DNA of 64,000 bases, from contig OZ220744.1 in assembly GCA_965116925.1 (NCBI GenBank), forward strand, positions 4,384,001 to 4,448,000. Reading direction: 5' to 3'. A program made the translations under genes and the position numbers. This DNA is from Candidatus Poribacteria bacterium. Its GTDB lineage: Bacteria > Poribacteria > WGA-4E > PCPOR2b. The notes under the pieces are model-generated. The model did no database searches, was not told the DNA's origin, and saw only the letters and a list, made by a program, of their open reading frames with translations. Shown here piece by piece: positions 1 to 64,000 of this stretch. The first letter of the stretch is position 1. The number at the start of each line of letters is the position of its first letter.

Positions 1-386
1 GTTGGGATAACGCCTCGACTCATGCGGGCGGCGGAAACGAGGTTCAGATCGATGATTTCGTGCCACTCCTCATCGGAAATCTCAGGGGTCGGGGTCCACT
101 TGCTCCCGCCGACATTGTTAATCAGCACATCAACCCGTCCGTATTGTTCTAGTGTCGCTGCTACAAATGCGTCGGCGTCCTCGCCTTTTGTGACATCGGC
201 AAGCTTGGCAAATACCTCCGCTCCAAGTGCCTGAACCTCGTCGGCAGCTGCGTTGAGTGTCTCCTGTGTTCTGCCACAGATGCTCAATTTCGCGCCTTCC
301 GCTGCGAAACCGAGCGTGATCGCTTTCCCGATGCCTCGACTGGCACCGGTGACAATGACAACTTTATCTTTAAGGTTTAAATCCAC
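1..386 (-). CDS. SDR family NAD(P)-dependent oxidoreductase (3' part outside window)
   Basis: Hand translation from GTG at 386 (RBS AGGAG upstream): MDLNLKDKVVIVTGASRGIG...DVLINNVG, with the TGxxxGIG and NNxG SDR motifs. Absent from the ORF track because it runs off the edge. Confidence 0.9.
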   Translation of the reverse strand, partial: MDLNLKDKVVIVTGASRGIGKAITLGFAAEGAKLSICGRTQETLNAAADEVQALGAEVFAKLADVTKGEDADAFVAATLEQYGRVDVLINNVGGSKWTPTPEISDEEWHEIIDLNLVSAARMSRGVIP

Positions 387-400
387 TTCGTTTTCTCCTA

Positions 401-1915
401 TTACGATATAAGCGAAATCAATTTAGGAATTACATTCCGAATGATTGTCAACGTTCCGAAGATTGAGTAGAACCCTGCACAGGCAATGAGTCCAATCTGC
501 CGCCAAATCGAGGGTTGAATCTCTTTCGGTAGGAATTTTCGATTCACGTAGAGGGTGTGCAGCGCGGTAATCACGAGCAAGTACCCGCCGATTGTCGCAG
601 AGACCAAGATCATAAAAAACGGCTTTGCCAGATAGAGTGCGACAACACCCCAGAGGATATAGATGACAAGAATTGGATAATAGATCCATTTCGCATTATG
701 CTCTTCCATTTTCCGCGCACTTGCAAATCCGGTCCAAATAATGTCTGTGTAACGACGTGGGACTCCGTCCACACCGCCCAACTGGGTTGAAAAGAGCACC
801 CAGAATCCACACAGCAGCGTGAGATACCAGAAGATTCGTCCGCCTTTTGCGGCAAGCCCATCTGCCTGAAACGCTGCTGCTGACCATTGATCGATCTCCT
901 GTCCTGCGGGAACGAATTCAATTGTCAACATGGCGGGCAGTGCCAGACCAAAGAAACATCCGATGACCCAGATGTAATACTGCTCGAAGCGGTTATATTT
1001 CCACCATTCGCGAAAGCGTTCCAAATTTTCAGGGGTTATCCGAAAGACTTTGCCGATATGCGTCAGCGTCACCTGCTGTCCACCAATCAGAGAGGGGATT
1101 GCACCGACGAGGCTGCTCATACCCCACCCCTTGTCGCGGACATAGTTGCTGATACCGACGTTGCCTAGCCCACCGCTTCCCGCGTAGGCAGCAAACGCAC
1201 CGAGTAACAGCCAATCAATATTACCGCCCTCTGCTGATGGCAACGCCCCAAAACTAAAAAATCCTTTGATCACGGTCCACCACACCTTGGGGGGCACCAT
1301 AAACAGATCGATCAGGAGCAGGTAGCCGATAATCCAGATGACCATTGCTAGTTGGACTTTTTCAAGGGCGTTGTATATTTTTTTGCCAAATAGGACGATT
1401 CCCAAACATAGAAAGAACGCCAGATACGCAAAGAGTCGTACTGTACCTTGATCCGCCTCCCCCGGCATATATCCCAACCATGCCGCTGCGATAGCTGTGG
1501 CAGCGGTCGCTGCCCAGCCGGGCCAGATGCCGAAGAAGTCTATACCTGAATAGAAAAATGCCCAGAACCGTGAGCCCGGTTTGCAGCGCATATAACCGCT
1601 GAACATCGGTTCTCCTGTATAAATCGTGTAGCGTATTGACTCTGTGTTGATGAAAGATTGGAGTAGGATGGCGATTGTCGCTATCCATAGGAGTCGTCCA
1701 CCGTACTGTGCGGTGATTGCCGGCCCGAGTAGCCATTCGCCGCTGCCAATTGAGCCGCCTAGTGCGATAATCCCCGGGCCCAAAACGGTGCGAAACGCGC
1801 GACTGAAGCGGTAGGGTGGCGGAGCGGGTAGGTCTGCAACCTCCCAATCGGGCAAACAACCGCCATCGACCTTCTCCGATGAAGAATCACTGACATTTGT
1901 GTTGGACTGTTCCAT
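401..1915 (-). CDS. Nramp/YcsG-like (APC-fold) multi-pass membrane transporter
   Basis: LGPGIIALGGSIGSGEW motif and about 11 hydrophobic segments. ATG at 1915 with an AAGGAG RBS is preferred over the GTG at 1960. Confidence 0.75.
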   Translation of the reverse strand: MEQSNTNVSDSSSEKVDGGCLPDWEVADLPAPPPYRFSRAFRTVLGPGIIALGGSIGSGEWLLGPAITAQYGGRLLWIATIAILLQSFINTESIRYTIYTGEPMFSGYMRCKPGSRFWAFFYSGIDFFGIWPGWAATAATAIAAAWLGYMPGEADQGTVRLFAYLAFFLCLGIVLFGKKIYNALEKVQLAMVIWIIGYLLLIDLFMVPPKVWWTVIKGFFSFGALPSAEGGNIDWLLLGAFAAYAGSGGLGNVGISNYVRDKGWGMSSLVGAIPSLIGGQQVTLTHIGKVFRITPENLERFREWWKYNRFEQYYIWVIGCFFGLALPAMLTIEFVPAGQEIDQWSAAAFQADGLAAKGGRIFWYLTLLCGFWVLFSTQLGGVDGVPRRYTDIIWTGFASARKMEEHNAKWIYYPILVIYILWGVVALYLAKPFFMILVSATIGGYLLVITALHTLYVNRKFLPKEIQPSIWRQIGLIACAGFYSIFGTLTIIRNVIPKLISLIS

Positions 1916-1938
1916 ATTCGCTCCTTTTTTGATTTTAG

Positions 1939-2101
1939 TAGGACTTACGCAGTTGAACACTCAGATACCTGTAGTTCGGCGATTTATCGCCGCAAGACAC
2001 TATCTCCAACGCCCGATGAATCGGGCAACTACAACAGAGATTCCATAAGGGATTCGTAGGGAACGCAGATCTGCGTTCCCTACTGAAGTGCGTAACTCCT
2101 A
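1939..2101. mobile_element. MITE-like element with 13-bp terminal inverted repeats enclosing three GTAG-type REP hairpins
   Basis: TAGGACTTACGCA (1939-1951) and TGCGTAACTCCTA (2089-2101), 12/13 match. Internal hairpins at 1971-1992, 2011-2032 and 2056-2083. Confidence 0.75.
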
Positions 2102-2241
2102 TTTAGTACCTAAGATTCTATCCTACGTTTTCAGACGTTTAGTTGGATAAGAATTTGACCTATTTTAGCAGAAGTCGATCCCAATGTCACGTGGAAAATT
2201 GGTGGTTTAGAGGTATGCAAATATACAAATGACAAACGAGA

Positions 2242-2288
2242 TTGACGTACCCCCAAACCTAAAGGATTGGGATTTAGACCTAAAAGGG
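2242..2288 (-). mobile_element. Minimal IS200/IS605-derived element (left-end motif fused to right-end hairpin)
   Basis: Reverse complement CCCTTTTAGGTCTAAA-TCCCAATCCTTTAGGTTTGGGGGTACGTCAA matches both ends of the element at 24964-25305. Confidence 0.65.
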
Positions 2289-2332
2289 TTTTTCGTTAAA
2301 GACTAGCAGCCCTGCTCTATTCTACCGAAATA

Positions 2333-3430
2333 TTATTCATCCCAAGAAGATGTTTCGGGCGGTTGGAGTTCCAAGATTTCGAGGACGCGGCGGATTGGAA
2401 TGCCATATCTAACGTTGCCGTCACGGCCGACAACCGTGTGTGCTTTGAGCAGCGAGTTGATGATCGATTCTTCGGTCGCTTCAATGACGGCGCGAAACAG
2501 AAGGCTTAACGCGCCCTCGTCGTGAAATGCTGGGGACGAAACCCCGATACGGTTGGTTGTTGAGAAGGCGATGACAAAATCACCGCTGCCGTGCGATGCG
2601 ATTGCCCCGGTTCGTGCGAGCCCAAACGTCGCCCGCCTGGCTACGCGGGTGAGTTGTCGGTGGGAAACCGGCGCATCCGTCGCAACGATGATCATGATCG
2701 ACCCCGGTCGCTCCTCTGAGATATCCTCTGGTGTTAAGTGCTCCCCAATCGGAAAGCCGTCTATCCTCAAATCAGAGGCACCTCCGGTATTAGTCAAGAC
2801 CAAAACACCAGTCGTATACGGAGTTCCGTCCACTTGAACCACACGCGAAGCGGTTCCAATTCCAGCTTTCCAGCCGAAACCGCTCATACCTACGCCGGCA
2901 CCAACGACGCCTTCCTCGACATTCGTGTGAGACGCAGTCTCCAACGCCTCAAAGACATGCTCCCGCTGGACATGACGCCCTAGAATATCGTTGAGAAAAC
3001 TGTCGTTACATTCACCGACGATTGGATTAAATGAATAGACGCCCGGATTCTGGGCTGAGACATAATCCACAAGCGCGTCGGCAGCAGTCCAGACGTTGAG
3101 TGTACCTGTTAGGAGAATAGGGGTTTCGATATTTCCGAGTTCAAGCAGTTGCGGCAAGCCGATTGATTTACCGAAGGCGTTGATGATATGCGCTGTCCCT
3201 GTCACTTTTTCAGAAAAAATATTGCCATCGTGCGGCAAGATAGCTGTCACGCCTGTGCGGATGGGACCGTTGCCGGGGGAGAGCGGTCCTTCTCCCGATA
3301 CGCGTGTGACATGCCCTACTTTGACACCGGGAACGTCGATCATTCCGTTGAGTTCGCCGGTCGGTAGAACCCCAATTTGGATGCCAATTTCGCGGGTACG
3401 AGGTCGATTTGGTTTAATAGGTGTTTGCAT
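2333..3430 (-). CDS. DmpA/peptidase family P1 (S58) aminopeptidase
   Basis: DVPGVKVGH, TGVTAILP, VGAGVGM, GGASD/GSIMIIVATDAP and SHGSGDFVIAFST motifs. Confidence 0.9.
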   Translation of the reverse strand: MQTPIKPNRPRTREIGIQIGVLPTGELNGMIDVPGVKVGHVTRVSGEGPLSPGNGPIRTGVTAILPHDGNIFSEKVTGTAHIINAFGKSIGLPQLLELGNIETPILLTGTLNVWTAADALVDYVSAQNPGVYSFNPIVGECNDSFLNDILGRHVQREHVFEALETASHTNVEEGVVGAGVGMSGFGWKAGIGTASRVVQVDGTPYTTGVLVLTNTGGASDLRIDGFPIGEHLTPEDISEERPGSIMIIVATDAPVSHRQLTRVARRATFGLARTGAIASHGSGDFVIAFSTTNRIGVSSPAFHDEGALSLLFRAVIEATEESIINSLLKAHTVVGRDGNVRYGIPIRRVLEILELQPPETSSWDE

Positions 3431-3462
3431 AGGAAGGTCCGCCTTTTGAGGGTAGATATAAG

Positions 3463-3508
3463 AACGTAAAACGTGATACGTAAAAAAATTGGTTCATTAG
3501 TTCATTGG
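3463..3508 (+). repeat. Composite short tandem repeat (CGTRAAA/CGTGATR)n + (GTTCATTR)n
   Basis: AACGTAAAACGTGATACGTAAAAAAATTGGTTCATTAGTTCATTGG; recurs near 10245, 15243, 20194 and 49937 (reverse). Confidence 0.7.
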
Positions 3509-3655
3509 TGCCTGACTTGTGGGATATATAGAAAAAGAATGTGTAAAATGCGGTCGCTGTGGCACAATTTCTTAACATAAACCAATTTGATATACATTAT
3601 ATCAGAACACGCCAAAACATCAAGTGCGTTTGCAGATTTCCACTTGACATCAACG

Positions 3656-3939
3656 CTGTATGCGTAATAGAATAGCTCAAGTGTTGGGTTTCACTCTCGC
3701 TATCTATCGGAAGTCGTGTTGAGAGGCAGAAACTCGACTGTCCTTGATAGCGAGGTGCTTTCAACCGTTCAACCCAACCTACGATATGATACTGTATGCG
3801 TAATAGAATAGCTCAAGTGTTGGGTTTCACTCTCGCTATCTATCGGAAGTCGTGTTGAGAGGCAGAAACTCGGCTGTCCTTGATAGTGAGGTGCTTTCAA
3901 CCGTTCAACCCAACCTACGATATGATACTGTATGCGTAA
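3656..3939. repeat. 136-bp direct tandem repeat (2 copies plus 12 bp), each unit an expanded GTAG-type REP hairpin
   Basis: Units start at 3656, 3792 and 3928; the two full copies differ at about 2 positions. Each has a GTTGGGTT/AACCCAAC outer stem and a CTCGCTATC/GATAGCGAG inner stem. Confidence 0.9.
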
Positions 3940-3972
3940 GGGATATTCAGAATTGAATCAAGGAGCCCAAAC

Positions 3973-5028
3973 ATGACGAAACGATACAGTGCCTGCCTCA
4001 TCGGCTGCGGCCGGATGGGGGCGACAATCGATGACGAGGTTCGAGACCATCCCCAAAGTTTTCGATGGATTCCGTACTCGCACGCCGCCGGACATATTGC
4101 TTCAGCACACACGGATTTGATTGCTGTTTCGGATGTCCTGCCGGAAAAGGTGAAAACGATCCAAGAGCGGTACAACGTTCCAGAGGGCTACACCGACTAT
4201 CGTGAGATGATTCGGAAGGAGAAGCCGGATATTGTGAGTATCGCCACCCGTCCGGCGACACATGCCGAAATCACGGTTTTTGCGGCGGAAAATGGGGTCA
4301 AAGGCATCTACTGCGAGAAACCGCTCTGCTGCTCAATGGAAGAAGCAGACGCGATGTTAGAGGCGTGCGAAAAGCACGATGTCAAATTCAATTACGGTAC
4401 GCAACGCCGCTATATGCCCCTCTTTCAAAAAATGCGAGAACTGATAGATCAGGGAGAGTTGGGTGATATTCAAGCTGTGATTGGTCATGCCGGTGTCGGT
4501 GCGGCGCAGTGGGGACACACACATACCTCTGATATGCTGCTCTATCTGGCAAGCGATTCTGAAATCGAGTATGTGCAGGGCGACGTGAATGTAGATTTAG
4601 CGGATTTTGTCGGGAATCGTGTGGACGACGATCCGGGGATTCCGATGGGATATGTAACGTTCAAGAACGGTGTCCGCGGCTATCTGCTAGCGAGTGGCGG
4701 TTTTGAGTTTGAGGTAAGTGGTTCAAAGGGTAAGCTCCGCACGTTTAACGACAGCGTGGCGTGTCAATGGCGCAAGATACAGGAGGAGTGGAACATCCTC
4801 GAAGAGGTCCCATTCCCTGAACCGCCGCGTAAGAGCGGAACTGTTGGGGCAATCGACGATATAGTTGCTGCGATTGAGGAGGGACGCGAAACGACGGGCA
4901 ATATTCAAATCGCTTGCCGCAGTCAGGAGATGATTCTCGGTTTCGTTGAATCGCAACGGCATGGCGGCGCGAAGGTATCGCTGCCGTTGACGGATCGTGG
5001 GCTTTACGTTGGTAGACAGAATTGGTAG
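3973..5028 (+). CDS. Gfo/Idh/MocA family oxidoreductase
   Basis: IGCGRMG Rossmann motif, CEKP motif, AAGGAG RBS. Confidence 0.9.
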   Translation: MTKRYSACLIGCGRMGATIDDEVRDHPQSFRWIPYSHAAGHIASAHTDLIAVSDVLPEKVKTIQERYNVPEGYTDYREMIRKEKPDIVSIATRPATHAEITVFAAENGVKGIYCEKPLCCSMEEADAMLEACEKHDVKFNYGTQRRYMPLFQKMRELIDQGELGDIQAVIGHAGVGAAQWGHTHTSDMLLYLASDSEIEYVQGDVNVDLADFVGNRVDDDPGIPMGYVTFKNGVRGYLLASGGFEFEVSGSKGKLRTFNDSVACQWRKIQEEWNILEEVPFPEPPRKSGTVGAIDDIVAAIEEGRETTGNIQIACRSQEMILGFVESQRHGGAKVSLPLTDRGLYVGRQNW

Positions 5029-5041
5029 AAAGGGGCCTTAA

Positions 5042-6172
5042 ATGAAAATTACACAGATCGATGTTTGGACGGTTGTTGTTCCAGTATACCCCGAAGCGGT
5101 GCACAGCGAGGAATACGGCGGTTATCCCGATTGGGCAAGGGTGCCCAAGCAGATTATTCGGATGCATACTGACGAAGGTATCACTGGAATCGGTGAAACT
5201 GGGAGAGGGCAATCCACACAAGCGGTAGCTCAAGCGGCTGAACAGTTGAAGGGCAGGGATGTGATGCAGATGTGTTTGCAGAACGTCTTTCGCACAGATC
5301 CACTCAAGCCAAATCCTGAATCGCCAGAGGATTGGGAGATTGACCCCGGTCCCTATCCCACCGGATACGAGGCGTTTGAAATGGCGGTTTTTGACCTCAT
5401 TGGCAAACGGCTTGATGTGCCTGTTCATACCCTTCTGGGTGGTGCCTGTCGGGATAAGGTGCGAGCGGATTTTTGGATCGGGCATCAGACGCCGGAGCAT
5501 ACGGGACGCAGTACAGAAATTGCCATTGAGCGAGGGTTCACTGGACTGAAAACAAAATGCCGAATCCAAGAGCCGATGGCGGAACGGATACGAGCGGTCT
5601 GGGAGGTTGGCGGATCGGACTTCAAAATGACGGTCGATCCGAATGAGCGTTTTTATACCGTCGAGCAGACGCTTGAGCTTGCCGACCAGATAAAGGAACT
5701 TGAAAATGTCGAGGTGTTTGAGGATCCTATCCCGAAGAAGGGCTTGCGGGACGATGTGCTAGCGCAGTATCGCTATATGCGCGGGGAATTACCGTTCCCG
5801 TTAGCACTCCATCTCGGCGGTGCGTCGGATGTGATTAAAGCGATTCGTGCGGACGCAGTAGATTATCTCAACCTCGGTGGCTCGATGGTCAACTTTGTCA
5901 AAGCGGCTGCGATTGCACAGGCAGCAGGCATCCCTGTGTGGCACGGATCCGGGAACGATCTTGGGATTATGGAGCGGTCTTATCTTCACGCCGCCGCTGT
6001 CGCGCCAAACTGTGTCCTCGCCAGTGATTTCGTCGGGAGCTGGACCCGCATTGATGATCTGATTACGGAAGGGTTTACCTTTGAGAAGGGGTATACGCCC
6101 GTGCCGCAATCGCCCGGGTTGGGCTGTGAATTGGATCTAGATGCGTTGGAGAAGTATCGGGTGGATAAGTAG
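5042..6172 (+). CDS. Mandelate racemase/muconate lactonizing enzyme family protein (non-canonical active site)
   Basis: TDEGITGIGE, EMAVFDLIGK..VPVHTLLGG, KTK, DPN, EDP and PGLG motifs. Confidence 0.9.
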   Translation: MKITQIDVWTVVVPVYPEAVHSEEYGGYPDWARVPKQIIRMHTDEGITGIGETGRGQSTQAVAQAAEQLKGRDVMQMCLQNVFRTDPLKPNPESPEDWEIDPGPYPTGYEAFEMAVFDLIGKRLDVPVHTLLGGACRDKVRADFWIGHQTPEHTGRSTEIAIERGFTGLKTKCRIQEPMAERIRAVWEVGGSDFKMTVDPNERFYTVEQTLELADQIKELENVEVFEDPIPKKGLRDDVLAQYRYMRGELPFPLALHLGGASDVIKAIRADAVDYLNLGGSMVNFVKAAAIAQAAGIPVWHGSGNDLGIMERSYLHAAAVAPNCVLASDFVGSWTRIDDLITEGFTFEKGYTPVPQSPGLGCELDLDALEKYRVDK

Positions 6173-6200
6173 AAACGACAACGGAATGGAGGTCAACAAA

Positions 6201-6395
6201 ATGCCAGTTATCAAACTTCCCGAAGCAGATTGGGGAGAAGCGTGGCGATTACTGATTCAGGAGGGTGGAACAACACGAATTTCTAAAGACCACGTTTATA
6301 TCGTTTCGGGGCGTCAAATCGGATTATTGCAAGACAAACAGCTACCTTTTGAGGTGCTTGATGAGTCAGACCGTCATTCCGTAAGCGATCTATAA
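6201..6395 (+). CDS. Small hypothetical protein (64 aa)
   Basis: GGAGG RBS 8 nt before the ATG at 6201; lies inside a same-strand gene run. Confidence 0.6.
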   Translation: MPVIKLPEADWGEAWRLLIQEGGTTRISKDHVYIVSGRQIGLLQDKQLPFEVLDESDRHSVSDL

Positions 6396-6473
6396 GAGAC
6401 TTAGATTACAAGTGTTGAAGTAACCGTTTTTTAAGAAAGTATGGGTGTGCCAAACTGTGCATGGAGGCATAAT

Positions 6474-7328
6474 ATGTTCAAAAATCTGAGCCCGGGTGCT
6501 ATTGGCATTCAGGCGAATATTGAAGAAGGGCTGGCATTGGCAAAATCGACGGGCTTTGAGGGGCTAGACTTGAATATCAGTGAAGCGAATGCGCTAGCAA
6601 GTGAGCAGTCTGTTGATTATGTCAAAAATCTTTGGGTGGAGGCGGGCTTGAAGATGGGCGGTTGGGGATTGGCGGTCAACTATCGTGGGAGCGACCCGGA
6701 GTTCGACGAAAGCCTATCGCAGTTGCCCGACCTAGCGAAACTCGCCGCAGATCTCGGTTGCCATCGCACAACAACCGTTGTGTCACCGAGTTCAAATGAC
6801 CGCACCTTCCAAGAGAACTGGGATTTTCACATCAAGCGGCTGCGTCCGGTTGCGGAGATCCTAAAGGATTATGGACATTCGCTCGGTCTTGAGTTTATCG
6901 GTCCTGCAACGAGCCGTCAGTCAGCGAAACATCTGTTCACCTATACGATGGACGCTGTGCTCGGACTCGCCGCTGGAATTGGGACGGGCAACGTCGGACT
7001 GCTATTCGATATGTGGCACTGGTATACCTGCCGTTCCACGCTCGACGACGTCAGAAAACTCTCCAAAGCAGATGTGGTGTACGTTCACATCAACGATGCC
7101 CCTGCGGGAATTGACCCGGACGATCAGATTGACAGTGTGCGCTGCATCCCGGCTGAGACGGGTGTGATTCCGCTCGCCGAATTGATGCAGATTCTCAACG
7201 GTATTGGCTATGATGGTCCCGTGACGGTTGAGCCTTTTAGCGCGAAAATCAATGCGATGGAACCGCAGGAGGCTGCAAAAACCGCTGCGGAGTCGTTGGA
7301 TACCGTGTGGGCGCAAGCGGGTCTATAG
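6474..7328 (+). CDS. Sugar phosphate isomerase/epimerase (xylose isomerase-like TIM barrel)
   Basis: LGLEF, LLFDMWH, VHIND and GYDGPVTVE metal motifs; GGAGG RBS before the ATG at 6474. Confidence 0.88.
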   Translation: MFKNLSPGAIGIQANIEEGLALAKSTGFEGLDLNISEANALASEQSVDYVKNLWVEAGLKMGGWGLAVNYRGSDPEFDESLSQLPDLAKLAADLGCHRTTTVVSPSSNDRTFQENWDFHIKRLRPVAEILKDYGHSLGLEFIGPATSRQSAKHLFTYTMDAVLGLAAGIGTGNVGLLFDMWHWYTCRSTLDDVRKLSKADVVYVHINDAPAGIDPDDQIDSVRCIPAETGVIPLAELMQILNGIGYDGPVTVEPFSAKINAMEPQEAAKTAAESLDTVWAQAGL

Positions 7329-7349
7329 TAGAATACTGATTCAACAAAG

Positions 7350-7377
7350 GTAGGGAACGCAGATCTGCGCTCCCTAC
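7350..7377. repeat. 28-bp palindromic REP-like element
   Basis: GTAGGGAACGCAGATCTGCGCTCCCTAC, one mismatch from the perfect copy at 2056-2083. Confidence 0.85.
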
Positions 7378-7416
7378 GTGCATACCTCGAAGTCAAAGGA
7401 AGGATAATTAATAACT

Positions 7417-8226
7417 GTGCAACTTGTTAACAAGGAAAATATACTCGAAATTACGAGAGAATGGGAAGGGGAGCGGTTCCCTGACGGGAGACCCCGCGTG
7501 TCGGACGACATCGTTGAACGGATGAAAAAGGTGACGATCGAAGAGGCGTGGGGTGTACTTCAAGGGCACGGCTACCGTTTTCAGTTTGATGGGGATTGGA
7601 TGAACCTACATCCGGATCTCGTCTTGGTCGGAAGGGCGGTGACGTGTATGTTTGTTCCGCTGCGTCCAGACTTCCAAAACGTCGTTGCAGAACAGGGAGA
7701 GAAGGATAAGCGCATCGGCGGACAAAACTCGTGGGTGATTGATACGCTCCTCGAAAATGACACTATCGTTGTCGATCTATTCGGCAAGGTGAAGAATGGC
7801 ACTTTTGCGGGGGACAACCTCGGCAATGCGATTTTTGCGCGTAGCAGAACCGGTATGGTCATCGACGGAGGCATCCGTGACCTTGACGGCATTTATGCAC
7901 TCCCGGATTTTTCCACTTTTGTCCGTGGGGTGGATCCTAGTGCCATCGCTGATGTAACCTTGGCAGGAATCAATATTCCGGCTCGCATCGGTGAAACGAC
8001 AGTCCTACCGGGGGATATTGTGCTCGGAAGGCGTGAAGGGGTCATTTTTATTCCACCACACCTAGCACAGGAGGTCGTTGAACGCTCTGAGGACATCCGT
8101 ATGCGTGACCGTTTTGGGCACCAACGTTTGCAAGAGGGGAAATATACGCCCGGTGAAATTGATGGGGCATGGTCGGACGAAATCAATGCAGACTTTGCAG
8201 AGTGGGTAAAGACTCAGGAACTTTAG
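7417..8226 (+). CDS. RraA family protein (HMG/CHA aldolase-like)
   Basis: GRAVT, GMVIDGGIRD and VLPGDIVLG..EGVIFIP motifs. Confidence 0.88.
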   Translation: MQLVNKENILEITREWEGERFPDGRPRVSDDIVERMKKVTIEEAWGVLQGHGYRFQFDGDWMNLHPDLVLVGRAVTCMFVPLRPDFQNVVAEQGEKDKRIGGQNSWVIDTLLENDTIVVDLFGKVKNGTFAGDNLGNAIFARSRTGMVIDGGIRDLDGIYALPDFSTFVRGVDPSAIADVTLAGINIPARIGETTVLPGDIVLGRREGVIFIPPHLAQEVVERSEDIRMRDRFGHQRLQEGKYTPGEIDGAWSDEINADFAEWVKTQEL

Positions 8227-8242
8227 AGGAAGGGCACAAAAG

Positions 8243-8968
8243 GTGGTGCACCGAGATTATACCTGCTTCACAGAACGATTGACAGCCCTAAAATCGTCCC
8301 ACACGCGGATAGAAACCGTCGGTGTTGTGGACAACTATCCTATTCATCGCGTTTTGTTGGAGAGTGGTCTAGGTGTGCACAAAAACATCCTGATCACTGG
8401 TGGCATTCACGGTGATGAGCCCGCCGGGCCAGCATCGGTTCTGCGTTTCTTGGAGCGGGATAATACCCATCTATTGCAACGTTTCAAATTCCTGATTCTA
8501 CCGTGTATCAACCCTTACGGTTATGTGCATAACACGAGGGAAAACAAGCGGGGCGTAGATCTGAATCGCTTATTTGAAGAAACCGGTGTCGCTGAGGTAG
8601 ACCTCGTTAAAGAAACGATTGGAGGACAACGTTTCGATTTTTGTATTGACTTCCACGAAGATTGGGAAGCGAAGGGGGTATACTTCTACGAAGCCCAACG
8701 CAATGAGCGATGGATTGGGCCTGAAATAGCTCGCCAAATTGAAAAGATTGGTCCGATTGACGGAGAAGCGGGTGAAAACGATCTGCCGATTGCTGACGGT
8801 GTTTTTCGGGTAGATCCCGCTTGGGGCGATGCAGGACTGGTCTCTTACCTTTTCCACTTTCACGCAGACCATGTCATGATTTGTGAGACACCAACAAGCT
8901 GGTCCCTTGACCAACGGACAGCGGCTCATTTGAAAGCATTGGACACTGCACTCAATATTCTGAGTTAA
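8243..8968 (+). CDS. M14 family metallocarboxypeptidase
   Basis: GIHGDEPAG (HxxE), NPYG, DLNR, DFHE and ETP motifs. Confidence 0.88.
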   Translation: MVHRDYTCFTERLTALKSSHTRIETVGVVDNYPIHRVLLESGLGVHKNILITGGIHGDEPAGPASVLRFLERDNTHLLQRFKFLILPCINPYGYVHNTRENKRGVDLNRLFEETGVAEVDLVKETIGGQRFDFCIDFHEDWEAKGVYFYEAQRNERWIGPEIARQIEKIGPIDGEAGENDLPIADGVFRVDPAWGDAGLVSYLFHFHADHVMICETPTSWSLDQRTAAHLKALDTALNILS

Positions 8969-8987
8969 AGAATCAATAGGAGATTTA

Positions 8988-10247
8988 ATGACATCTACAG
9001 AAATTTCATCAAATGTGAACACAAATTCTCGTCCATCTCAACTGAAAATTACCGATATGCGGCTCACTCAGACAAGAACGGGCGGTCCGATTCTCAAGTT
9101 GGACACGAATCAGGGAATCTATGGACTCGGCGAAGTGCGTGACGGAGCGAGCAAAACATACGCACTGTTGCTCAAAAGCCGGATATTGGGGGAGAACCCC
9201 TGCAACGTCGATAAGATCTTTCGCCAGATTAAGCAGTTTGGGCACCATGCGCGTCAGGGCGGCGGTGTATGTGGAATCGAGATGGCACTGATGGATCTCG
9301 CCGGTAAAGCCTATGGCGTTCCCTGCTATCAACTTGCGGGTGGAAAATTCCGCGACAAGATTCGCTGCTACGCGGACACGCCATCGCTTAAAGATCCGGA
9401 GGAGATGGGAAACAAACTCAAGGAACGGATGGATCGCGGGTTTACCTTCTTGAAGATGGACGTTGGTATTGGACTCGTTAGAGATATTCCGGGTACTCTC
9501 TGTGCACCGTCAGGACATCTTGATACAGGCAACTTGATGCATCCGTTCACCGGCATCCGTCTGACGGACAAAGGGATCGCGCTTTTATGTGAGTATGTCG
9601 AAACTGTGCGAGAAATTATCGGCTACGAGATTCCGCTTGCGACCGATCACTTTGGTCATATTGGAATCGAGGACTGTATCCGTCTCGGTAGGGCTTTGGA
9701 GAGGTACAACCTTGCGTGGTTAGAGGATATGGTGCCGTGGCAATTTACGGATCAGTACGTCCGACTTTCAAATGCATGTGCAACACCAATCTGCACGGGT
9801 GAGGATATCTATTGCAAGGAAGATTTTAAGCCCCTATTTGAGGCGAAAGCCATCTCTATATGTCATCCGGATATCGCGACATCGGGCGGGATTCTGGAGA
9901 CCAAGAAGATTGGCGATCTCGCTCAAGAGCACGGCGTCGCTATGGCGTTACACATGGCGGGGACACCGGTATGTGCGATGGCGAGCATTCATTGCGCCGC
10001 AGCGACAGAGAATTTCCTTGTTTTAGAAAACCATTCCGTCGATGATCCGGAGTGGAATGATTTGGTGACTGGGCTTCCTAATCCAATTATCCAAGACGGA
10101 TTTATGGAGGTGCCGGATACACCGGGACTCGGTATTGAGCTCAATCCGGACGCCATAAAGCGGAATCTCCATCCGGACGAGTCAGAGTACTTTGGATCGA
10201 CAACAGAGTGGGATAAAGAGCGGTCGCACGATAGGCTTTGGAGTTGA
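8988..10247 (+). CDS. Mandelate racemase/muconate lactonizing enzyme family protein (likely acid-sugar dehydratase)
   Basis: EMALMDLAGK, KMD, DH, WLED, TGED, HPD and PGLG motifs. Confidence 0.9.
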   Translation: MTSTEISSNVNTNSRPSQLKITDMRLTQTRTGGPILKLDTNQGIYGLGEVRDGASKTYALLLKSRILGENPCNVDKIFRQIKQFGHHARQGGGVCGIEMALMDLAGKAYGVPCYQLAGGKFRDKIRCYADTPSLKDPEEMGNKLKERMDRGFTFLKMDVGIGLVRDIPGTLCAPSGHLDTGNLMHPFTGIRLTDKGIALLCEYVETVREIIGYEIPLATDHFGHIGIEDCIRLGRALERYNLAWLEDMVPWQFTDQYVRLSNACATPICTGEDIYCKEDFKPLFEAKAISICHPDIATSGGILETKKIGDLAQEHGVAMALHMAGTPVCAMASIHCAAATENFLVLENHSVDDPEWNDLVTGLPNPIIQDGFMEVPDTPGLGIELNPDAIKRNLHPDESEYFGSTTEWDKERSHDRLWS

Positions 10248-10269
10248 TGCGTGAAACGTAAAACGTGAA
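10245..10269 (+). repeat. Heptamer tandem repeat (CGTRAAA)
   Basis: TGATGCGTGAAACGTAAAACGTGAA starting at the stop codon of the upstream gene. Confidence 0.65.
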
Positions 10270-10292
10270 GATAGGGAAAAGGACTCTCAGCT

Positions 10293-10697
10293 ATGCCGGT
10301 TTTTGAGACTGCGGGGGAACTCTACACCTGTATCGGTGGATTGTTTGAGCGGCTGAAATCTCAGGCACAAGTGCAGCGAGAATTGGTATTGCTGAAATTA
10401 ACGGTAAGATTTACCTACACAGAACCGGAGGCTTCCATTACGCTTGTTGCACATAAGGGTGAGGGTGTGATTCACTATGGTGAGTGCGATGAAAAACCGG
10501 ACGTTGAACTTGCCATGACTGGAGATATTGCCCACCATTTCTGGATGGGAGAAGTTAATGTTATGGGTGCAATCACCAAGCGGCAGATTGTGCCCACAGG
10601 CTCACTCTCGAAAATTATGGCACTCACTCCTCTGATTAAGGCGGGCATCCAGATCTATCCACAGCATTATCAGGAATATTTGGAAAAAGACAAATGA
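10293..10697 (+). CDS. SCP2 sterol/lipid-binding domain protein
   Basis: PDVELAM...FWMGEVNVMGAITKRQIVPTG, an SCP2-like pattern. Confidence 0.7.
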   Translation: MPVFETAGELYTCIGGLFERLKSQAQVQRELVLLKLTVRFTYTEPEASITLVAHKGEGVIHYGECDEKPDVELAMTGDIAHHFWMGEVNVMGAITKRQIVPTGSLSKIMALTPLIKAGIQIYPQHYQEYLEKDK

Positions 10698-10720
10698 TAT
10701 GCCACGATGAGAGTCTAGGA

Positions 10721-12388
10721 TTACCGGCGTCGCCACCAGACTGCCACGCCGGTTAGAAAGATGACTAATGGAATCAGGAAGATTGCCATCATCTGCACGA
10801 AGGCGACTTCGCTCGGTGTCATCATGCGTAGGCTTCGCTCGCTTGGGTCAACCGGGCGGATGGCTATCAGATCCTCCTCCAGCGTCAACCAGTTGACTGC
10901 ATTGAGAAAGAAATCACCGCCACCGGTGCCGTGAAAGAAGAAATTGTTTGCAAAATCGGAATCTCCGACCACAACGATTCGCGTTCTACTTTCTTCCTGT
11001 GTATCTGTGGATGGATCCTCACCTGTGGTTGGTTCGCGCCCTTCACGCTGGATAGCAACAGCGAGAGACACCGGCGGCGGTGTATCCTCACCTTCAGTAT
11101 ACGAAAGATCTGGTTCAAAAGTGCCATCAGTCCTCCGTTTTGTCTCTCCCCAACTGCCGCCGATCTCATCGGTGGTCTTTACGAGCGATTTAACATTGAG
11201 GTTGCTTCCTGCATTCGTCTTCGGAGTAACAGACCGGGCGAGCTGAAATGTCACTGGTCGATACACCTCCTGTGTGATTTGATGGAACTCAAAGTCACTA
11301 AGCGTTGGTGCTTCCGGCTGACTGCCACCGACTAGAAAGAAAGCAGGGCGGATGCGGTCCAAAACGAGATCGTTGCCAATTGTAACTCCCCAGCTGTCCA
11401 TCAATTTAACCAACCCTTGATTTGGGTCTTTCGTCGAGTTCACCGAGGAATCAAGCATCAGGAACAGCTTGCCGTTTTTATCCAAGTATTTGGAAATCGC
11501 ATTGACTTCGTGTGTCATCAGTGGTGCTTTGGGACCGGGAATGATGAGTGCTGCACAATCGGTGGGGACTTCTGGCTGGGTTGCCAGAGAGAGTGTCTCG
11601 ACCCTATAATTCTGCTTTTCTAATTCCTCTTTGGTCTGGCTGTAGCCTTTCTGTTCAAAATCGTCAATCGCTTGTTCTTCATGCCCCGTCAAGAAATAGA
11701 TTTTAAGCGATTCATCACGAACCACTTTAAGAATCGCGCTGGTAAACTTCTGCTCATCGACAGTTGTGATCTGTTCCCGGATGCCCCCGCTCTCGAACAC
11801 GGTTGTCCCATCAAACTGAATGTCATATTCTTGGCTCTTCATCGCCCCTGAATAGGGATCCACGAACTCGACCGTGAGTTTGTCGGTTTCGCGTTGATAC
11901 ATGTCCAATAAAGCCTGTGCGCGTTGATGATCGCGCGCCAATTGATCACTAGTGGGATTAAGGCTGAAGAAGGCAATCACCTGAACCTCTCGATCTAGTC
12001 CGTGCAGAATGTTTTTCGTCTGATCCGACAGGGTGTATATCTTATCGCTAGTCCAATCTGCGGAGGTATCGAACCTTTGCACGACGATAACATTGGCAAT
12101 GACAGCAATCCCGGTCACTAGCAAAATGGTAACACCAACATTTGCGCCGTAGCGAACTTGACGACTCACAAAGAAGCGGGATACCGCTTGGCGTCTCAGA
12201 ACCACAAAAGCGATCAGGGCCGCGATTCCAAGCACAAGGAAAATCCATACAACGAGGCGTTGACGCAGAAAGACACTCGACAATGTTGCAAACAGAAGAA
12301 TAAGTGTGAGAAAACCGAGCAGCGGTGCCCACTTATCGCCTGTTTGTGATTTTGTATCTTCCGGGCGTGGCGTTTCGTGCATCGGCAT
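10721..12388 (-). CDS. GldG-family ABC transporter auxiliary component
   Basis: 3 N-terminal TMs, DWTSDKIYTLSDQT, IYFLTGHEE, RIVVVGDSDF, FLNAVNWL and a C-terminal TM ending WWRRR. Start uncertain (12382-12397). Confidence 0.85.
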   Translation of the reverse strand: MPMHETPRPEDTKSQTGDKWAPLLGFLTLILLFATLSSVFLRQRLVVWIFLVLGIAALIAFVVLRRQAVSRFFVSRQVRYGANVGVTILLVTGIAVIANVIVVQRFDTSADWTSDKIYTLSDQTKNILHGLDREVQVIAFFSLNPTSDQLARDHQRAQALLDMYQRETDKLTVEFVDPYSGAMKSQEYDIQFDGTTVFESGGIREQITTVDEQKFTSAILKVVRDESLKIYFLTGHEEQAIDDFEQKGYSQTKEELEKQNYRVETLSLATQPEVPTDCAALIIPGPKAPLMTHEVNAISKYLDKNGKLFLMLDSSVNSTKDPNQGLVKLMDSWGVTIGNDLVLDRIRPAFFLVGGSQPEAPTLSDFEFHQITQEVYRPVTFQLARSVTPKTNAGSNLNVKSLVKTTDEIGGSWGETKRRTDGTFEPDLSYTEGEDTPPPVSLAVAIQREGREPTTGEDPSTDTQEESRTRIVVVGDSDFANNFFFHGTGGGDFFLNAVNWLTLEEDLIAIRPVDPSERSLRMMTPSEVAFVQMMAIFLIPLVIFLTGVAVWWRRR

Positions 12389-13113
12389 TACCTCCATTTT
12401 GATGATTCAAATGATTTAACCGTAAAGAAAAGACAGACGATGGTGAAACTCAGATAGTAAACGGTATGCTTGAAGGATACAGTACCCCGTGAAAAATCGC
12501 TGAAGTGTTCGGTGAGAGACAGATAGCCCAAGAAATCCCCAATCTTTCCACCACGATTCGATAAGAAACCGATAATCCAAAGAGAAAGCAGCAAACCGAA
12601 ACTAGTCAAAGCAGAAACGATCTGGTTTTTGGTCATTGAAGATATCATCACACCGAGCGCGAGAAAGGTCGAACCGAGCAGTAATAACCCCAAATATCCA
12701 CTAATAACTGGTCCGATGTCTAAGCTACCAAACCGAGCCGTTATCAACGGAAAAATCAGGGTTAACAGCAGCATCACGAACAACATGATCCAACTCGCCA
12801 CGAATTTCCCAAGGACGACTTCGGTATCTTTGAGCGGAGAGGTCATTAACAGTTCAATTGTACCTGTTTTCTTTTCTTCTGCGAAAAGTTTCATTGTCAA
12901 AGCTGGGGTGAAAAAGAGGAGGGTGACACTGATGTTGTTAAACAGGGTCTGGATCACGTCGGTCGTTGAGTACTGATAAGCGGCGAAACTCCCCAGAATT
13001 ACATAGAATAGGAACCCGGAAACCGCTGTAAAAATAAAGAATACGAAGTAAGCGATGGGTGAAACAAAATAGGTATACAGTTCTTTGGTGACGATTACAG
13101 CGATGTTTTTCAT
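12388..13113 (-). CDS. ABC-2 type transporter permease (GldF-like)
   Basis: KELYTYFVSPIAY, TMKLFAEEKKTGTIELLMTSP, VLGKF and NQIVS motifs. Confidence 0.9.
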   Translation of the reverse strand: MKNIAVIVTKELYTYFVSPIAYFVFFIFTAVSGFLFYVILGSFAAYQYSTTDVIQTLFNNISVTLLFFTPALTMKLFAEEKKTGTIELLMTSPLKDTEVVLGKFVASWIMLFVMLLLTLIFPLITARFGSLDIGPVISGYLGLLLLGSTFLALGVMISSMTKNQIVSALTSFGLLLSLWIIGFLSNRGGKIGDFLGYLSLTEHFSDFSRGTVSFKHTVYYLSFTIVCLFFTVKSFESSKWR

Positions 13114-13121
13114 TTTTTCCC

Positions 13122-13907
13122 TCAGATAATATCACAAGGACTCTGCCAGCAAACTTTGCCTACAAAGAATGGGCCGAGTGATTCGAGATATTGAGCGGTC
13201 TGTTGTGATTTTCTCATCTCACCCACAAGGTGCGACAAGGGATGAAGCGTCGTACCCATCAATCCGATTACGAAATCGTTATCGTGTGCATCCAACCCAA
13301 AACACGCTAGTCGAATGTCATGCGCGTATCCTGCCTCCACGTATGTTCTGCCAATCATCGCATGTTCCATCAGGATCTTTCCCTGCTCCTGTTGAGGCAG
13401 TCGATAGAATTCCGGTTTCCGACGGAGCGGATACCAGATTGCCCACGAGAGCTCAGGGTTAAGTGTATTGCGGCGCGGTTTAACGAGCAGCCAATCTTCC
13501 AAGTCCGGCTCCCGTCCAGAGGCATAGGTCCTACCGACCATGGTGAACTCAGGTTTTGGGTAAAGAGCATCGAATGGCTCACTTGTGAGAATTCGTCTCG
13601 TCTCAACCACAAGGGCATCCGCATCTTCTGTCATAAAAAGCACGCCGACGCCTTTCGGATCATTCAGATCGTGATAGAGAACAACTTCTAAGTCACTCGC
13701 TTTTAGCGGTTCGATCAGCTCATGCGGCTGAGAGCAGCCTGTGAACACCTGAAGCTGTAAAAATAGGCGGCGTGTACTGTATTGGAGTTCACCGTTGATA
13801 GGTGCACCGATTTCACGAATTTCCGGGGCATCGATCGGTTGAGCAGGCCTTTGAGGTCGCTCTGAATCTTGGCGATGTTGGGGAGTAGCAGCATTTTGAG
13901 AACGCAT
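13122..13907 (-). CDS. Chlorite dismutase-like / coproheme decarboxylase (HemQ/ChdC) family protein
   Basis: WYPLRR..EFYRLP..EQGKILMEH..IG, FGLDAHDNDFVIG and GPFFVG motifs. Confidence 0.82.
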   Translation of the reverse strand: MRSQNAATPQHRQDSERPQRPAQPIDAPEIREIGAPINGELQYSTRRLFLQLQVFTGCSQPHELIEPLKASDLEVVLYHDLNDPKGVGVLFMTEDADALVVETRRILTSEPFDALYPKPEFTMVGRTYASGREPDLEDWLLVKPRRNTLNPELSWAIWYPLRRKPEFYRLPQQEQGKILMEHAMIGRTYVEAGYAHDIRLACFGLDAHDNDFVIGLMGTTLHPLSHLVGEMRKSQQTAQYLESLGPFFVGKVCWQSPCDII

Positions 13908-14006
13908 GGATTTATTTTCCTCGTTGTTACTTTTAATTTTTCCGACAGATTCGATTCACAGTATACTACACGGTCTTCCCCAATTTCAATATGAATTGCG
14001 TTATCC

Positions 14007-14423
14007 TCAAAGATGGTAGAGCATCCAATAGACGATGATTCCAGTTACGGAGACATATAGCCATATCGGAAGCGTCCAACGGGCGATACGCCGATGTTTG
14101 GTGAATCGTTTCCGCAAAGCGAAATAGAGCGTTATTAAAGCGAGCGGGAGGATCGAAGCAGCGAGGATAATATGAGGGATAAGAACGGCAAAGTAGACGT
14201 AACGAATCCACCCGCTCCCTTCAAAGGGGGTTGATCCAGCGTGGTAGTGATAGATGAGGTAGGAGGTCAGGAAGAGTCCCGACACTACAAACGCCGCAAT
14301 CATACAGTTTCTGTGGGCAACAATTTTTCGCCGCCGGATCATCAAGAAGCCGATAGTCAGTAGAATGGTGCTGATTGTATTCAGGCTGGCATTCACTGTG
14401 GGCAGATCGGAGAGAGTAATCAT
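14007..14423 (-). CDS. DUF420 membrane protein
   Basis: LPTVNASLN, HRNCM, FLTSYL, H.ILA and HRRIARWTLPIWLYVSVTG motifs. Confidence 0.9.
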   Translation of the reverse strand: MITLSDLPTVNASLNTISTILLTIGFLMIRRRKIVAHRNCMIAAFVVSGLFLTSYLIYHYHAGSTPFEGSGWIRYVYFAVLIPHIILAASILPLALITLYFALRKRFTKHRRIARWTLPIWLYVSVTGIIVYWMLYHL

Positions 14424-14854
14424 TGTTCACTCACCATTTCAAGTCGTTCGATTGCAGTCTTTGCCCCTTCTCGCGCCAAAGTTGCAGCATCCTCTCGTGC
14501 GACCTGTTTCAGTTTCGGCAGCGCACGCTTATCTCCAAGCTGTCCCAGCGCAACGGTTGCAAAATAGCGGACATCGTCATCCGCATCGTCGAGGGCTTCG
14601 ATCAGAGGCGTTAGGTCATCACTCGTTGCGAGATGGCGTTCAAAATCACCGATATTGATCAATGCCTGTGCTGCCTCTCGCCGTGCCTCCTTATCGCCGT
14701 GCCGCAGGGTGGAAATCAGTGAATCCATCTCGCCGGTGACAGTGGACAGATTATCCCAATCACAGTCGAGGCAAAACCAGCCATCTTTACCAACTACTTG
14801 CACGTTCTTGCTATGACAGCTTGGGCATTCTGTAAGCGTTAGCTGAGAATTCAT
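14420..14854 (-). CDS. HEAT-repeat protein with N-terminal zinc ribbon
   Basis: CPSC...CLDC followed by LIEALDD...VRYFATVALGQLGD HEAT/PBS repeats. Confidence 0.8.
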   Translation of the reverse strand: MNSQLTLTECPSCHSKNVQVVGKDGWFCLDCDWDNLSTVTGEMDSLISTLRHGDKEARREAAQALINIGDFERHLATSDDLTPLIEALDDADDDVRYFATVALGQLGDKRALPKLKQVAREDAATLAREGAKTAIERLEMVSEQ

Positions 14855-15225
14855 TGTATCTTTGATTCCTCTAACTCCGGCAAATCACGCCAGATTTCAG
14901 GACCTTCCGGCTTAAAGTTTATTGTTGCAATGAACTGCATCCCCTGATAGAAGTTGATTTTGAACTTCCCACCGCCGAAATTATCCTTTATGTAGCCCAT
15001 CGGATCATCAACTAGCGGTCCCATTTCGTCGGCGTGATAGAAGGCAAGCAGCTTGAATCTCACCGTGTTGCCCACCGGTTCCTGCACCAAAAGACGTGCG
15101 GTCGTTGTGGGAAACAAGACCTTAAAGACGTCCCATAGCTGGTCGATTGTTGGCTTTGGAACGCCGAGGCGTTTCTTGAAATCGTTTTCGAGATATTCGG
15201 AGAAAAGATTTAGTACCCATTCCAT
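14851..15225 (-). CDS. Hypothetical protein (124 aa)
   Basis: Protein-like composition; 4-bp overlap with the downstream gene. Confidence 0.75.
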   Translation of the reverse strand: MEWVLNLFSEYLENDFKKRLGVPKPTIDQLWDVFKVLFPTTTARLLVQEPVGNTVRFKLLAFYHADEMGPLVDDPMGYIKDNFGGGKFKINFYQGMQFIATINFKPEGPEIWRDLPELEESKIQ

Positions 15226-15242
15226 AGTGTAATTGCCTTAGT

Positions 15243-15286
15243 GTGAAACGTGATGCGTGAAACGTGAAAATTATTTGTTCATTGGT
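15243..15286 (+). repeat. Composite heptamer/octamer repeat
   Basis: GTGAAACGTGATGCGTGAAACGTGAAAATTATTTGTTCATTGG. Confidence 0.7.
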
Positions 15287-15326
15287 TTAATCGTATTACA
15301 AATAATTACAAACAATGACACTGTTT

Positions 15327-16295
15327 CTAGCCATGTAGGATGCGATTAAAAAAATGCTGAAGGAAGGTTTCAGCGTTTACCCCCACGCAGACACGGGCAT
15401 TCGGTTTTGGGCGTGGTCTTTCTGGGCGTAGATCAGCGACGGTCATGCCCTGCGTCAGATCGCTTGAGGTCTCTACCTGCACGAAAGCCTCCACAGTCTC
15501 AAAAAGATCGGGATGGGTAAGTAAACCGATGGGAAGTGCGTCGTGAATATAAGTTCCATAAAATCCTTCGTGCGATTGATGATAGTCCATCGTGGCGCGT
15601 GTAGTATCTCGGAGAAACTGCGATAATCTATCGTCCCGTTTACCGATTTCAGCGTCTAAGCGTTTTCCTGTCAGAATCACTTGGTGCGTTACGTCAAGCG
15701 GCACTACGGTGAGTTGCACACCAAAGTCGAGAACAAGTTGCGCTGCGTGTGGGTCGGCGAAGATGTTAAATTCGGCCGTCGTTGTGACGTTTCCGTAAGT
15801 TTCAAAGGCACCTCCCATTAACACAATCTCCCGAATCCTTCGCATCCGCGCGGGATGTTTGATTATTGCTTTGGCGATATTTGTCAGCGGGCCAACCGGC
15901 ACGAGAACCAGTTCATCGGGATACTGTCCCGCGAGGTCTATAATGAGGTCAACGGCGGGCAGCGCTGCCAACTGCGGTTGGGGGTCTGGGTAGAGGCGTG
16001 AACCATCAGGCTTCAACAACCGTGTCACATCTCCAAGTCCATCCGAGCCGTGGACATGTGCTGCTGTCACAAGCGGTTTAATCAGCGGCTGCGACTCGCC
16101 CTTGGCGCAGATTGGATATTCACTCAATCCTATCGCCTCTAGCGTCATCAGCAAATTGCGTGTGCAGAGATCGACATGGACATTGCCGCTAACGGAGGTG
16201 ATTGCTTCCACCTTCAACTCCGGCGAGTTGAGCGCGAGGATGATTGCTAAGGCATCGTCCACGCCGGTATCGGTATCTAACAGAATGCGCTGCAT
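15327..16295 (-). CDS. Nucleoside hydrolase (IU-NH family)
   Basis: DTDTGVDD, HGSDGLG, GPLTN, AEFNIFADP, LDVT and IHD motifs. Confidence 0.93.
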   Translation of the reverse strand: MQRILLDTDTGVDDALAIILALNSPELKVEAITSVSGNVHVDLCTRNLLMTLEAIGLSEYPICAKGESQPLIKPLVTAAHVHGSDGLGDVTRLLKPDGSRLYPDPQPQLAALPAVDLIIDLAGQYPDELVLVPVGPLTNIAKAIIKHPARMRRIREIVLMGGAFETYGNVTTTAEFNIFADPHAAQLVLDFGVQLTVVPLDVTHQVILTGKRLDAEIGKRDDRLSQFLRDTTRATMDYHQSHEGFYGTYIHDALPIGLLTHPDLFETVEAFVQVETSSDLTQGMTVADLRPERPRPKPNARVCVGVNAETFLQHFFNRILHG

Positions 16296-16502
16296 TGGTT
16301 TGATCTCTTGTGGGATATTAATTACCTTTCAATTATCAGGTATCGGAAAATTTTGATGATTCGGAAGATTCTATCATAGATTGGTCGGATTGGCAAGTTC
16401 GGATTTTGATGTTGCATAATTTCTATGCCTGATATATCATAGATTGCGCCATGATCCGCGGGGGGTCTGGCAGCCATTTTCAATAGGCCATGGGGAGGGT
16501 GT

Positions 16503-17300
16503 ATGAAAATTACTGTTCTCGGTTCAGGCACTTCGACAGGTGTTCCCGAATATAAATGCGAGTGTGAAACCTGTGAAGATGCCCGAAAGTTTGGGTCCAA
16601 AAATTACCGGACGCGCCCATCAATTCATATCGAAAGGGATGATAAGCACTTACAATTCGATCTCGGTCCCAATTTCATCGACCAGATTGACCGAAACGAA
16701 ATCGATTGGATTGATGCTGTTGTCTTTACCCACTGTCACGCAGACCATGTGAGCGGTACAAATGACATTGTTATGCCGTGCCGTAAACAACAGATGGATA
16801 TGCCCATCTACGGTCCAGAGGAGACCATTCGCCTCCTGCAGCGCAATTTTGATTATATGTTTAGCAAAGAAACTTTCCAAGGTGGTGGCGTGGGTCATCT
16901 GCTACCTAACATTGTGCAAGAACCGTTCCAATTGCATGGATTTGAACTCATCCCAATTCCGGTTGAACACGCTGCTGTACAAACCTACGGCTATCGAATT
17001 GATAACTTCGGTTACGTGCCCGATGTAAAGCGGCTGCCCGATTCTTCTAGAGCCTTACTACAAGGTATTGATTTGCTGATCATTGATGCACTCAGTTTTA
17101 ATCCTCGCCATCCAACCCACTTCTCGGTCGGAGAAGCACTAGAGGTTGTTGAGACACTACAGCCTAAAGAGACCTACTTTACGCATATCATGCACCGGCT
17201 CGATCATCGGTACTTCGCGGATCAATGCACAGAACAGGACATCGATCTGCCCGAAAATGTTTATCTGTCGTATGATGGGCAGGTACTTGAACTTTCTTGA
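16503..17300 (+). CDS. MBL-fold metallohydrolase (PhnP-like)
   Basis: LGSGTSTGVP..CECETC, THCHADH, HPTH and THIMH motifs. Confidence 0.9.
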   Translation: MKITVLGSGTSTGVPEYKCECETCEDARKFGSKNYRTRPSIHIERDDKHLQFDLGPNFIDQIDRNEIDWIDAVVFTHCHADHVSGTNDIVMPCRKQQMDMPIYGPEETIRLLQRNFDYMFSKETFQGGGVGHLLPNIVQEPFQLHGFELIPIPVEHAAVQTYGYRIDNFGYVPDVKRLPDSSRALLQGIDLLIIDALSFNPRHPTHFSVGEALEVVETLQPKETYFTHIMHRLDHRYFADQCTEQDIDLPENVYLSYDGQVLELS

Positions 17301-17325
17301 CATTCAGTAAAGGAAAAAGAACCCA

Positions 17326-18456
17326 ATGCAAAAAACAAAGATTGAACGTGTAGAAACGATTCTCTGGGATCGCTGGCTTTTGATAAAGATTCACTGTGAA
17401 GATGGCACCGTTGGGATTGGAGAGGGTGGCGTTCACGGTTGGCAACGACCAACCAAGACGATGTTAGAGGTTATGTCGCCGTATCTGGTCGGCAAGGATC
17501 CGTCGCTCATCGAACATCATTACCAGTGGCTGTACCGGTCATCGCACTTTATGGGGTCGGTCATTCAAGGTGCGCTTTCAGCTATTGACATCGCGCTATG
17601 GGATATCAAAGGGAAGCGACTTGGCGTGCCGATCTACGACCTGATGGGAGGTATGACGCGCCACCGTGTCCGCTGTTACATGCACGTGGGCGGCACAACC
17701 TTGGATGACTTAGCGGCGGATGCTGTGAAAAAGGCAGACCAAGGCTTCACTGCGCTCCGTTTCTCGCCGTTCCCGTCAGACTTTCATCTCCATAAATCGT
17801 ACGCAGAGTGGGCAGATGAGGCGGTACGTCGTGTGGGAGCGGTACGCGAGGCTGTTGGCAATTCAGTCGATATCTGCGTTGAGATTCACCGGCAGATGAA
17901 TCCCGCGGAGTCGATTTGGCTGGGGCGGCGTTTGGAACAGTTCAACCCCTATTTCTATGAAGACCCAATGCTACCCGACAGTCCGGCGATCATGGGGGAC
18001 GTACAGGAACAGTGTAACCTACCTATCGCGACAGGTGAGCGATTCGCAAGTATTTTTGAGTTCCAGCAGCTTCTTGAAGCCAAGGCTACCTCCTACATCC
18101 GTCCGGATTTATGCCTCTGCGGTGGACTTTCAGGGTGCAAGAAGGTAGCGGGGATGGCGGAGGCGCACCACGTCAAAGTTATTCCACACAACCCGCTTAG
18201 CCCGGTGAGCACAGCAGCGTGTGTACAGCTAGATGCGTCAATTCCCAACTTCGCACTTCAGGAGTATACCGGTGAAGCTGAGCCGCCGAAGAGCGATTTG
18301 CTTGTAGAACCGTTGGAATTGAAGGAAGGCTATTTGACGGTGCCCGAAGGCCCCGGATTGGGAATTGAGTTGAACGAAGCGGCTTTGAGCTATCCTGTTC
18401 AGGACAAGGTGCTGGATACACCGATTGGATTTGACGGATCTGTGCAGGACCGATAA
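17326..18456 (+). CDS. Galactonate dehydratase-like enolase superfamily protein
   Basis: SAIDIALWDIKGK.LGVPIYDLMGG, EIH, YEDP, TGER, RPD, PHNP and PGLG motifs. Confidence 0.85.
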   Translation: MQKTKIERVETILWDRWLLIKIHCEDGTVGIGEGGVHGWQRPTKTMLEVMSPYLVGKDPSLIEHHYQWLYRSSHFMGSVIQGALSAIDIALWDIKGKRLGVPIYDLMGGMTRHRVRCYMHVGGTTLDDLAADAVKKADQGFTALRFSPFPSDFHLHKSYAEWADEAVRRVGAVREAVGNSVDICVEIHRQMNPAESIWLGRRLEQFNPYFYEDPMLPDSPAIMGDVQEQCNLPIATGERFASIFEFQQLLEAKATSYIRPDLCLCGGLSGCKKVAGMAEAHHVKVIPHNPLSPVSTAACVQLDASIPNFALQEYTGEAEPPKSDLLVEPLELKEGYLTVPEGPGLGIELNEAALSYPVQDKVLDTPIGFDGSVQDR

Positions 18457-18536
18457 ATGAGATATGCCTCCACGTTACTGCCACAGTATTAGGTACATGT
18501 ACAACTGACGATTCGATCCAAGCTAGACGTGCGAAG

Positions 18537-19271
18537 ATGATGCAATCTTTCAACAGTGAATCTCCACCAGCCGACGAAGTTCTGCAGAACCACCTCCGGA
18601 ATCTGGAGGAGAATGGATTTACCATAGCCTTGAATGTTCTGACCGAAGATGAACTTCGATTTCTTCGGGGGGTGCTAGATAACATCTACGCAACCTTCGA
18701 TCCTGAACGGGATGGACTCCGGAAGGTTGAAGGCTACCATTTTGCCTCTAACCTTGTAAACAAGGGCCCCTTCTTTGAGTCGATATTTTTGCGAAGCCCT
18801 GTCTATGATCTCGCCCGCCATCTGCTCGGGGAAGATTGCATCCTCTCTAGCCTCAATTCTCTTGAACCGCTGAAGAATCAAGACAACCAGGGTCTTCACC
18901 GTGATGGGCCACCCGCGCCCGATTCGGGGCCCATCGTTGCCAATTCACTGTGGGCAATTGATGATATGAACAAAGATAACGGTGCGACCCGGCTGATTCC
19001 GGGCAGCCATCAGACCGATGAGCCACCGCCCGACGATGAAGCGGGTGTGGTCTATGCTGAAATCCCTGCCGGTAGTGTCGTCATTACTAACGCACATATC
19101 CTTCACGGGGCATCTGCCAACCCATCGGGGCGGCGGCGGCGGGTCATGCACGGCTATTTCACGCAGCGTGGATTGCCGCAGCAGCTTGAACAGAGGAAAT
19201 ATCTGTCGCTTGAAGTCCAAGCACGGCTGTCCCCGCTTGCTCGCAAGGTCTTGGCGTTGGATGGTGATTAA
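18537..19271 (+). CDS. Phytanoyl-CoA dioxygenase (PhyH) family Fe(II)/2OG enzyme, canonical HxD
   Basis: LHRD, NGATRLIPGSH, HGASAN and RR motifs. Confidence 0.9.
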   Translation: MMQSFNSESPPADEVLQNHLRNLEENGFTIALNVLTEDELRFLRGVLDNIYATFDPERDGLRKVEGYHFASNLVNKGPFFESIFLRSPVYDLARHLLGEDCILSSLNSLEPLKNQDNQGLHRDGPPAPDSGPIVANSLWAIDDMNKDNGATRLIPGSHQTDEPPPDDEAGVVYAEIPAGSVVITNAHILHGASANPSGRRRRVMHGYFTQRGLPQQLEQRKYLSLEVQARLSPLARKVLALDGD

Positions 19272-19324
19272 ACCTAATAGGATTTATGTAGTGAGATAAC
19301 GAACACCGAACCGAAGGAGAATTT

Positions 19325-20158
19325 ATGGTTACCGATCTCGAAATCTATCTGTTTGACTTACGCGGCTATATCGTTTTACCAAATGCTTTAACCCCCGAAG
19401 AGGTCGCAGAGCTCAACGAATGCCTTGATGCAATACCACCGTTGGAGGCGGGTGAATGGTACGGTTATGTCCACGCGCACCGGTATGGTACGACCGACGG
19501 TTTTAATCTACAGCAAATCTATGAAGCGGGCGAACCCTTCGAGCGACTGATTGATCACCCTTCATGGATCGACAAAGTGAAACACTTTGTAGGAGGGGAG
19601 GGCAGCTTTGATTACCACCACGGTCCCCTGTTTATAGATGAGAATTTTGCTACTTTTCGAGGTCCGGGAGAGGCTATTGGATTGCACTCAGGGGGCTATC
19701 CCCCCATCCATCGCAACCAATTCCGGTATCATAACGGTCGCTTCATGTGCGGACAGATCGATATCCTCATCGCGCTGACGGACTTTGGACCTGGCGACGG
19801 CGGCACTATGATTATCCCCGGCAGTCACAAATCTAACTTTAGACACCCGCACTATGACGAACACAGAATGGCGGTGGGAGCAACAGTTGAAGGGATCGAA
19901 GGGGCTGTTGAAATCCACATCAAAGCCGGCGATGCACTGCTTTTCGTTGATGGAGCTGCACACGGTTCAGCGAAACGGGTAAACCCTGGTATCCGCCGAA
20001 CTATCGTCTACCGCTATGGACCGTCTTGGGGTAATTTTCGATACGGCTATCAACCCTCACCGGAACTGTTGGAGCGTCTGACCCCTGAACGCCGGCAGAT
20101 TGTTCAACCGCTGGAACTGATACCGAGAGAACCGAACAAAGGGACTGTGAAGAGCTAG
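19325..20158 (+). CDS. PhyH-family Fe(II)/2OG enzyme with HxG motif (candidate halogenase)
   Basis: FDLRGY, LHSGG at the HxD position, GDGGTMIIPGSHK, AHGS and RRT motifs. Confidence 0.85.
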   Translation: MVTDLEIYLFDLRGYIVLPNALTPEEVAELNECLDAIPPLEAGEWYGYVHAHRYGTTDGFNLQQIYEAGEPFERLIDHPSWIDKVKHFVGGEGSFDYHHGPLFIDENFATFRGPGEAIGLHSGGYPPIHRNQFRYHNGRFMCGQIDILIALTDFGPGDGGTMIIPGSHKSNFRHPHYDEHRMAVGATVEGIEGAVEIHIKAGDALLFVDGAAHGSAKRVNPGIRRTIVYRYGPSWGNFRYGYQPSPELLERLTPERRQIVQPLELIPREPNKGTVKS

Positions 20159-20193
20159 GGCACATGCAAAAGGATAGTGCGAGACGATAAAGG

Positions 20194-20253
20194 CGTGAAA
20201 CGTGATGCGTGAAACGTGAAAAAATTAGTTCATTAGCTCATTGGGGTAATTGG
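20194..20253 (+). repeat. Composite heptamer/octamer repeat
   Basis: CGTGAAACGTGATGCGTGAAACGTGAAAAAATTAGTTCATTAGCTCATTGG. Confidence 0.7.
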
Positions 20254-20254
20254 A

Positions 20255-20430
20255 CTAGTGCTCTGTCAAATAAATCATGATAAGGCACTTACCGCTCGGT
20301 TGGGATAGCCATAGCCAAGCCGCTTTGTGGGGAAAGTATCTGAAGGAGGCTTTTGTACCACAATCTGTTAGATTGTGATCCGAGCCCGCAAACTAACAGT
20401 TTGCGCTACATTTATCTGACAATGTACTAG
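20255..20430. mobile_element. MITE-like element with CTAG-bounded 21-bp imperfect TIRs and an internal REP doublet
   Basis: Left end CTAGTGCTCTGTCAAATAAAT versus reverse complement of right end CTAGTACATTGTCAGATAAAT (17/21). Internal hairpins CACAATCT/AGATTGTG and CGCAAACT/AGTTTGCG. Confidence 0.7.
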
Positions 20431-20492
20431 GCAGCTGGATCTATGGAGTTCATTGAAAACGAAAGTGCAAGCTGCAAAGGGTTACTGATCAG

Positions 20493-21272
20493 TTATGAAG
20501 CTGGTTTTCGCGCTTTAACGCAGTACATGGGCCATGAAAAGTACAATTCCTCTGGTTCTCGCTGAATGGCAAAGATCGGTTCCTCCGCCGGTGTTAGCTC
20601 ATCAAAAGCGGCACGAAGCTGCTGAACTAGCTCAGGCGAGTTACCGGGGCGATCAGCCCACCACGAAAATGGCTGAAGCGCATTATGTGTATGTACCTCT
20701 TTCTTGATCGTGAATCCGGTTTCCTCAATCATCTCTCGCCACTGTGAAGGGGGATATCCCCACACATGGGAATGGTCTCGCAATTTTTCGACGCGATTTT
20801 GCCATTCGATGAGTCGCTCTGACTCTGGGCAGACGGAGTCCACCATGCAGAACAATCCTCCCGGACGCAACACCCGATAGGTTTCCGACAAAAATTGCGG
20901 TACATCCTGAAAATGGTGGGGAGCGATCCGGCAGGTGACTAGATCGAAAGATTCCGCTTCAAAGGGCAAAGCCTCCGCGGGGGCGACTTGGAAATCTATG
21001 TTTTGTAACCCGCGTTCACTAGCGAGTGTTTTCGCCTGATCCAGCATCGCGGGGGTTAAATCCGTCGCTGTGATGTGCGAGACTTTTGGTGCGAAGGTAA
21101 AGGCGGTAAAGCCCGTTCCGGTAGCGATGTCGAGGACTTTTTCGGTGCCAGTCGGCTCTGCGAAATCGACAAGCACTCCCAGTGTTTCTCCCTCTGAGTG
21201 AACCTTGCTCTGGGCATAATATTTGGCGTGTTGACTAAACTGTTGACGCACAGCGTCGTGAATTTGATCCAT
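20493..21272 (-). CDS. Class I SAM-dependent methyltransferase
   Basis: VLDIATGTG, AEALPF..SFDLV and RVLRPGG motifs. Confidence 0.92.
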   Translation of the reverse strand: MDQIHDAVRQQFSQHAKYYAQSKVHSEGETLGVLVDFAEPTGTEKVLDIATGTGFTAFTFAPKVSHITATDLTPAMLDQAKTLASERGLQNIDFQVAPAEALPFEAESFDLVTCRIAPHHFQDVPQFLSETYRVLRPGGLFCMVDSVCPESERLIEWQNRVEKLRDHSHVWGYPPSQWREMIEETGFTIKKEVHTHNALQPFSWWADRPGNSPELVQQLRAAFDELTPAEEPIFAIQREPEELYFSWPMYCVKARKPAS

Positions 21273-21351
21273 TGTGCTCCTTTGAAATTAGTGTGGGTGA
21301 TTCATAACCGTTGTCTAAATGTCGAATTAAGGAGATTCAACTATCCTATAA

Positions 21352-23649
21352 TTATGATGGGGCTCCTTCAGTTAGGTGATGGTGTAGGAAGCGAAACGTC
21401 CCCTGCCCGTTAATCTCGTGTCCGCTGTTAAAGAACTCAATCTCTGTCCGATCGGGGATGCCGAGATTGGCGTAAAGGTGTCTTACGATTGCATATTCGT
21501 AAGCGACCCATTCGTCCGATGCCACACCATCGTGATGTCCACGCTCAACCATAAACGGCCTGGGTGCAATCAACCACGCCATCTCTGCGTAGTTAAAGGT
21601 GTTGCCGAGATTGAACTCTGGCATCTCGTATTCGCCGGTAAACATGTAGCTGTAGCGAGAATCGTATGTCGCATTTTTGACGATCCACTCGTTGAAATCC
21701 GCCGAACAGATGGACAACGCATAACGGTCGAGTAGGGCGGGAACGCGCATAGCAGTCTTGCCGCCGTAGGAGAGTCCGTAGAATCCAATCCGTTCAGCGT
21801 CCACAAAAGGTTGTTCCGCAAGCCATTCAAGCGTCTGCTCGTGCTGGCGGGTGATCAACGAAAAGAGCGACCACTTGACGGGGTTTGCTTTGCGTTGAAT
21901 GACGCGGAATGCGTCTTGACCGATGTAGGGATTTTGCGGCGCGTAGACGACGAACCCTTGGTCTGCCAACTCCGCACCGTAGGCGTTGTATGGGGATTCG
22001 ATTTTCGGATCGACGACGTCCTGTGATCTGCCCTCTAATCCATGTTGACAAACCACCACTGGACGACGCTCATCCGACTTAATTCCTTTGGGAACCAGCA
22101 GAATGCCGTATGCAAACGTTTCCTTCCAAACATCAAGGACAACTTCATACCCCTTAAAACCCGGTTCATCGTAAATCAGGCGGGTACGAGGATTGGCCGG
22201 AATGCTCGGCGGTGGGCATCTGCCGATAACCTCATCCCAGAGATAATCACGGTAGTATTGGCAGGTTTCCTGCCAGTGCTCAATTGACGAGCGATCCGCT
22301 TTTGACCAAAGTGCTTCACGTCGAGATGCGGCTTGACGCAGGGCATCTTGTGTGAATGCGATCAGTTGATGAAATTGGCGATGTTGCCGTGTTTCAGGTG
22401 AAAATCCTGTGCGTCTATCCTGTGGCGGCGTTCCCGGTGCGACGAGCGGTTGGTCCTGACCGAGTGCGTTTAGGAAACTCGTCAATACAGCATCAGATCC
22501 GGGCGAACCGATACCGTTGTCTGACGCCACAAGACTGAGATTTTGCCCAACTCCCAATCGCTCATACAACGCATGGGCTCGATCAAATTCCACTTTCACC
22601 GACTCCAGTGGCGGTGAAACTAATTTCCCCGGCGCAGCACCAGCGCGTCCGTCACGTACCGGTGGCGGTCCCTCAACCCCAACACCTTGACTAGCTTCGA
22701 TAATCAGTCTTCGTGGTGTAATGAGGCTTGCTATTTCCGCATCGCCAAATTCGTGCAACAGTGCCCAGATATTTCGATAAATCGGCTCTTTCCAGACCGC
22801 TTCCCGCGACTGAAAATAACCGCTCACAACCGCTGCATCGATCCGTGTGTCCACCGCAGCGGTGTAAAGGGTCAGTAGTCCTCCTTCGCCATAGCCGATG
22901 ACTCCAATCGGTGGATGATTTTCGGCATGGCTCATCCAATCCACCAATGCGAGGATCTTCTGTACCTCGTAACCGATGATGTGTCGTCCTAATTCAAACG
23001 CCATGCGATAGATAAATTCACGGTGGGTCTGGTTGGTCATGCGCCCGATCTTCGGATTGCCCGACCATCTATCGTCTCGGTCTATCAGCGTAGGTACGAC
23101 AACCCGGCAGCCCTGTTCAGCCAAACGTCGGGCAAACTGTGCCTCCTGTGGTATTCCGTCTGCCAATCCTACAAGCATCTCCGGTGTCCAGTCCGCATCA
23201 GGAAGTGCGATTACTTGGGCGACAGGCTCACCCTCCGGTTCTAGCAAGAGCCCTTCTCCATCCACACCGTCAAACACGTGCCACCTTACAGCGTACACGG
23301 TATAATCTTCTGCCTTTGCAATTTCGGATGTTTGTGCCGTTGTCGCAATATAGTGAATAGCATCAATTGGGGTTCTCTCATCCACGCAGCCGATATACCC
23401 CCTAAAGCGTTCACGATTTGGCGCGATCGAAGCAGTATAAGCCTCATGTGAGCGATAGTCCCGATTCCACAGTTGTTGACGCGATTCGACAGAGCTTGCT
23501 ACCGCTTGTGCCACAAACTCGTCCAAACTCGTTACCATTTGGGCGGCGAGATCGCCATCCATTGTTAGATGATCTGTTCCCGGTAGGGTGTTAGTCTCCG
23601 CCGATGATGCTGAAGCCAAAAACCAAAGACCAAGTGTAGAAGTATTCAT
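21352..23649 (-). CDS. Two-domain alpha/beta hydrolase (dienelactone hydrolase-like)
   Basis: C-terminal domain has GLSYGG, HD and GH triad candidates; the N-terminal domain has GYGEGG with no nucleophile. Confidence 0.78.
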   Translation of the reverse strand: MNTSTLGLWFLASASSAETNTLPGTDHLTMDGDLAAQMVTSLDEFVAQAVASSVESRQQLWNRDYRSHEAYTASIAPNRERFRGYIGCVDERTPIDAIHYIATTAQTSEIAKAEDYTVYAVRWHVFDGVDGEGLLLEPEGEPVAQVIALPDADWTPEMLVGLADGIPQEAQFARRLAEQGCRVVVPTLIDRDDRWSGNPKIGRMTNQTHREFIYRMAFELGRHIIGYEVQKILALVDWMSHAENHPPIGVIGYGEGGLLTLYTAAVDTRIDAAVVSGYFQSREAVWKEPIYRNIWALLHEFGDAEIASLITPRRLIIEASQGVGVEGPPPVRDGRAGAAPGKLVSPPLESVKVEFDRAHALYERLGVGQNLSLVASDNGIGSPGSDAVLTSFLNALGQDQPLVAPGTPPQDRRTGFSPETRQHRQFHQLIAFTQDALRQAASRREALWSKADRSSIEHWQETCQYYRDYLWDEVIGRCPPPSIPANPRTRLIYDEPGFKGYEVVLDVWKETFAYGILLVPKGIKSDERRPVVVCQHGLEGRSQDVVDPKIESPYNAYGAELADQGFVVYAPQNPYIGQDAFRVIQRKANPVKWSLFSLITRQHEQTLEWLAEQPFVDAERIGFYGLSYGGKTAMRVPALLDRYALSICSADFNEWIVKNATYDSRYSYMFTGEYEMPEFNLGNTFNYAEMAWLIAPRPFMVERGHHDGVASDEWVAYEYAIVRHLYANLGIPDRTEIEFFNSGHEINGQGTFRFLHHHLTEGAPS

Positions 23650-23669
23650 AGGGAAATTTCCTCCGCGTT

Positions 23670-24857
23670 TTACACGATTCCAGCCTGCTTCAATTGATTA
23701 ACTTCCTCCGATTCCAGCCCTAACAAGCCGGTCAAAATTTCTGATGTATGCTCTCCGAGATTTGGCGCGGGGGCATCGATCTGACCGGGCGTCTCTGAGA
23801 GTTTAATCGGCATCCCCGGAATCTGAACAGTGCCGGTTGTGTCGTGCTCGACTTCAGCGATCATGTCTCGTGCTAGCACTTGGGGATCGTTTGCCACCTT
23901 ATCAACGGTGTTTACTGGACCGCACGGTACACCGATCTCCTCCAAAGCCTCAACCCACGCATCGGTTGTGCGGCGGCGCATGATCTCAGCAAGGATTGGG
24001 AAAAGGGATTCATGGTTCTCTGTGCGCAGCGCATTTGTGTTAAACTGCTCATCGTCGATCAATTCAGGCTGACCGACATGTTCACAAAATTTCCGCCACA
24101 GTTCATTGTTTCCGATTGCGATAACCACATAGCCATCGGCGGATTCAAAGACCTCAAACGGCGTTATTGCTGGATGTCGCCTGCCCAACGGACGTGGAAC
24201 CTCGCCGGTAGAAAAATAGCGGACCATTGCGTTTTCCAAGATTGCTACCTGACAATCGAGCATCCCAACGTCAATGAATTGTCCTTCCCCAGTTTGATCT
24301 CGATGTCGAAGTGCGGAGAGGATCCCGATAGCGGTGAACAATGCGGATGTTATATCGCCAATCGAAGTCCCCACACGCACAGGCGGCCGATTTGGCTCGC
24401 CGGTTATACTGATAATTCCTCCCATTCCCTGAATAATCATATCGTATGCTCCCCGCATTGCATACGGTCCTGTCTGCCCGAATCCTGAGCAAGCAGCGTA
24501 GAGGAGAGACGGGTGGTATGTTTTGAGTGATTCGTAATCCAAGCCGAGTTTTTCCATCGTCCCGGGGCGAAAATTCTCGACAAGGATGTCCGAACCCTTG
24601 ACCAATTCCAAAAAGAGTTCCTTGCCACGCCGGGACTTCAGGTTCAAGGTGACACTTTTTTTGCCCCGATTGACGCTCATAAAGTAGAGACTAAAGTCAC
24701 TCTTGAAGGGACCGAAATCCCTTGCCTCATCTCCGGTTCCGGGCTGCTCGATCTTGATCACCTCCGCGCCAAGGTCTCGCAAGATCATCGTTGCGTAGGG
24801 ACCCGCTAAAATACGCGTAAGATCTAATACTCGTATTCCTTTTAATGGACCTACCAT
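23670..24857 (-). CDS. CaiB/BaiF family III CoA transferase
   Basis: PLKGIRVLDLTRILAGP, NRGKKS, ENFRPG, GD and APNLGEHT motifs. Confidence 0.95.
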   Translation of the reverse strand: MVGPLKGIRVLDLTRILAGPYATMILRDLGAEVIKIEQPGTGDEARDFGPFKSDFSLYFMSVNRGKKSVTLNLKSRRGKELFLELVKGSDILVENFRPGTMEKLGLDYESLKTYHPSLLYAACSGFGQTGPYAMRGAYDMIIQGMGGIISITGEPNRPPVRVGTSIGDITSALFTAIGILSALRHRDQTGEGQFIDVGMLDCQVAILENAMVRYFSTGEVPRPLGRRHPAITPFEVFESADGYVVIAIGNNELWRKFCEHVGQPELIDDEQFNTNALRTENHESLFPILAEIMRRRTTDAWVEALEEIGVPCGPVNTVDKVANDPQVLARDMIAEVEHDTTGTVQIPGMPIKLSETPGQIDAPAPNLGEHTSEILTGLLGLESEEVNQLKQAGIV

Positions 24858-24963
24858 CTATCTTCCTTTCTCTTTCGAGGATAATATCGTTTCTTATTTT
24901 ACCATATTTTAGACTTCGTTTGTAGAAGACAACATCTTTCTCCTAATCATTTTTACCGAAACT

Positions 24964-25305
24964 CCCTTTAGGTCTAAAGCCCAAGCATTTATGCTTGGAG
25001 CAGTTGGGGCGCAGCCTATATAGATTGCTTTAGCACGTTTTTGGTTGATTTTGTAGGTCAAACATGGTATACTTTTTTTGTCTTTCGTAGGGGATTTCAA
25101 CCGTTAGCACCCTCGCTAACGTCCCCTACACCTCGTTGAAAAGGCATGAAAGACAGAAAGACAATTCCTAATGAAAACCTACAAGTTCAAGTTGTATTCT
25201 AATCACGGTAATCGTGAGTTGCACCAGACAATAGATAGTCATGCTCAAGTTACGCCTAACGGAATGGGTAAGAATTCCAATCCTTTAGGTTTAGGAGTAT
25301 GTCAA
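24964..25305 (+). mobile_element. Internally deleted IS200/IS605 (tnpB) element
   Basis: Left hairpin CCAAGCAT-TT-ATGCTTGG (24981-24998), TnpB-like stub MKTYKFKLY from 25171, and right end AATCCTTTAGGTTTAGGAGTATGTCAA ending in TCAA. Confidence 0.75.
25171..25251 (+). pseudogene. tnpB: tnpB N-terminal remnant
   Basis: MKTYKFKLYSNHGNRELHQTIDSHAQV resembles the TnpB N-terminal YKFRLY motif and is joined almost directly to the right end. Confidence 0.6.
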
Positions 25306-25333
25306 TCGGTTTAATTTGTGGTCGATTTTGGGG

Positions 25334-25363
25334 TTGACGGACACAATAGCAGTGTGTTAAGAT
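25334..25363 (+). promoter_or_regulatory. Sigma70-like promoter for coaD
   Basis: TTGACG-18nt-TAAGAT with a TGn extension. Confidence 0.5.
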
Positions 25364-25429
25364 TCCTTAAAGCAAAGGCATTGACTGAGCATCGTTAAAT
25401 GGAATTTTTGGAAGAAAGGAAAGATAGCC

Positions 25430-25948
25430 TTGCCGAAAAAAATTGCCGTTTACCCTGGCAGCTTTGATCCCCTCACCAATGGTCATGTGGATTTGATCAA
25501 TCGAGTTTCCGCGCTCTCCGTTTTCGATGAGTTGACTGTATTAATCGGTGTTAATCCCATTAAGAAGACGCGTTTCACACTGGCGGAACGGATCGAGATG
25601 TTGGAAGCTGTCATCCAACCTTATCCGTGCGTCACCATCGATCAGTATTCAGGGCTCACGGCGCAGTACGCACAGGAGCGCGGTGCCTCTGCGATTATTC
25701 GAGGACTTCGAGCATTCTCCGATTTTGAAAATGAGTTCCAGATGTCGCTGATGAATCGCCAAATCGCGCCACAAGTAGATACGTTGTTTATGATGGCAAA
25801 TACTAAGTATGCCCATCTGAGTTCGACGCTAGTCATGCAGGTGGCACAGATGGGGGGAATGCAGGTGAGTAATGAAAAGTTGTTAGAGATGGTGCCGCCG
25901 GTTGTTGTTGAAATGCTAGTCAAGAAATATGGTCCGCCGAAGGATTGA
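25430..25948 (+). CDS. coaD: Pantetheine-phosphate adenylyltransferase
   Basis: AVYPGSFDPLTNGH, IRGLRAFSDFENE and LSST motifs. Confidence 0.97.
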   Translation: MPKKIAVYPGSFDPLTNGHVDLINRVSALSVFDELTVLIGVNPIKKTRFTLAERIEMLEAVIQPYPCVTIDQYSGLTAQYAQERGASAIIRGLRAFSDFENEFQMSLMNRQIAPQVDTLFMMANTKYAHLSSTLVMQVAQMGGMQVSNEKLLEMVPPVVVEMLVKKYGPPKD

Positions 25949-25971
25949 AAATGCCAACCTAAATTAATAGA

Positions 25972-26280
25972 GTGAGGAAGACCGTACCAATGCGATTGAT
26001 CCAATCTGGGCTATCTATTCTCGCTGTTGTTATGTTATTGATTAGTCTATATCGATTTGTGGAAGGGTTTCAGGATTGGCAGGAAGCCCGCCGGATCAAA
26101 CAGCGATCCTTGGACGAGGTGGCAGCACTCGAACGCGAACGCGATCGCTTAAAAGTTCGGGTGGAAAAATTGAAAACGGACGAACTCACCAAAGAGCGGT
26201 TGGCACGACGACTCAGCTATATTAAGCCCGGTGAAGTTGTATACAAGATTGTCCCCGCTTCCGATACCCCTCGTGAATAA
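25972..26280 (+). CDS. Septum formation initiator (DivIC/FtsB family)
   Basis: One TM, a coiled coil and an ERLARRLSYIKPGEVVY motif. Confidence 0.85.
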   Translation: MRKTVPMRLIQSGLSILAVVMLLISLYRFVEGFQDWQEARRIKQRSLDEVAALERERDRLKVRVEKLKTDELTKERLARRLSYIKPGEVVYKIVPASDTPRE

Positions 26281-26293
26281 ATCCAACTTAGGA

Positions 26294-26402
26294 TAGGAGT
26301 TACGCACTTCAGATTGTAGTTGCCCGATTTATCGGGCGTTGGGAATAGTTGCCGGCGGCGATAAATCGCCGAACTACAAGGCGTTGAACGTTCAAAGTCT
26401 TA
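26294..26402. mobile_element. MITE-like shell with inverted GTAG REP doublet
   Basis: TAGGAGTTACGCACTTCAG, then GTAGTTGCCCGATTTATCGGGC and CGGCGATAAATCGCCGAACTAC. It is an inverted relative of 1939-2101; the right end is degenerate. Confidence 0.7.
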
Positions 26403-26449
26403 TGCTGCGTTGAACCGTCCCCCCTCTAACTCCTTCTCATTAGCCCTGC

Positions 26450-27598
26450 TCATTGACCAACCCGTCGCAACGGATAGAACAGACAGATAGATACCGCGAC
26501 AAGGATGCCTGCGGCAATCCAACAGGAGATTTGGAAGGTTTCAGGCGTGTACAGTTTCCCCGCAAAAGGAGGTCCCACGACCCGTCCAAGGCTGAGAAAA
26601 GCGTCCATCACGCCGATTGTGGCACCTTGACCGAACTTGGTTTGCTTAGAAATCCACGAGGCATTTGTTGGGCGGATAATCTGATTGCCAATTCCAGCAA
26701 TCGACAGATAAAGGGTGAGCATCACCAATGTTTTTGGCCAAGGGAGTAGTGCTAGTCCCACAGCGTTCAACATCAACCCGATGATAATCAGTTTGAACTC
26801 CCCACAAAAGTTAATCAGTTTTCCTAAAACACTGCCCTGCAGCAGGGCAATGAATGTTCCCATAATCACTAACATCACCCCTAGCTCTTTTGACCCGTAG
26901 TTCAGTCGATCTTTGATGGACAGTGGAAGAATTGTCTCCAATCCTGCAAAGATAAACGCTGAGAAAAAAGCAACGAGAAAGAGCGGTGTCAGTGGATGAT
27001 TCATTGCTGACCAAGGAGAGATAATTGCTTCCTGTGTATCGGGAAGTTCGGTAAGTTTGAGAGATTCTGGCAAAAGGGTCAGCGCGAAACAGAAAGTCGC
27101 CAAGGACAACCCACCGGCGAGGAAAAATGGTAGACTGTGGTTGCCGATAATTCCGCCGATACCGGGACCCGCAATAAAACCCAACCCCATCGCAGCACCC
27201 ATCAGCCCCATCCCCTTCCCCCGGTTCTCTTCTGTCGTGACATCCGCAACATAAGCCATTACCGTTGGTAGAATAGCTGCAGAAAATACGCCGGATAAAC
27301 CGCGCGCAATGAATAGCCAAGGCAAACTCCTCACTGCACCAAACAGAACTAGTGCCCCTGCGTTACCAACGAGCCCTATCAGGATTGCAGGTCTCCGGCC
27401 ATACTGATCTGAGAGACGGCCCCACATCGGCGCGAAAATTAATTTCATCGCTGAATAGATGCTTATCAAGAATCCGATCTGTGTAGCACTTGCACCCAAC
27501 TCCTCCGCATAATATGCTAGATGTGGGAGGATGACACCCAAGCTAAGCATGACCAGAAACATCGTCAGAAATAGAATTGTTAAGGCACTTTTCTTCAT
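26450..27598 (-). CDS. MFS transporter (TetA/DHA1-like)
   Basis: WGRLSDQYGRRP motif A, about 12 TMs, GFIAGPGIGG. Confidence 0.92.
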   Translation of the reverse strand: MKKSALTILFLTMFLVMLSLGVILPHLAYYAEELGASATQIGFLISIYSAMKLIFAPMWGRLSDQYGRRPAILIGLVGNAGALVLFGAVRSLPWLFIARGLSGVFSAAILPTVMAYVADVTTEENRGKGMGLMGAAMGLGFIAGPGIGGIIGNHSLPFFLAGGLSLATFCFALTLLPESLKLTELPDTQEAIISPWSAMNHPLTPLFLVAFFSAFIFAGLETILPLSIKDRLNYGSKELGVMLVIMGTFIALLQGSVLGKLINFCGEFKLIIIGLMLNAVGLALLPWPKTLVMLTLYLSIAGIGNQIIRPTNASWISKQTKFGQGATIGVMDAFLSLGRVVGPPFAGKLYTPETFQISCWIAAGILVAVSICLFYPLRRVGQ

Positions 27599-27641
27599 CC
27601 GCTATACCACTGTATAGGATATTGACAGGTCCTAACCAATA

Positions 27642-27742
27642 CGGGGAAACCAGATGCCCCGCCTACGATGGGTATGGAGCCTGAGCATGTCCCTCAACGC
27701 CCGATGAATCGGGCAACTACAATCTGAAGGGCGCGACTCCTA
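27642..27742. repeat. REP mosaic with degenerate MITE end
   Basis: CGGGGAAACCAGATGCCCCGCCTAC and GCCCGATGAATCGGGCAACTACAATCTGAAGGGCGCGACTCCTA (reverse match to 26294-26337). Confidence 0.7.
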
Positions 27743-27857
27743 AGGTGTTGGGAATTGCCGATTGTAGAAGTTCGAGAAACGTATGTCAAATCCGATTGGA
27801 CTTTATTCTAGATCGTAGTGTACAATTAAACGTAAAACTTACCGTAAGGAGACAAAA

Positions 27858-29093
27858 ATGACTGTTAATCAATTAAAAGGCAAAACTGTTGGCGCAGCGG
27901 TTTCGGGTGGACTCGATAGCTGTACCATCACACGATGGCTAGTCGATAACGGGGTCAATGTGGTCTGCTTTACTGCTGATCTCGGACAACCCGATGAAAA
28001 GAACATGGACGAAATTTGCGAGCGAATGCTTGCATGTGGTGCCCAAGAGGCGGTTATCGTTGATGCGAAGGATGAACTGGCGATGGCGGGGCTCAAGGTC
28101 ATCCAATCCCAAGCGAAATATGAAGGGGGATATTGGAATACGACCGGTATCGCCCGGCATATCACTGTCGAGGCACTGTTGCCAGAAATGGAGAAGCGTG
28201 ACATCAATATATTGGGCCACGGCTGTACCGGTCGAGGCAACGATCAGGTGCGGTTTCAGATTGCGACCAATATGTTGAATCCCGATTTTGAGGTCTATGC
28301 CCCATGGCGCGATCCGGTGTTTCTTGAACAGTTTGGCGGCAGAAAAGAGATGATCGATTTCTGCAATGCACACAATTTACCAATCCGAGCGACCCATGAG
28401 AAACCGTACTCAACCGATGCGAACATGCTCGGTTTGACCCATGAAGCAGGCAGATTAGAATCCCTCAAAACACCTGCCGGCTTTATTACACCGGGTATGG
28501 GTGTCCACCCGATGGACGCTCCCGATGAAATTGAACACTTCACGGTCACCTTTGATAGAGGTATACCGCTGGAGGTCAACGGGAGTCCGGTAATTCCTTT
28601 CCAAGCCCTCGCAGAAGCCAATCGCATCGCCGGAAGAAACGGCGTTGGCATCGGGATTCACACCGTCGAAAATCGGTTCGTCGGGATTAAAAGCCGAGGG
28701 GTTTATGAATCGCCGGGGATGGAATTGCTCGGTCGGTGTTACGAGTTCCTACTTCAACTGATTTTGGATCGACGGGCGCGTCGGGTTTTCGATCGAGTAT
28801 CCGTTGATGTGGCTGAACAGATCTATCAAGGTTATTGGTTCGATACCGCTACCCAATCAATGCTCGCCTCCATTGAGCCCTTCACCCGCATGGCTTCTGG
28901 GGATATTACCGTTGCGCTGTATAAGGGAAATATCGCATTCCATTCTGCTGGCGGCGTGATTCACTCACTCTATTCGGAGGAGACCTCCTCAATGGAAGCA
29001 ATCGGCGACTTCAACCACGCGGATTCGGAGGGGTTCTTATCCGTTCTCGGCGTCAGTGCAAAGGCGTTATCTGCCGCGGGACAGACGAAGTAG
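27858..29093 (+). CDS. argG: Argininosuccinate synthase
   Basis: SGGLDS, HGCTGRGNDQVRF, YSTDAN and ENRFVGIKSRGVYESPG motifs. Confidence 0.97.
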   Translation: MTVNQLKGKTVGAAVSGGLDSCTITRWLVDNGVNVVCFTADLGQPDEKNMDEICERMLACGAQEAVIVDAKDELAMAGLKVIQSQAKYEGGYWNTTGIARHITVEALLPEMEKRDINILGHGCTGRGNDQVRFQIATNMLNPDFEVYAPWRDPVFLEQFGGRKEMIDFCNAHNLPIRATHEKPYSTDANMLGLTHEAGRLESLKTPAGFITPGMGVHPMDAPDEIEHFTVTFDRGIPLEVNGSPVIPFQALAEANRIAGRNGVGIGIHTVENRFVGIKSRGVYESPGMELLGRCYEFLLQLILDRRARRVFDRVSVDVAEQIYQGYWFDTATQSMLASIEPFTRMASGDITVALYKGNIAFHSAGGVIHSLYSEETSSMEAIGDFNHADSEGFLSVLGVSAKALSAAGQTK

Positions 29094-29099
29094 TATCAA

Positions 29100-29137
29100 G
29101 GGAGGGATAGTGCAGGTTCCCATCCCTCTCTTTCTTC
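29100..29137 (+). terminator. Putative intrinsic terminator after argG
   Basis: GAGGGAT/ATCCCTC stem followed by a T-rich tract. Confidence 0.5.
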
Positions 29138-29213
29138 TCTCAAATGTATCTCCACGACTTTCTTGCCGTTTTTACCCATTTTACCCGCAAATTTGTATAT
29201 ACCAAGAGACTAA

Positions 29214-29696
29214 ATGACAACTATTAGAACGAAAATCATTGACCTACTAGATGCACACAAAATCTCCTATCGACTGTTAAAGCACAGTGCACCTGTTTTC
29301 ACCGTCGAGGAAGCGGCAACCCAACGCGGCGTGTCCAAGGACGAGATGGTTAAATCTATCCTGCTCCGTGACAAAGATGAGCACTATGTCATGGCGTGCG
29401 TGCTGGGTTACGCACGCGTCAACCCGAAGGCTGTGCGTGCCTACGTTCCCCAAGCATGGAGACGCTTGAGTTTCGCTACAGCGGAAGAGATTCTGTCTGT
29501 GACCGGATGCGTCCAAGGTGCCGTTGCACCGTTAGGACTGCCTGATAGCGTGCTGGTCATTTTTGATGAAGCAATTACACAATGCCAAAAAGTCAATATC
29601 AGCAGCGGCGACCCCGCAGCAGGTCTGGAACTTAACACCCAAGATTTAATCAATGCTGCTGCCCCCCAAATTGCCGCTATTGCAGACAGCGAGTGA
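29214..29696 (+). CDS. YbaK/EbsC aminoacyl-tRNA deacylase family protein
   Basis: TVEEAA..RG, VKSILL, TGCVQGAVAPLG and SSG motifs. Confidence 0.9.
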   Translation: MTTIRTKIIDLLDAHKISYRLLKHSAPVFTVEEAATQRGVSKDEMVKSILLRDKDEHYVMACVLGYARVNPKAVRAYVPQAWRRLSFATAEEILSVTGCVQGAVAPLGLPDSVLVIFDEAITQCQKVNISSGDPAAGLELNTQDLINAAAPQIAAIADSE

Positions 29697-29745
29697 AAAT
29701 CCGGACAGTCTAACAGAGGCACAATATTCTTAGAGCAACCCACCG

Positions 29746-30153
29746 CTACTCAACCGTAACTTTCACTTTCCGATCAGGTCTCTCGTGGAGATGCCCTCCT
29801 GTTCCGGGGAGTGCAATACCGAGACGCACGGATGGTTTGCCGCCCTTGGGAAAAATGTGATGGAAGGTCATTGCGGGTACATAAACAAAATCCCCAGCCT
29901 TTGCATGGACCGGTTTATCTTCTCGCCCTTCGATAACCCAGTCAATCTCCCCTTCAAGTACAATCCACCATTCGTCGTAGTTGTGGCAATGATTATCATT
30001 GATTTGACCTGAATTTTGATAAATCACTACCCCCGCTACATGGTCGGCGAGGACAACTGCATGGGACCAAGGGGGCGGTCCCATTTCCTTCTTAATCTCT
30101 TCGAGACTAATACTGTTAAGCGTTGCATCAAGAATTGGATTGTTCAGTGCCAT
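29746..30153 (-). CDS. Cupin domain protein
   Basis: HCH..DEWWIVLEG...GDFVYVP..FH motif; ATG at 30153 with an AAGGAG RBS. Confidence 0.88.
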   Translation of the reverse strand: MALNNPILDATLNSISLEEIKKEMGPPPWSHAVVLADHVAGVVIYQNSGQINDNHCHNYDEWWIVLEGEIDWVIEGREDKPVHAKAGDFVYVPAMTFHHIFPKGGKPSVRLGIALPGTGGHLHERPDRKVKVTVE

Positions 30154-30376
30154 AGAGGTTCTCCTTAAATTGAAATGTTTGAAAAGGTCAACCGCCTTGT
30201 CACCTCTAACTTTGCGGCCACCTAGTGACAAATTGATTCATTTTATCAACAATGGTCTTCGTCTACATTTATGCGTCTAGTGCTGCAGTAAACGTGCGCT
30301 TCAGTGTAACACTAAGTTCCCGCTAAATCAAGCAAAAGTTTGGCTTGATTGCAGCTGTGAGCCTCCCCTTTTATCG

Positions 30377-30404
30377 TTGACAGCGGACTGTTAATGCGTA
30401 TAAT
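30377..30404 (+). promoter_or_regulatory. Consensus sigma70 promoter
   Basis: TTGACA-16nt-TATAAT about 60 nt upstream of 30464. Confidence 0.65.
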
Positions 30405-30463
30405 GAGGAAATCATCCACGATGACAAAAGCAAATTCTTTAATCAACAGAAGGAGATTAACAG

Positions 30464-31591
30464 ATGAAAATTGTTGATGTAGAAACATTCCTAGTTGAGA
30501 ACATTCCCCCTTATCAAGGCGGACGCCGCTGGCTGTTCGTGAAACTGATTACCGACGAAGGTATTGAGGGAATTGGAGAGTGGTCAACCGGTCAGACGGG
30601 CAGAGAGAAATCGTCGATTGAGGTCATCAAGGATTTGGCAACCCAGTTTGTCATTGGTGCCGACCCGTTCAAGATCGAGCTGTTGTGGCAAAAAATCTAT
30701 GCGACTGACCATGACTTTAGGCACCCTGGGTTGGCTCTGACGCCGGCGTTGAGTGCGATTGAGATGGCGTGCTGGGACATCGTTGGTAAAGCTTTGAACC
30801 AACCGGTCTATAATCTGCTCGGTGGCCAATACCATGAAAAGTTGAGAGCGTATGCTTACATGCCGCACGGGGGGATATGGGAGAACCCCGAGAAGGCGGG
30901 CGAAATTGCCGCCGACTTGATGGAGAAGGGTAACACCGCAATGAAGTTTGACCCATTCCCGATCTTTCCCGCACCACGCGATATTCAGTTGAAAGATATA
31001 GCGCGTGTGGGCGAAATCTTCAAGTGCATCCGGGATGCGGTCGGTTATGGGGTAGAAGTTGGACTTGGCACTCATGGACAATTGACGACTTCCAGTGCGA
31101 TTCGGATTGCACAGATGCTAGAGCCGTACTATCCCTTCTGGTTTGAGGAGCCGGTGTCGCTGGAAAATGTCGATGAGATGGCACGGGTGGCATCGCATAC
31201 CAGTATTCCGATTGCGACCGGTGAGCGTCTTTTGACCAAGTATGAGTTTGTCGAGGTTTTTCAGAAGCAGGCGGCGCAGATCATACAGTTAGATGTGGGG
31301 CACTGCGGAGGTATTTTGGAGTCTAAGAAGATTGCGAGCATGGCGGAGGCACACTATGCAAGCATCGCGCCTCACATGTACTGTGGTCCCGTCGCAGCCG
31401 CCGCCGCGGTTCAGGTCGCGACATGCAGTCCAAATTTCCTGATACTGGAGTTTAATCGGACAGATCTTCACGCCGACATATTTCAGGAGCCGCTCGTGTT
31501 TGACAACGGCTACATTGCCCCACCAACGGCACCGGGGCTAGGTGCTGAGCTAGATGAGGAGGTTCTCGCTCGGCAGATAGTTGAGGCTTGA
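30464..31591 (+). CDS. Mandelate racemase/muconate lactonizing enzyme family protein
   Basis: EMACWDIVGK, KFDP, GTHGQ, FEEP, TGER and APH motifs. Confidence 0.92.
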   Translation: MKIVDVETFLVENIPPYQGGRRWLFVKLITDEGIEGIGEWSTGQTGREKSSIEVIKDLATQFVIGADPFKIELLWQKIYATDHDFRHPGLALTPALSAIEMACWDIVGKALNQPVYNLLGGQYHEKLRAYAYMPHGGIWENPEKAGEIAADLMEKGNTAMKFDPFPIFPAPRDIQLKDIARVGEIFKCIRDAVGYGVEVGLGTHGQLTTSSAIRIAQMLEPYYPFWFEEPVSLENVDEMARVASHTSIPIATGERLLTKYEFVEVFQKQAAQIIQLDVGHCGGILESKKIASMAEAHYASIAPHMYCGPVAAAAAVQVATCSPNFLILEFNRTDLHADIFQEPLVFDNGYIAPPTAPGLGAELDEEVLARQIVEA

Positions 31592-31627
31592 TATGTCTGT
31601 CTGCGGAAGGGAGGTAAAGGAACTTCT

Positions 31628-32815
31628 ATGACAACTTTAGAAGCACTTTCGGAATCCGAGAAAAACCGTGTGCGGATTACAGATGTGAAAGCCATGCAGT
31701 TGAAAGACCAAGCGGGTCAATCCCTCGTAAAGGTTGAAACCGATGCCGACGTTTACGGCATCGGTGAGGCGGGGGCTTCTGGACCAATGGTAAGAGCACA
31801 TCTGCAACATCTGCGAGGGACGCTTATCGGTCAGGATGTGTTTGAAATTGATAAGTTGTACACCCACATGGTGAACATGCAGCATCCGTACAGATCAAAC
31901 ATCCCGACGGTTAGCGGTGTGGATATCGCACTCTGGGATGTAGTCGGTAAGTTATTGAATCGACCTGTCTCAACGTTGACTTCAGGCAGATTTAGAGACG
32001 AGATTCCGCTCTATATCAATACCCCCGGTCCCGATGATTGGTTTGATCCCGTTTCGTGTCGAGATTGGTCGCAACGGATGAAGGAAGCACCGCAAGGCTG
32101 GAGCACCTTGAAATTTGGATTTGAACGCTTGATGGGAAATGGACTGCCTGAAGGCAGATACAGCCCCGGACAGATGTCCCAAACGTTGCGAGCAACAGAA
32201 TTAGACCTGATTCGTCGGGGCTATGAAAACTGTCGGGAGGCGTTGGGGGACGAGACTGATTTCATCGTCCATTGCCACAACGAATGGGATCTTGCCACTG
32301 CGATTGGGTTGGCGCGGGCGGTTGCATCTAGCAATCCGCTCTGGGTAGAGGATGCGTTGCCGGTGTGGTACTCAGATTCCTGGAAGGCACTCAAGCAGGC
32401 ATCTCCGGTACGGATTATTACCGGAGAGAAGCTGGAGTTACCGCGTGAATTCCTACCGTTTCTGATGAACGAGGCGTTGGACGCCATCCATCCAGACCTT
32501 GTTTTCGCGGGTGGGTTGACAGGTTGTCGAAAGATTGCTGACCTTGCGGAGATGTTCTATATCCCCATTGCAACACATAATGTCGGCAGCTTGGTGCAGA
32601 ATATGGCGACAGCGCATTTCGGCGCGTCGGTTAGGAACTTCGTTATAACGGAGACTCGGATCAGCCAAAATGCACTCATCGACGAAATGGCTAAAGAGAA
32701 GGTCCAAGTCGCTGATGGGAAGTTGACTGTGCCGAATGGACCAGGACTGGGGATTACATTGATTCCAGAAGTGTTGCGTGAGAATCTACTAGAGGATGAG
32801 CCGTATTGGAATTAG
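31628..32815 (+). CDS. Mandelate racemase/muconate lactonizing enzyme family protein
   Basis: DIALWDVVGK, HCHNE, WVED, TGEK, HPD and PGLG motifs. Confidence 0.9.
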   Translation: MTTLEALSESEKNRVRITDVKAMQLKDQAGQSLVKVETDADVYGIGEAGASGPMVRAHLQHLRGTLIGQDVFEIDKLYTHMVNMQHPYRSNIPTVSGVDIALWDVVGKLLNRPVSTLTSGRFRDEIPLYINTPGPDDWFDPVSCRDWSQRMKEAPQGWSTLKFGFERLMGNGLPEGRYSPGQMSQTLRATELDLIRRGYENCREALGDETDFIVHCHNEWDLATAIGLARAVASSNPLWVEDALPVWYSDSWKALKQASPVRIITGEKLELPREFLPFLMNEALDAIHPDLVFAGGLTGCRKIADLAEMFYIPIATHNVGSLVQNMATAHFGASVRNFVITETRISQNALIDEMAKEKVQVADGKLTVPNGPGLGITLIPEVLRENLLEDEPYWN

Positions 32816-32833
32816 TAGGTAGGAAAGCAATAA

Positions 32834-32857
32834 TAGGGCTTATGCATTTCAGTCCTA
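32834..32857. repeat. Collapsed, empty MITE shell
   Basis: TAGGGCTTATGCATTTCAG matches the left end at 55331 (TAGGACTTACGCATTTCAG) and is followed immediately by TCCTA. Confidence 0.5.
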
Positions 32858-33051
32858 GAAGTAGATGTGGACGCAGATTACGCAAAATTTCGCAGATAAA
32901 AATGGAAAAACGAAAGAAACCTATGTTCTCTCCAATTCATTGGGGACACATTATAATGGGGAGAATGCCATTAGGGTGTCCTCTGCTTATCGGTTAGCTA
33001 CATGAAAAGGGGTGACTTGGGGTTTCCTTATTTTCGATAGAAGGAGATTTT

Positions 33052-33807
33052 ATGACGTTGCGATTTCTTTTGGGGATGTGCATGGTTGTAGCAATTTCGT
33101 TAACTCCTTGGAATGTTATTGCCCAATCCTCTCCCCATAAATTATCCCCTAGAAAAAACACATTGGGATTTGATCTTATTTTCTTGGAGAATGGAGAAAT
33201 AATCCGTGGCGGGCTTGAATATACTATTAACGAAAGTTCAGCGGCAATTTTTACTGCTGGTGTTGGATTACTGGATAATCCCACCGTTCCTCAGTTTCTT
33301 GATGATTTCACAATTCCCCCATATCCTCTTGCTGCGTTCACAATAGGGAAAACCGGTGTACTTGGAGTGACCCCATTGAGTTATTTTTCATATATCGGTT
33401 TTGGTGTTACGTTTGTTCGGGAAATTGGACGCTCGACGATAGAGGTTACTATTGATTCGCCTGAGCCAATTAGAAGCGAGACAATTCAGGATGTTAAAAG
33501 GACGCTGAGTTTAGGCCCTTCGGTCAATGTTGGTGTTTTCAAACCCGTTGAAATTACCCCGGGGTTTATAGCATTGCCTTTTTTCGGACTATCTTATACA
33601 TACCGGTGGACAGCAATAGGGAAAAGCTTTGGCACTGAAGATTTTAAGGGTAATACCGAGTGGAGTGATTTTGCTGGATTGCGTGATTTTGCAGGAACGC
33701 TTGGTATGGAGTTTGAACTCTCGCCTAAGTTCGGTGTATTTGGAGCTTTAGATTTCTTTTTTAATGATTCTGCGACGATAACCCGTATTGGTGTCAACTT
33801 CTACTAA
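33052..33807 (+). CDS. Hypothetical exported protein, probable outer-membrane beta-barrel
   Basis: Signal peptide, amphipathic beta-strands, C-terminal RIGVNFY; visibly AT-richer than its neighbours. Confidence 0.65.
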   Translation: MTLRFLLGMCMVVAISLTPWNVIAQSSPHKLSPRKNTLGFDLIFLENGEIIRGGLEYTINESSAAIFTAGVGLLDNPTVPQFLDDFTIPPYPLAAFTIGKTGVLGVTPLSYFSYIGFGVTFVREIGRSTIEVTIDSPEPIRSETIQDVKRTLSLGPSVNVGVFKPVEITPGFIALPFFGLSYTYRWTAIGKSFGTEDFKGNTEWSDFAGLRDFAGTLGMEFELSPKFGVFGALDFFFNDSATITRIGVNFY

Positions 33808-33880
33808 ATACGGTGCTCTAGATAAATGACGGTGGACGATTTCTCAATATGGGTAGGAAATAATAAAATTATAATGAAAA

Positions 33881-33947
33881 TTAACCGCAGAGACACAGAG
33901 AACACAGAGCAAAATTTTGTTATGTTTCTCCAAGTCTCTGCGTTAAA
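33881..33947. repeat. 9-bp tandem repeat with inverted partner (hairpin element)
   Basis: AACCGCAGAGACACAGAGAACACAGAG ... GTCTCTGCGTT. Confidence 0.6.
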
Positions 33948-34040
33948 TTCAGAAAGGTTTGTCGCAATTTATTGTGCAATGAGAGGAAAAACTGGGACAT
34001 CTACCGGTTTGATTTCTGTGGCGGTCATGTTACGTATGGC

Positions 34041-34382
34041 TTAACCGACTGCCGCAGCGACGATGAGTCCCAATGCGATGATTACACCGGCAACAGCAAT
34101 TCCCGCCGCCGTGTTGTTATCTTCGGCGATCTGATGATCGAGGTCAAAGGGGGTAACCAAGTCGAAAATTTTATAGCCAACCATCAGAACAATCACTCCG
34201 ACGATGCTAAAAATAACGCTTTCGATGACAAGCAGCGCAAGATGCTTGAAATCAATGAACACCGCGTTTGCTGCCGCGGCTTCACCTGTTGCCTGTGCAT
34301 CGGCTGGCGTTGACCACATTGATGCAGCAACGATACATCCAATCGCGATACAAAAACTGAGCAGCACAATTTTCTTCGCCAT
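34041..34382 (-). CDS. DUF350 membrane protein
   Basis: FDLVTPFDLDHQIAEDNNTAAGIAVAG motif; ATG at 34382 with an AGGAG RBS. Confidence 0.85.
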   Translation of the reverse strand: MAKKIVLLSFCIAIGCIVAASMWSTPADAQATGEAAAANAVFIDFKHLALLVIESVIFSIVGVIVLMVGYKIFDLVTPFDLDHQIAEDNNTAAGIAVAGVIIALGLIVAAAVG

Positions 34383-34509
34383 TTGTTCTCTCCTTTTGAT
34401 CTTCGTTTGGGGTACAGAATCTCGAAACCTCGTAACAGGTTGACACTCTATCATAGTGTTACGTTCAAAATCAATAGAAAAATTAAGAGCGTATGGGTAA
34501 CACGCAGAG

Positions 34510-35549
34510 CTATCCTTTCACGATTTCTGCACGAACAAAGTGATAGCCGACCGCCCCGGCGGGATCTGCATCGAAGCCTGTTTCCTTTTGTGTCAGTCCA
34601 TCATTGGCGATGGCTCTAGCGGAGATCTCCACCTCCCCCGGATTGTCGGGCACCTGCCACCTATATTTCCAGAGATACCATGCCAACGGTGAGTCACTCC
34701 CCCAAATGTCCGCTGCCTCCCACGTGCTAACATCATCGACACTGGTGGTGATGCCGTCATCGATGCTCACTTCGACCCGCTCAATCCCTCCATGGTTTCC
34801 GCTGTCAAAGGCGGCACCGCTGATTGTATATGTCCCACCAGCTTGAAGAACCTGGTCATTACTAGGTGTACCGATTAGGGTTGCCAGTTTGACGCGGGCA
34901 ACGGGGTCCCAACCTTTTCTTCCCAATACCCCACGTGCGATTCCGCCAACATGATGTTCATGATCCATTTCGGATTCTTTGTGCCGTAGTGACCGGGATT
35001 GAGCAGCCGGACCGGGAAACCGTGGTCGGCCGGGAGAGGTTCGCCATTCATTTTATATGCCAAGAGCACCTCCTCACGGAGGGCGCGATCTATCGGGATC
35101 GCGGTATGATAACCGTCGGCACAGCGGAATACGACAACCTTTGCCTCCGCCTTGACCCCTGCCTTATCAAGGACATTTCGTAGGGGTACACCGGTCCACA
35201 TCGCATTACTCATCTGTTCTGCACCGATTGGATCGCCGATGCACTTGAGTGTCCGCATCGTCGTCACGGATTCCATGCCTGTTATATCTTCGTAATTCAA
35301 CATAATCGGTTGAGGTTTTTCAACCAATCCCGTTATCCCCATCCTCCAGTGTTCAGCCTTGAGAACCGGCACCTGATCAATCTGAAGGACATAAAACTTG
35401 CCCTTTGGTGTAATCATTGATGCCGGTTTGAGTATCTCTTTAGGGATGTCGTTTTCAGCAGGCAGAGAACGGAGCGGCAGCGTTAAACCCCCTACGCTCA
35501 CTGCGGCGACTCGAATGAATTTTCTGCGGTTCATGGTCTTCTCCATCAT
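34510..35549 (-). pseudogene. Sulfite oxidase-family molybdopterin oxidoreductase (Tat signal), split by a 1-nt frameshift near 34917
   Basis: RRKF Tat motif, Mo-binding C in LKCIG, WTGVPL and DHGFPVRL. GYWEEK continues as GWDPVARVK in another frame, into an Ig-like domain (VEVS.D.G, W..W.Y.W). Confidence 0.8.
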
Positions 35550-35576
35550 TATTATTTATTTGGCAAGGAGTCTTAT

Positions 35577-36905
35577 TCACTCACCTGTCACTTGGGGCGA
35601 AGTCAAGCGTTCAAGTGCCGATACCACATCAGGGTCATCGAATAAAATCTGGTTGAGCTCACGAAGATGTTCCCGCGCTACATTCACATTCCCAACCTTT
35701 TCATTCGCAAGAACAAGGTTATACTTTGCATCAAGTAGGTTCGCATCTGCTTCTAGCGCACTTTCAAAAGCCTGAATTGCTAGATTAAGTTTGTTCATTG
35801 TCATGTATAACGTGCCCAGATTGCAGTGTGGAATTGCAGGTTTCTCGGAATGTTTAATCGCAAGTTCAAATTCGCCTTGGGCGCGCTCGTCATCTTCAAT
35901 AATCAGGTAGATAAAGCCGAGGTTGTTATGTAGGCTGCCGTTCTTTGGTGCTGATCTGATTCCCTGTCGCAGCGTTGAACGCGCCTGATCTAATTCGTTG
36001 CGCTTAAAATGGATAATTGCTCGTTGATTCAGCAGATCTGGACTATTGGGCTGCTTTGCTAGTTCAGATTGGATCTCCTTAAGTTCGGCTTCATAGCCGG
36101 TCTTGGGCAGAACGGTGTGTGCTAATGTTGGGATGCGAAATTCTGCACCAAGTTTCAAAGCGTACTGGGGTGGGCGTATGCCGTTATATCGCGCCAATTG
36201 CTGCCAATCTCGATATTTTTTTGGAAAAATCCGATTTTCGTATGCCCGAACGAAATTATAGAGTGTATCCCCTTGGGAGATTTCAGCTCGAATATCGGTA
36301 TACTTTCGCACTGGATACCGCCCAATAAGTAGCCGTGGATCCGGCTCAGGAATCGGAATTGTTAGCACGGCTTCGGTCGGTGGCGTCGTGGGTGTTAAAA
36401 CCTCTGGCGCAGATGAGGTTTCGGCTGTCAGTGTCACAGGTGCTGAAACCTCTGCGGTAGATGAGGTTTCGACTGTCGATGCTTCTGGTGCTGAAACGTC
36501 TGGAGTCGGTGTAGTTTCAACTGTTGGTGCTGCCGGTGTTGAGGTCTCTGGCTTCGACGTAGTTTCAGCTGTCGATGTCGCGGGTGTTGAAGTTTCAAGC
36601 GGAACAGCTGTCTGTTTCGGTTGTTTAATTTGGGCAAACTGGATCTGTTTGACTTGGGTAGACAATAAATCGAAAGAGTCTGTTAATGTCTGCGACACTG
36701 AGATCCAAGGGACAGCATAGATTAGGAGTGCGATCAGGCTGATGCCCACAATCATCCCTATTATTAGGGCGGCTTGATTTGTTGATCGGGGTTGCGGAGA
36801 AGCGTTTATCTGTACCGGCAATGGGGGGAAGGGCAACACACCGATCTCATTTTGTTTGTGGTTACTTACTCTATCTTTTTTCACAGGCTCCCTCCAATAT
36901 AACAT
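35577..36905 (-). CDS. Membrane-anchored protein with Pro/Thr linker, LysM-like domain and TPR repeats
   Basis: One TM, about 16-aa ETS/T repeats, ISQGDTLY...WQQLARYNGI..P..LKLG..IP (LysM-like), and HNNLG/HCNLG/YNL TPRs. An alternative GTG start at 36884 has a GGAGG RBS. Confidence 0.8.
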   Translation of the reverse strand: MLYWREPVKKDRVSNHKQNEIGVLPFPPLPVQINASPQPRSTNQAALIIGMIVGISLIALLIYAVPWISVSQTLTDSFDLLSTQVKQIQFAQIKQPKQTAVPLETSTPATSTAETTSKPETSTPAAPTVETTPTPDVSAPEASTVETSSTAEVSAPVTLTAETSSAPEVLTPTTPPTEAVLTIPIPEPDPRLLIGRYPVRKYTDIRAEISQGDTLYNFVRAYENRIFPKKYRDWQQLARYNGIRPPQYALKLGAEFRIPTLAHTVLPKTGYEAELKEIQSELAKQPNSPDLLNQRAIIHFKRNELDQARSTLRQGIRSAPKNGSLHNNLGFIYLIIEDDERAQGEFELAIKHSEKPAIPHCNLGTLYMTMNKLNLAIQAFESALEADANLLDAKYNLVLANEKVGNVNVAREHLRELNQILFDDPDVVSALERLTSPQVTGE

Positions 36906-36912
36906 CTGCTAG

Positions 36913-36941
36913 ATTATAGCAACCGCTAGTATGGGTGTCAA
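36913..36941 (-). promoter_or_regulatory. Perfect sigma70 promoter with extended -10
   Basis: Minus strand TTGACA-17nt-TATAAT with TGn. Confidence 0.75.
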
Positions 36942-37294
36942 GAACTTTCATGTCATTTTTAGGGGCGTTTAGCCTTCGGCTTTTTAACCATTTTGTTTGA
37001 AAAGTTGTAACCGGAGAATCGCACCGGTTTGGAGTGTCTCATTAATTCTAAGATCCACTATAAATTATAATCCCAATCTGCAATCAACAATAAGAATCCC
37101 AACGATAAGATGAAGATAAAATGTAATTGTTTGTAACTGTTTGTAATACGATTGATGGGCATGACGAAGCATTTCATGCTGAAATAGGGACAATTTTCCC
37201 ATTTGCGCGGGAAAATTGGGAAAATTTGATTTTCGCAGGCGAAACGTAACCTTTTTAATCTCACTCATGCTACCTTAACACCTCATCTTTTAAC

Positions 37295-37307
37295 TGCGTA
37301 AGTCCTA
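37295..37307 (-). repeat. Orphan MITE/IS terminus
   Basis: TGCGTAAGTCCTA is the exact reverse complement of TAGGACTTACGCA; no partner end found. Confidence 0.6.
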
Positions 37308-37350
37308 TTATTTATGAATTCACTATAAATGCCCCTATCTCATTTTTCCA

Positions 37351-37380
37351 TTGACAATTTGGAGGTGGATGGTGTATCTT
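37351..37380 (+). promoter_or_regulatory. Putative promoter for the ffh cluster
   Basis: TTGACA-18nt-TATCTT. Confidence 0.5.
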
Positions 37381-37479
37381 AATTGATTCGCAAACCTGTT
37401 CTTATGCAGATGGAGGTCAGGAACGCACTCAGGGGTTCATCTGGGTTTTACCCATTATGTCTCAGGCAAAGGAAATATC

Positions 37480-38886
37480 ATGTTTGAAAGTTTATCGGGC
37501 AAGTTGCAAGGGGTTCTCAAATCGCTACGCGGTCAAGGCAAACTGACCGAGAAAAACATATCTGATGCACTCCGGGAGGTTCGTCTCGCATTGCTTGAGG
37601 CGGATGTGGATTACAAAACCGTCCGTGAATTTATCAACGGTGTCAGGGAAAGATCTCTCGGTCAGGCGGTGCTCGGTAGCTTCACCTCAGATCTTCAGAT
37701 AGCGAAGATTATCGGCGATGAGCTCACAAAACTGATGGGAGAGGAAGCAGCACCGGTCACTATAGCACCAAGTGGTCCAACAATCATTATGATGGTTGGT
37801 CTACAGGGTGGTGGGAAAACGACAGCTTCAGCCAAACTTGCGCTGAGATTCAAATCAGAGGGTCGAAATCCCCTTTTGGTTGCAGCAGATATCTATCGTC
37901 CAGCGGCTATTAAGCAGCTGCAAGTGCTTGGTGAACAGATTGATGTGCCTGTGTTCTCAATGGGAACTGAGGTCTCTCCTGCGACCATCATTCAAGCTGC
38001 TGTCAAGCAGTCGTTGAATCGTGGGAATAATTTTGTGATCATTGACACAGCCGGCCGGTTACATGTTGATGAAGCACTGATGGATGAATTGCGGGAGGTT
38101 AAGTCCGCCGTCAATCCGACCGAAATTTTACTCGTTGTTGATGCGATGACCGGTCAAGATGCGGTCAATGTTGCCCAGCATTTTAATGATAACTTGGACA
38201 TTGATGGTGTTATCCTGACCAAGTTGGATGGTGATGCACGTGGCGGCGCAGCACTGTCTATTCGTTCCGTAACGCAGAAACCGATCAAGTTTGTTGGCGT
38301 TGGAGAGAAGATCGATGCGACAACATTGGAGGAATTCCATCCGGATCGGATGGCGTCTCGGATACTTGGAGAAGGGGACTTTGCAACCCTGATTGAAAGG
38401 GCTGAATCTGTTTTTAGCCAAGATCAAGCCGACGAATTAGAGCGTAAGCTGCTTGAACAGGAGGGGTTAGATTTCAATGATTTGTTGATGCAGCTTGAAC
38501 AGATCAAGAACATGGGACCATTGGACCAACTTGTCGAGATGATTCCCGGCGTCAATAAGCTTCCGATGAAAAACATGCAGGTTGACGAATCGCAGTTGAA
38601 ATATACGAAAGCGATGATTCAGTCAATGACGCCGATGGAGCGCCGGAATTCGCGTCCCCTTGATAGCAGTCGTCGGTTGCGCATTGCCAAGGGAAGCGGT
38701 ACAACCGTTCGCCAAGTCAATCAATTGGTTGATCAGCTCAAATTTATGAACCGCATGATGCAGCAACACCCGATGGTGGACGTGCCGCAACTTGGTGGTG
38801 GTGGTTCGGTTGCACTTAAAGGGAAACCTGCACTTAAAGGAAAACCAAAGAAACGTAGAAAAAGGAAAAGACGTAAATCACGCTAA
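37480..38886 (+). CDS. ffh: Signal recognition particle protein
   Basis: ALLEADV, GLQGGGKTT, DTAGR, TKLDGDARGG and M domain SRRLRIAKGSG. Confidence 0.98.
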   Translation: MFESLSGKLQGVLKSLRGQGKLTEKNISDALREVRLALLEADVDYKTVREFINGVRERSLGQAVLGSFTSDLQIAKIIGDELTKLMGEEAAPVTIAPSGPTIIMMVGLQGGGKTTASAKLALRFKSEGRNPLLVAADIYRPAAIKQLQVLGEQIDVPVFSMGTEVSPATIIQAAVKQSLNRGNNFVIIDTAGRLHVDEALMDELREVKSAVNPTEILLVVDAMTGQDAVNVAQHFNDNLDIDGVILTKLDGDARGGAALSIRSVTQKPIKFVGVGEKIDATTLEEFHPDRMASRILGEGDFATLIERAESVFSQDQADELERKLLEQEGLDFNDLLMQLEQIKNMGPLDQLVEMIPGVNKLPMKNMQVDESQLKYTKAMIQSMTPMERRNSRPLDSSRRLRIAKGSGTTVRQVNQLVDQLKFMNRMMQQHPMVDVPQLGGGGSVALKGKPALKGKPKKRRKRKRRKSR

Positions 38887-38911
38887 GTTTGGAGCACGGT
38901 TTATTTTATGA

Positions 38912-38939
38912 GTAGGGAACAACGATCGTTGTTCCCTAC
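38912..38939. repeat. Perfect 28-bp palindromic REP-like element
   Basis: GTAGGGAACAACGATCGTTGTTCCCTAC. Confidence 0.85.
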
Positions 38940-38975
38940 TCATAGAAAAGGTTCTTACGAAATAGGAGGTAACAT

Positions 38976-39347
38976 TTGGCAGTACGAATTAGACTTCAGC
39001 GGCATGGAAAGAAAAGACGTCCTTTTTATCGGCTGGTGGCCGTTGACTCTCGAAGTCAAAGAGATGGACGTTTTATTGAGCGGATTGGGCATTATGATCC
39101 GATGACCGATCCGGCAAACATCGTAATTGACGCGGAAAAAGCATTAAAATGGTTGAGAACTGGTGCACAACCTTCTGACACAGCCAAGGATCTCATGTCA
39201 AAAGTTGGTGTTTGGGAACAGTTCATAAACGAAAAAGAGGGCCAGCCCACCTCAACTTTAGAAACACAGTCAACGCCTGCTTCAGAAGAAGGTTCCGAGG
39301 CAGCAGCATCCGCTTCTGCTGAAGAATCCGCAGAAGAAGCAAATTAA
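38976..39347 (+). CDS. rpsP: 30S ribosomal protein S16 with acidic C-terminal extension
   Basis: AVRIRLQRHG..RPFYR, RDGRFIE and GAQPSDT motifs; TTG start with AGGAGG RBS. Confidence 0.97.
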   Translation: MAVRIRLQRHGKKRRPFYRLVAVDSRSQRDGRFIERIGHYDPMTDPANIVIDAEKALKWLRTGAQPSDTAKDLMSKVGVWEQFINEKEGQPTSTLETQSTPASEEGSEAAASASAEESAEEAN

Positions 39348-39358
39348 TGTCTCGCGTA

Positions 39359-39431
39359 CAGACTTACGCACTTCAGCACAGTTGATGCGGGAAACCAGAT
39401 GCCCCGCCTACAGTTGGCTGCGTGGGTCCTA
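39359..39431. mobile_element. MITE-like shell with single REP
   Basis: GACTTACGCACTTCAGC...GCGGGAAACCAGATGCCCCGCCTAC...TGCGTGGGTCCTA; a relative of 55331-55442. Confidence 0.7.
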
Positions 39432-39463
39432 TTAGTGTAAAATTGCGTTTTTAGGGGGATCCT

Positions 39464-39715
39464 ATGCTCAAGGATTTGATTGAATATCTCGCAAAATCCC
39501 TCGTTGATTACCCAGATCAGGTCAGCGTCAACGAAGTCGAAGGTAACACTGTGACTATTCTCGAACTGAGCGTTGTCCCTGAAGATTTAGGAAAAGTCAT
39601 TGGGAAACAGGGGCGCACAGCCAAGGCAATGCGATCTCTGCTACTTGCTGCGGGAGTCAAAGCACGTAAAAAGGCAATACTTGAGATTGTCGAACACCGT
39701 CAAGCGGTAGAGTAA
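39464..39715 (+). CDS. khpA: KH-domain RNA-binding protein KhpA
   Basis: DLGKVIGKQGRTAKAMR motif; located after rpsP. Confidence 0.95.
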   Translation: MLKDLIEYLAKSLVDYPDQVSVNEVEGNTVTILELSVVPEDLGKVIGKQGRTAKAMRSLLLAAGVKARKKAILEIVEHRQAVE

Positions 39716-39762
39716 GCATTTGGAATCCTACCGGCTCACTATAACGAATGAGTGGGAGAGAT

Positions 39763-40170
39763 ATGGCTGTTATTGTCAAAAGACCTGTGATTTTGAAAAA
39801 TATTGTGACCGCTGCCTTCAAGGAGCAACTCACGCAGGAGTTAGAACACACGATTCGCCAGATTGAAACATGGCTGCAGCAAGAGGAGTTCCAAAGTCGA
39901 CGTTTGATTGCGGAAGCGCAAAAGCGAGATCCACGTCATGTAAATCAGTTGCGTGAAGAGATTCACCAAGAACGCGAAAAACAGGAGCAGGTGAAAAGCA
40001 ATCTCAGCCAGAAGTTAGCGCAGGTTAAGCAACTGGAGATCGATACCCTTTTTACCAGCGGAACGTATGATGCGCCTGTCAAAATTGAGGTAGGGGATGA
40101 CATCCGCGCCAAACTGTCTCAGGCAGAAATTATCGTCAAAGATGGAGTTGTCGTCCAGGTCATTGAATGA
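39763..40170 (+). CDS. ylqD: YlqD family protein
   Basis: [13 protein letters not shown], a coiled coil and VGDD...[10 protein letters not shown]; conserved position. Confidence 0.85.
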
Positions 40171-40910
40171 GAATTGACATCATTACCATTTTTCCAGAGG
40201 TCATCCTGCCGGTATTGCAAGCTGGCATCTTGAGGCGTGCACAAGCGAGAGACATATTGGCAGTCAATGTTTACAACCTGCGCGACTTTACGACAGACCG
40301 CCACCAAACAGTTGATGACTACCCTTACGGGGGCGGCGCAGGCATGATTTTGAAACCGGAGCCGCTTTTCGCCGCGATCAGGGCACTGCATCCAGAATCA
40401 ACTGCGCGTGTTATTTACCTGACCCCACAAGGAACTCCCTTTAACCAGTCATGTGCTGAAGCCCTTTCTCTTGAAGCGCATCTAATCTTGATTTGTGGAC
40501 GCTACAAGGGCATTGATGAACGGGTACGAATGAAGCTAGTCACAGACGAGATTTCTATCGGTGATTATGTCCTCAGCGGTGGAGAAATTCCAGCACTGGT
40601 GCTCGTTGATGCGATTGGTCGAGTTTTGCCGCGGGCGTTGGGCAATTACGAATCAGCACAGGAGGATTCATTTAGCCAAGGCTTATTGGATTGTCCACAT
40701 TATACACGCCCTGCTGAGTTTGAGGGAATGAAGGTCCCCGATATTCTGTTGAGTGGGCACCATGAAAACATTACGCACTGGCAACACGAACAGTCTCTCA
40801 AGCGGACGGCTGAACGTCGTCCAGACTTGCTCGAAAACGTTGAGCTTTCGGCTGAAGATATTGCCTATCTAAAGTCTCGGAAGAATTCAGACATAAAGAG
40901 TCATGCGTAA
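40167..40910 (+). CDS. trmD: tRNA (guanine37-N1)-methyltransferase
   Basis: [33 protein letters not shown] and HYTRP motifs. Confidence 0.98.
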
Positions 40911-41031
40911 AAGGTGAAGACCGGAAAACGGGACATGAAGCCACCTCGTTTTCTTAATATTCCCTATCTCCTGCTTATATCATGGGCAGTGTCAAGGCTA
41001 TAAACACCCGAATGAAAGGAGGAATCAAACA

Positions 41032-41391
41032 ATGAATCTTATTGAATCTGTTGAGAGCGAATATACGAAAACCGATATTCCTGACTTTGGGCCCGGGGAT
41101 CTCGTGCGGGTCAATACCCGTATCCGAGAGGGTTCAAAAGAACGTATCCAAGCCTATGAAGGAACGGTCATTCGACGATCTAACGGTGGGTTGAGTGAGA
41201 CATTTACCGTCCGTCGTGTTGCTTATGGCGAAGGGAGTGAAAGGACCTTTCCGGCGCATTCACCAAATATTGAAAGTATCCAAATTATTCGATACGGTGC
41301 CATCCGCCGAGCAAAACTGTACTACTTACGAGATCGAACCGGAAAAGGTATACGAATCCGTGAAAGGCGGCAAACCACCGATAACGCATAG
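41032..41391 (+). CDS. rplS: 50S ribosomal protein L19
   Basis: [20 protein letters not shown] and RRAKLYYLR motifs. Confidence 0.98.
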
Positions 41392-41995
41392 AGGGAACTA
41401 TCCAGCGGAAATACAACAGTTTGAACAAACCTTACGACAGCAGGGCTATCAGCGTATCGCGGGGATTGACGAGGCTGGACGAGGCGCATTAGCGGGTCCT
41501 GTTGTCGCAGCAGCGGTTGTTCTTCCTATCAATTGTCAGATTTCAGGTGTGACAGACTCAAAACAGCTGACTCCTAAACGGCGGGCTGAACTGTTCGACG
41601 AGATCTACCGCACAGCTGTGGCGGTGGGTGTGGGTCGTGTTGATAATGAGGAGATTGATCGAATCAATATTCTCCAAGCCACAATGGGTGCGATGGCTCA
41701 AGCTATTACACAAATCACACCTGCCCCGGATTACGCCCTTGTGGATGGTACACATCTTCCTGAAATCTCTTTACTCGCCGAAGCAATTCCAAAGGGCGAT
41801 ACTCTTATCCAGTCTATTGCCGCCGCCTCGATTATTGCAAAAGTCACGCGAGATCGCCTGATGATAGCACTCGATGAAACCTATCCGGGCTACGGTTTCC
41901 CAGTCCACAAAGGATACGGTACACTTCTGCATCGTCAGGCAATCGCCCAACTTGGACCTTGCCCTATCCATCGGCGCAGCTTTAAGCTACAGTAA
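41360..41995 (+). CDS. rnhB: Ribonuclease HII (start uncertain)
   Basis: [24 protein letters not shown] and [14 protein letters not shown] motifs. The nearest in-frame canonical start is the GTG at 41360, inside rplS. Confidence 0.93.
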
Positions 41996-41996
41996 G

Positions 41997-42377
41997 ATGA
42001 GCGATTCCAGAATTAAGGTGGGAAAGATCGGCGAAGCCCTTGCCATCGAACACTTCAAAGCGCGAGGGTATCAAATTCGCGCTCAGAACTATCGCACGCG
42101 TTCAGGTGAGATTGACCTTATCGTTCAACGCGGAAAACGGGTTGTGTTCGTTGAAGTCAAGACGCGGCGGAGCAGCAAATTCGGCATACCACAAGCGGCT
42201 GTTACCCCCACCAAACAGAGGCAAATCTCTAAGATTGCGCTGAGTTATCTGCAAACGCACAAGCTCTTAGATGTCCCCTGCCAATTCGACGTTGTTGCAA
42301 TTGTCCTGTCTTGGAATTTTGAGCTAATCAAACTTCAGCACATTGAAAATGCGTTTGCGTTCTGTGCTGATGGATGA
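41997..42377 (+). CDS. yraN: YraN (UPF0102) family protein
   Basis: G..GE..A, NYR...GEIDLI, FVEVKTR and FDVV motifs. Confidence 0.93.
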   Translation: MSDSRIKVGKIGEALAIEHFKARGYQIRAQNYRTRSGEIDLIVQRGKRVVFVEVKTRRSSKFGIPQAAVTPTKQRQISKIALSYLQTHKLLDVPCQFDVVAIVLSWNFELIKLQHIENAFAFCADG

Positions 42378-42400
42378 TGAACCCTAACAATTTCGGAAAC

Positions 42401-43261
42401 CTATTTCGTGCCTAAACTGGATAGTATATTCCGAAGGTAAACGGCATCCTCTTCCGCCCACTGCTCCAGATTCGGCGGGGTGGTCTCCGCATATCCTACC
42501 TGACGAATAATCGATTCATCGAAGCGGTACTCCGTATGCACCGTTAGGGGACCATCAAAGCCGCTTTCGCACAGAAGCCCCAAATAACGCCCCCAATCGA
42601 CACCCCCGTCTCCCATTTTTACGAAACAGGGAACATAAGGGGGAGTATGATCCGGCTGCGAGAGGTAGAGGGCATCTTTAATTCCGACAACGGACAGATA
42701 ATCTCCGATCATCGCCAACCCCATTGCCCAATCCTCACCATCAAGAAGAAGGTGACCGGGATCGGGATAGGCACCGACGTGCTGCGGATCAAAACCTCTA
42801 ATGAGGTGCATCAGTCCTGCACAGTTTGATCCAATACAGGCTCCGCTATGAATCTGATAGCAGGTTTGTACCCCATATTTCTCACTAAACGCGCTAAACC
42901 CCTCAAGTTCCCTACGCGCAGCATCAATCACCTGCCAATAATCGTCTCCCTCGTTAAACCGCCAGAATCCGATTTTGAGGCGCGGGATGCCCGCTTCTGC
43001 ACACGCAGCGTATAGCCCCTCCACCTCTGGCGCATTCGGATTTGTTATATCCGTCGCTGCTGTAGCCAATGGACAGGTGAGGTTTTGCCCACCCCAGACC
43101 TTCATCGCTTTGGGGAGTTCTTTAATTACGTTGTCAACGTGGATAGGGTGTCCCGGACGGACACAGATATCCACCCCATCGTAGCCGAGTTCAATAGTTT
43201 TCTCACCAAGTTGTTCGACAGATAGCTCCGTAAAGAATTTAGAATTGAGTACGATTTCCAT
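42401..43261 (-). CDS. Sugar phosphate isomerase/epimerase (TIM barrel)
   Basis: LGYDGVDICVRPG, DPGH, IKD and GFDGPLTVHTEY motifs. Confidence 0.85.
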   Translation of the reverse strand: MEIVLNSKFFTELSVEQLGEKTIELGYDGVDICVRPGHPIHVDNVIKELPKAMKVWGGQNLTCPLATAATDITNPNAPEVEGLYAACAEAGIPRLKIGFWRFNEGDDYWQVIDAARRELEGFSAFSEKYGVQTCYQIHSGACIGSNCAGLMHLIRGFDPQHVGAYPDPGHLLLDGEDWAMGLAMIGDYLSVVGIKDALYLSQPDHTPPYVPCFVKMGDGGVDWGRYLGLLCESGFDGPLTVHTEYRFDESIIRQVGYAETTPPNLEQWAEEDAVYLRNILSSLGTK

Positions 43262-43331
43262 TTAGACTTCCTCCTGACCGAGGTATTGAAGATTCATTCG
43301 TTTTCGGTTAGACCTAATGTGCTTTGCCCTT

Positions 43332-43410
43332 CGCTCCAGAGGAGCGATATATCTATAGAACGTTGATAGGTCCGATACCTGCGCTCCAGAGGAGCGCAAT
43401 ATATATGTAT
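43332..43410 (-). repeat. Tandem doublet of short GC hairpins with CTATA-type flank
   Basis: CGCTCC-AGA-GGAGCG twice at a 50-bp period, each followed by an AT-rich tail ending TATAG. Confidence 0.75.
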
Positions 43411-43451
43411 AGCAGCTGTCAGCGGATTGGATTTCTATGATCTAAGTCGAT

Positions 43452-45026
43452 CTAATCGTGGTTGAAATGCTTGCCCGGAAGATACTTAATTTCTAACTCA
43501 ACATCGCGGACGTAACACTGAGGGGTTACATCAGGATCGCGTTCTAGTAGCATAACTTCAAGGACGTTGTTCCCTTTTTGGGGCCAGTGGCTTGGGTTAA
43601 GCCGGTAGATGAACCAGTAGCCTGAACCGGTGCGGTAACGCGGTGCCCGCATCCGGTACATCTCGTTGATTTTGCACAGCAGATGGGTCGGTAACTCCAC
43701 ACCGTTGAGTTGAAAGCGCAGCTGGTCGTTTTCGGTGGTGTTCATGATTCGCACGCGCAGGAGAACCTCGTGGACTCTGCCCACCTGCTCCCACCGAGGA
43801 AGGTCATCGCTGATTGTCAGTGCCAACTGGACGGGTACGTTTACCTCTAAGTCGGCAGGCAGTTGCGATGTGAGTTCCGGACTCGAAAAGCGACCGGCTA
43901 CTGTGGGGATATGATAGAATTTATCCTTGGGTGCCATAATATCCGGATGTGGCAACTCTCGGAGTTTTTCGTAGAACGAAGCCTCATAGGGCCAATTTGT
44001 GAACCACTGACTGATGTAGAGTCCATCAATGCCTTGTGCCCAGTAATTACAAGCCGCGGCGCGGATCATTTCAATTGACGCTTCACCCAAACGGTCAGAG
44101 TCTACATTGCTATCAATAGCAGCATGGATGCGGCACTCTGTCCCTTTGGCAGACTCCACCAAGAAACGGAGGTCATCAAGGAGGGGTGCTTCATAGGTCA
44201 GGGAAGTGCCGTTGGGATCGCGCAGCTCAGGTCTTGCAAGTGCTTGGGCGATGAGAACATCCACGATGCCTTGCTGCATCCATTCCTGTGGGTCCAACCC
44301 GCGAGACAAACAGGTCTCGACATTCGATGGGATGCTGATTGCCAATTCCCGCTCGGAGCCACTCTCCTTTACTGTTGCATAGACCTTTTTAATCCACTCG
44401 GTCATGATTTGACGACCCTCCTCCACTTCATCTGGGTGGAAGTAGTGGGGCCAGAAATTGAATTGGAGCTCGAATCCATCGACTTCATAGTTGGTCAGCA
44501 CCTCTGAGATGAGCGCGAATCGTTCATCACGGACAGCTTGGTGCATGAAATCGGCGCAGTGGATACCGGGGAAATCAGGGTCTATGTTACCCGTCGCGCC
44601 AATCTCCAGATGCTTATTATCCAATCGAAAATCCGAGCTGCGAATATCGTACCCCGGTCCCCCTCGCTCGCCGCTCTCTAGCTGCATCAGCAGGGTGGGA
44701 TAGAACAGTAATCCCACATCGTGGGCACGGTCACAGATTATCCGCAAAGGATCGTTACCTTCTTGGATTAAGTGCAGCGCGTTTTGGTATGTCCGACGAA
44801 AGATGAGATGGTTCCATTTTTGGACATTGTGCCCCCATAGCTCACCGACCTCCGTATCATGTAGGACTGTTCGCCCGTCCCCCAAGCAGAACATCAGTGC
44901 CTCAACGGGAGTGCCAGCTAGCTCATCAACTGCTGCCTCGCACTCCTCTTTCTGCATCGCAGGCTCGTACATGTAAAGAAGCGGATGCCGTCCATCGTGG
45001 TAGAACATGATGCGTGGTTTTTGCAT
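43452..45026 (-). CDS. Hypothetical protein, glycoside-hydrolase-like TIM barrel plus beta-sandwich
   Basis: DFMHQAVRDERFALISE..NYEVDGFELQF and GIDGLY patterns; no confident family assignment. Confidence 0.6.
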   Translation of the reverse strand: MQKPRIMFYHDGRHPLLYMYEPAMQKEECEAAVDELAGTPVEALMFCLGDGRTVLHDTEVGELWGHNVQKWNHLIFRRTYQNALHLIQEGNDPLRIICDRAHDVGLLFYPTLLMQLESGERGGPGYDIRSSDFRLDNKHLEIGATGNIDPDFPGIHCADFMHQAVRDERFALISEVLTNYEVDGFELQFNFWPHYFHPDEVEEGRQIMTEWIKKVYATVKESGSERELAISIPSNVETCLSRGLDPQEWMQQGIVDVLIAQALARPELRDPNGTSLTYEAPLLDDLRFLVESAKGTECRIHAAIDSNVDSDRLGEASIEMIRAAACNYWAQGIDGLYISQWFTNWPYEASFYEKLRELPHPDIMAPKDKFYHIPTVAGRFSSPELTSQLPADLEVNVPVQLALTISDDLPRWEQVGRVHEVLLRVRIMNTTENDQLRFQLNGVELPTHLLCKINEMYRMRAPRYRTGSGYWFIYRLNPSHWPQKGNNVLEVMLLERDPDVTPQCYVRDVELEIKYLPGKHFNHD

Positions 45027-45151
45027 GGCGGATTCCTTTGTTTGAGATAACTGATTTTGGGGTCATGATTATGGATTCCTATTTTGCCACGAGATTCTTC
45101 TGAAAGTCAAGAAGATACTCGTATCAGATTAGAGGAATTGTATCTATATTG

Positions 45152-45192
45152 TCTGAATCGCGGATTCGGCGGATTGAACGGATTACACGGAT
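45152..45192 (+). repeat. 9-bp tandem repeat (CGGATT core)
   Basis: CGCGGATTCGGCGGATTGAACGGATTACACGGAT. Confidence 0.6.
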
Positions 45193-45459
45193 AAAAGACT
45201 GCTTCGACAACCCCGATAAATCGGGCTGCAAAGCCATCTGAATCACAACTTAAACTGATGATATTATTTCGGCAGTTGGGTTTATGAGCACCCCTCAAAT
45301 GAATAGCCCTATGTATCACTTTCTTTTAGGTTCTCTTTTCTGACTGATTCTTGCTATAATTTACTTTACTGTTGGTGGAAGACAAGGTGGAATCAAATTT
45401 GAAGGAATACAGCACTATTGGTGAGGATGTTAAATTACATGGGTGAAAGGAGTGTTATC

Positions 45460-46866
45460 ATGATCGATCAGCAGTACCTTCTCAATGACGAAGGGGTACA
45501 GAACTTCATTAAGAATGGGTATATCACAGTCCATCCTGATTTACCCGACCTCCATGAAGAAATCTACCGAGAGACTGCAGCAATCTTTGAGAAAGAGGGA
45601 GATCCGCGGAATCATATCCTTCAAAAAGTTCCTGCGCTGCATCAGGTTTTTGCCCATCCGACTGTTCGGGGTGTCTTGACTAGTCTTCTGGGACCGAATT
45701 ACATGATGCACCCACACCGTCACGCACATATGAAGCAGCCGGGACAAAAGGGCGGTGCTTGGCATCAGGACGGTAGATCGAAACATTTCACGACGAAGGA
45801 TCATGGATGGCTTTTTGAATGGAGGCGACACCATCGGTTTCGGTCTGTTTGGGCATGGTATTATCCGCAGGAGGTCACTGAGGATATGGGACCGACGGCG
45901 GTTATACCGGGGGTGCAGTACTACGATTTGGAAAGTATGCGGCACTACAACAATGCCTACAGCGATCCGGAGATTGGTGCGCTGCTTTGTGGAAAGGCGG
46001 GCACGATAACGATTGGTCATTACCATCAGTGGCACAGCAGTTGGGGAACGAATCACAGCAACAAGAATCGGTACATGATCAAGTTTCTCCTCACCCGCAC
46101 GGAAGAGCCGCAACAGCCCTCTTGGAATGCAAATGGCATTACCTCAACAGTGGTCAGCGAAGCACCGACGCCCGGTCAGGAAGCGGTGTGGAACCATGTA
46201 TGGGGTTGGTTAAATGGAGGGGATGACGCGATGGCAAGAAATGGGGGCAGGAATGGCAATCACATCTCTGAGTTGACTGGTATGTTGCGTGATGCCTCTG
46301 CGCCCGTTCGTCTGAACGCCGTTTATGCCCTCGGTGCGGTTGGTGAGTCTGCGGTCGATCCGCTGATAGAAACACTACGGGGGGCTGCTGAACCCGTTGA
46401 GATTACGGAGGAGCCTATCCTGACCCACGCAGCGTATGCCTTGAGCGCAATCGGGGCAGCCGCTGTTCCTGGACTAACTTCTGTGTTGAACAGCGATACG
46501 GCGTGGTGGGTACGTGCGACCGCAGCGGATACCTTAGGAGACATCGGTCAACCGGCTGCGGAGGCGGTTCCCACGTTGATTCAGGCTCTCAATGATCCGT
46601 CCGAGTGGGTCCGTCGCAATGCGGTGAATGCACTAGGGACTATTGGTGAAGGGACAGAGGCGTTGATAACGGCTTTGAAGGATGACCATCCGTTGGTTCG
46701 CTGCAATGCGGTGAATGCGTTAGCTCGGAGGTGTAAAGGGACCGATGAAAGCATTGACGCCGCTAGCCGTGCATTATCAACGGTGATGTATGACGACGAG
46801 TACGCTATCATCCGCGAGTACGCGATTGCTGCGTTAGAAGAGATAGATTCACACGTTCGCAATTAA
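45460..46866 (+). CDS. PhyH-family dioxygenase fused to HEAT repeats
   Basis: WHQD, MGPTAVIPG, WH and RYM motifs; C-terminal VRLNAVYALG, VRATAADTLG and VRRNAVNALG repeats; AAGGAG RBS. Confidence 0.88.
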   Translation: MIDQQYLLNDEGVQNFIKNGYITVHPDLPDLHEEIYRETAAIFEKEGDPRNHILQKVPALHQVFAHPTVRGVLTSLLGPNYMMHPHRHAHMKQPGQKGGAWHQDGRSKHFTTKDHGWLFEWRRHHRFRSVWAWYYPQEVTEDMGPTAVIPGVQYYDLESMRHYNNAYSDPEIGALLCGKAGTITIGHYHQWHSSWGTNHSNKNRYMIKFLLTRTEEPQQPSWNANGITSTVVSEAPTPGQEAVWNHVWGWLNGGDDAMARNGGRNGNHISELTGMLRDASAPVRLNAVYALGAVGESAVDPLIETLRGAAEPVEITEEPILTHAAYALSAIGAAAVPGLTSVLNSDTAWWVRATAADTLGDIGQPAAEAVPTLIQALNDPSEWVRRNAVNALGTIGEGTEALITALKDDHPLVRCNAVNALARRCKGTDESIDAASRALSTVMYDDEYAIIREYAIAALEEIDSHVRN

Positions 46867-47447
46867 TCATTTTCTAAGAGACCACCGGCGTCCAGTACGC
46901 GCCAGAAGGTGTAGTCCGCGTGGTGGACAATTGTGTTCTCCAAGCTGCGGACGACTAACTCGCCCTCACCCGAATGTGCACCCGCTGTATGTGCGACGGC
47001 TTCAGGAAGCCCGACGGTCAAGCAGACGTGGACACCGTAGCCCGGATGCCGAATTGATGGGAACCCGGCAGCCCCCGGTGATTCTCGCCAGCGGGCTTGG
47101 TTTTCTGGATCAAATTCCCACGGCTTGCCCACATCGTGGCACAACGCACAGGCAATCAGGAGGTCCCGATCCACTTCAAGTTCAGGAAACATCGCCGTCA
47201 GTTCGTCGTAGGTTCGCATTGCAAGCAGTGTGACCCCGCGGATATGGTGGGTCTGTGTCCCTCGCTTGAGCGGTGGTGTGTCTGGATTGCCCGATGCACG
47301 AATTTCGTCGATGGATTTGAATGAGCTTTTTCCTAGGGAGTAAGCCCACGCATCAATAACCTGATTCCGCAATGTTTCGTCGCCGATCTCGTTCACTTCG
47401 GGCAACGAGCGGATGACCGATTGTCGTAACTCTTCGGAAATTTGCAT
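46863..47447 (-). CDS. HD-domain metal-dependent phosphohydrolase
   Basis: H...ALCHDVGK, RH, HS and HHAD motifs. Confidence 0.9.
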   Translation of the reverse strand: MQISEELRQSVIRSLPEVNEIGDETLRNQVIDAWAYSLGKSSFKSIDEIRASGNPDTPPLKRGTQTHHIRGVTLLAMRTYDELTAMFPELEVDRDLLIACALCHDVGKPWEFDPENQARWRESPGAAGFPSIRHPGYGVHVCLTVGLPEAVAHTAGAHSGEGELVVRSLENTIVHHADYTFWRVLDAGGLLEND

Positions 47448-47534
47448 AGTTTTCTCCTATAGAAGTCGTTAGATTCTGTTGACATTTCATCCCAATCAGA
47501 TAGTCGCGAGGTGTGTACAGATACATGGTCCTTC

Positions 47535-47647
47535 GTAGGGGTTGGATTTCCCAACCCTTTTCCGAAATCGACGTTTCGGTGTCGAGATATGAATCCCGAC
47601 CTACAGTCAATTGCATTAGTCAATGGGCGAGGGGACCTCGCCCCTAC
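47535..47647. repeat. Mosaic of three different GTAG-type REP hairpins
   Basis: GTAGGGGTTGGATTTCCCAACCC; GTCGAGATATGAATCCCGACCTAC; GGGCGAGGGGACCTCGCCCCTAC. Confidence 0.75.
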
Positions 47648-47665
47648 GATTATGGACATTTTTAC

Positions 47666-49300
47666 TCAAAACATGGAAAAGTCGATTTCCTTTGCTGTGA
47701 TAAATTCCAATAAGGTTGGAACCCCTTCCTCTGTTTTCTGGATTCCGCGTTTGATGGCAGGTATAATCTGGTCAGGGGTTTCCACCCGCTCACCGTAGCC
47801 ACCGAATGCCTTTGCCATGTCAGCGTAGTTTCCGGATATATCTGTGCTGCGGTATTTCTCAGTGGAAAGCTGCATAATCGGCAATTCAATTGCCATGGAG
47901 AAGTTGTTGAACAGGACTGACAGGATGGGGATACCCGCTCTGACAGCGGTCTCGAAATCCATGCCGGTGAAACCGATGGCAGCATCCCCCCAGATGTTGA
48001 CGCACAGCTTGTTTGGCTCCGCCAACTTCGCGCCCATCATCAGTCCAAGTCCATATCCCAGTTGCGTGGTTTTGCCCCAGCCGATATAGGAGAGCGGCGT
48101 GGTCGATTCCCAGAAGGGTGAAAGTTGGTCGCGCGGACTTCCGGCGTCGTGGGTGATGATGGTGTTTGCCACATCCACAGTGGCCATCAGATCCCGAATT
48201 ACCCGGTAGGGGGAGAGGGGAACCTCGTCAGAGGTTAGTTTGGGATTCCACTGTGATAGCCATTCCTGCCTGACCGTTTGAATCTCCTGTGTCACACTTT
48301 CACGGCGGCCTCGTGGGGTGCCGTTTAGACGCCCGCGAATTTCATCGACTAACGCCTCCAGTGTCAGTCGAGCGTCCCCAATCAAAGCATGTTCCACGGC
48401 TACATCTTTGTTGAGATCCGCCGCATCCAACGTGGCATGAATAATTGTTTTGCCTTTTGGTATGGTTGGTGCGTAGTTGGTGATGCTGAAGCTGCACCCA
48501 ATCCCGAAAATGACATCTGCATTTTGCAGGAAGTGGTGCACAGGTTTCGGCAGGGATCGACCACCGGAGCCGAGGGACAGGGGATGGTTTTCAGGGAAAG
48601 CACTCTTGCCGCCGAGACTGGTGGTCGTGGGTGCCTCCAAGAGCTCCGCGAGTTCTCTTAAAGCGTCCCACCCTTTGGCGTAGTGGACACCTTGACCTGC
48701 GTATAGCACGGGTCGTTCCGCCTCCAGCAAGACGCTGGCAATCTTTGGAATCTCATTCGGGTCTGGTGCGGTGCCCGAAACCGGGGCGGGTTGGTAGTTC
48801 AAGGGTTCAGACAGTTCCTCCGGTAATACATCGTTGGGAAATTCCACCAACGCCGGACGCGGTCTGCCGTTCTTTACCTGAGTAAAGGCGCGTCTCAGGG
48901 CATCGGGTGCTGCCTGCGGTAGGATGACCTGCTCGCAGGACTTGGTAACATTCTGGAAGTTGAGGAAGGAATTGAAGTTGGGAGGAACATTGGTCAAGGA
49001 ACGCGAATAGCCCATTGGCAATACCACGATTGGCACTGAGTCGCCATAAGCCTGCGCGACGCCACCGAAGGCGTTTTCCGAGCCGGGACCGCTCTGCATA
49101 CAAAACACCCCGATCCGTTCGCCGGACGATACACGACTAAACGCATCTGCCATGTGAAGCCCGATACGTTCTTGACGGACGATGATTGGGCGGATTCCTA
49201 CGGCGGCAGCGGCATCGATGATTGGATTGACCGGATAGGCAAATAGGTATTCCACACCTTCTGCCTTCAAAATGTGAGCAACAGCATCAGCAACTTTCAT
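47666..49300 (-). CDS. Thiamine diphosphate-dependent enzyme (acetolactate synthase-like superfamily)
   Basis: MKVADAVAHILKAEGV, RQER, SGPG and GDAA...NN ThDP motif. The likely start is the ATG at 49300; the ORF-track extension lies inside an IS derivative. Confidence 0.9.
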   Translation of the reverse strand: MKVADAVAHILKAEGVEYLFAYPVNPIIDAAAAVGIRPIIVRQERIGLHMADAFSRVSSGERIGVFCMQSGPGSENAFGGVAQAYGDSVPIVVLPMGYSRSLTNVPPNFNSFLNFQNVTKSCEQVILPQAAPDALRRAFTQVKNGRPRPALVEFPNDVLPEELSEPLNYQPAPVSGTAPDPNEIPKIASVLLEAERPVLYAGQGVHYAKGWDALRELAELLEAPTTTSLGGKSAFPENHPLSLGSGGRSLPKPVHHFLQNADVIFGIGCSFSITNYAPTIPKGKTIIHATLDAADLNKDVAVEHALIGDARLTLEALVDEIRGRLNGTPRGRRESVTQEIQTVRQEWLSQWNPKLTSDEVPLSPYRVIRDLMATVDVANTIITHDAGSPRDQLSPFWESTTPLSYIGWGKTTQLGYGLGLMMGAKLAEPNKLCVNIWGDAAIGFTGMDFETAVRAGIPILSVLFNNFSMAIELPIMQLSTEKYRSTDISGNYADMAKAFGGYGERVETPDQIIPAIKRGIQKTEEGVPTLLEFITAKEIDFSMF

Positions 49301-49692
49301 CAAATCTTCGCAGTGGAGACCCCGTTCTTTAGAGCGGGGAGGAAACTGCGCTCCTTTTTTGTTGTTTTTGGAATCTACCTTACACTTTTTAGGTAGATTT
49401 GTGAGAGAATAATGCTCGTAACTCGATGACTTAGGAGAAACGCTCGTTTTTCGCTGCCCTCTCCCTTCGATGGGAAAGGTAAAATTGCGTAGGCAAAGCC
49501 TACCAAGCAGTATGTCTGAGGTTTCACCCGGAAGTCGAAACAATTTCGTCACCGACGGATTGCAACGGCTTCTAAACGGTTGCTGCGACCGTGCGGTGGC
49601 GGGTGTGTAAAGTTACGAGCCAAGACCGCGTATCCCAATAAGACCCGTTGGACGGACAAACAAGCCCCCTCCTTCAGGGCGGGGTAGCTGAC
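49301..49692 (+). mobile_element. Transposase-less IS200/IS605-family derivative (392 bp)
   Basis: Left hairpin CCCCGTTC-TTTA-GAGCGGGG, right end AAGCCCCCTCC-TTCA-GGGCGGGGTAGCTGAC, no target duplication. Removing it restores AAGGAG-ACTTT-ATG on the minus strand. Confidence 0.8.
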
Positions 49693-49856
49693 AAAGTCTC
49701 CTTATTTTCAAAATGGGTTTATTTTAGAGAATTATACAATTCTAGTTTGAATACTAACCTTTGGTGCTAGTTTAGTGAGAAAGTTTTTTTCACATTGTTC
49801 AAGTCACTTTGGATCCCAATTTATCGGGGAGTCGGTTGGTTGATTCATTCTTTCGG

Positions 49857-49931
49857 ATACACATGTCGCCCCGCTGGGGCTTTAGGGTATTTGTTTATCC
49901 GTATACTATAAACATGTCGCCCCGCTGGGGC
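49857..49931 (+). repeat. Tandem doublet of short GC hairpins with CTATA-type flank
   Basis: ACATGTCGCCCCGCTGGGGCT twice at a 51-bp period. Confidence 0.8.
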
Positions 49932-49936
49932 TAAAT

Positions 49937-49972
49937 AAACCTAATGAATCGACAGTTTTCACGTTTCACGTT
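49937..49972 (-). repeat. Composite heptamer/octamer repeat (reverse orientation)
   Basis: Reverse complement AACGTGAAACGTGAAAACTGTCGATTCATTAGG. Confidence 0.6.
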
Positions 49973-50003
49973 ATCAACAGCTGCAAACTAGCACCATTGA
50001 TCA

Positions 50004-51275
50004 TTAAGTCCCCTTGATTTTTCCGCTCGCGTTGGGCAAGGGAGACTGTGGATGCATCGCTCGCGCCCTCGCCCGGAAGTCTAGCCCTTTTTGACCCAAT
50101 GCTTGCAATTCCTCTGGGCTGCCGTCAAACCATTCCTTTAGGCGGCGGCGGGCGATGTGGACGTGCAACACCTCGTCTGCCCAATCGAAGTCTTGAAGGG
50201 TTGTCATCAGGGGATGACGAGCGGCATCGCGGCAGAACTCGAACTCTTCGCGCTTGCCGGGTGGATATTTCATGAGACCGGCTTCGACGCCGAAGAGCAT
50301 GGCGTATAACTCCAGAGGATCCATCTTGAAGAGATAGGCAGACTCCCAATCGCGGATCGGCATCGCAGAACGCTCATCGAAAATATCTTCTGCCGCTGCC
50401 TCACCGAAGACGGAATGGCGCATCTCATCCCAGAGGTGACGGGAAATATCGGCGTAAAATTCCCACGGATGCCCTTTCATTTCGTACAGCACAAATCCCA
50501 ACGCTTCGGCAATCGTGGTTTCTCCGAGGCGGGTCGCAATCATCTGCATCAATCGCTCTTCTACCCGCTCATTGTCAACATGGATAATATCCCAAACACG
50601 CGGAAAGGTATCATCACGGGTGAGTTGTTTCGGAATCAGATATGGGGTAGTCGCTCGAACGGATTTCAGCGCATTAAGATTCACTTCGCCTGTGCCATCA
50701 ATGCCTCCGGCAGCTGCAAGCAGGTTATGAAGTGTCTCGCTCCAAGTCTCCGCTTCTGCTTCTTTTTTCGACGTATCAACGACATCGTGGTAGGCGGTTT
50801 CTAGCAGACCCAAGCCTTCCTCTACTTCGGCGATGACGGTTTTCAGGATACGCACAGTGGGATAGTCAGCCAAACCGTTGGTTTCGCCGACATACCTTTG
50901 GTATGCCTCCAGAAGCGCGGGTTTGAACACTTTTGCCAGTGCTGCCAGCAGTTCGACACTGTTTGCCGTATACATCGCTTCATCGAACACGATTTGCAAG
51001 GACGCATCGGGTGCTTGATACGCTTTTTTCTTAGAGACGCGCAGTTCAGGCAGTCGGGCTTTGAACTGAGACGCGTGCTGCGAGTTTTCATACTGAAGTC
51101 TTGCTAACAACACCTTGACATCTCGCTCCGGTGTGCTGATGATGTGGGCCGCTTGTAGAAACATCAATCGTTCTGCCGCGTAGGCGAATCGATGGATTCG
51201 GGCGGCGCATTGATCGACGCTGAGTCCACCCTGTGTTGCATTGTGCAAGCCAGCGTATTGATAAGTTTGATTCAT
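50004..51275 (-). CDS. Ferritin-like (DUF455-like) putative diiron protein, two helical-bundle domains
   Basis: C-terminal half E...WDEMRH...E...WADEVLHV (two ExxH); N-terminal half degenerate (ENSQH). Confidence 0.7.
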   Translation of the reverse strand: MNQTYQYAGLHNATQGGLSVDQCAARIHRFAYAAERLMFLQAAHIISTPERDVKVLLARLQYENSQHASQFKARLPELRVSKKKAYQAPDASLQIVFDEAMYTANSVELLAALAKVFKPALLEAYQRYVGETNGLADYPTVRILKTVIAEVEEGLGLLETAYHDVVDTSKKEAEAETWSETLHNLLAAAGGIDGTGEVNLNALKSVRATTPYLIPKQLTRDDTFPRVWDIIHVDNERVEERLMQMIATRLGETTIAEALGFVLYEMKGHPWEFYADISRHLWDEMRHSVFGEAAAEDIFDERSAMPIRDWESAYLFKMDPLELYAMLFGVEAGLMKYPPGKREEFEFCRDAARHPLMTTLQDFDWADEVLHVHIARRRLKEWFDGSPEELQALGQKGLDFRARARAMHPQSPLPNASGKIKGT

Positions 51276-52210
51276 CCTGTTTTCTCCTCACCTTGACGTT
51301 CCAAAAACGCATTTACTTCCTGACGGGTGGGCATGACGGGTAGCGTTCCCAAGCGGGTGATAGCCAGCGCACCGGCGGCGTTGGCACGACGGATAGCGTC
51401 TACAAGCGGCAGCCCTTCCGCCACGGCGACAGAGAGGGCCCCGGAGAAGGCGTCTCCTGCCCCGGTTGTGTCTACTACGTTCACTGAGAAACTCGGAATG
51501 TGAATCGTGTCGTCCGGCGTTACGAGCAGGGCACCATGTGCCCCCCGATGTAGCACGATAGCACCCGGTCCCATTCCGATTAGTTCACGTGCAGCCTGCT
51601 CTGCTGTTGCGTCATCTGAAATGGGATAGCCCACCAAGGTTTCCGTCTCCTGTTCGTTGGGTGTCAGAATCGTGCAGTCCCGCCAAGTTTCAGGGGTGTA
51701 AGGACGGGCAGGACCTGCGTCTACAATCACCGGAATACCGTAATCTACCCCCAGTTGTACGGCAGCCGCTACGGCGGGTTCGGGAACTTCAAAGTTGACC
51801 AAGATACTGTCTAGTGTCTCCCGATGCAATGTCAGAGCCCGCCTCACATCATCGGAACTCAAATAATCGTTGGCTCCCAAGACCCCCAAGATGGTATTTT
51901 CACCGTCGGGGTCGATCATTGCGATGCCCACACCTGTCGAGGCTTCGGGGTGGATTGTGACGGCCTCCACATCAACACCTTCTTCTTGCAGGGCAGCCAT
52001 CTCCATACGTCCAAAGTCGTCGTCCCCGATGCAGCCGAGCAGCACCGCAGTCCCTCCTGCCCTTTGCACAGCGACTGCGGCGTTAGCACCTTTACCTCCG
52101 GGACCGATTTTAAGATTGTTCCCCAGCAGCGTTTCTCCCCTAGTAGGCAAGCGTGGCGTTTGCACTGCCAAATCTATGACAACGCTACCGATGACAGCGA
52201 TCTGTTTCAT
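51272..52210 (-). CDS. rbsK: Ribokinase / PfkB family sugar kinase
   Basis: GGKGANAA, TPNEQE and DTTGAGDAF motifs. Confidence 0.88.
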   Translation of the reverse strand: MKQIAVIGSVVIDLAVQTPRLPTRGETLLGNNLKIGPGGKGANAAVAVQRAGGTAVLLGCIGDDDFGRMEMAALQEEGVDVEAVTIHPEASTGVGIAMIDPDGENTILGVLGANDYLSSDDVRRALTLHRETLDSILVNFEVPEPAVAAAVQLGVDYGIPVIVDAGPARPYTPETWRDCTILTPNEQETETLVGYPISDDATAEQAARELIGMGPGAIVLHRGAHGALLVTPDDTIHIPSFSVNVVDTTGAGDAFSGALSVAVAEGLPLVDAIRRANAAGALAITRLGTLPVMPTRQEVNAFLERQGEEKTG

Positions 52211-52224
52211 CTGCTTATCTCCCG

Positions 52225-53244
52225 TCAGGTCACTTTTAGAATCTGCGCGACTATCTCATTGGGATTAATCTCCGTCATACACAGATGTGGTTGATCCTTC
52301 CGCATACAATTCCGCTTATAACAAGGACGACATTCCACCGACTTTTCAATGATCTTATGGTTTTCGCCATACGGGCCGTGGCGAATCGGGCTCGTGGGAC
52401 CAAACAGGGCAATTGTCGGTGTACCCACAGCCGTGGCGATGTGCATCGGACCACTGTCACAGGTCAGGTAAAGGCTGCAACTTTCGATTAGAGCACCGAG
52501 CTCCATCAGCGTTGTCTTCCCAATTAGATTAATTGCCTCCACTTGTGCAATCTCCGCTAACGCTTCGCCGAGTGGAATTTCAGCGATTGAGCCTGTCAGT
52601 AGTATCCGCGCATCGAAACGCTTTTGTACTTGCGCTATCACTTCTGCGAAATTCTCTAGGGACCAACGCTTTGTACGCCACGTCGTGCCGAGATTTACTC
52701 CGATCAGGTGCTCCTTGGGAGAGATACCGTACCTTGCAAGTATCTGATGCACCGCCTGACGATCTGCGTCCGTGTGCCAAAACTCCAGTTTTGCGTTTTG
52801 TTCGTGGATATCGATTAACTCCAACACGCGCAGATAACGGTGTACTTCGTGGAGATCCGTCCGATCCGCGCAAGTCCGTGTCAGTAGGATGCCCCGACCG
52901 CTTACATTTGATCCAATCCGTTCAGGAATGTCTGCCAGAAATGGAATCAAAGCATTACGAAAGGAGGTTGGGTGAAGGACAACCGCAAGATCGAAGTCTG
53001 ACCGGCGAATTTCGCGTACCGATTTCCAGAAAGATGACAAACGACTGAGTGCCCTCCCCCTGTTGTCAACCATTAATTCATCAATATATGGGTGGGTTGC
53101 CATCAGGTTTGCAACAAGTGGACGAATCAGTAGCACCAAGTGAGATTGGGGATACGCGATTTTCAGTGCTCTTAATGCCGGTGTGAGCAGTACCATATCT
53201 CCGACCCAGCCGCCGGTTTGGGTGACAAGAATTCGATTTCTCAA
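52225..53244 (-). CDS. waaF: Lipopolysaccharide heptosyltransferase II (GT9)
   Basis: WVGDMVL.TP, KRW, DSGPMHIA..G.PTIALFGPT and CRPC motifs. Confidence 0.88.
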   Translation of the reverse strand: MRNRILVTQTGGWVGDMVLLTPALRALKIAYPQSHLVLLIRPLVANLMATHPYIDELMVDNRGRALSRLSSFWKSVREIRRSDFDLAVVLHPTSFRNALIPFLADIPERIGSNVSGRGILLTRTCADRTDLHEVHRYLRVLELIDIHEQNAKLEFWHTDADRQAVHQILARYGISPKEHLIGVNLGTTWRTKRWSLENFAEVIAQVQKRFDARILLTGSIAEIPLGEALAEIAQVEAINLIGKTTLMELGALIESCSLYLTCDSGPMHIATAVGTPTIALFGPTSPIRHGPYGENHKIIEKSVECRPCYKRNCMRKDQPHLCMTEINPNEIVAQILKVT

Positions 53245-53334
53245 CGAATTGCCCTTTGCCGCGTTGATGGTTCGGTTATAACCTTGCTTTCACTATAGAA
53301 ACTTGACACAGAGAGCCGAGAAATTGCAGTGCAC

Positions 53335-54363
53335 TCATTGGATCGGTACAGACCGACCGATTCGGGCGGACTCGTAGAGGGCATCGAAGATTTTCGCAAC
53401 GAGTAGCACCTCTTCTGCAGGCACAGGTGACGGCAATCCTTCACGAATTGCTTTGTGGAAGGACTCAAATTCCCCCAGTAAACCGGTAAGGAGTTCCGGT
53501 TCATAGTCGATCATTTCGTCGTCTTTATCCATATAGATGCGTGTGGGACTGTATGTCGCCCCGGCTCTATCTCCCATGAAGAAGGTCTGTCCGGTATTTT
53601 CGATATGAGATGCCCACGCGGTTTCCAACGTCACGGTTAAGCCGCCTTCAAAGCGGATAGCCCCCATCGCAAAATCTTCGACATCGAATTGGGCGGGGAT
53701 CCATGTCCCCCAATCGTTAATCACATTGGCTCGATTTCCAAATTTCTGCGCGACTGATCCAAATGCCTCGATCGGTTTCGGTGCGCCGATCATCCACAAC
53801 AATACATCAAGGATATGCACCCCGATGTCAATCAGGGGGCCGCCACCCGCTATTGATTTCGTTATGAACGATGGCGACGCAGGTACACCCCGTCGTCGCA
53901 TTGCCATTGCACGAGCGTAGTAAATATCGCCAAAAAATCCCTCTTCGTACAGCTTGCGTAATGTTCGCGCTTCTGGATTAAATCGTGACTGTAACCCAAT
54001 CTGAAGTACTTTTCCCGATGCTTTCTGGGCATCGACCATCGCCTGACCGTCGATTGCATTTCCAGCGATCGGCTTTTCGCAAATCACATGCTTTCCCGCC
54101 TCAAGTGCGGCGATTGATGGCGGAGCGTGAAAATTATTCGGAGTACAGACACTGACCGCATCCAACTCAGGCATTGCGACAAGTTCGTTGTAGTCGGTGA
54201 AGACATGTTTGATGTCGTGTTGTGTCGCAAAGTTTTCCGCACGCTCCCGGTCAATGTCGCAGACACCGATGATTGAAACGCCTTCGACATTTCGATGTCC
54301 CGGCAGATGTTTGCCACCGGCAATTCCGCCTGCACCAATGATGCCAACCTTGATCTCTTGCAT
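53335..54363 (-). CDS. Gfo/Idh/MocA family oxidoreductase
   Basis: IGAGGIA, HVICEKP and GGGPLIDIGVH motifs. Confidence 0.93.
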   Translation of the reverse strand: MQEIKVGIIGAGGIAGGKHLPGHRNVEGVSIIGVCDIDRERAENFATQHDIKHVFTDYNELVAMPELDAVSVCTPNNFHAPPSIAALEAGKHVICEKPIAGNAIDGQAMVDAQKASGKVLQIGLQSRFNPEARTLRKLYEEGFFGDIYYARAMAMRRRGVPASPSFITKSIAGGGPLIDIGVHILDVLLWMIGAPKPIEAFGSVAQKFGNRANVINDWGTWIPAQFDVEDFAMGAIRFEGGLTVTLETAWASHIENTGQTFFMGDRAGATYSPTRIYMDKDDEMIDYEPELLTGLLGEFESFHKAIREGLPSPVPAEEVLLVAKIFDALYESARIGRSVPIQ

Positions 54364-54415
54364 TATGATTACCCTCTTTGGTGGTTCATACTTTATTCAG
54401 AAGTCGCATACAATC

Positions 54416-55300
54416 TCAATCCGCCCTGTGCATGACCACGCCCTTCGGATTCTCAAAGGCATCAATCCAGAGCCGACACCACTCCGCATGATCGTGCATC
54501 ACACTGTCGGGATCGCGTTGGCTGCGCACGACAAAGTCCGGGTGTCCTGTGCGGCCCGTGTGTTGACCGATTGGGTGGTAACGCAGATCCATTGACCAGC
54601 GGCACTTATCCGAGCGGTTGGGCATCCCGCGATGTGGTGTGAAGCGGCTCATGAGTACCAGATCCCCTCTGTAGCAGACCATCGGCACAGGTTCAATCTC
54701 CGGTACGTCTTCGGGGTAGATGGTGGTCCCGCCTTCGGGTTGATGCCGTAGATACCCTTTTTTGACTACGCCGGGCAAAACCTCCAGACACCCCATCTCA
54801 GCGGTCGCATCACCCAATGGGAGCCAGCAAGTGATAATATCGGAGCCTTCCGCCTCCGGCATGATAACTCCGGCGTCTTGATGTAGGGGACCGATGTGTG
54901 AACCGGGGTTGCTGTCCTCATAGTAACGGATCGGGGGTGTGGGTCGCAGGTGTTGGATCGGGTTGCAGATGATTTCCGGTCCTACGAGCGATTCGATGAC
55001 ATCGAGCAGATTTTTATTATACAGAAATTCAAAGACCGCCTTGCCGCGATAGTTCATGATGTCGAGACCGCTGCCAATCTCTTTGGATTGCGCGAACAGA
55101 CGTCCGTATCGGGTTTCAAACGGCTCATCTTCACACAGGTCTTCGATTGTTCCCTCTGCCTTGAGTTCGTGCGCTCGGCGATCGATGAACTCGGATATCT
55201 CATCGATTACTGGCTGCAAGTCCTCGTCGGTAAGGGCATTTTTGGCGATAAGGACGCCGCGGGTGTGAAATTCTTCAAGCTGTTCGGTTGTCAACTGCAT
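54416..55300 (-). CDS. PhyH-family Fe(II)/2OG dioxygenase
   Basis: LHQD, TCWLPL, MGCLEVLPG, TPHRG and RWSMDLRY motifs. Confidence 0.9.
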   Translation of the reverse strand: MQLTTEQLEEFHTRGVLIAKNALTDEDLQPVIDEISEFIDRRAHELKAEGTIEDLCEDEPFETRYGRLFAQSKEIGSGLDIMNYRGKAVFEFLYNKNLLDVIESLVGPEIICNPIQHLRPTPPIRYYEDSNPGSHIGPLHQDAGVIMPEAEGSDIITCWLPLGDATAEMGCLEVLPGVVKKGYLRHQPEGGTTIYPEDVPEIEPVPMVCYRGDLVLMSRFTPHRGMPNRSDKCRWSMDLRYHPIGQHTGRTGHPDFVVRSQRDPDSVMHDHAEWCRLWIDAFENPKGVVMHRAD

Positions 55301-55330
55301 CGTGCTTCCTCCAGATTTAGATGATAATGA

Positions 55331-55442
55331 TAGGACTTACGCATTTCAGCGCGGGGCAAGTGCCCTAGCTACAGGCTTACACATTTTAGTACAGTTGGCG
55401 CGGGGCAAGATGCCCCGCCTACAGTTAGCTGCGTAAGTTCTA
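55331..55442. mobile_element. MITE-like shell with duplicated REP
   Basis: TAGGACTTACGCA ... TGCGTAAGTTCTA; internal GCGGGGCAAGATGCCCCGCCTAC plus a degenerate copy. Confidence 0.75.
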
Positions 55443-55471
55443 CGTGTTTTAAACGCGATCTGCATTTCTTT

Positions 55472-56416
55472 TTAATGGACTCTGACCAACTTGCGGAAGC
55501 TGCGAACTTCTCTGGGCGGAGAAAGATGTCGGCCGTAGGCGGCAAAGGAGACCTCGCCCACGTATATATCTCCGTGTGAATCGATTGCTATGCCGTGAGG
55601 GGAGATAAATTGTCCGGGGCCCTCTCCACGCCACACATCGCCCAATCGAGCGAGACGATGACCGTTGAGGTCGTGAATGGTGACGCAACCGCCAATGTTG
55701 GGATAATCGGCGTTCACCTCAAGTTGGGTAGGCACTTGACCGATGTAGACCAAGTCGTCTTCGATGTGCAGTCCACAGGGGCGGTGCAGATTATTCCATT
55801 GGTCTAGATAGCGGCCGTCCTCATCGAATATCTGTACACGGTGACTCTCCCGGTCAGCGATATATACCACCCCGTTGCTGTCGGTACAGACGCTATGCAC
55901 CAAATTGAACTGCCCTGGATCGGTTCCGTACTCTCCCCAAGAGAAAAGATGCTCCCCGTCAGGAGAATACTTATGCACTCTGGCGTTACCGTATCCGTCC
56001 GATATGTAGAGTTCATCAGTTTTGGGATCAAAGGCTACTTTGGTAGGACGGTTAAAAGGTTGCCCACTGTGGGCTGGTGCGGGTTCGCCGGGGGTGCCGA
56101 TAGTCATCAAGACTTCGCCATCGGGGGTACATTTTCGGATTGAGTGATCGCCGTCGTCCACACAATACAGCATTCCATCAGGACCTATGGTAACGCCGTG
56201 GGCGCGGGTAAACAGATCCTCTCCCCATGAGGCGATAAAGCTGCCGTCCGGCTCAAAGATTATCATGGGATGCTCGCCTCGATTGAAGACATAGACACGG
56301 TCTTGCGAATCCACCACGACATCGGCAACCTCCTTAAAACTCCAACCTTCGGGCAGCTTCGCCCAATCTGCCAATTCCTCGTAAATATAATCCTCAGCAC
56401 CAAGTTTTGTTGCCAT
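55472..56416 (-). CDS. NHL-repeat beta-propeller, peptidyl-alpha-hydroxyglycine alpha-amidating lyase (PAL)-like
   Basis: AHG, FNRPT, SDGYGNARV, GQFNLVHS, ADRESHRVQ and PHGIA motifs. Confidence 0.85.
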   Translation of the reverse strand: MATKLGAEDYIYEELADWAKLPEGWSFKEVADVVVDSQDRVYVFNRGEHPMIIFEPDGSFIASWGEDLFTRAHGVTIGPDGMLYCVDDGDHSIRKCTPDGEVLMTIGTPGEPAPAHSGQPFNRPTKVAFDPKTDELYISDGYGNARVHKYSPDGEHLFSWGEYGTDPGQFNLVHSVCTDSNGVVYIADRESHRVQIFDEDGRYLDQWNNLHRPCGLHIEDDLVYIGQVPTQLEVNADYPNIGGCVTIHDLNGHRLARLGDVWRGEGPGQFISPHGIAIDSHGDIYVGEVSFAAYGRHLSPPREVRSFRKLVRVH

Positions 56417-56461
56417 GCTTCGCCTCCCCTATGTGTACGCTGTTCTAATTTTGCATAGATC

Positions 56462-57655
56462 TCAGAAATCCTCCAAGCTGAACCGATACCCACGAATCTG
56501 CGCCATCGGTGCGTCGTCGTTGATGTAGTTGACGGCTAAGAATTTTCCCCGCTCATACTCGACCCAAGCGGCATAACCGCTGTCGGCACCGAGGTTATTA
56601 GCGTCGAGGTCTAGCGGGAGCAGCAAACCTTTTTGGGTTGCTTTGTCCGGGTTGAGCGCGCTCTCCAGCGGTTCCAGAAACGCGAATGTGTGCACCGATG
56701 AACCACCTGCGGCGACAATCACCTCATCATCTGTTACCAACTCACTGGGGCCCGGCTGTCTACGGGCGATGAACGCCTCGTTGGCGGGGACTCTTGGAAT
56801 AACAATCGTTCGCCGTGCCAATCGTTCCCCCCAAGTTTCTGCGGACATGTCAACACGCCAACAAGATTGCAGCCCAAAACGCCCGGTGATTAACATAAAC
56901 CCATCTTGCGTAAGACCTGCGACCGGCATCCCGTGAGCGGCTGGGTTTAAGGTGTCGCAGGGACCGTCCCACCGGTAACCGCCATCCTTAGAAATCATCT
57001 TTTGTAATGGCTGCCCCAAATCCTCCCGTAGGTAGACGACCAATTCTCCATCGGGACAAGGCACGATAGTGGCTTCACCAAGCCCGTAATCGGGATTGTC
57101 GAAGATGGTCAGTGGCGCATCCCATGTCTGTCCCTCATCACGACTTGTTGTGATATTTTGGATACTCTGTCCAGTTTTCGGATTGGTGACGTTGCTCGGC
57201 AGCAGCCACCGGCCATCGTCCATCTCCGTAACTATGTCCGGGCAGATGCCTTTAACCGGGGTTGGGATCGGATCTGACCAACTTTCCCCATCGTCATCGC
57301 TGAACCAAAGCACAATGTGGCAGTTTGCCTCTCCTTCGCCCCACTCGCCCGGTGGAAAGAGGTAGGTATCACAGAGCAACAGGATCCGTCCATCTTTGAG
57401 CTGCTGTATTTTGGGACAGTTCCATGTTGTCAAGACACCGGTTGATTTATCTTCATCACGAATCACCTGCGGTTCCGACCATGTGTATCCTGCATCGTCG
57501 CTGACTCGGACGATTAGGCGGCAAAACTCGCTAGCGACGTGGCCGTTACTTTCGCGATAGGTCAGAATAATTCTGCCGGTTCGGGAACGGCAGATGTAGG
57601 GAAAGCATTCATAAATATCATCGTTCCGCGCAATGGTGAATTTCTCGATTGCCAT
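56462..57655 (-). CDS. Sialidase-like (BNR/Asp-box) beta-propeller
   Basis: Asp boxes SDDAGYTW, SDDDGESW, SRDEGQTW and SKDGGYRW; DSGY motif. Confidence 0.85.
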   Translation of the reverse strand: MAIEKFTIARNDDIYECFPYICRSRTGRIILTYRESNGHVASEFCRLIVRVSDDAGYTWSEPQVIRDEDKSTGVLTTWNCPKIQQLKDGRILLLCDTYLFPPGEWGEGEANCHIVLWFSDDDGESWSDPIPTPVKGICPDIVTEMDDGRWLLPSNVTNPKTGQSIQNITTSRDEGQTWDAPLTIFDNPDYGLGEATIVPCPDGELVVYLREDLGQPLQKMISKDGGYRWDGPCDTLNPAAHGMPVAGLTQDGFMLITGRFGLQSCWRVDMSAETWGERLARRTIVIPRVPANEAFIARRQPGPSELVTDDEVIVAAGGSSVHTFAFLEPLESALNPDKATQKGLLLPLDLDANNLGADSGYAAWVEYERGKFLAVNYINDDAPMAQIRGYRFSLEDF

Positions 57656-57697
57656 GGCTACTATCTGCTCCCAACAAAAGATGAGGGGGTTAGAAAT

Positions 57698-58639
57698 TTA
57701 CGAAGAACCGCTTGATTTAAGACGTAGTATCTCCAGCAGTTTCTCATCTCGCTCTGCGATGAGCGCGCTCGCCTTTCCCGGTGGATAGTCGTAAAAGCCG
57801 GAACCGGTCTTAGCACCCAATTTCCCCGCTGCGACTAAATCCTGAAGCACTTTCGGAGAATCGGTTGCATTGCTCATAGATCTGGCAACGTAGCTTCCAA
57901 CTGTATTGAAAATATCAAGCCCACCGAGATCTGCGATCTCTAACGGACCGAGCAGTGCCCAACGCAATCCCAATCCATGCTTCATCACCGCATCGATGTC
58001 GGCAGGTGATGCGATTCCTTCCTCGACAAGGTGTAACGCTTCGCGCACGACAGCAAACTGGAGACGGCTGGCGACAAATCCGGGGACATCTTTCTGCACT
58101 AGAATCGGCTGCTTTTTCATCAGTTTCAACAGGTCGATTAGGATTTCACAGGTTGCATCGGAAGTTTCTGTCCCCTTGATAACTTCGACCGCCGGGACGA
58201 TTTCGGGCGGATTGAAGAAGTGCACCCCCGCAAATCGTTCGGGGTGAGAAACGGCTTTGGCAATCTGCGAAATGCTTAATCCTGAAGTATTTGTTGTAAA
58301 AAGCGTATTTGCGTCGCAGATTTCATCTAGTTGCCGAAAGATTTCCTGTTTTACTTTCAGATTTTCAGCGATTGATTCCGAGATGAGGTCGACCTGTGCA
58401 AGCCCTGTCAAATCATGGGTGGTGTAAATTTTTGCCCCTGTGACATCTGTATTTTCCTCGATAGGAGCGGGGGTCACGGCGATCTTAGATTGGAGACGCT
58501 CCACGGCGCGCTGCATCCCTTCTTGGCTCCTATTGTACAGAATGACGGTGTAGCCAAATCGTACAAAGATTTCTGCAACGCCCGCTCCCATTGTGCCCGC
58601 ACCGACAATACCAACCTTTTTAATATCTTCAAGATTCAT
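57698..58639 (-). CDS. 3-hydroxyacyl-CoA dehydrogenase family protein
   Basis: VGAGTMG, NTS, HFFNPP, PGFV, GPLEIAD and GKLGAKTGSGFYDY motifs. Confidence 0.93.
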   Translation of the reverse strand: MNLEDIKKVGIVGAGTMGAGVAEIFVRFGYTVILYNRSQEGMQRAVERLQSKIAVTPAPIEENTDVTGAKIYTTHDLTGLAQVDLISESIAENLKVKQEIFRQLDEICDANTLFTTNTSGLSISQIAKAVSHPERFAGVHFFNPPEIVPAVEVIKGTETSDATCEILIDLLKLMKKQPILVQKDVPGFVASRLQFAVVREALHLVEEGIASPADIDAVMKHGLGLRWALLGPLEIADLGGLDIFNTVGSYVARSMSNATDSPKVLQDLVAAGKLGAKTGSGFYDYPPGKASALIAERDEKLLEILRLKSSGSS

Positions 58640-58642
58640 GCT

Positions 58643-59542
58643 TTATCCCTCTGCTAGCACCTCTTCAATTGCCTGCAATTCCGCATCTGTCAATTGCCAA
58701 CCCTGTCCCCCGACATGCTCGGCGATTTGTTCGGGGGTTTTTGCGCCGACAAGAACACAGGTGATTCCCGAAAACCGCAACTGCCAACCGATTGCTAGTT
58801 GAATGAGTGTGAGATTCCGTTCTTGAGCGATGGCTTGCAGTTTTGCCGCTGTTGCTAAGTTTCGCCGAAATTCCTCCCCTTGGAATCGGGTCATCCCTGA
58901 ACGCTCGTCGTCTGCCGGAAATTGATGGTCTGGCGTGTATTTGCCGGTCAGTAATCCCTTGGCTAATGGACTGTGTGGGAGGATGCCGATGCCATTAGCT
59001 TCACAGTGAGGCAGTATTTCCGCCTCAATCTCTCGGTCAAGCAGGTTATAGCGCGGCTGAAGTGAATGAAAAGGTGCGGTTTGGGCGGCGAGTTTCATCT
59101 GTTCAACGTCGAAGTTGGAGACGCCGATGTAGCGAGTTTTGCCTTCTTGATGCAATTTCTCCATCATTTCGATGCTTTCATCAACTGGGTACTGTGGATT
59201 CCAACCGTGGATTTGATAGAGGTCTACATGGTCTGTTTGTAAGGCACGCAGACTATTCTCCATCGCACGCCGAATACCCTCCGGCGAATAGTCACGGCTG
59301 ACCTTTGTGGCGAGAAAAACCTGATTCCGCCGACCATCCTTCAACGCTTTGCCGATGATTGCCTCCGATACACGGTATGATTGTGCGGTGTCGATGAGTG
59401 TAATGCCGTGGTCAAGCACCGCGTGCACTGTGGCAATTGCTGCCCCTTCATCAACTGCACCCATCGCTCCGCCGATGGGCCACGCCCCGAAGCCGATTAC
59501 AGATACATGATCTCCATCTTTTCCCAATTGTCGTTTTTCCAT
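58643..59542 (-). CDS. Aldo/keto reductase
   Basis: DTAQSY, ATK, DLYQIH, IGVSNF and SPLAKGLLTG motifs. Confidence 0.95.
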   Translation of the reverse strand: MEKRQLGKDGDHVSVIGFGAWPIGGAMGAVDEGAAIATVHAVLDHGITLIDTAQSYRVSEAIIGKALKDGRRNQVFLATKVSRDYSPEGIRRAMENSLRALQTDHVDLYQIHGWNPQYPVDESIEMMEKLHQEGKTRYIGVSNFDVEQMKLAAQTAPFHSLQPRYNLLDREIEAEILPHCEANGIGILPHSPLAKGLLTGKYTPDHQFPADDERSGMTRFQGEEFRRNLATAAKLQAIAQERNLTLIQLAIGWQLRFSGITCVLVGAKTPEQIAEHVGGQGWQLTDAELQAIEEVLAEG

Positions 59543-59882
59543 CTGTTGGTCTCCTACAGGTGCCTAATCAAGGATTTGTGTCACGTTTTTCTTGGTTCAA
59601 GCATTTTAGCATATCATCGATTTTTATGCGAAAGAAAATCCGTGCCACTTCGCTTCTGCATCAGGATTTACTACCATCCGCTCTGCGATCGATTTCGCGC
59701 CTGTTTCTATCTTATCATATCCAATACGAAAAGTCACATCATTCCAAATCACGATACGCTTGAATCCTGGTAGATTTCTTTTGTATTCAAATCTGCGTTG
59801 GGGTATAATATTAAACAATTCTGAGTAAACGTTTCTGATTTCATTTTACGGTTTAGACATTACGATTTTCGTTGGAGAAGCG

Positions 59883-60137
59883 ATGAAAGTTAAAGTTAAA
59901 TATTTTGCAGTTTTGCACGAAGAGTTAGATCGAGACGAAGAAGAGATGGACCTACCAGAGGGAGCAACCGTGAGGGTTATCCTGGACCGCCTTGAGGCGG
60001 AGTGGCCCGAAATCGCAGAATACTACGATGTGATGCAAACGTCTGTGAATTGGGAGTATGCCACGCCAGATAGTGAGCTTTCAGATGGCGATGAGGTCGC
60101 CTTCATTCCACCTGTGACTGGAGGTCAAGATGTTTAA
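59883..60137 (+). CDS. moaD: Molybdopterin synthase sulfur carrier subunit (GG followed by QDV)
   Basis: VKYFA...VN.EY...DGDEVAFIPPVTGG. Confidence 0.92.
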   Translation: MKVKVKYFAVLHEELDRDEEEMDLPEGATVRVILDRLEAEWPEIAEYYDVMQTSVNWEYATPDSELSDGDEVAFIPPVTGGQDV

Positions 60138-60564
60138 GATTACCAGTGAAGATATTGAATTGGGAGATGTGATCCGAGCGGTCGAAGCGGCAGATGCCGG
60201 GGCAATTGTCCACTTCTTAGGCGTTGTTCGTAACAACACGGAAGGCAGGGAGGTCTCCTATCTCGAATACGAAGCCTATCCACCGATGGCAGAAAGGAAG
60301 ATGGCGGAAATTGCACAGGAGATCCACGAAAAGTGGGGGCTAGACCGTGTTGCCATGATTCATCGTGTAGGACGATTAGAGATTGGTGAAGTCAGTGTTG
60401 CGGTTGCGGTTGCTTCTCCGCATCGCAAAGAGGCGTTTGAGGCATGCCATTATGCGATGAATCGGCTCAAACAGATTGTGCCCATCTGGAAACGCGAAGT
60501 ATGGGCAGATGGTGAGGAGGAATGGGTCAAGCCGGACCCTGTTTTCTTTCAGTCGAAAGGCTGA
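60130..60564 (+). CDS. moaE: Molybdopterin synthase catalytic subunit
   Basis: GAIVHFLGVVR, LEYEAY, HRVG, SPHR and VPIWKRE motifs. Confidence 0.96.
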   Translation: MFKITSEDIELGDVIRAVEAADAGAIVHFLGVVRNNTEGREVSYLEYEAYPPMAERKMAEIAQEIHEKWGLDRVAMIHRVGRLEIGEVSVAVAVASPHRKEAFEACHYAMNRLKQIVPIWKREVWADGEEEWVKPDPVFFQSKG

Positions 60565-60596
60565 GACTCGCACTCAATCAGGGTTCCTTACAACTC

Positions 60597-60874
60597 CTAA
60601 AGTAGGAATTTCACCAATGAACCGTACCCGCTCTTGGGGCGAACGGCTTGATAAATTTCAATGAGAGGTGCTTGGTACCGGTGAGCAATAAGCCCCAAAA
60701 TGAAGGTGCAGAACAAGGCGAAGTTTCGACGGTTGAATAACGGACGAAAGTCGGTTAAAATATGGCTGAGGCAGAATATGAGGTCCATTTAAGTCTCCTT
60801 TCAAAATTGTGGTGATTTCTGAAAGGATAACCTCTTTTCTGCCTTTTTTTACCTAAAAATTGTACTAACTTTAG
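60597..60874 (-). mobile_element. Internally deleted IS remnant with transposase N-terminal stub (IS701/IS4-like)
   Basis: Short ORF 60788-60597 with AAGGAG RBS (FRPLFNRRNF..F..GL, resembling DDE transposase N-termini); inverted CTAAAGT ends at 60597 and 60868-60874. Confidence 0.5.
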
Positions 60875-60876
60875 TA

Positions 60877-62499
60877 CTACCTAAGAACAGCATCTAATCT
60901 GCGAAGATCAGTATTTTTCAATGCGGTATCTCTTTTGTATTGATAGTAGTTTTTGAGGACTTTGCCAACATGTCGCTCCGTTTGCGGATTGAGCTTACCG
61001 TTTTTCCGCACGTTTCCCGATCCCGCATGATAAGCGGCAAGTGAAAGGCCGTAGTCCCCATCATACTTTTTAAGCATTTCGTGCAGATATCTGACTCCCG
61101 CGTCTAGGTTTTTAAGCGGGTGGAAGCGTTCATCAACGCTGGGATTTGGTGTCGGCTTTCTTACATTCTGATAGGAGGGCATTTTGAGACCGAGATCCTG
61201 TGCCGCCGCCGGCATCAGTTGCATCAGCCCAACGGCGCCATTGGGCGAAATTGCTTTGGGATTGAAGGTTGACTCCCTTTTGACCAGAGCGAGGATGAGA
61301 TCGACTTCGACACCGTATTGCTTCGCAATCTGCTCAGTTGGAGATTTTGCATTTTTAGCAGCTTTTGTATCATTGGCGATTCGCTTCGTATTGTCGGGCG
61401 CAGGTTTGGGATGACTCTCCGTTGTGGTTTTCTCGCTTCCCTTCACAGAGGTTTTCCTTTTACTCACCGTGGTCGCCGCCCTTCCCGCCACAGAGGTCCT
61501 CATTTTCGTCACAGAAGCCCCCTCTTTGCTCATGGAAGCCGAGACTGCCCGGTCAGATAAATCAAATGTCAAGCCAACGGCGAGAAGATGCTTATATGCC
61601 ACGTCTGGCTGGCTCAAGTAGGCGTAATGGAGATGCTTTCCGTGGACATCAACAGAAAATCCCATACTCCAGTCAGGTTCTGGTTGGAGTCCTATCAGGT
61701 CAATTGCTGTCCCCAACCGGAGCGCGAGTCCATACGCGCCGACTTCACCTCCCAGTCTGAGTTGCCATAACGCTGTATCCAACACACTGTTCAATTGAAG
61801 CGGTTGAACCGGTTTCCATGCGATCCCAACGGCAAATGTCTGATCAAACTGCTTCAGGAGCCTTCCCTCCCGATCTAGAATGGTCACTCCAGATATATCT
61901 ATCAATCTTGCCCCTAGGACTAGATGGGGCGGTAGTTTAACAATAGCACCGAGGTCGTAGCTTGGCCGCCATTGACTGTCAGGGTTCGGGGCACGATTAT
62001 ATCCAAGATTCCCGCCAAGCTGGAATCGGCTGCCAATTGACCGGGCATAAGACAGGAGAACTTGATTATAGCCTCTCTCGAATGTTCCGACCGGGTTATT
62101 CCGATGGTCGTGGAAGAAGCGATCTTCGCGATTCAAATCTAAGGCACTGAAGCCGAGTGTTCCCACGTAGTGGATCGGATACCCGAAGGAAACTGCGCCT
62201 TGAGAAAGATCGTACACCAAACTGCCTTGCTCAAGGCTTGCAAGTCCCGCGGGATTCCAGAGAGCCCCCGTTGAGTCACTAGCACTGCTGATAAACGCTC
62301 CACTCATACCAAGTGCCCTTGCACCAACCACAGGGCGCAAGGAAGCCGAGGCTATGGAGACGCACAACAGCCAAAACACTGCACTCCCAACCCAGACCAG
62401 ACACCAATGGCTACGGTGTTCGTTCGTGCTTGGCATACTGCGCCCTTTCCTCTTTCTATTAAATTTCAAAATACAGGTGGGGACCTGTCGCATTATCAT
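60877..62499 (-). CDS. PorV/FadL-like beta-barrel fused to C-terminal lytic transglycosylase (SLT) domain
   Basis: GARALGMSGAF...D...WNPAGLA after a signal-like segment; Lys/Thr-rich linker; RESTFNP.A.S..GAVGLMQLMP and LAAYHAG motifs. Confidence 0.82.
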   Translation of the reverse strand: MIMRQVPTCILKFNRKRKGRSMPSTNEHRSHWCLVWVGSAVFWLLCVSIASASLRPVVGARALGMSGAFISSASDSTGALWNPAGLASLEQGSLVYDLSQGAVSFGYPIHYVGTLGFSALDLNREDRFFHDHRNNPVGTFERGYNQVLLSYARSIGSRFQLGGNLGYNRAPNPDSQWRPSYDLGAIVKLPPHLVLGARLIDISGVTILDREGRLLKQFDQTFAVGIAWKPVQPLQLNSVLDTALWQLRLGGEVGAYGLALRLGTAIDLIGLQPEPDWSMGFSVDVHGKHLHYAYLSQPDVAYKHLLAVGLTFDLSDRAVSASMSKEGASVTKMRTSVAGRAATTVSKRKTSVKGSEKTTTESHPKPAPDNTKRIANDTKAAKNAKSPTEQIAKQYGVEVDLILALVKRESTFNPKAISPNGAVGLMQLMPAAAQDLGLKMPSYQNVRKPTPNPSVDERFHPLKNLDAGVRYLHEMLKKYDGDYGLSLAAYHAGSGNVRKNGKLNPQTERHVGKVLKNYYQYKRDTALKNTDLRRLDAVLR

Positions 62500-62592
62500 T
62501 CCTCCCCAAAGAACTGATCAAACACACAATCATTTAATATCAGTTCCGAATCAGCTAAAATTTTGGCTATGACAAAGCAGGAGCACCAGTTG

Positions 62593-63078
62593 TCAATTTG
62601 TAACAGTGAGTAGTATGGTTTGGGTTGATGTCAAAACTTCAGTATCAGTATCAACTCCTGACGATTGCACCGAAACGACTTGGCTAATAGCCGTAACAAC
62701 AAGCTGGAGCACTTCAACTTTGACTACACCGTCCGGCTTTTCTGGCGCAGACCAAATCGCCTTATTTTCATCCATGGGGGTCAATGTGCCGTAACCGGTT
62801 GTGTTGATCCAATTGAAGATGATGTTTGAGCCTCGAAGTTCGTCAACAGTTGCTGTCATGTTCACTGTCTCACCAGCTTGGACGGTATCTTTACTTACCT
62901 CGACCTTGACGTTAAGCGATTGGTTCTCTAGGTCTACCTGTGTAAGTGTATTATCGGTTTCTTCCGGCTCTCGAAGCGGGTTCTCAACGGAACTCCCGCC
63001 ACAACCAAGCAAGCATAGGGCAATAGTGAGTAAAACCATGGGCGACAGAACTGGTGTTATACGTATCATTTTAATCAT
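62593..63078 (-). CDS. Hypothetical lipoprotein (beta-rich, Ig-like)
   Basis: LLGC lipobox after a hydrophobic stretch. Confidence 0.75.
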   Translation of the reverse strand: MIKMIRITPVLSPMVLLTIALCLLGCGGSSVENPLREPEETDNTLTQVDLENQSLNVKVEVSKDTVQAGETVNMTATVDELRGSNIIFNWINTTGYGTLTPMDENKAIWSAPEKPDGVVKVEVLQLVVTAISQVVSVQSSGVDTDTEVLTSTQTILLTVTN

Positions 63079-63212
63079 CGTTCTTGTCCTTTAGGTTGAA
63101 ATTTTGGGAGTATTCAGCCGAAGATGGCTGCCAAGATTTTTCCATATAACAAAAACGTAGAGATGAATGCACGGTTTCAGGCAATCGGTGATAACGATTT
63201 AATCCAAAAGGA

Positions 63213-64000
63213 TTAGAGTTTCGGATATTTGGGAACATTTTTATAATGTCTCCAATTCTCAGCGTAGATCTTCCAGACACCGTCGGCGGGATCCACCATA
63301 AAAACCAACTCTTTCTTGCCAAAATCCGAGTAAACGACTTGATTTCCAGAGGCGCGGGTGCCGACAAATTCTTGTAAGAAATTGACATCCGCTACAGCAC
63401 TATCCCCGTTGATTCGCAAATGAAAAATATTCACTTTAATTTCGCTATACCTTTCATTAAGGGATCTCATTTTTTCGCGCAACTGTTTTTTGTTCAACCG
63501 AGTTGAGTATTCGCGTCCCTTGTTAATAGTGACCCTTGTAATCTCTGCGTCTTCTGCATATTTCGACATATAGGTTCTAAGATTCTTTCCCTGCCAAGCC
63601 TGCTGCCATTCGCCCAAAACTTGACTCAATTTAAGCTGGGTATCGAGCGGTGTCTCACCGACAATCGGTGAGGAGCTTTCTGGTGCAGCGGCTTGAGACG
63701 GTGTAACAACACTATTGGAAGGCACTGGAGCATCAACGGATCGCAACAGAGGATTTTCGGGGGTTGGATTGGCAGATCGAGCAACGATCTCTTGATCTTG
63801 AGCGATATACTCCTCGGTCGTTTCGGGATATTCTAGCTCATCATGAATTCTATCGTCTATCAGTTTCCAACGTTGCAAGAGCCCTCGCTTTTCAACAGTT
63901 ATGTCCCTATAAATCATAACTAAAACCTCGCCATCTTGGTAGAGCGTGACAGGGATGCGCTCAATCTGTCGTCGATTTGTGTCCCCGAGATCTTTTTGAG
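63213..64000 (-). CDS. Protein with C-terminal NTF2/SnoaL-like domain (5' part outside window)
   Basis: The frame stays open from 63917 to the window edge (checked by hand). WQQAWQGKNL..YMSKY...YSDFG.KEL...WKI..ENW resembles NTF2-like domains of cell-wall proteins. Confidence 0.7.
   Translation of the reverse strand, partial: QKDLGDTNRRQIERIPVTLYQDGEVLVMIYRDITVEKRGLLQRWKLIDDRIHDELEYPETTEEYIAQDQEIVARSANPTPENPLLRSVDAPVPSNSVVTPSQAAAPESSSPIVGETPLDTQLKLSQVLGEWQQAWQGKNLRTYMSKYAEDAEITRVTINKGREYSTRLNKKQLREKMRSLNERYSEIKVNIFHLRINGDSAVADVNFLQEFVGTRASGNQVVYSDFGKKELVFMVDPADGVWKIYAENWRHYKNVPKYPKL

Follow-up and report, generated by a model that had tools for sequence, protein, structure and literature searches.

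A gene-less IS200/IS605 derivative at the start codon of a poribacterial thiamine-diphosphate enzyme gene and its probable stand-alone omegaRNA

We analysed a 64-kb stretch of DNA (the window) in which a 392-bp element, positions 49301-49692 read on the plus strand from left end to right end, abuts the start codon of a minus-strand gene for a thiamine-diphosphate (ThDP) enzyme. The features of the locus, in window positions, are the following.

47666..49300, minus strand: host gene for an intact 544-aa thiamine-diphosphate enzyme of family PRK06154 (Pfam and NCBIfam)
49296..49300, plus strand: flank motif (TAM) TTCAT; the minus strand reads ATGAA, the host start codon and the first two bases of codon 2
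49301..49692, plus strand: gene-less IS200/IS605 derivative (PATE/MITE) of 392 bp, delimited by a 99% twin, two 75% copies and 19 of 19 empty orthologous loci
49309..49350, plus strand: left-end subterminal hairpin, with an outer stem of 49309-49314 with 49345-49350 and an inner stem of 49320-49324 with 49335-49339
49351..49360, plus strand: CTCC followed by a T-run, a candidate substitute ribosome-binding site; on the gene strand, an A-run and GGAG directly 5' of the hairpin
49372..49399, plus strand: hairpin AATCTACCT / AGGTAGATT, upstream of the -10-like box of the RNA
49402..49410, plus strand: extended -10-like box TGAGAGAAT (family consensus TGnTA(A/G)AAT), conserved in the alignment
49418..49692, plus strand, 5' end approximate: structured non-coding RNA, a putative omegaRNA-like scaffold (alifold, covariation, RNA contigs)
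49570..49692, plus strand: homology to the tnpB 3' end and right end of full-length elements (local alignments to the elements F1, F7 and F9 described below; blastn)
49664..49685, plus strand: right-end subterminal hairpin, followed by AGCTGAC, the final bases of the element
49693..49709, plus strand: right flank AAAGTCTCCTTATTTTC, the would-be guide, in which 49698-49703 is the complement of the native host Shine-Dalgarno sequence AAGGAG

The boundaries of the element were obtained from a DNA search of the same genome (6.47 Mb, one contig). Four short copies were found, namely the copy at 49301-49692, a 99% identical twin at genome positions 4161432-4161823 and two copies of 426-428 bp at 75% identity, and paired end-matches in the same search defined nine longer elements of 1.3-1.45 kb (F1-F9). 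All 13 elements start with CAA(A/C)TCTTxGCAGTGG directly after TTCAT, TTCAC or CTCAT, and all have the right end GGGGTA(A/G)(C/T)TGAC. These constant end sequences place the boundaries at 49301 and 49692. The two ends, CAAATC... and ...GCTGAC, are not inverted repeats. Each end carries the subterminal hairpin that the initial annotation had noticed (49309-49350 and 49664-49685). The left hairpin consists of an outer stem CGCAGT/ACTGCG and an inner stem CCCCG/CGGGG, and its outer stem covaries between subfamilies (CGCAGT/ACTGCG versus CGGGAT/ATCCCG).

Across the element the plus strand reads ...AACTTTCAT / CAAATCTTCGCAGTGG ... GGGGTAGCTGAC / AAAGTCTCCTTATTTTC..., where the slashes mark the boundaries. 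The flanks, TTCAT on the left and AAAGTC on the right, contain no target duplication, in agreement with the earlier reading and with the empty sites of the relatives. Removal of 49301-49692 yields AATAAGGAGACTTT-ATGAAA, and the right flank reads GAAAATAAGGAGACTTT on the minus strand, the Shine-Dalgarno (SD) sequence plus spacer. The initial annotation had proposed that the element is wedged exactly between ribosome-binding site and start codon, that its deletion rebuilds this site, and that TTCAT is the reverse complement of the ATGAA gene start. All three proposals were borne out: 49296-49300 opens the minus-strand ORF 47666-49300, and the rebuilt arrangement of SD, 4-5 nt and ATG was found in 19 of 19 anchored orthologous loci (16 from the same genus, 3 from the same family), every one of them empty. 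The empty loci read TTCAT and then directly A(A/G)(A/G)(A/T)TCTCCTTATT, with the exact sequence AAAGTCTCCTT in 3 of the 19. Since all 19 are empty, the 392 bp must have been gained here without duplication, between SD and ATG, after the split from the nearest sampled relative. A precise insertion 3' of TTCAT, without duplication, is thus confirmed. The related copies and empty orthologues that the annotation had suggested looking for were both found, as 13 same-genome elements and 19 of 19 empty loci.

The host protein matches the Pfam families TPP_enzyme_N, M and C, with TPP_enzyme_N starting at residue 1, and scores 877 bits against NCBIfam NF004807 (cut-off 607). The only ORF of at least 80 codons inside the element is an 84-codon in-frame extension of this gene. 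The initial annotation had remarked on this extension, and the open frame is indeed there, but it is best regarded as chance: the open in-frame back strand (104 codons from stop to stop) is peculiar to this element and its 99% twin, and the family median is only 27 open codons. Ribosomes crossing the element along a stop-free back strand were rejected as an explanation on the same ground, since such a frame is not conserved. Translational coupling was also considered and set aside; the frame whose terminal TGA overlaps the ATG lacks a start codon throughout its 24 codons. Because the insertion is recent, as its 99% twin indicates, the intact host ORF is uninformative on expression. The host gene is presumably still translated.

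We characterised the 1.3-1.45 kb elements as the closest relatives with coding capacity. Each carries one plus-strand ORF of 349-450 codons, with F1-F5 open across 450 codons. The ORF of F1 matches the Pfam families OrfB_IS605, Cas12f1-like_TNB and HTH_OrfB_IS605, and in its translation the D, E and D motifs and a CxxC...CxxC zinc finger can be read. Judged from their sequence, these sisters are tnpB-only IS200/IS605 elements with the same flank motif as the short element. The genome search for full-length tnpB elements with these ends and this motif, proposed in the initial annotation, had thus produced nine. The left ~64 nt of the short element are 91-97% identical to F1-F6, and blastn matched its last 66-87 nt to F1-F9 at 75-85% identity. 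In permissive local alignments to F1, F7 and F9 the match at the right end grew to about 120-150 nt, with hairpins and modules in unchanged order, and reached the part of tnpB that encodes a conserved C-terminal stretch. Overall, some 81-120 nt of the right end may be counted as shared with the tnpB-only elements.

Blastn and nhmmer showed the interior (~65-255 of the element) to be without a counterpart in the long elements and in the rest of this genome, and an nhmmer search of this genome for a full-length parent with this interior returned only the 4 short copies. Partial interior hits in relatives were considered as possible full-length parents; of these 10 stretches 9 were analysed, and all proved to be further short copies. 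Four versions of ~1.35 kb in relatives are short copies with a nested IS5-like element. Size differences between subfamilies correspond to whole extra hairpins, and the short family reaches 25-34 copies per genome in two relatives. Inside the element there is no TnpA- or TnpB-like ORF and no ORF with a Pfam family. The view that this is a transposase-less IS200/IS605 derivative, first put forward in the initial annotation, agrees with ends that are common to tnpB elements and an interior free of TnpA and TnpB frames. The element is a non-autonomous IS200/IS605 derivative and a PATE by the definition given in PMC3119063.

The many interior stems that had been listed from the sequence are real and lie beyond chance. 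RNAalifold on 56 family copies gave -161.8 kcal/mol for the sense (plus) strand versus -116.2 for the antisense strand, and the plus-strand structure contains 845 G-U versus 49 A-C pairs. This asymmetry indicates an RNA that is read from left end to right end, on the plus strand. For covariation we used 21 of the 56 copies, chosen for diversity and aligned from about position 110 to the right end. In this alignment 22 of 60 predicted pairs are compensatory, with both sides changed, and 97.5% of cells pair. Out of 500 column shuffles, 0 reached any of five measures, and slid structures gave 5-10 such pairs. The helices run up to 49685, the right hairpin being helix 9. A simple sigma-70 scan called no promoter in this copy, whose -10 box departs from the family consensus at one base. 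The RNA would start near 49418 at the conserved extended -10 box and would run through the right end into the flank. A comparison with TnpB-associated covariance models, as suggested in the initial annotation, gave no Rfam family match: nothing scored better than E = 0.18 on the element and three full-length or related loci, TnpB- and IscB-associated families included, and a model of this lineage may be absent from Rfam.

Four sequencing runs were examined as contigs, two metatranscriptome runs of one study and two DNA-like runs. Two RNA contigs, of 361 nt (49305-49665, 4 differences) and 236 nt (49430-49665, 2 differences), reached depths of 1176 and 1896. In the metatranscriptomes the flanking ThDP gene had a depth of 5-6 (at ~91% identity, hence from a relative) and the left-end part a depth of 17-73. 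In both metatranscriptome contig sets, which represent a relative, interior RNA thus stood at 200-400 times the level of the flanking gene. In the DNA-like runs the left end was by far the deepest part, and this difference in depth pattern between RNA and DNA runs shows strong enrichment of the interior in RNA. The high-depth part sets in near the predicted transcript start, to be read with the caution that contigs carry neither strand nor true ends and that uncovered parts are uninformative. One RNA contig of 67 nt (depth 455) extends 9 nt past 49692, which, in contigs lacking strand and ends, is a hint of a guide only.

The initial annotation had raised the idea of a retained stand-alone omegaRNA with the guide AAAGUCUCCUUAUUUUC, and the plus-strand covarying structure, the homology to the tnpB 3' end and the abundance of RNA contigs support it. 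Position and strand of the RNA, together with the intact tnpB genes of the same motif elsewhere in the genome, add to this support, and binding and cleavage by TnpB are predicted. Since only the 3' ~120 nt of the RNA are recognisably like the full-length elements and the 5' ~150 nt have no counterpart, binding of TnpB is not assured. PATEs of Geobacillus stearothermophilus "often encode omegaRNAs", for use by TnpB in trans, according to PMC10055086, and the omegaRNA part of the element would therefore belong to a kind already in print. In the mechanism that we propose, an RNA would be transcribed from ~49418 through the right end, with the flank AAAGTCTCCTTATTTTC as its guide. This RNA and TnpB would then cut the empty site (TTCAT plus AAAGTCTCCTTATTTTC), and the element copy would be restored by recombination. 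Taken together, we consider it likely that the element is a gene-less PATE of a TnpB-type IS200/IS605 transposon, inserted 3' of TTCAT between the SD and ATG of the ThDP gene, whose plus strand encodes a structured, transcribed RNA that serves as omegaRNA for the TnpBs of its full-length sisters. The element would then be a clean natural example of a guide-RNA gene with its own promoter, uncoupled from the nuclease and highly expressed, in an uncultivated sponge-symbiont lineage.

We then considered the placement of the whole family. Family sites comprised 54 stretches found by similarity in relatives (52 with both ends), 62 found by an exact 28-nt core pattern (51 with both ends) and the 4 copies of this genome. 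Duplicate retrievals and orthologous sites were merged by flank similarity, leaving 107 copies at 64 distinct sites. All 62 core-pattern stretches belong to Candidatus Poribacteria. Over the 64 distinct sites the flank motif was TTCAT at 45, CTCAT at 11, TTCAC at 6 and ATCAT and GTCAT at 1 each, so that YTCAY accounts for 62 of 64. A site was called docked if the ATG or GTG of the flank motif starts a reading frame of 150 codons or more and an in-frame stop lies no more than 45 codons upstream in the rebuilt empty site. Such a frame begins at the motif at 43 of the 64 sites, 41 of which also have the upstream stop; the family is thus docked exactly on a gene start codon at 41 of 64 distinct sites. 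Of the 43 sites with such a frame, 32 have an SD-like tetramer 3-18 nt upstream, and many of the N-termini resemble signal peptides. Applied to all 45591 motif sites of this genome, these criteria class 2141 as start-like (4.7%), and start-like sites make up 20.6% of start-like plus non-coding sites, a share based on a crude ORF mask in place of gene calls. The excess of docking has a binomial p of 1.7e-38 against the 4.7% and of 6e-14 against the 20.6%.

Among the full-length tnpB elements, docking is seen at 5 of 26 distinct sites, or at 7 if a 121-codon lipoprotein-like frame and a frame with a long open upstream part are counted. Their docking fits the non-disruptive null and differs from that of the short elements (Fisher p = 1.5e-4). 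A T at -6 was considered as a further part of the motif and rejected; only 7 of the 23 undocked sites have it, which indicates that the excess of T at docked sites reflects ATGAAA gene starts. Siting between SD and ATG is the rule of this short family and not a peculiarity of the copy at 49301-49692. The data thus show that the family does dock on start codons, and the mechanism is still a proposal. No paper on start-codon docking by IS200/IS605 elements turned up in literature searches, which does not prove absence, and none on Poribacteria tnpB did so either. Orthologous docked pairs between two species numbered only three. In one, both flanks are 93-96% alike and the 367-codon downstream gene shows 43 synonymous versus 2 non-synonymous codon differences, from which it follows that this gene is under strong constraint with the element sitting between its SD and ATG. 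The other two pairs, with 12 synonymous and 20 non-synonymous and with 18 and 16 differences, point to weak or no constraint. Together the pairs lend thin support to the view that docked genes stay functional.

A possible basis for the docking is found at the left end. Read on the gene strand, this end presents in order an A-run, GGAG, GAGG or GGAGG, a ~42-nt hairpin, AAGATTTG and the ATG. An A-run with GGAG or GAGG beside the left-end hairpin, matching GGAGG at 4-5 of 5 positions, was found at 58 of the 61 scorable sites among the 64. In folds of two copies the purine tract GGAG is unpaired beside the hairpin, and with the hairpin closed it lies 8 nt from the ATG. The outward SD did not differ between docked and undocked copies. 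A better outward SD in docked copies was thereby discarded as an explanation, and since the GGAG is equally good in both it belongs to the end itself and did not arise by selection after insertion. Read on the plus strand, the CTCC and T-run with the hairpin look like a terminator, and such a role could be the real reason for their presence at the left end. On the gene strand, the left end would place the A-run and GGAG, bridged by a stable hairpin, 8 nt before the ATG, so that translation of the host gene would be maintained. Gene starts would thereby form a safe harbour for the short family.

We extend this idea, tentatively and at somewhat less than even odds, to an adaptation of the lineage to start-codon docking. 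TTCAT would be used as the complement of ATGAA, the outward A-run and GGAGG would be brought to 8 nt from the host ATG by the very hairpin that the transposase requires, gene starts would be safe harbours immune to loss by sloppy deletion, and the omegaRNA guide would by construction be the host SD leader. If the left end does rebuild a ribosome-binding site, IS200/IS605 elements could insert at thousands of sites without killing genes, and such gene-sparing insertion would help to explain the abundance of tnpB. Hidden transposons in 5' UTRs would then matter for genome annotation and for the evolution of start-codon context.

The most serious competitor is a plain, recent and mildly harmful insertion that hit a TTCAT start codon by chance, lowered or abolished the expression of a dispensable gene and still awaits purging; the docking of the family would then reflect only selection against insertions in genes and in other regulatory DNA. 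We regard this as rather unlikely, perhaps a one-in-several prospect. The 99% identity to the twin and the absence of the element from 19 of 19 relatives fit a recent event, and the full-length elements are docked at 5 of 26 sites, as the 20.6% null predicts. The older the copies, the more of them are docked (11 of 22 in the youngest class, 8 of 9 in the most diverged), as survivorship would have it; the trend is not significant (p = 0.12). But half of the youngest class is already docked, which places the docking excess among young copies, perhaps with survivorship on top. The observed 41 of 64 moreover exceeds the non-disruptive null about threefold (p = 6e-14), the short elements differ from the full-length ones (Fisher p = 1.5e-4), and purifying selection on one docked gene has stayed strong in two species (43 synonymous versus 2 non-synonymous differences).

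The initial annotation had also suggested a reversible switch, in which the element silences the ThDP gene by parting SD from ATG and precise excision by TnpA in trans reactivates it. This suggestion was not supported: no cognate tnpA was found in this genome. Five Y1-transposase-like loci are present, and none has the ends of the element within 1.5-kb flanks. The best IS605-type Y1 frame is C-terminally degenerate, having lost the C-terminal part of the family, and the remaining Y1-like loci look RAYT-like, presumably REP-associated relatives. In relatives with many family copies (one with at least 34) there is a tnpA-tnpB element with similar hairpins and the flank motif TTTAT, and its TnpA has no tblastn match in this genome. 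A TnpB with a working guide would, in addition, counteract loss of the element. In favour of the switch, excision of IS200/IS605 elements is described as scarless in PMC10055086 and would rebuild the exact SD-ATG spacing of the relatives, and one DNA run contains, next to the filled form at depth 127, contigs in which 49300 is joined to 49693 (depth 18) or 49304 is joined to 49697 (depth 56). These empty-site contigs come from a mixed sample, are shallower than the filled form, and match junctions carried by relatives, so that they are indistinguishable from co-occurring strains. Excision is possible in principle, without support here, and we consider the switch very improbable.

We give equally little credence to a domesticated regulatory RNA, according to which the abundant plus-strand RNA works chiefly in antisense to the leaders of host genes and not as a guide for TnpB. 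In the leader the RNA would be able to pair over its full length with its antisense copy and, past the right end, with the native SD; its abundance is very high, it has its own conserved -10 box, its transcription converges with that of the host gene, and its 5' ~150 nt are conserved and structured, yet have no counterpart in tnpB elements. Against this, nothing in the data points to targets, the element has preserved its transposon ends in full and two relatives hold 25-34 copies per genome, as befits a mobile, selfish element, and the RNA end lies at the canonical omegaRNA position.

We return to the reading of the element as a PATE with a probable omegaRNA, and to its proposed left-end ribosome-binding site, for comparison with known systems. 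In phage T4, genes 38 and 25 have hairpin-bridged ("split") ribosome-binding sites, in which a distant SD is brought to the proper distance from the AUG by a stable hairpin. The left end would offer the same arrangement of GGAG, 42-nt hairpin, 8 nt and AUG, by pure analogy drawn from sequence; unlike in T4, the hairpin is here a transposon end needed by the transposase. IStrons are chimeras of a group I intron and an IS200/IS605 element (10.1101/2023.11.20.567912), and as characterised there they share with our element the IS200/IS605 type and an insertion that is potentially phenotypically silent at the RNA level. The element differs from them in having no group I intron match and in lying antisense to the host gene. 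An intron was rejected on two counts, namely that Intron_gpI gave no match at E up to 1 on either strand and that copies differ, on the gene strand, in the base just before the would-be 5' splice site.

Elements of the ISDra2/IS608 type home by peel-and-paste transposition combined with RNA-guided cutting of the empty donor site, as set out in PMC10055086. The element resembles them in the 5-nt motif 5' of its left end, in an omegaRNA-like RNA at the right end with the putative guide in the flank, and in tnpB-only sister elements that carry the same motif. It differs in that it has no nuclease gene in cis, so that any TnpB must act in trans, in that no cognate TnpA was found in the genome, and in a motif, TTCAT, that is the complement of the start-codon context; the likeness is one of sequence. 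The closest match is with the PATEs, defined in Haloquadratum by near-terminal palindromes, the lack of terminal inverted repeats and target duplication, a length too short for a transposase, and IS605-type ends (PMC3119063). The element has near-terminal palindromes and neither terminal inverted repeats nor a target duplication, is likewise too short for a transposase, shares its ends with tnpB (IS1341-type) elements, and keeps a portion of the tnpB 3' region with the putative guide-RNA scaffold. It departs from PATEs in its own conserved extended -10 box and in ~150 nt of extra structured 5' RNA, which is absent from the full-length elements here. Unlike PATEs as described in PMC3119063 and PMC10055086, its family occupies, at about two thirds of its sites, the exact interval between Shine-Dalgarno sequence and start codon.

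A 406-bp family copy in a relative (stretch L168) has docked at the start codon, here GTG, of a homologous thiamine-diphosphate (ThDP) enzyme gene. The frame downstream of this element is 483 codons long, and the N-terminus of the enzyme reads VKVLDAIAHIMKKEGVEYL, as compared with MKVADAVAHILKAEGVEYL in the window gene. Since the flanks of the L168 copy differ from those of the window copy, the two related genes received their insertions independently. The start codons of two long ORFs are also occupied in the window's own genome, each by a left-end remnant that coincides with it precisely and for which no right end was detectable:

Genome 350597-350660, left-end remnant, ORF of >1000 codons, adjoined by a truncated tnpB of 271 residues
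Genome 6122938-6123021, left-end remnant, ORF of 378 codons

In five of the nine full-length tnpB-only elements that share the ends of the short element (F1-F5; genome 4907757-4909171 and four sisters), the tnpB frame remains open until at most 1 base from the right end, its TGA stop falling within the terminal CTGAC. Because it is open almost to the right end, the frame overprints the entire omegaRNA region.

A subset of family copies carries a mini-hairpin of ~25 nt (..AATCCCGAyTTrTCGGG..) directly 5' of the right-end hairpin:

Family alignment A2, columns ~395-417, mini-hairpin insert, in copies L058, L060, L091 and others

A sequence resembling this mini-hairpin is found on its own in the intergenic region at window 49813-49832. 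The same intergenic region holds another repeat family of ~250 bp, unrelated to the short element (window 49751-50008), which contains the GTCGCCCCGCTGGGGC hairpin twice (window ~49865-49885 and ~49915-49935) and has dozens of matches at 72-89% in almost all genomes of the genus.

Four short-element copies from two relatives contain a nested IS of ~940 bp:

L163:544-1916, short-element copy with nested IS
L165:544-1888, short-element copy with nested IS
L180:526-1888, short-element copy with nested IS
L195:526-1888, short-element copy with nested IS

The nested IS, which encodes a DDE-type frame of 267 codons and which we take to be IS5-like, sits at TTAG in the hairpin loops of the short element and occurs in both orientations.

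A complete IS605-type tnpA-tnpB element was observed in L119 and L123, both from relative G002. This element is a candidate source of TnpA in G002, the genome richest in short copies. Its left end begins CAAAATCTTCCG and its right end terminates in ...GTATGTCAAC; the hairpins are like those of the short-element family, whereas the flank motif of the G002 element is TTTAT.
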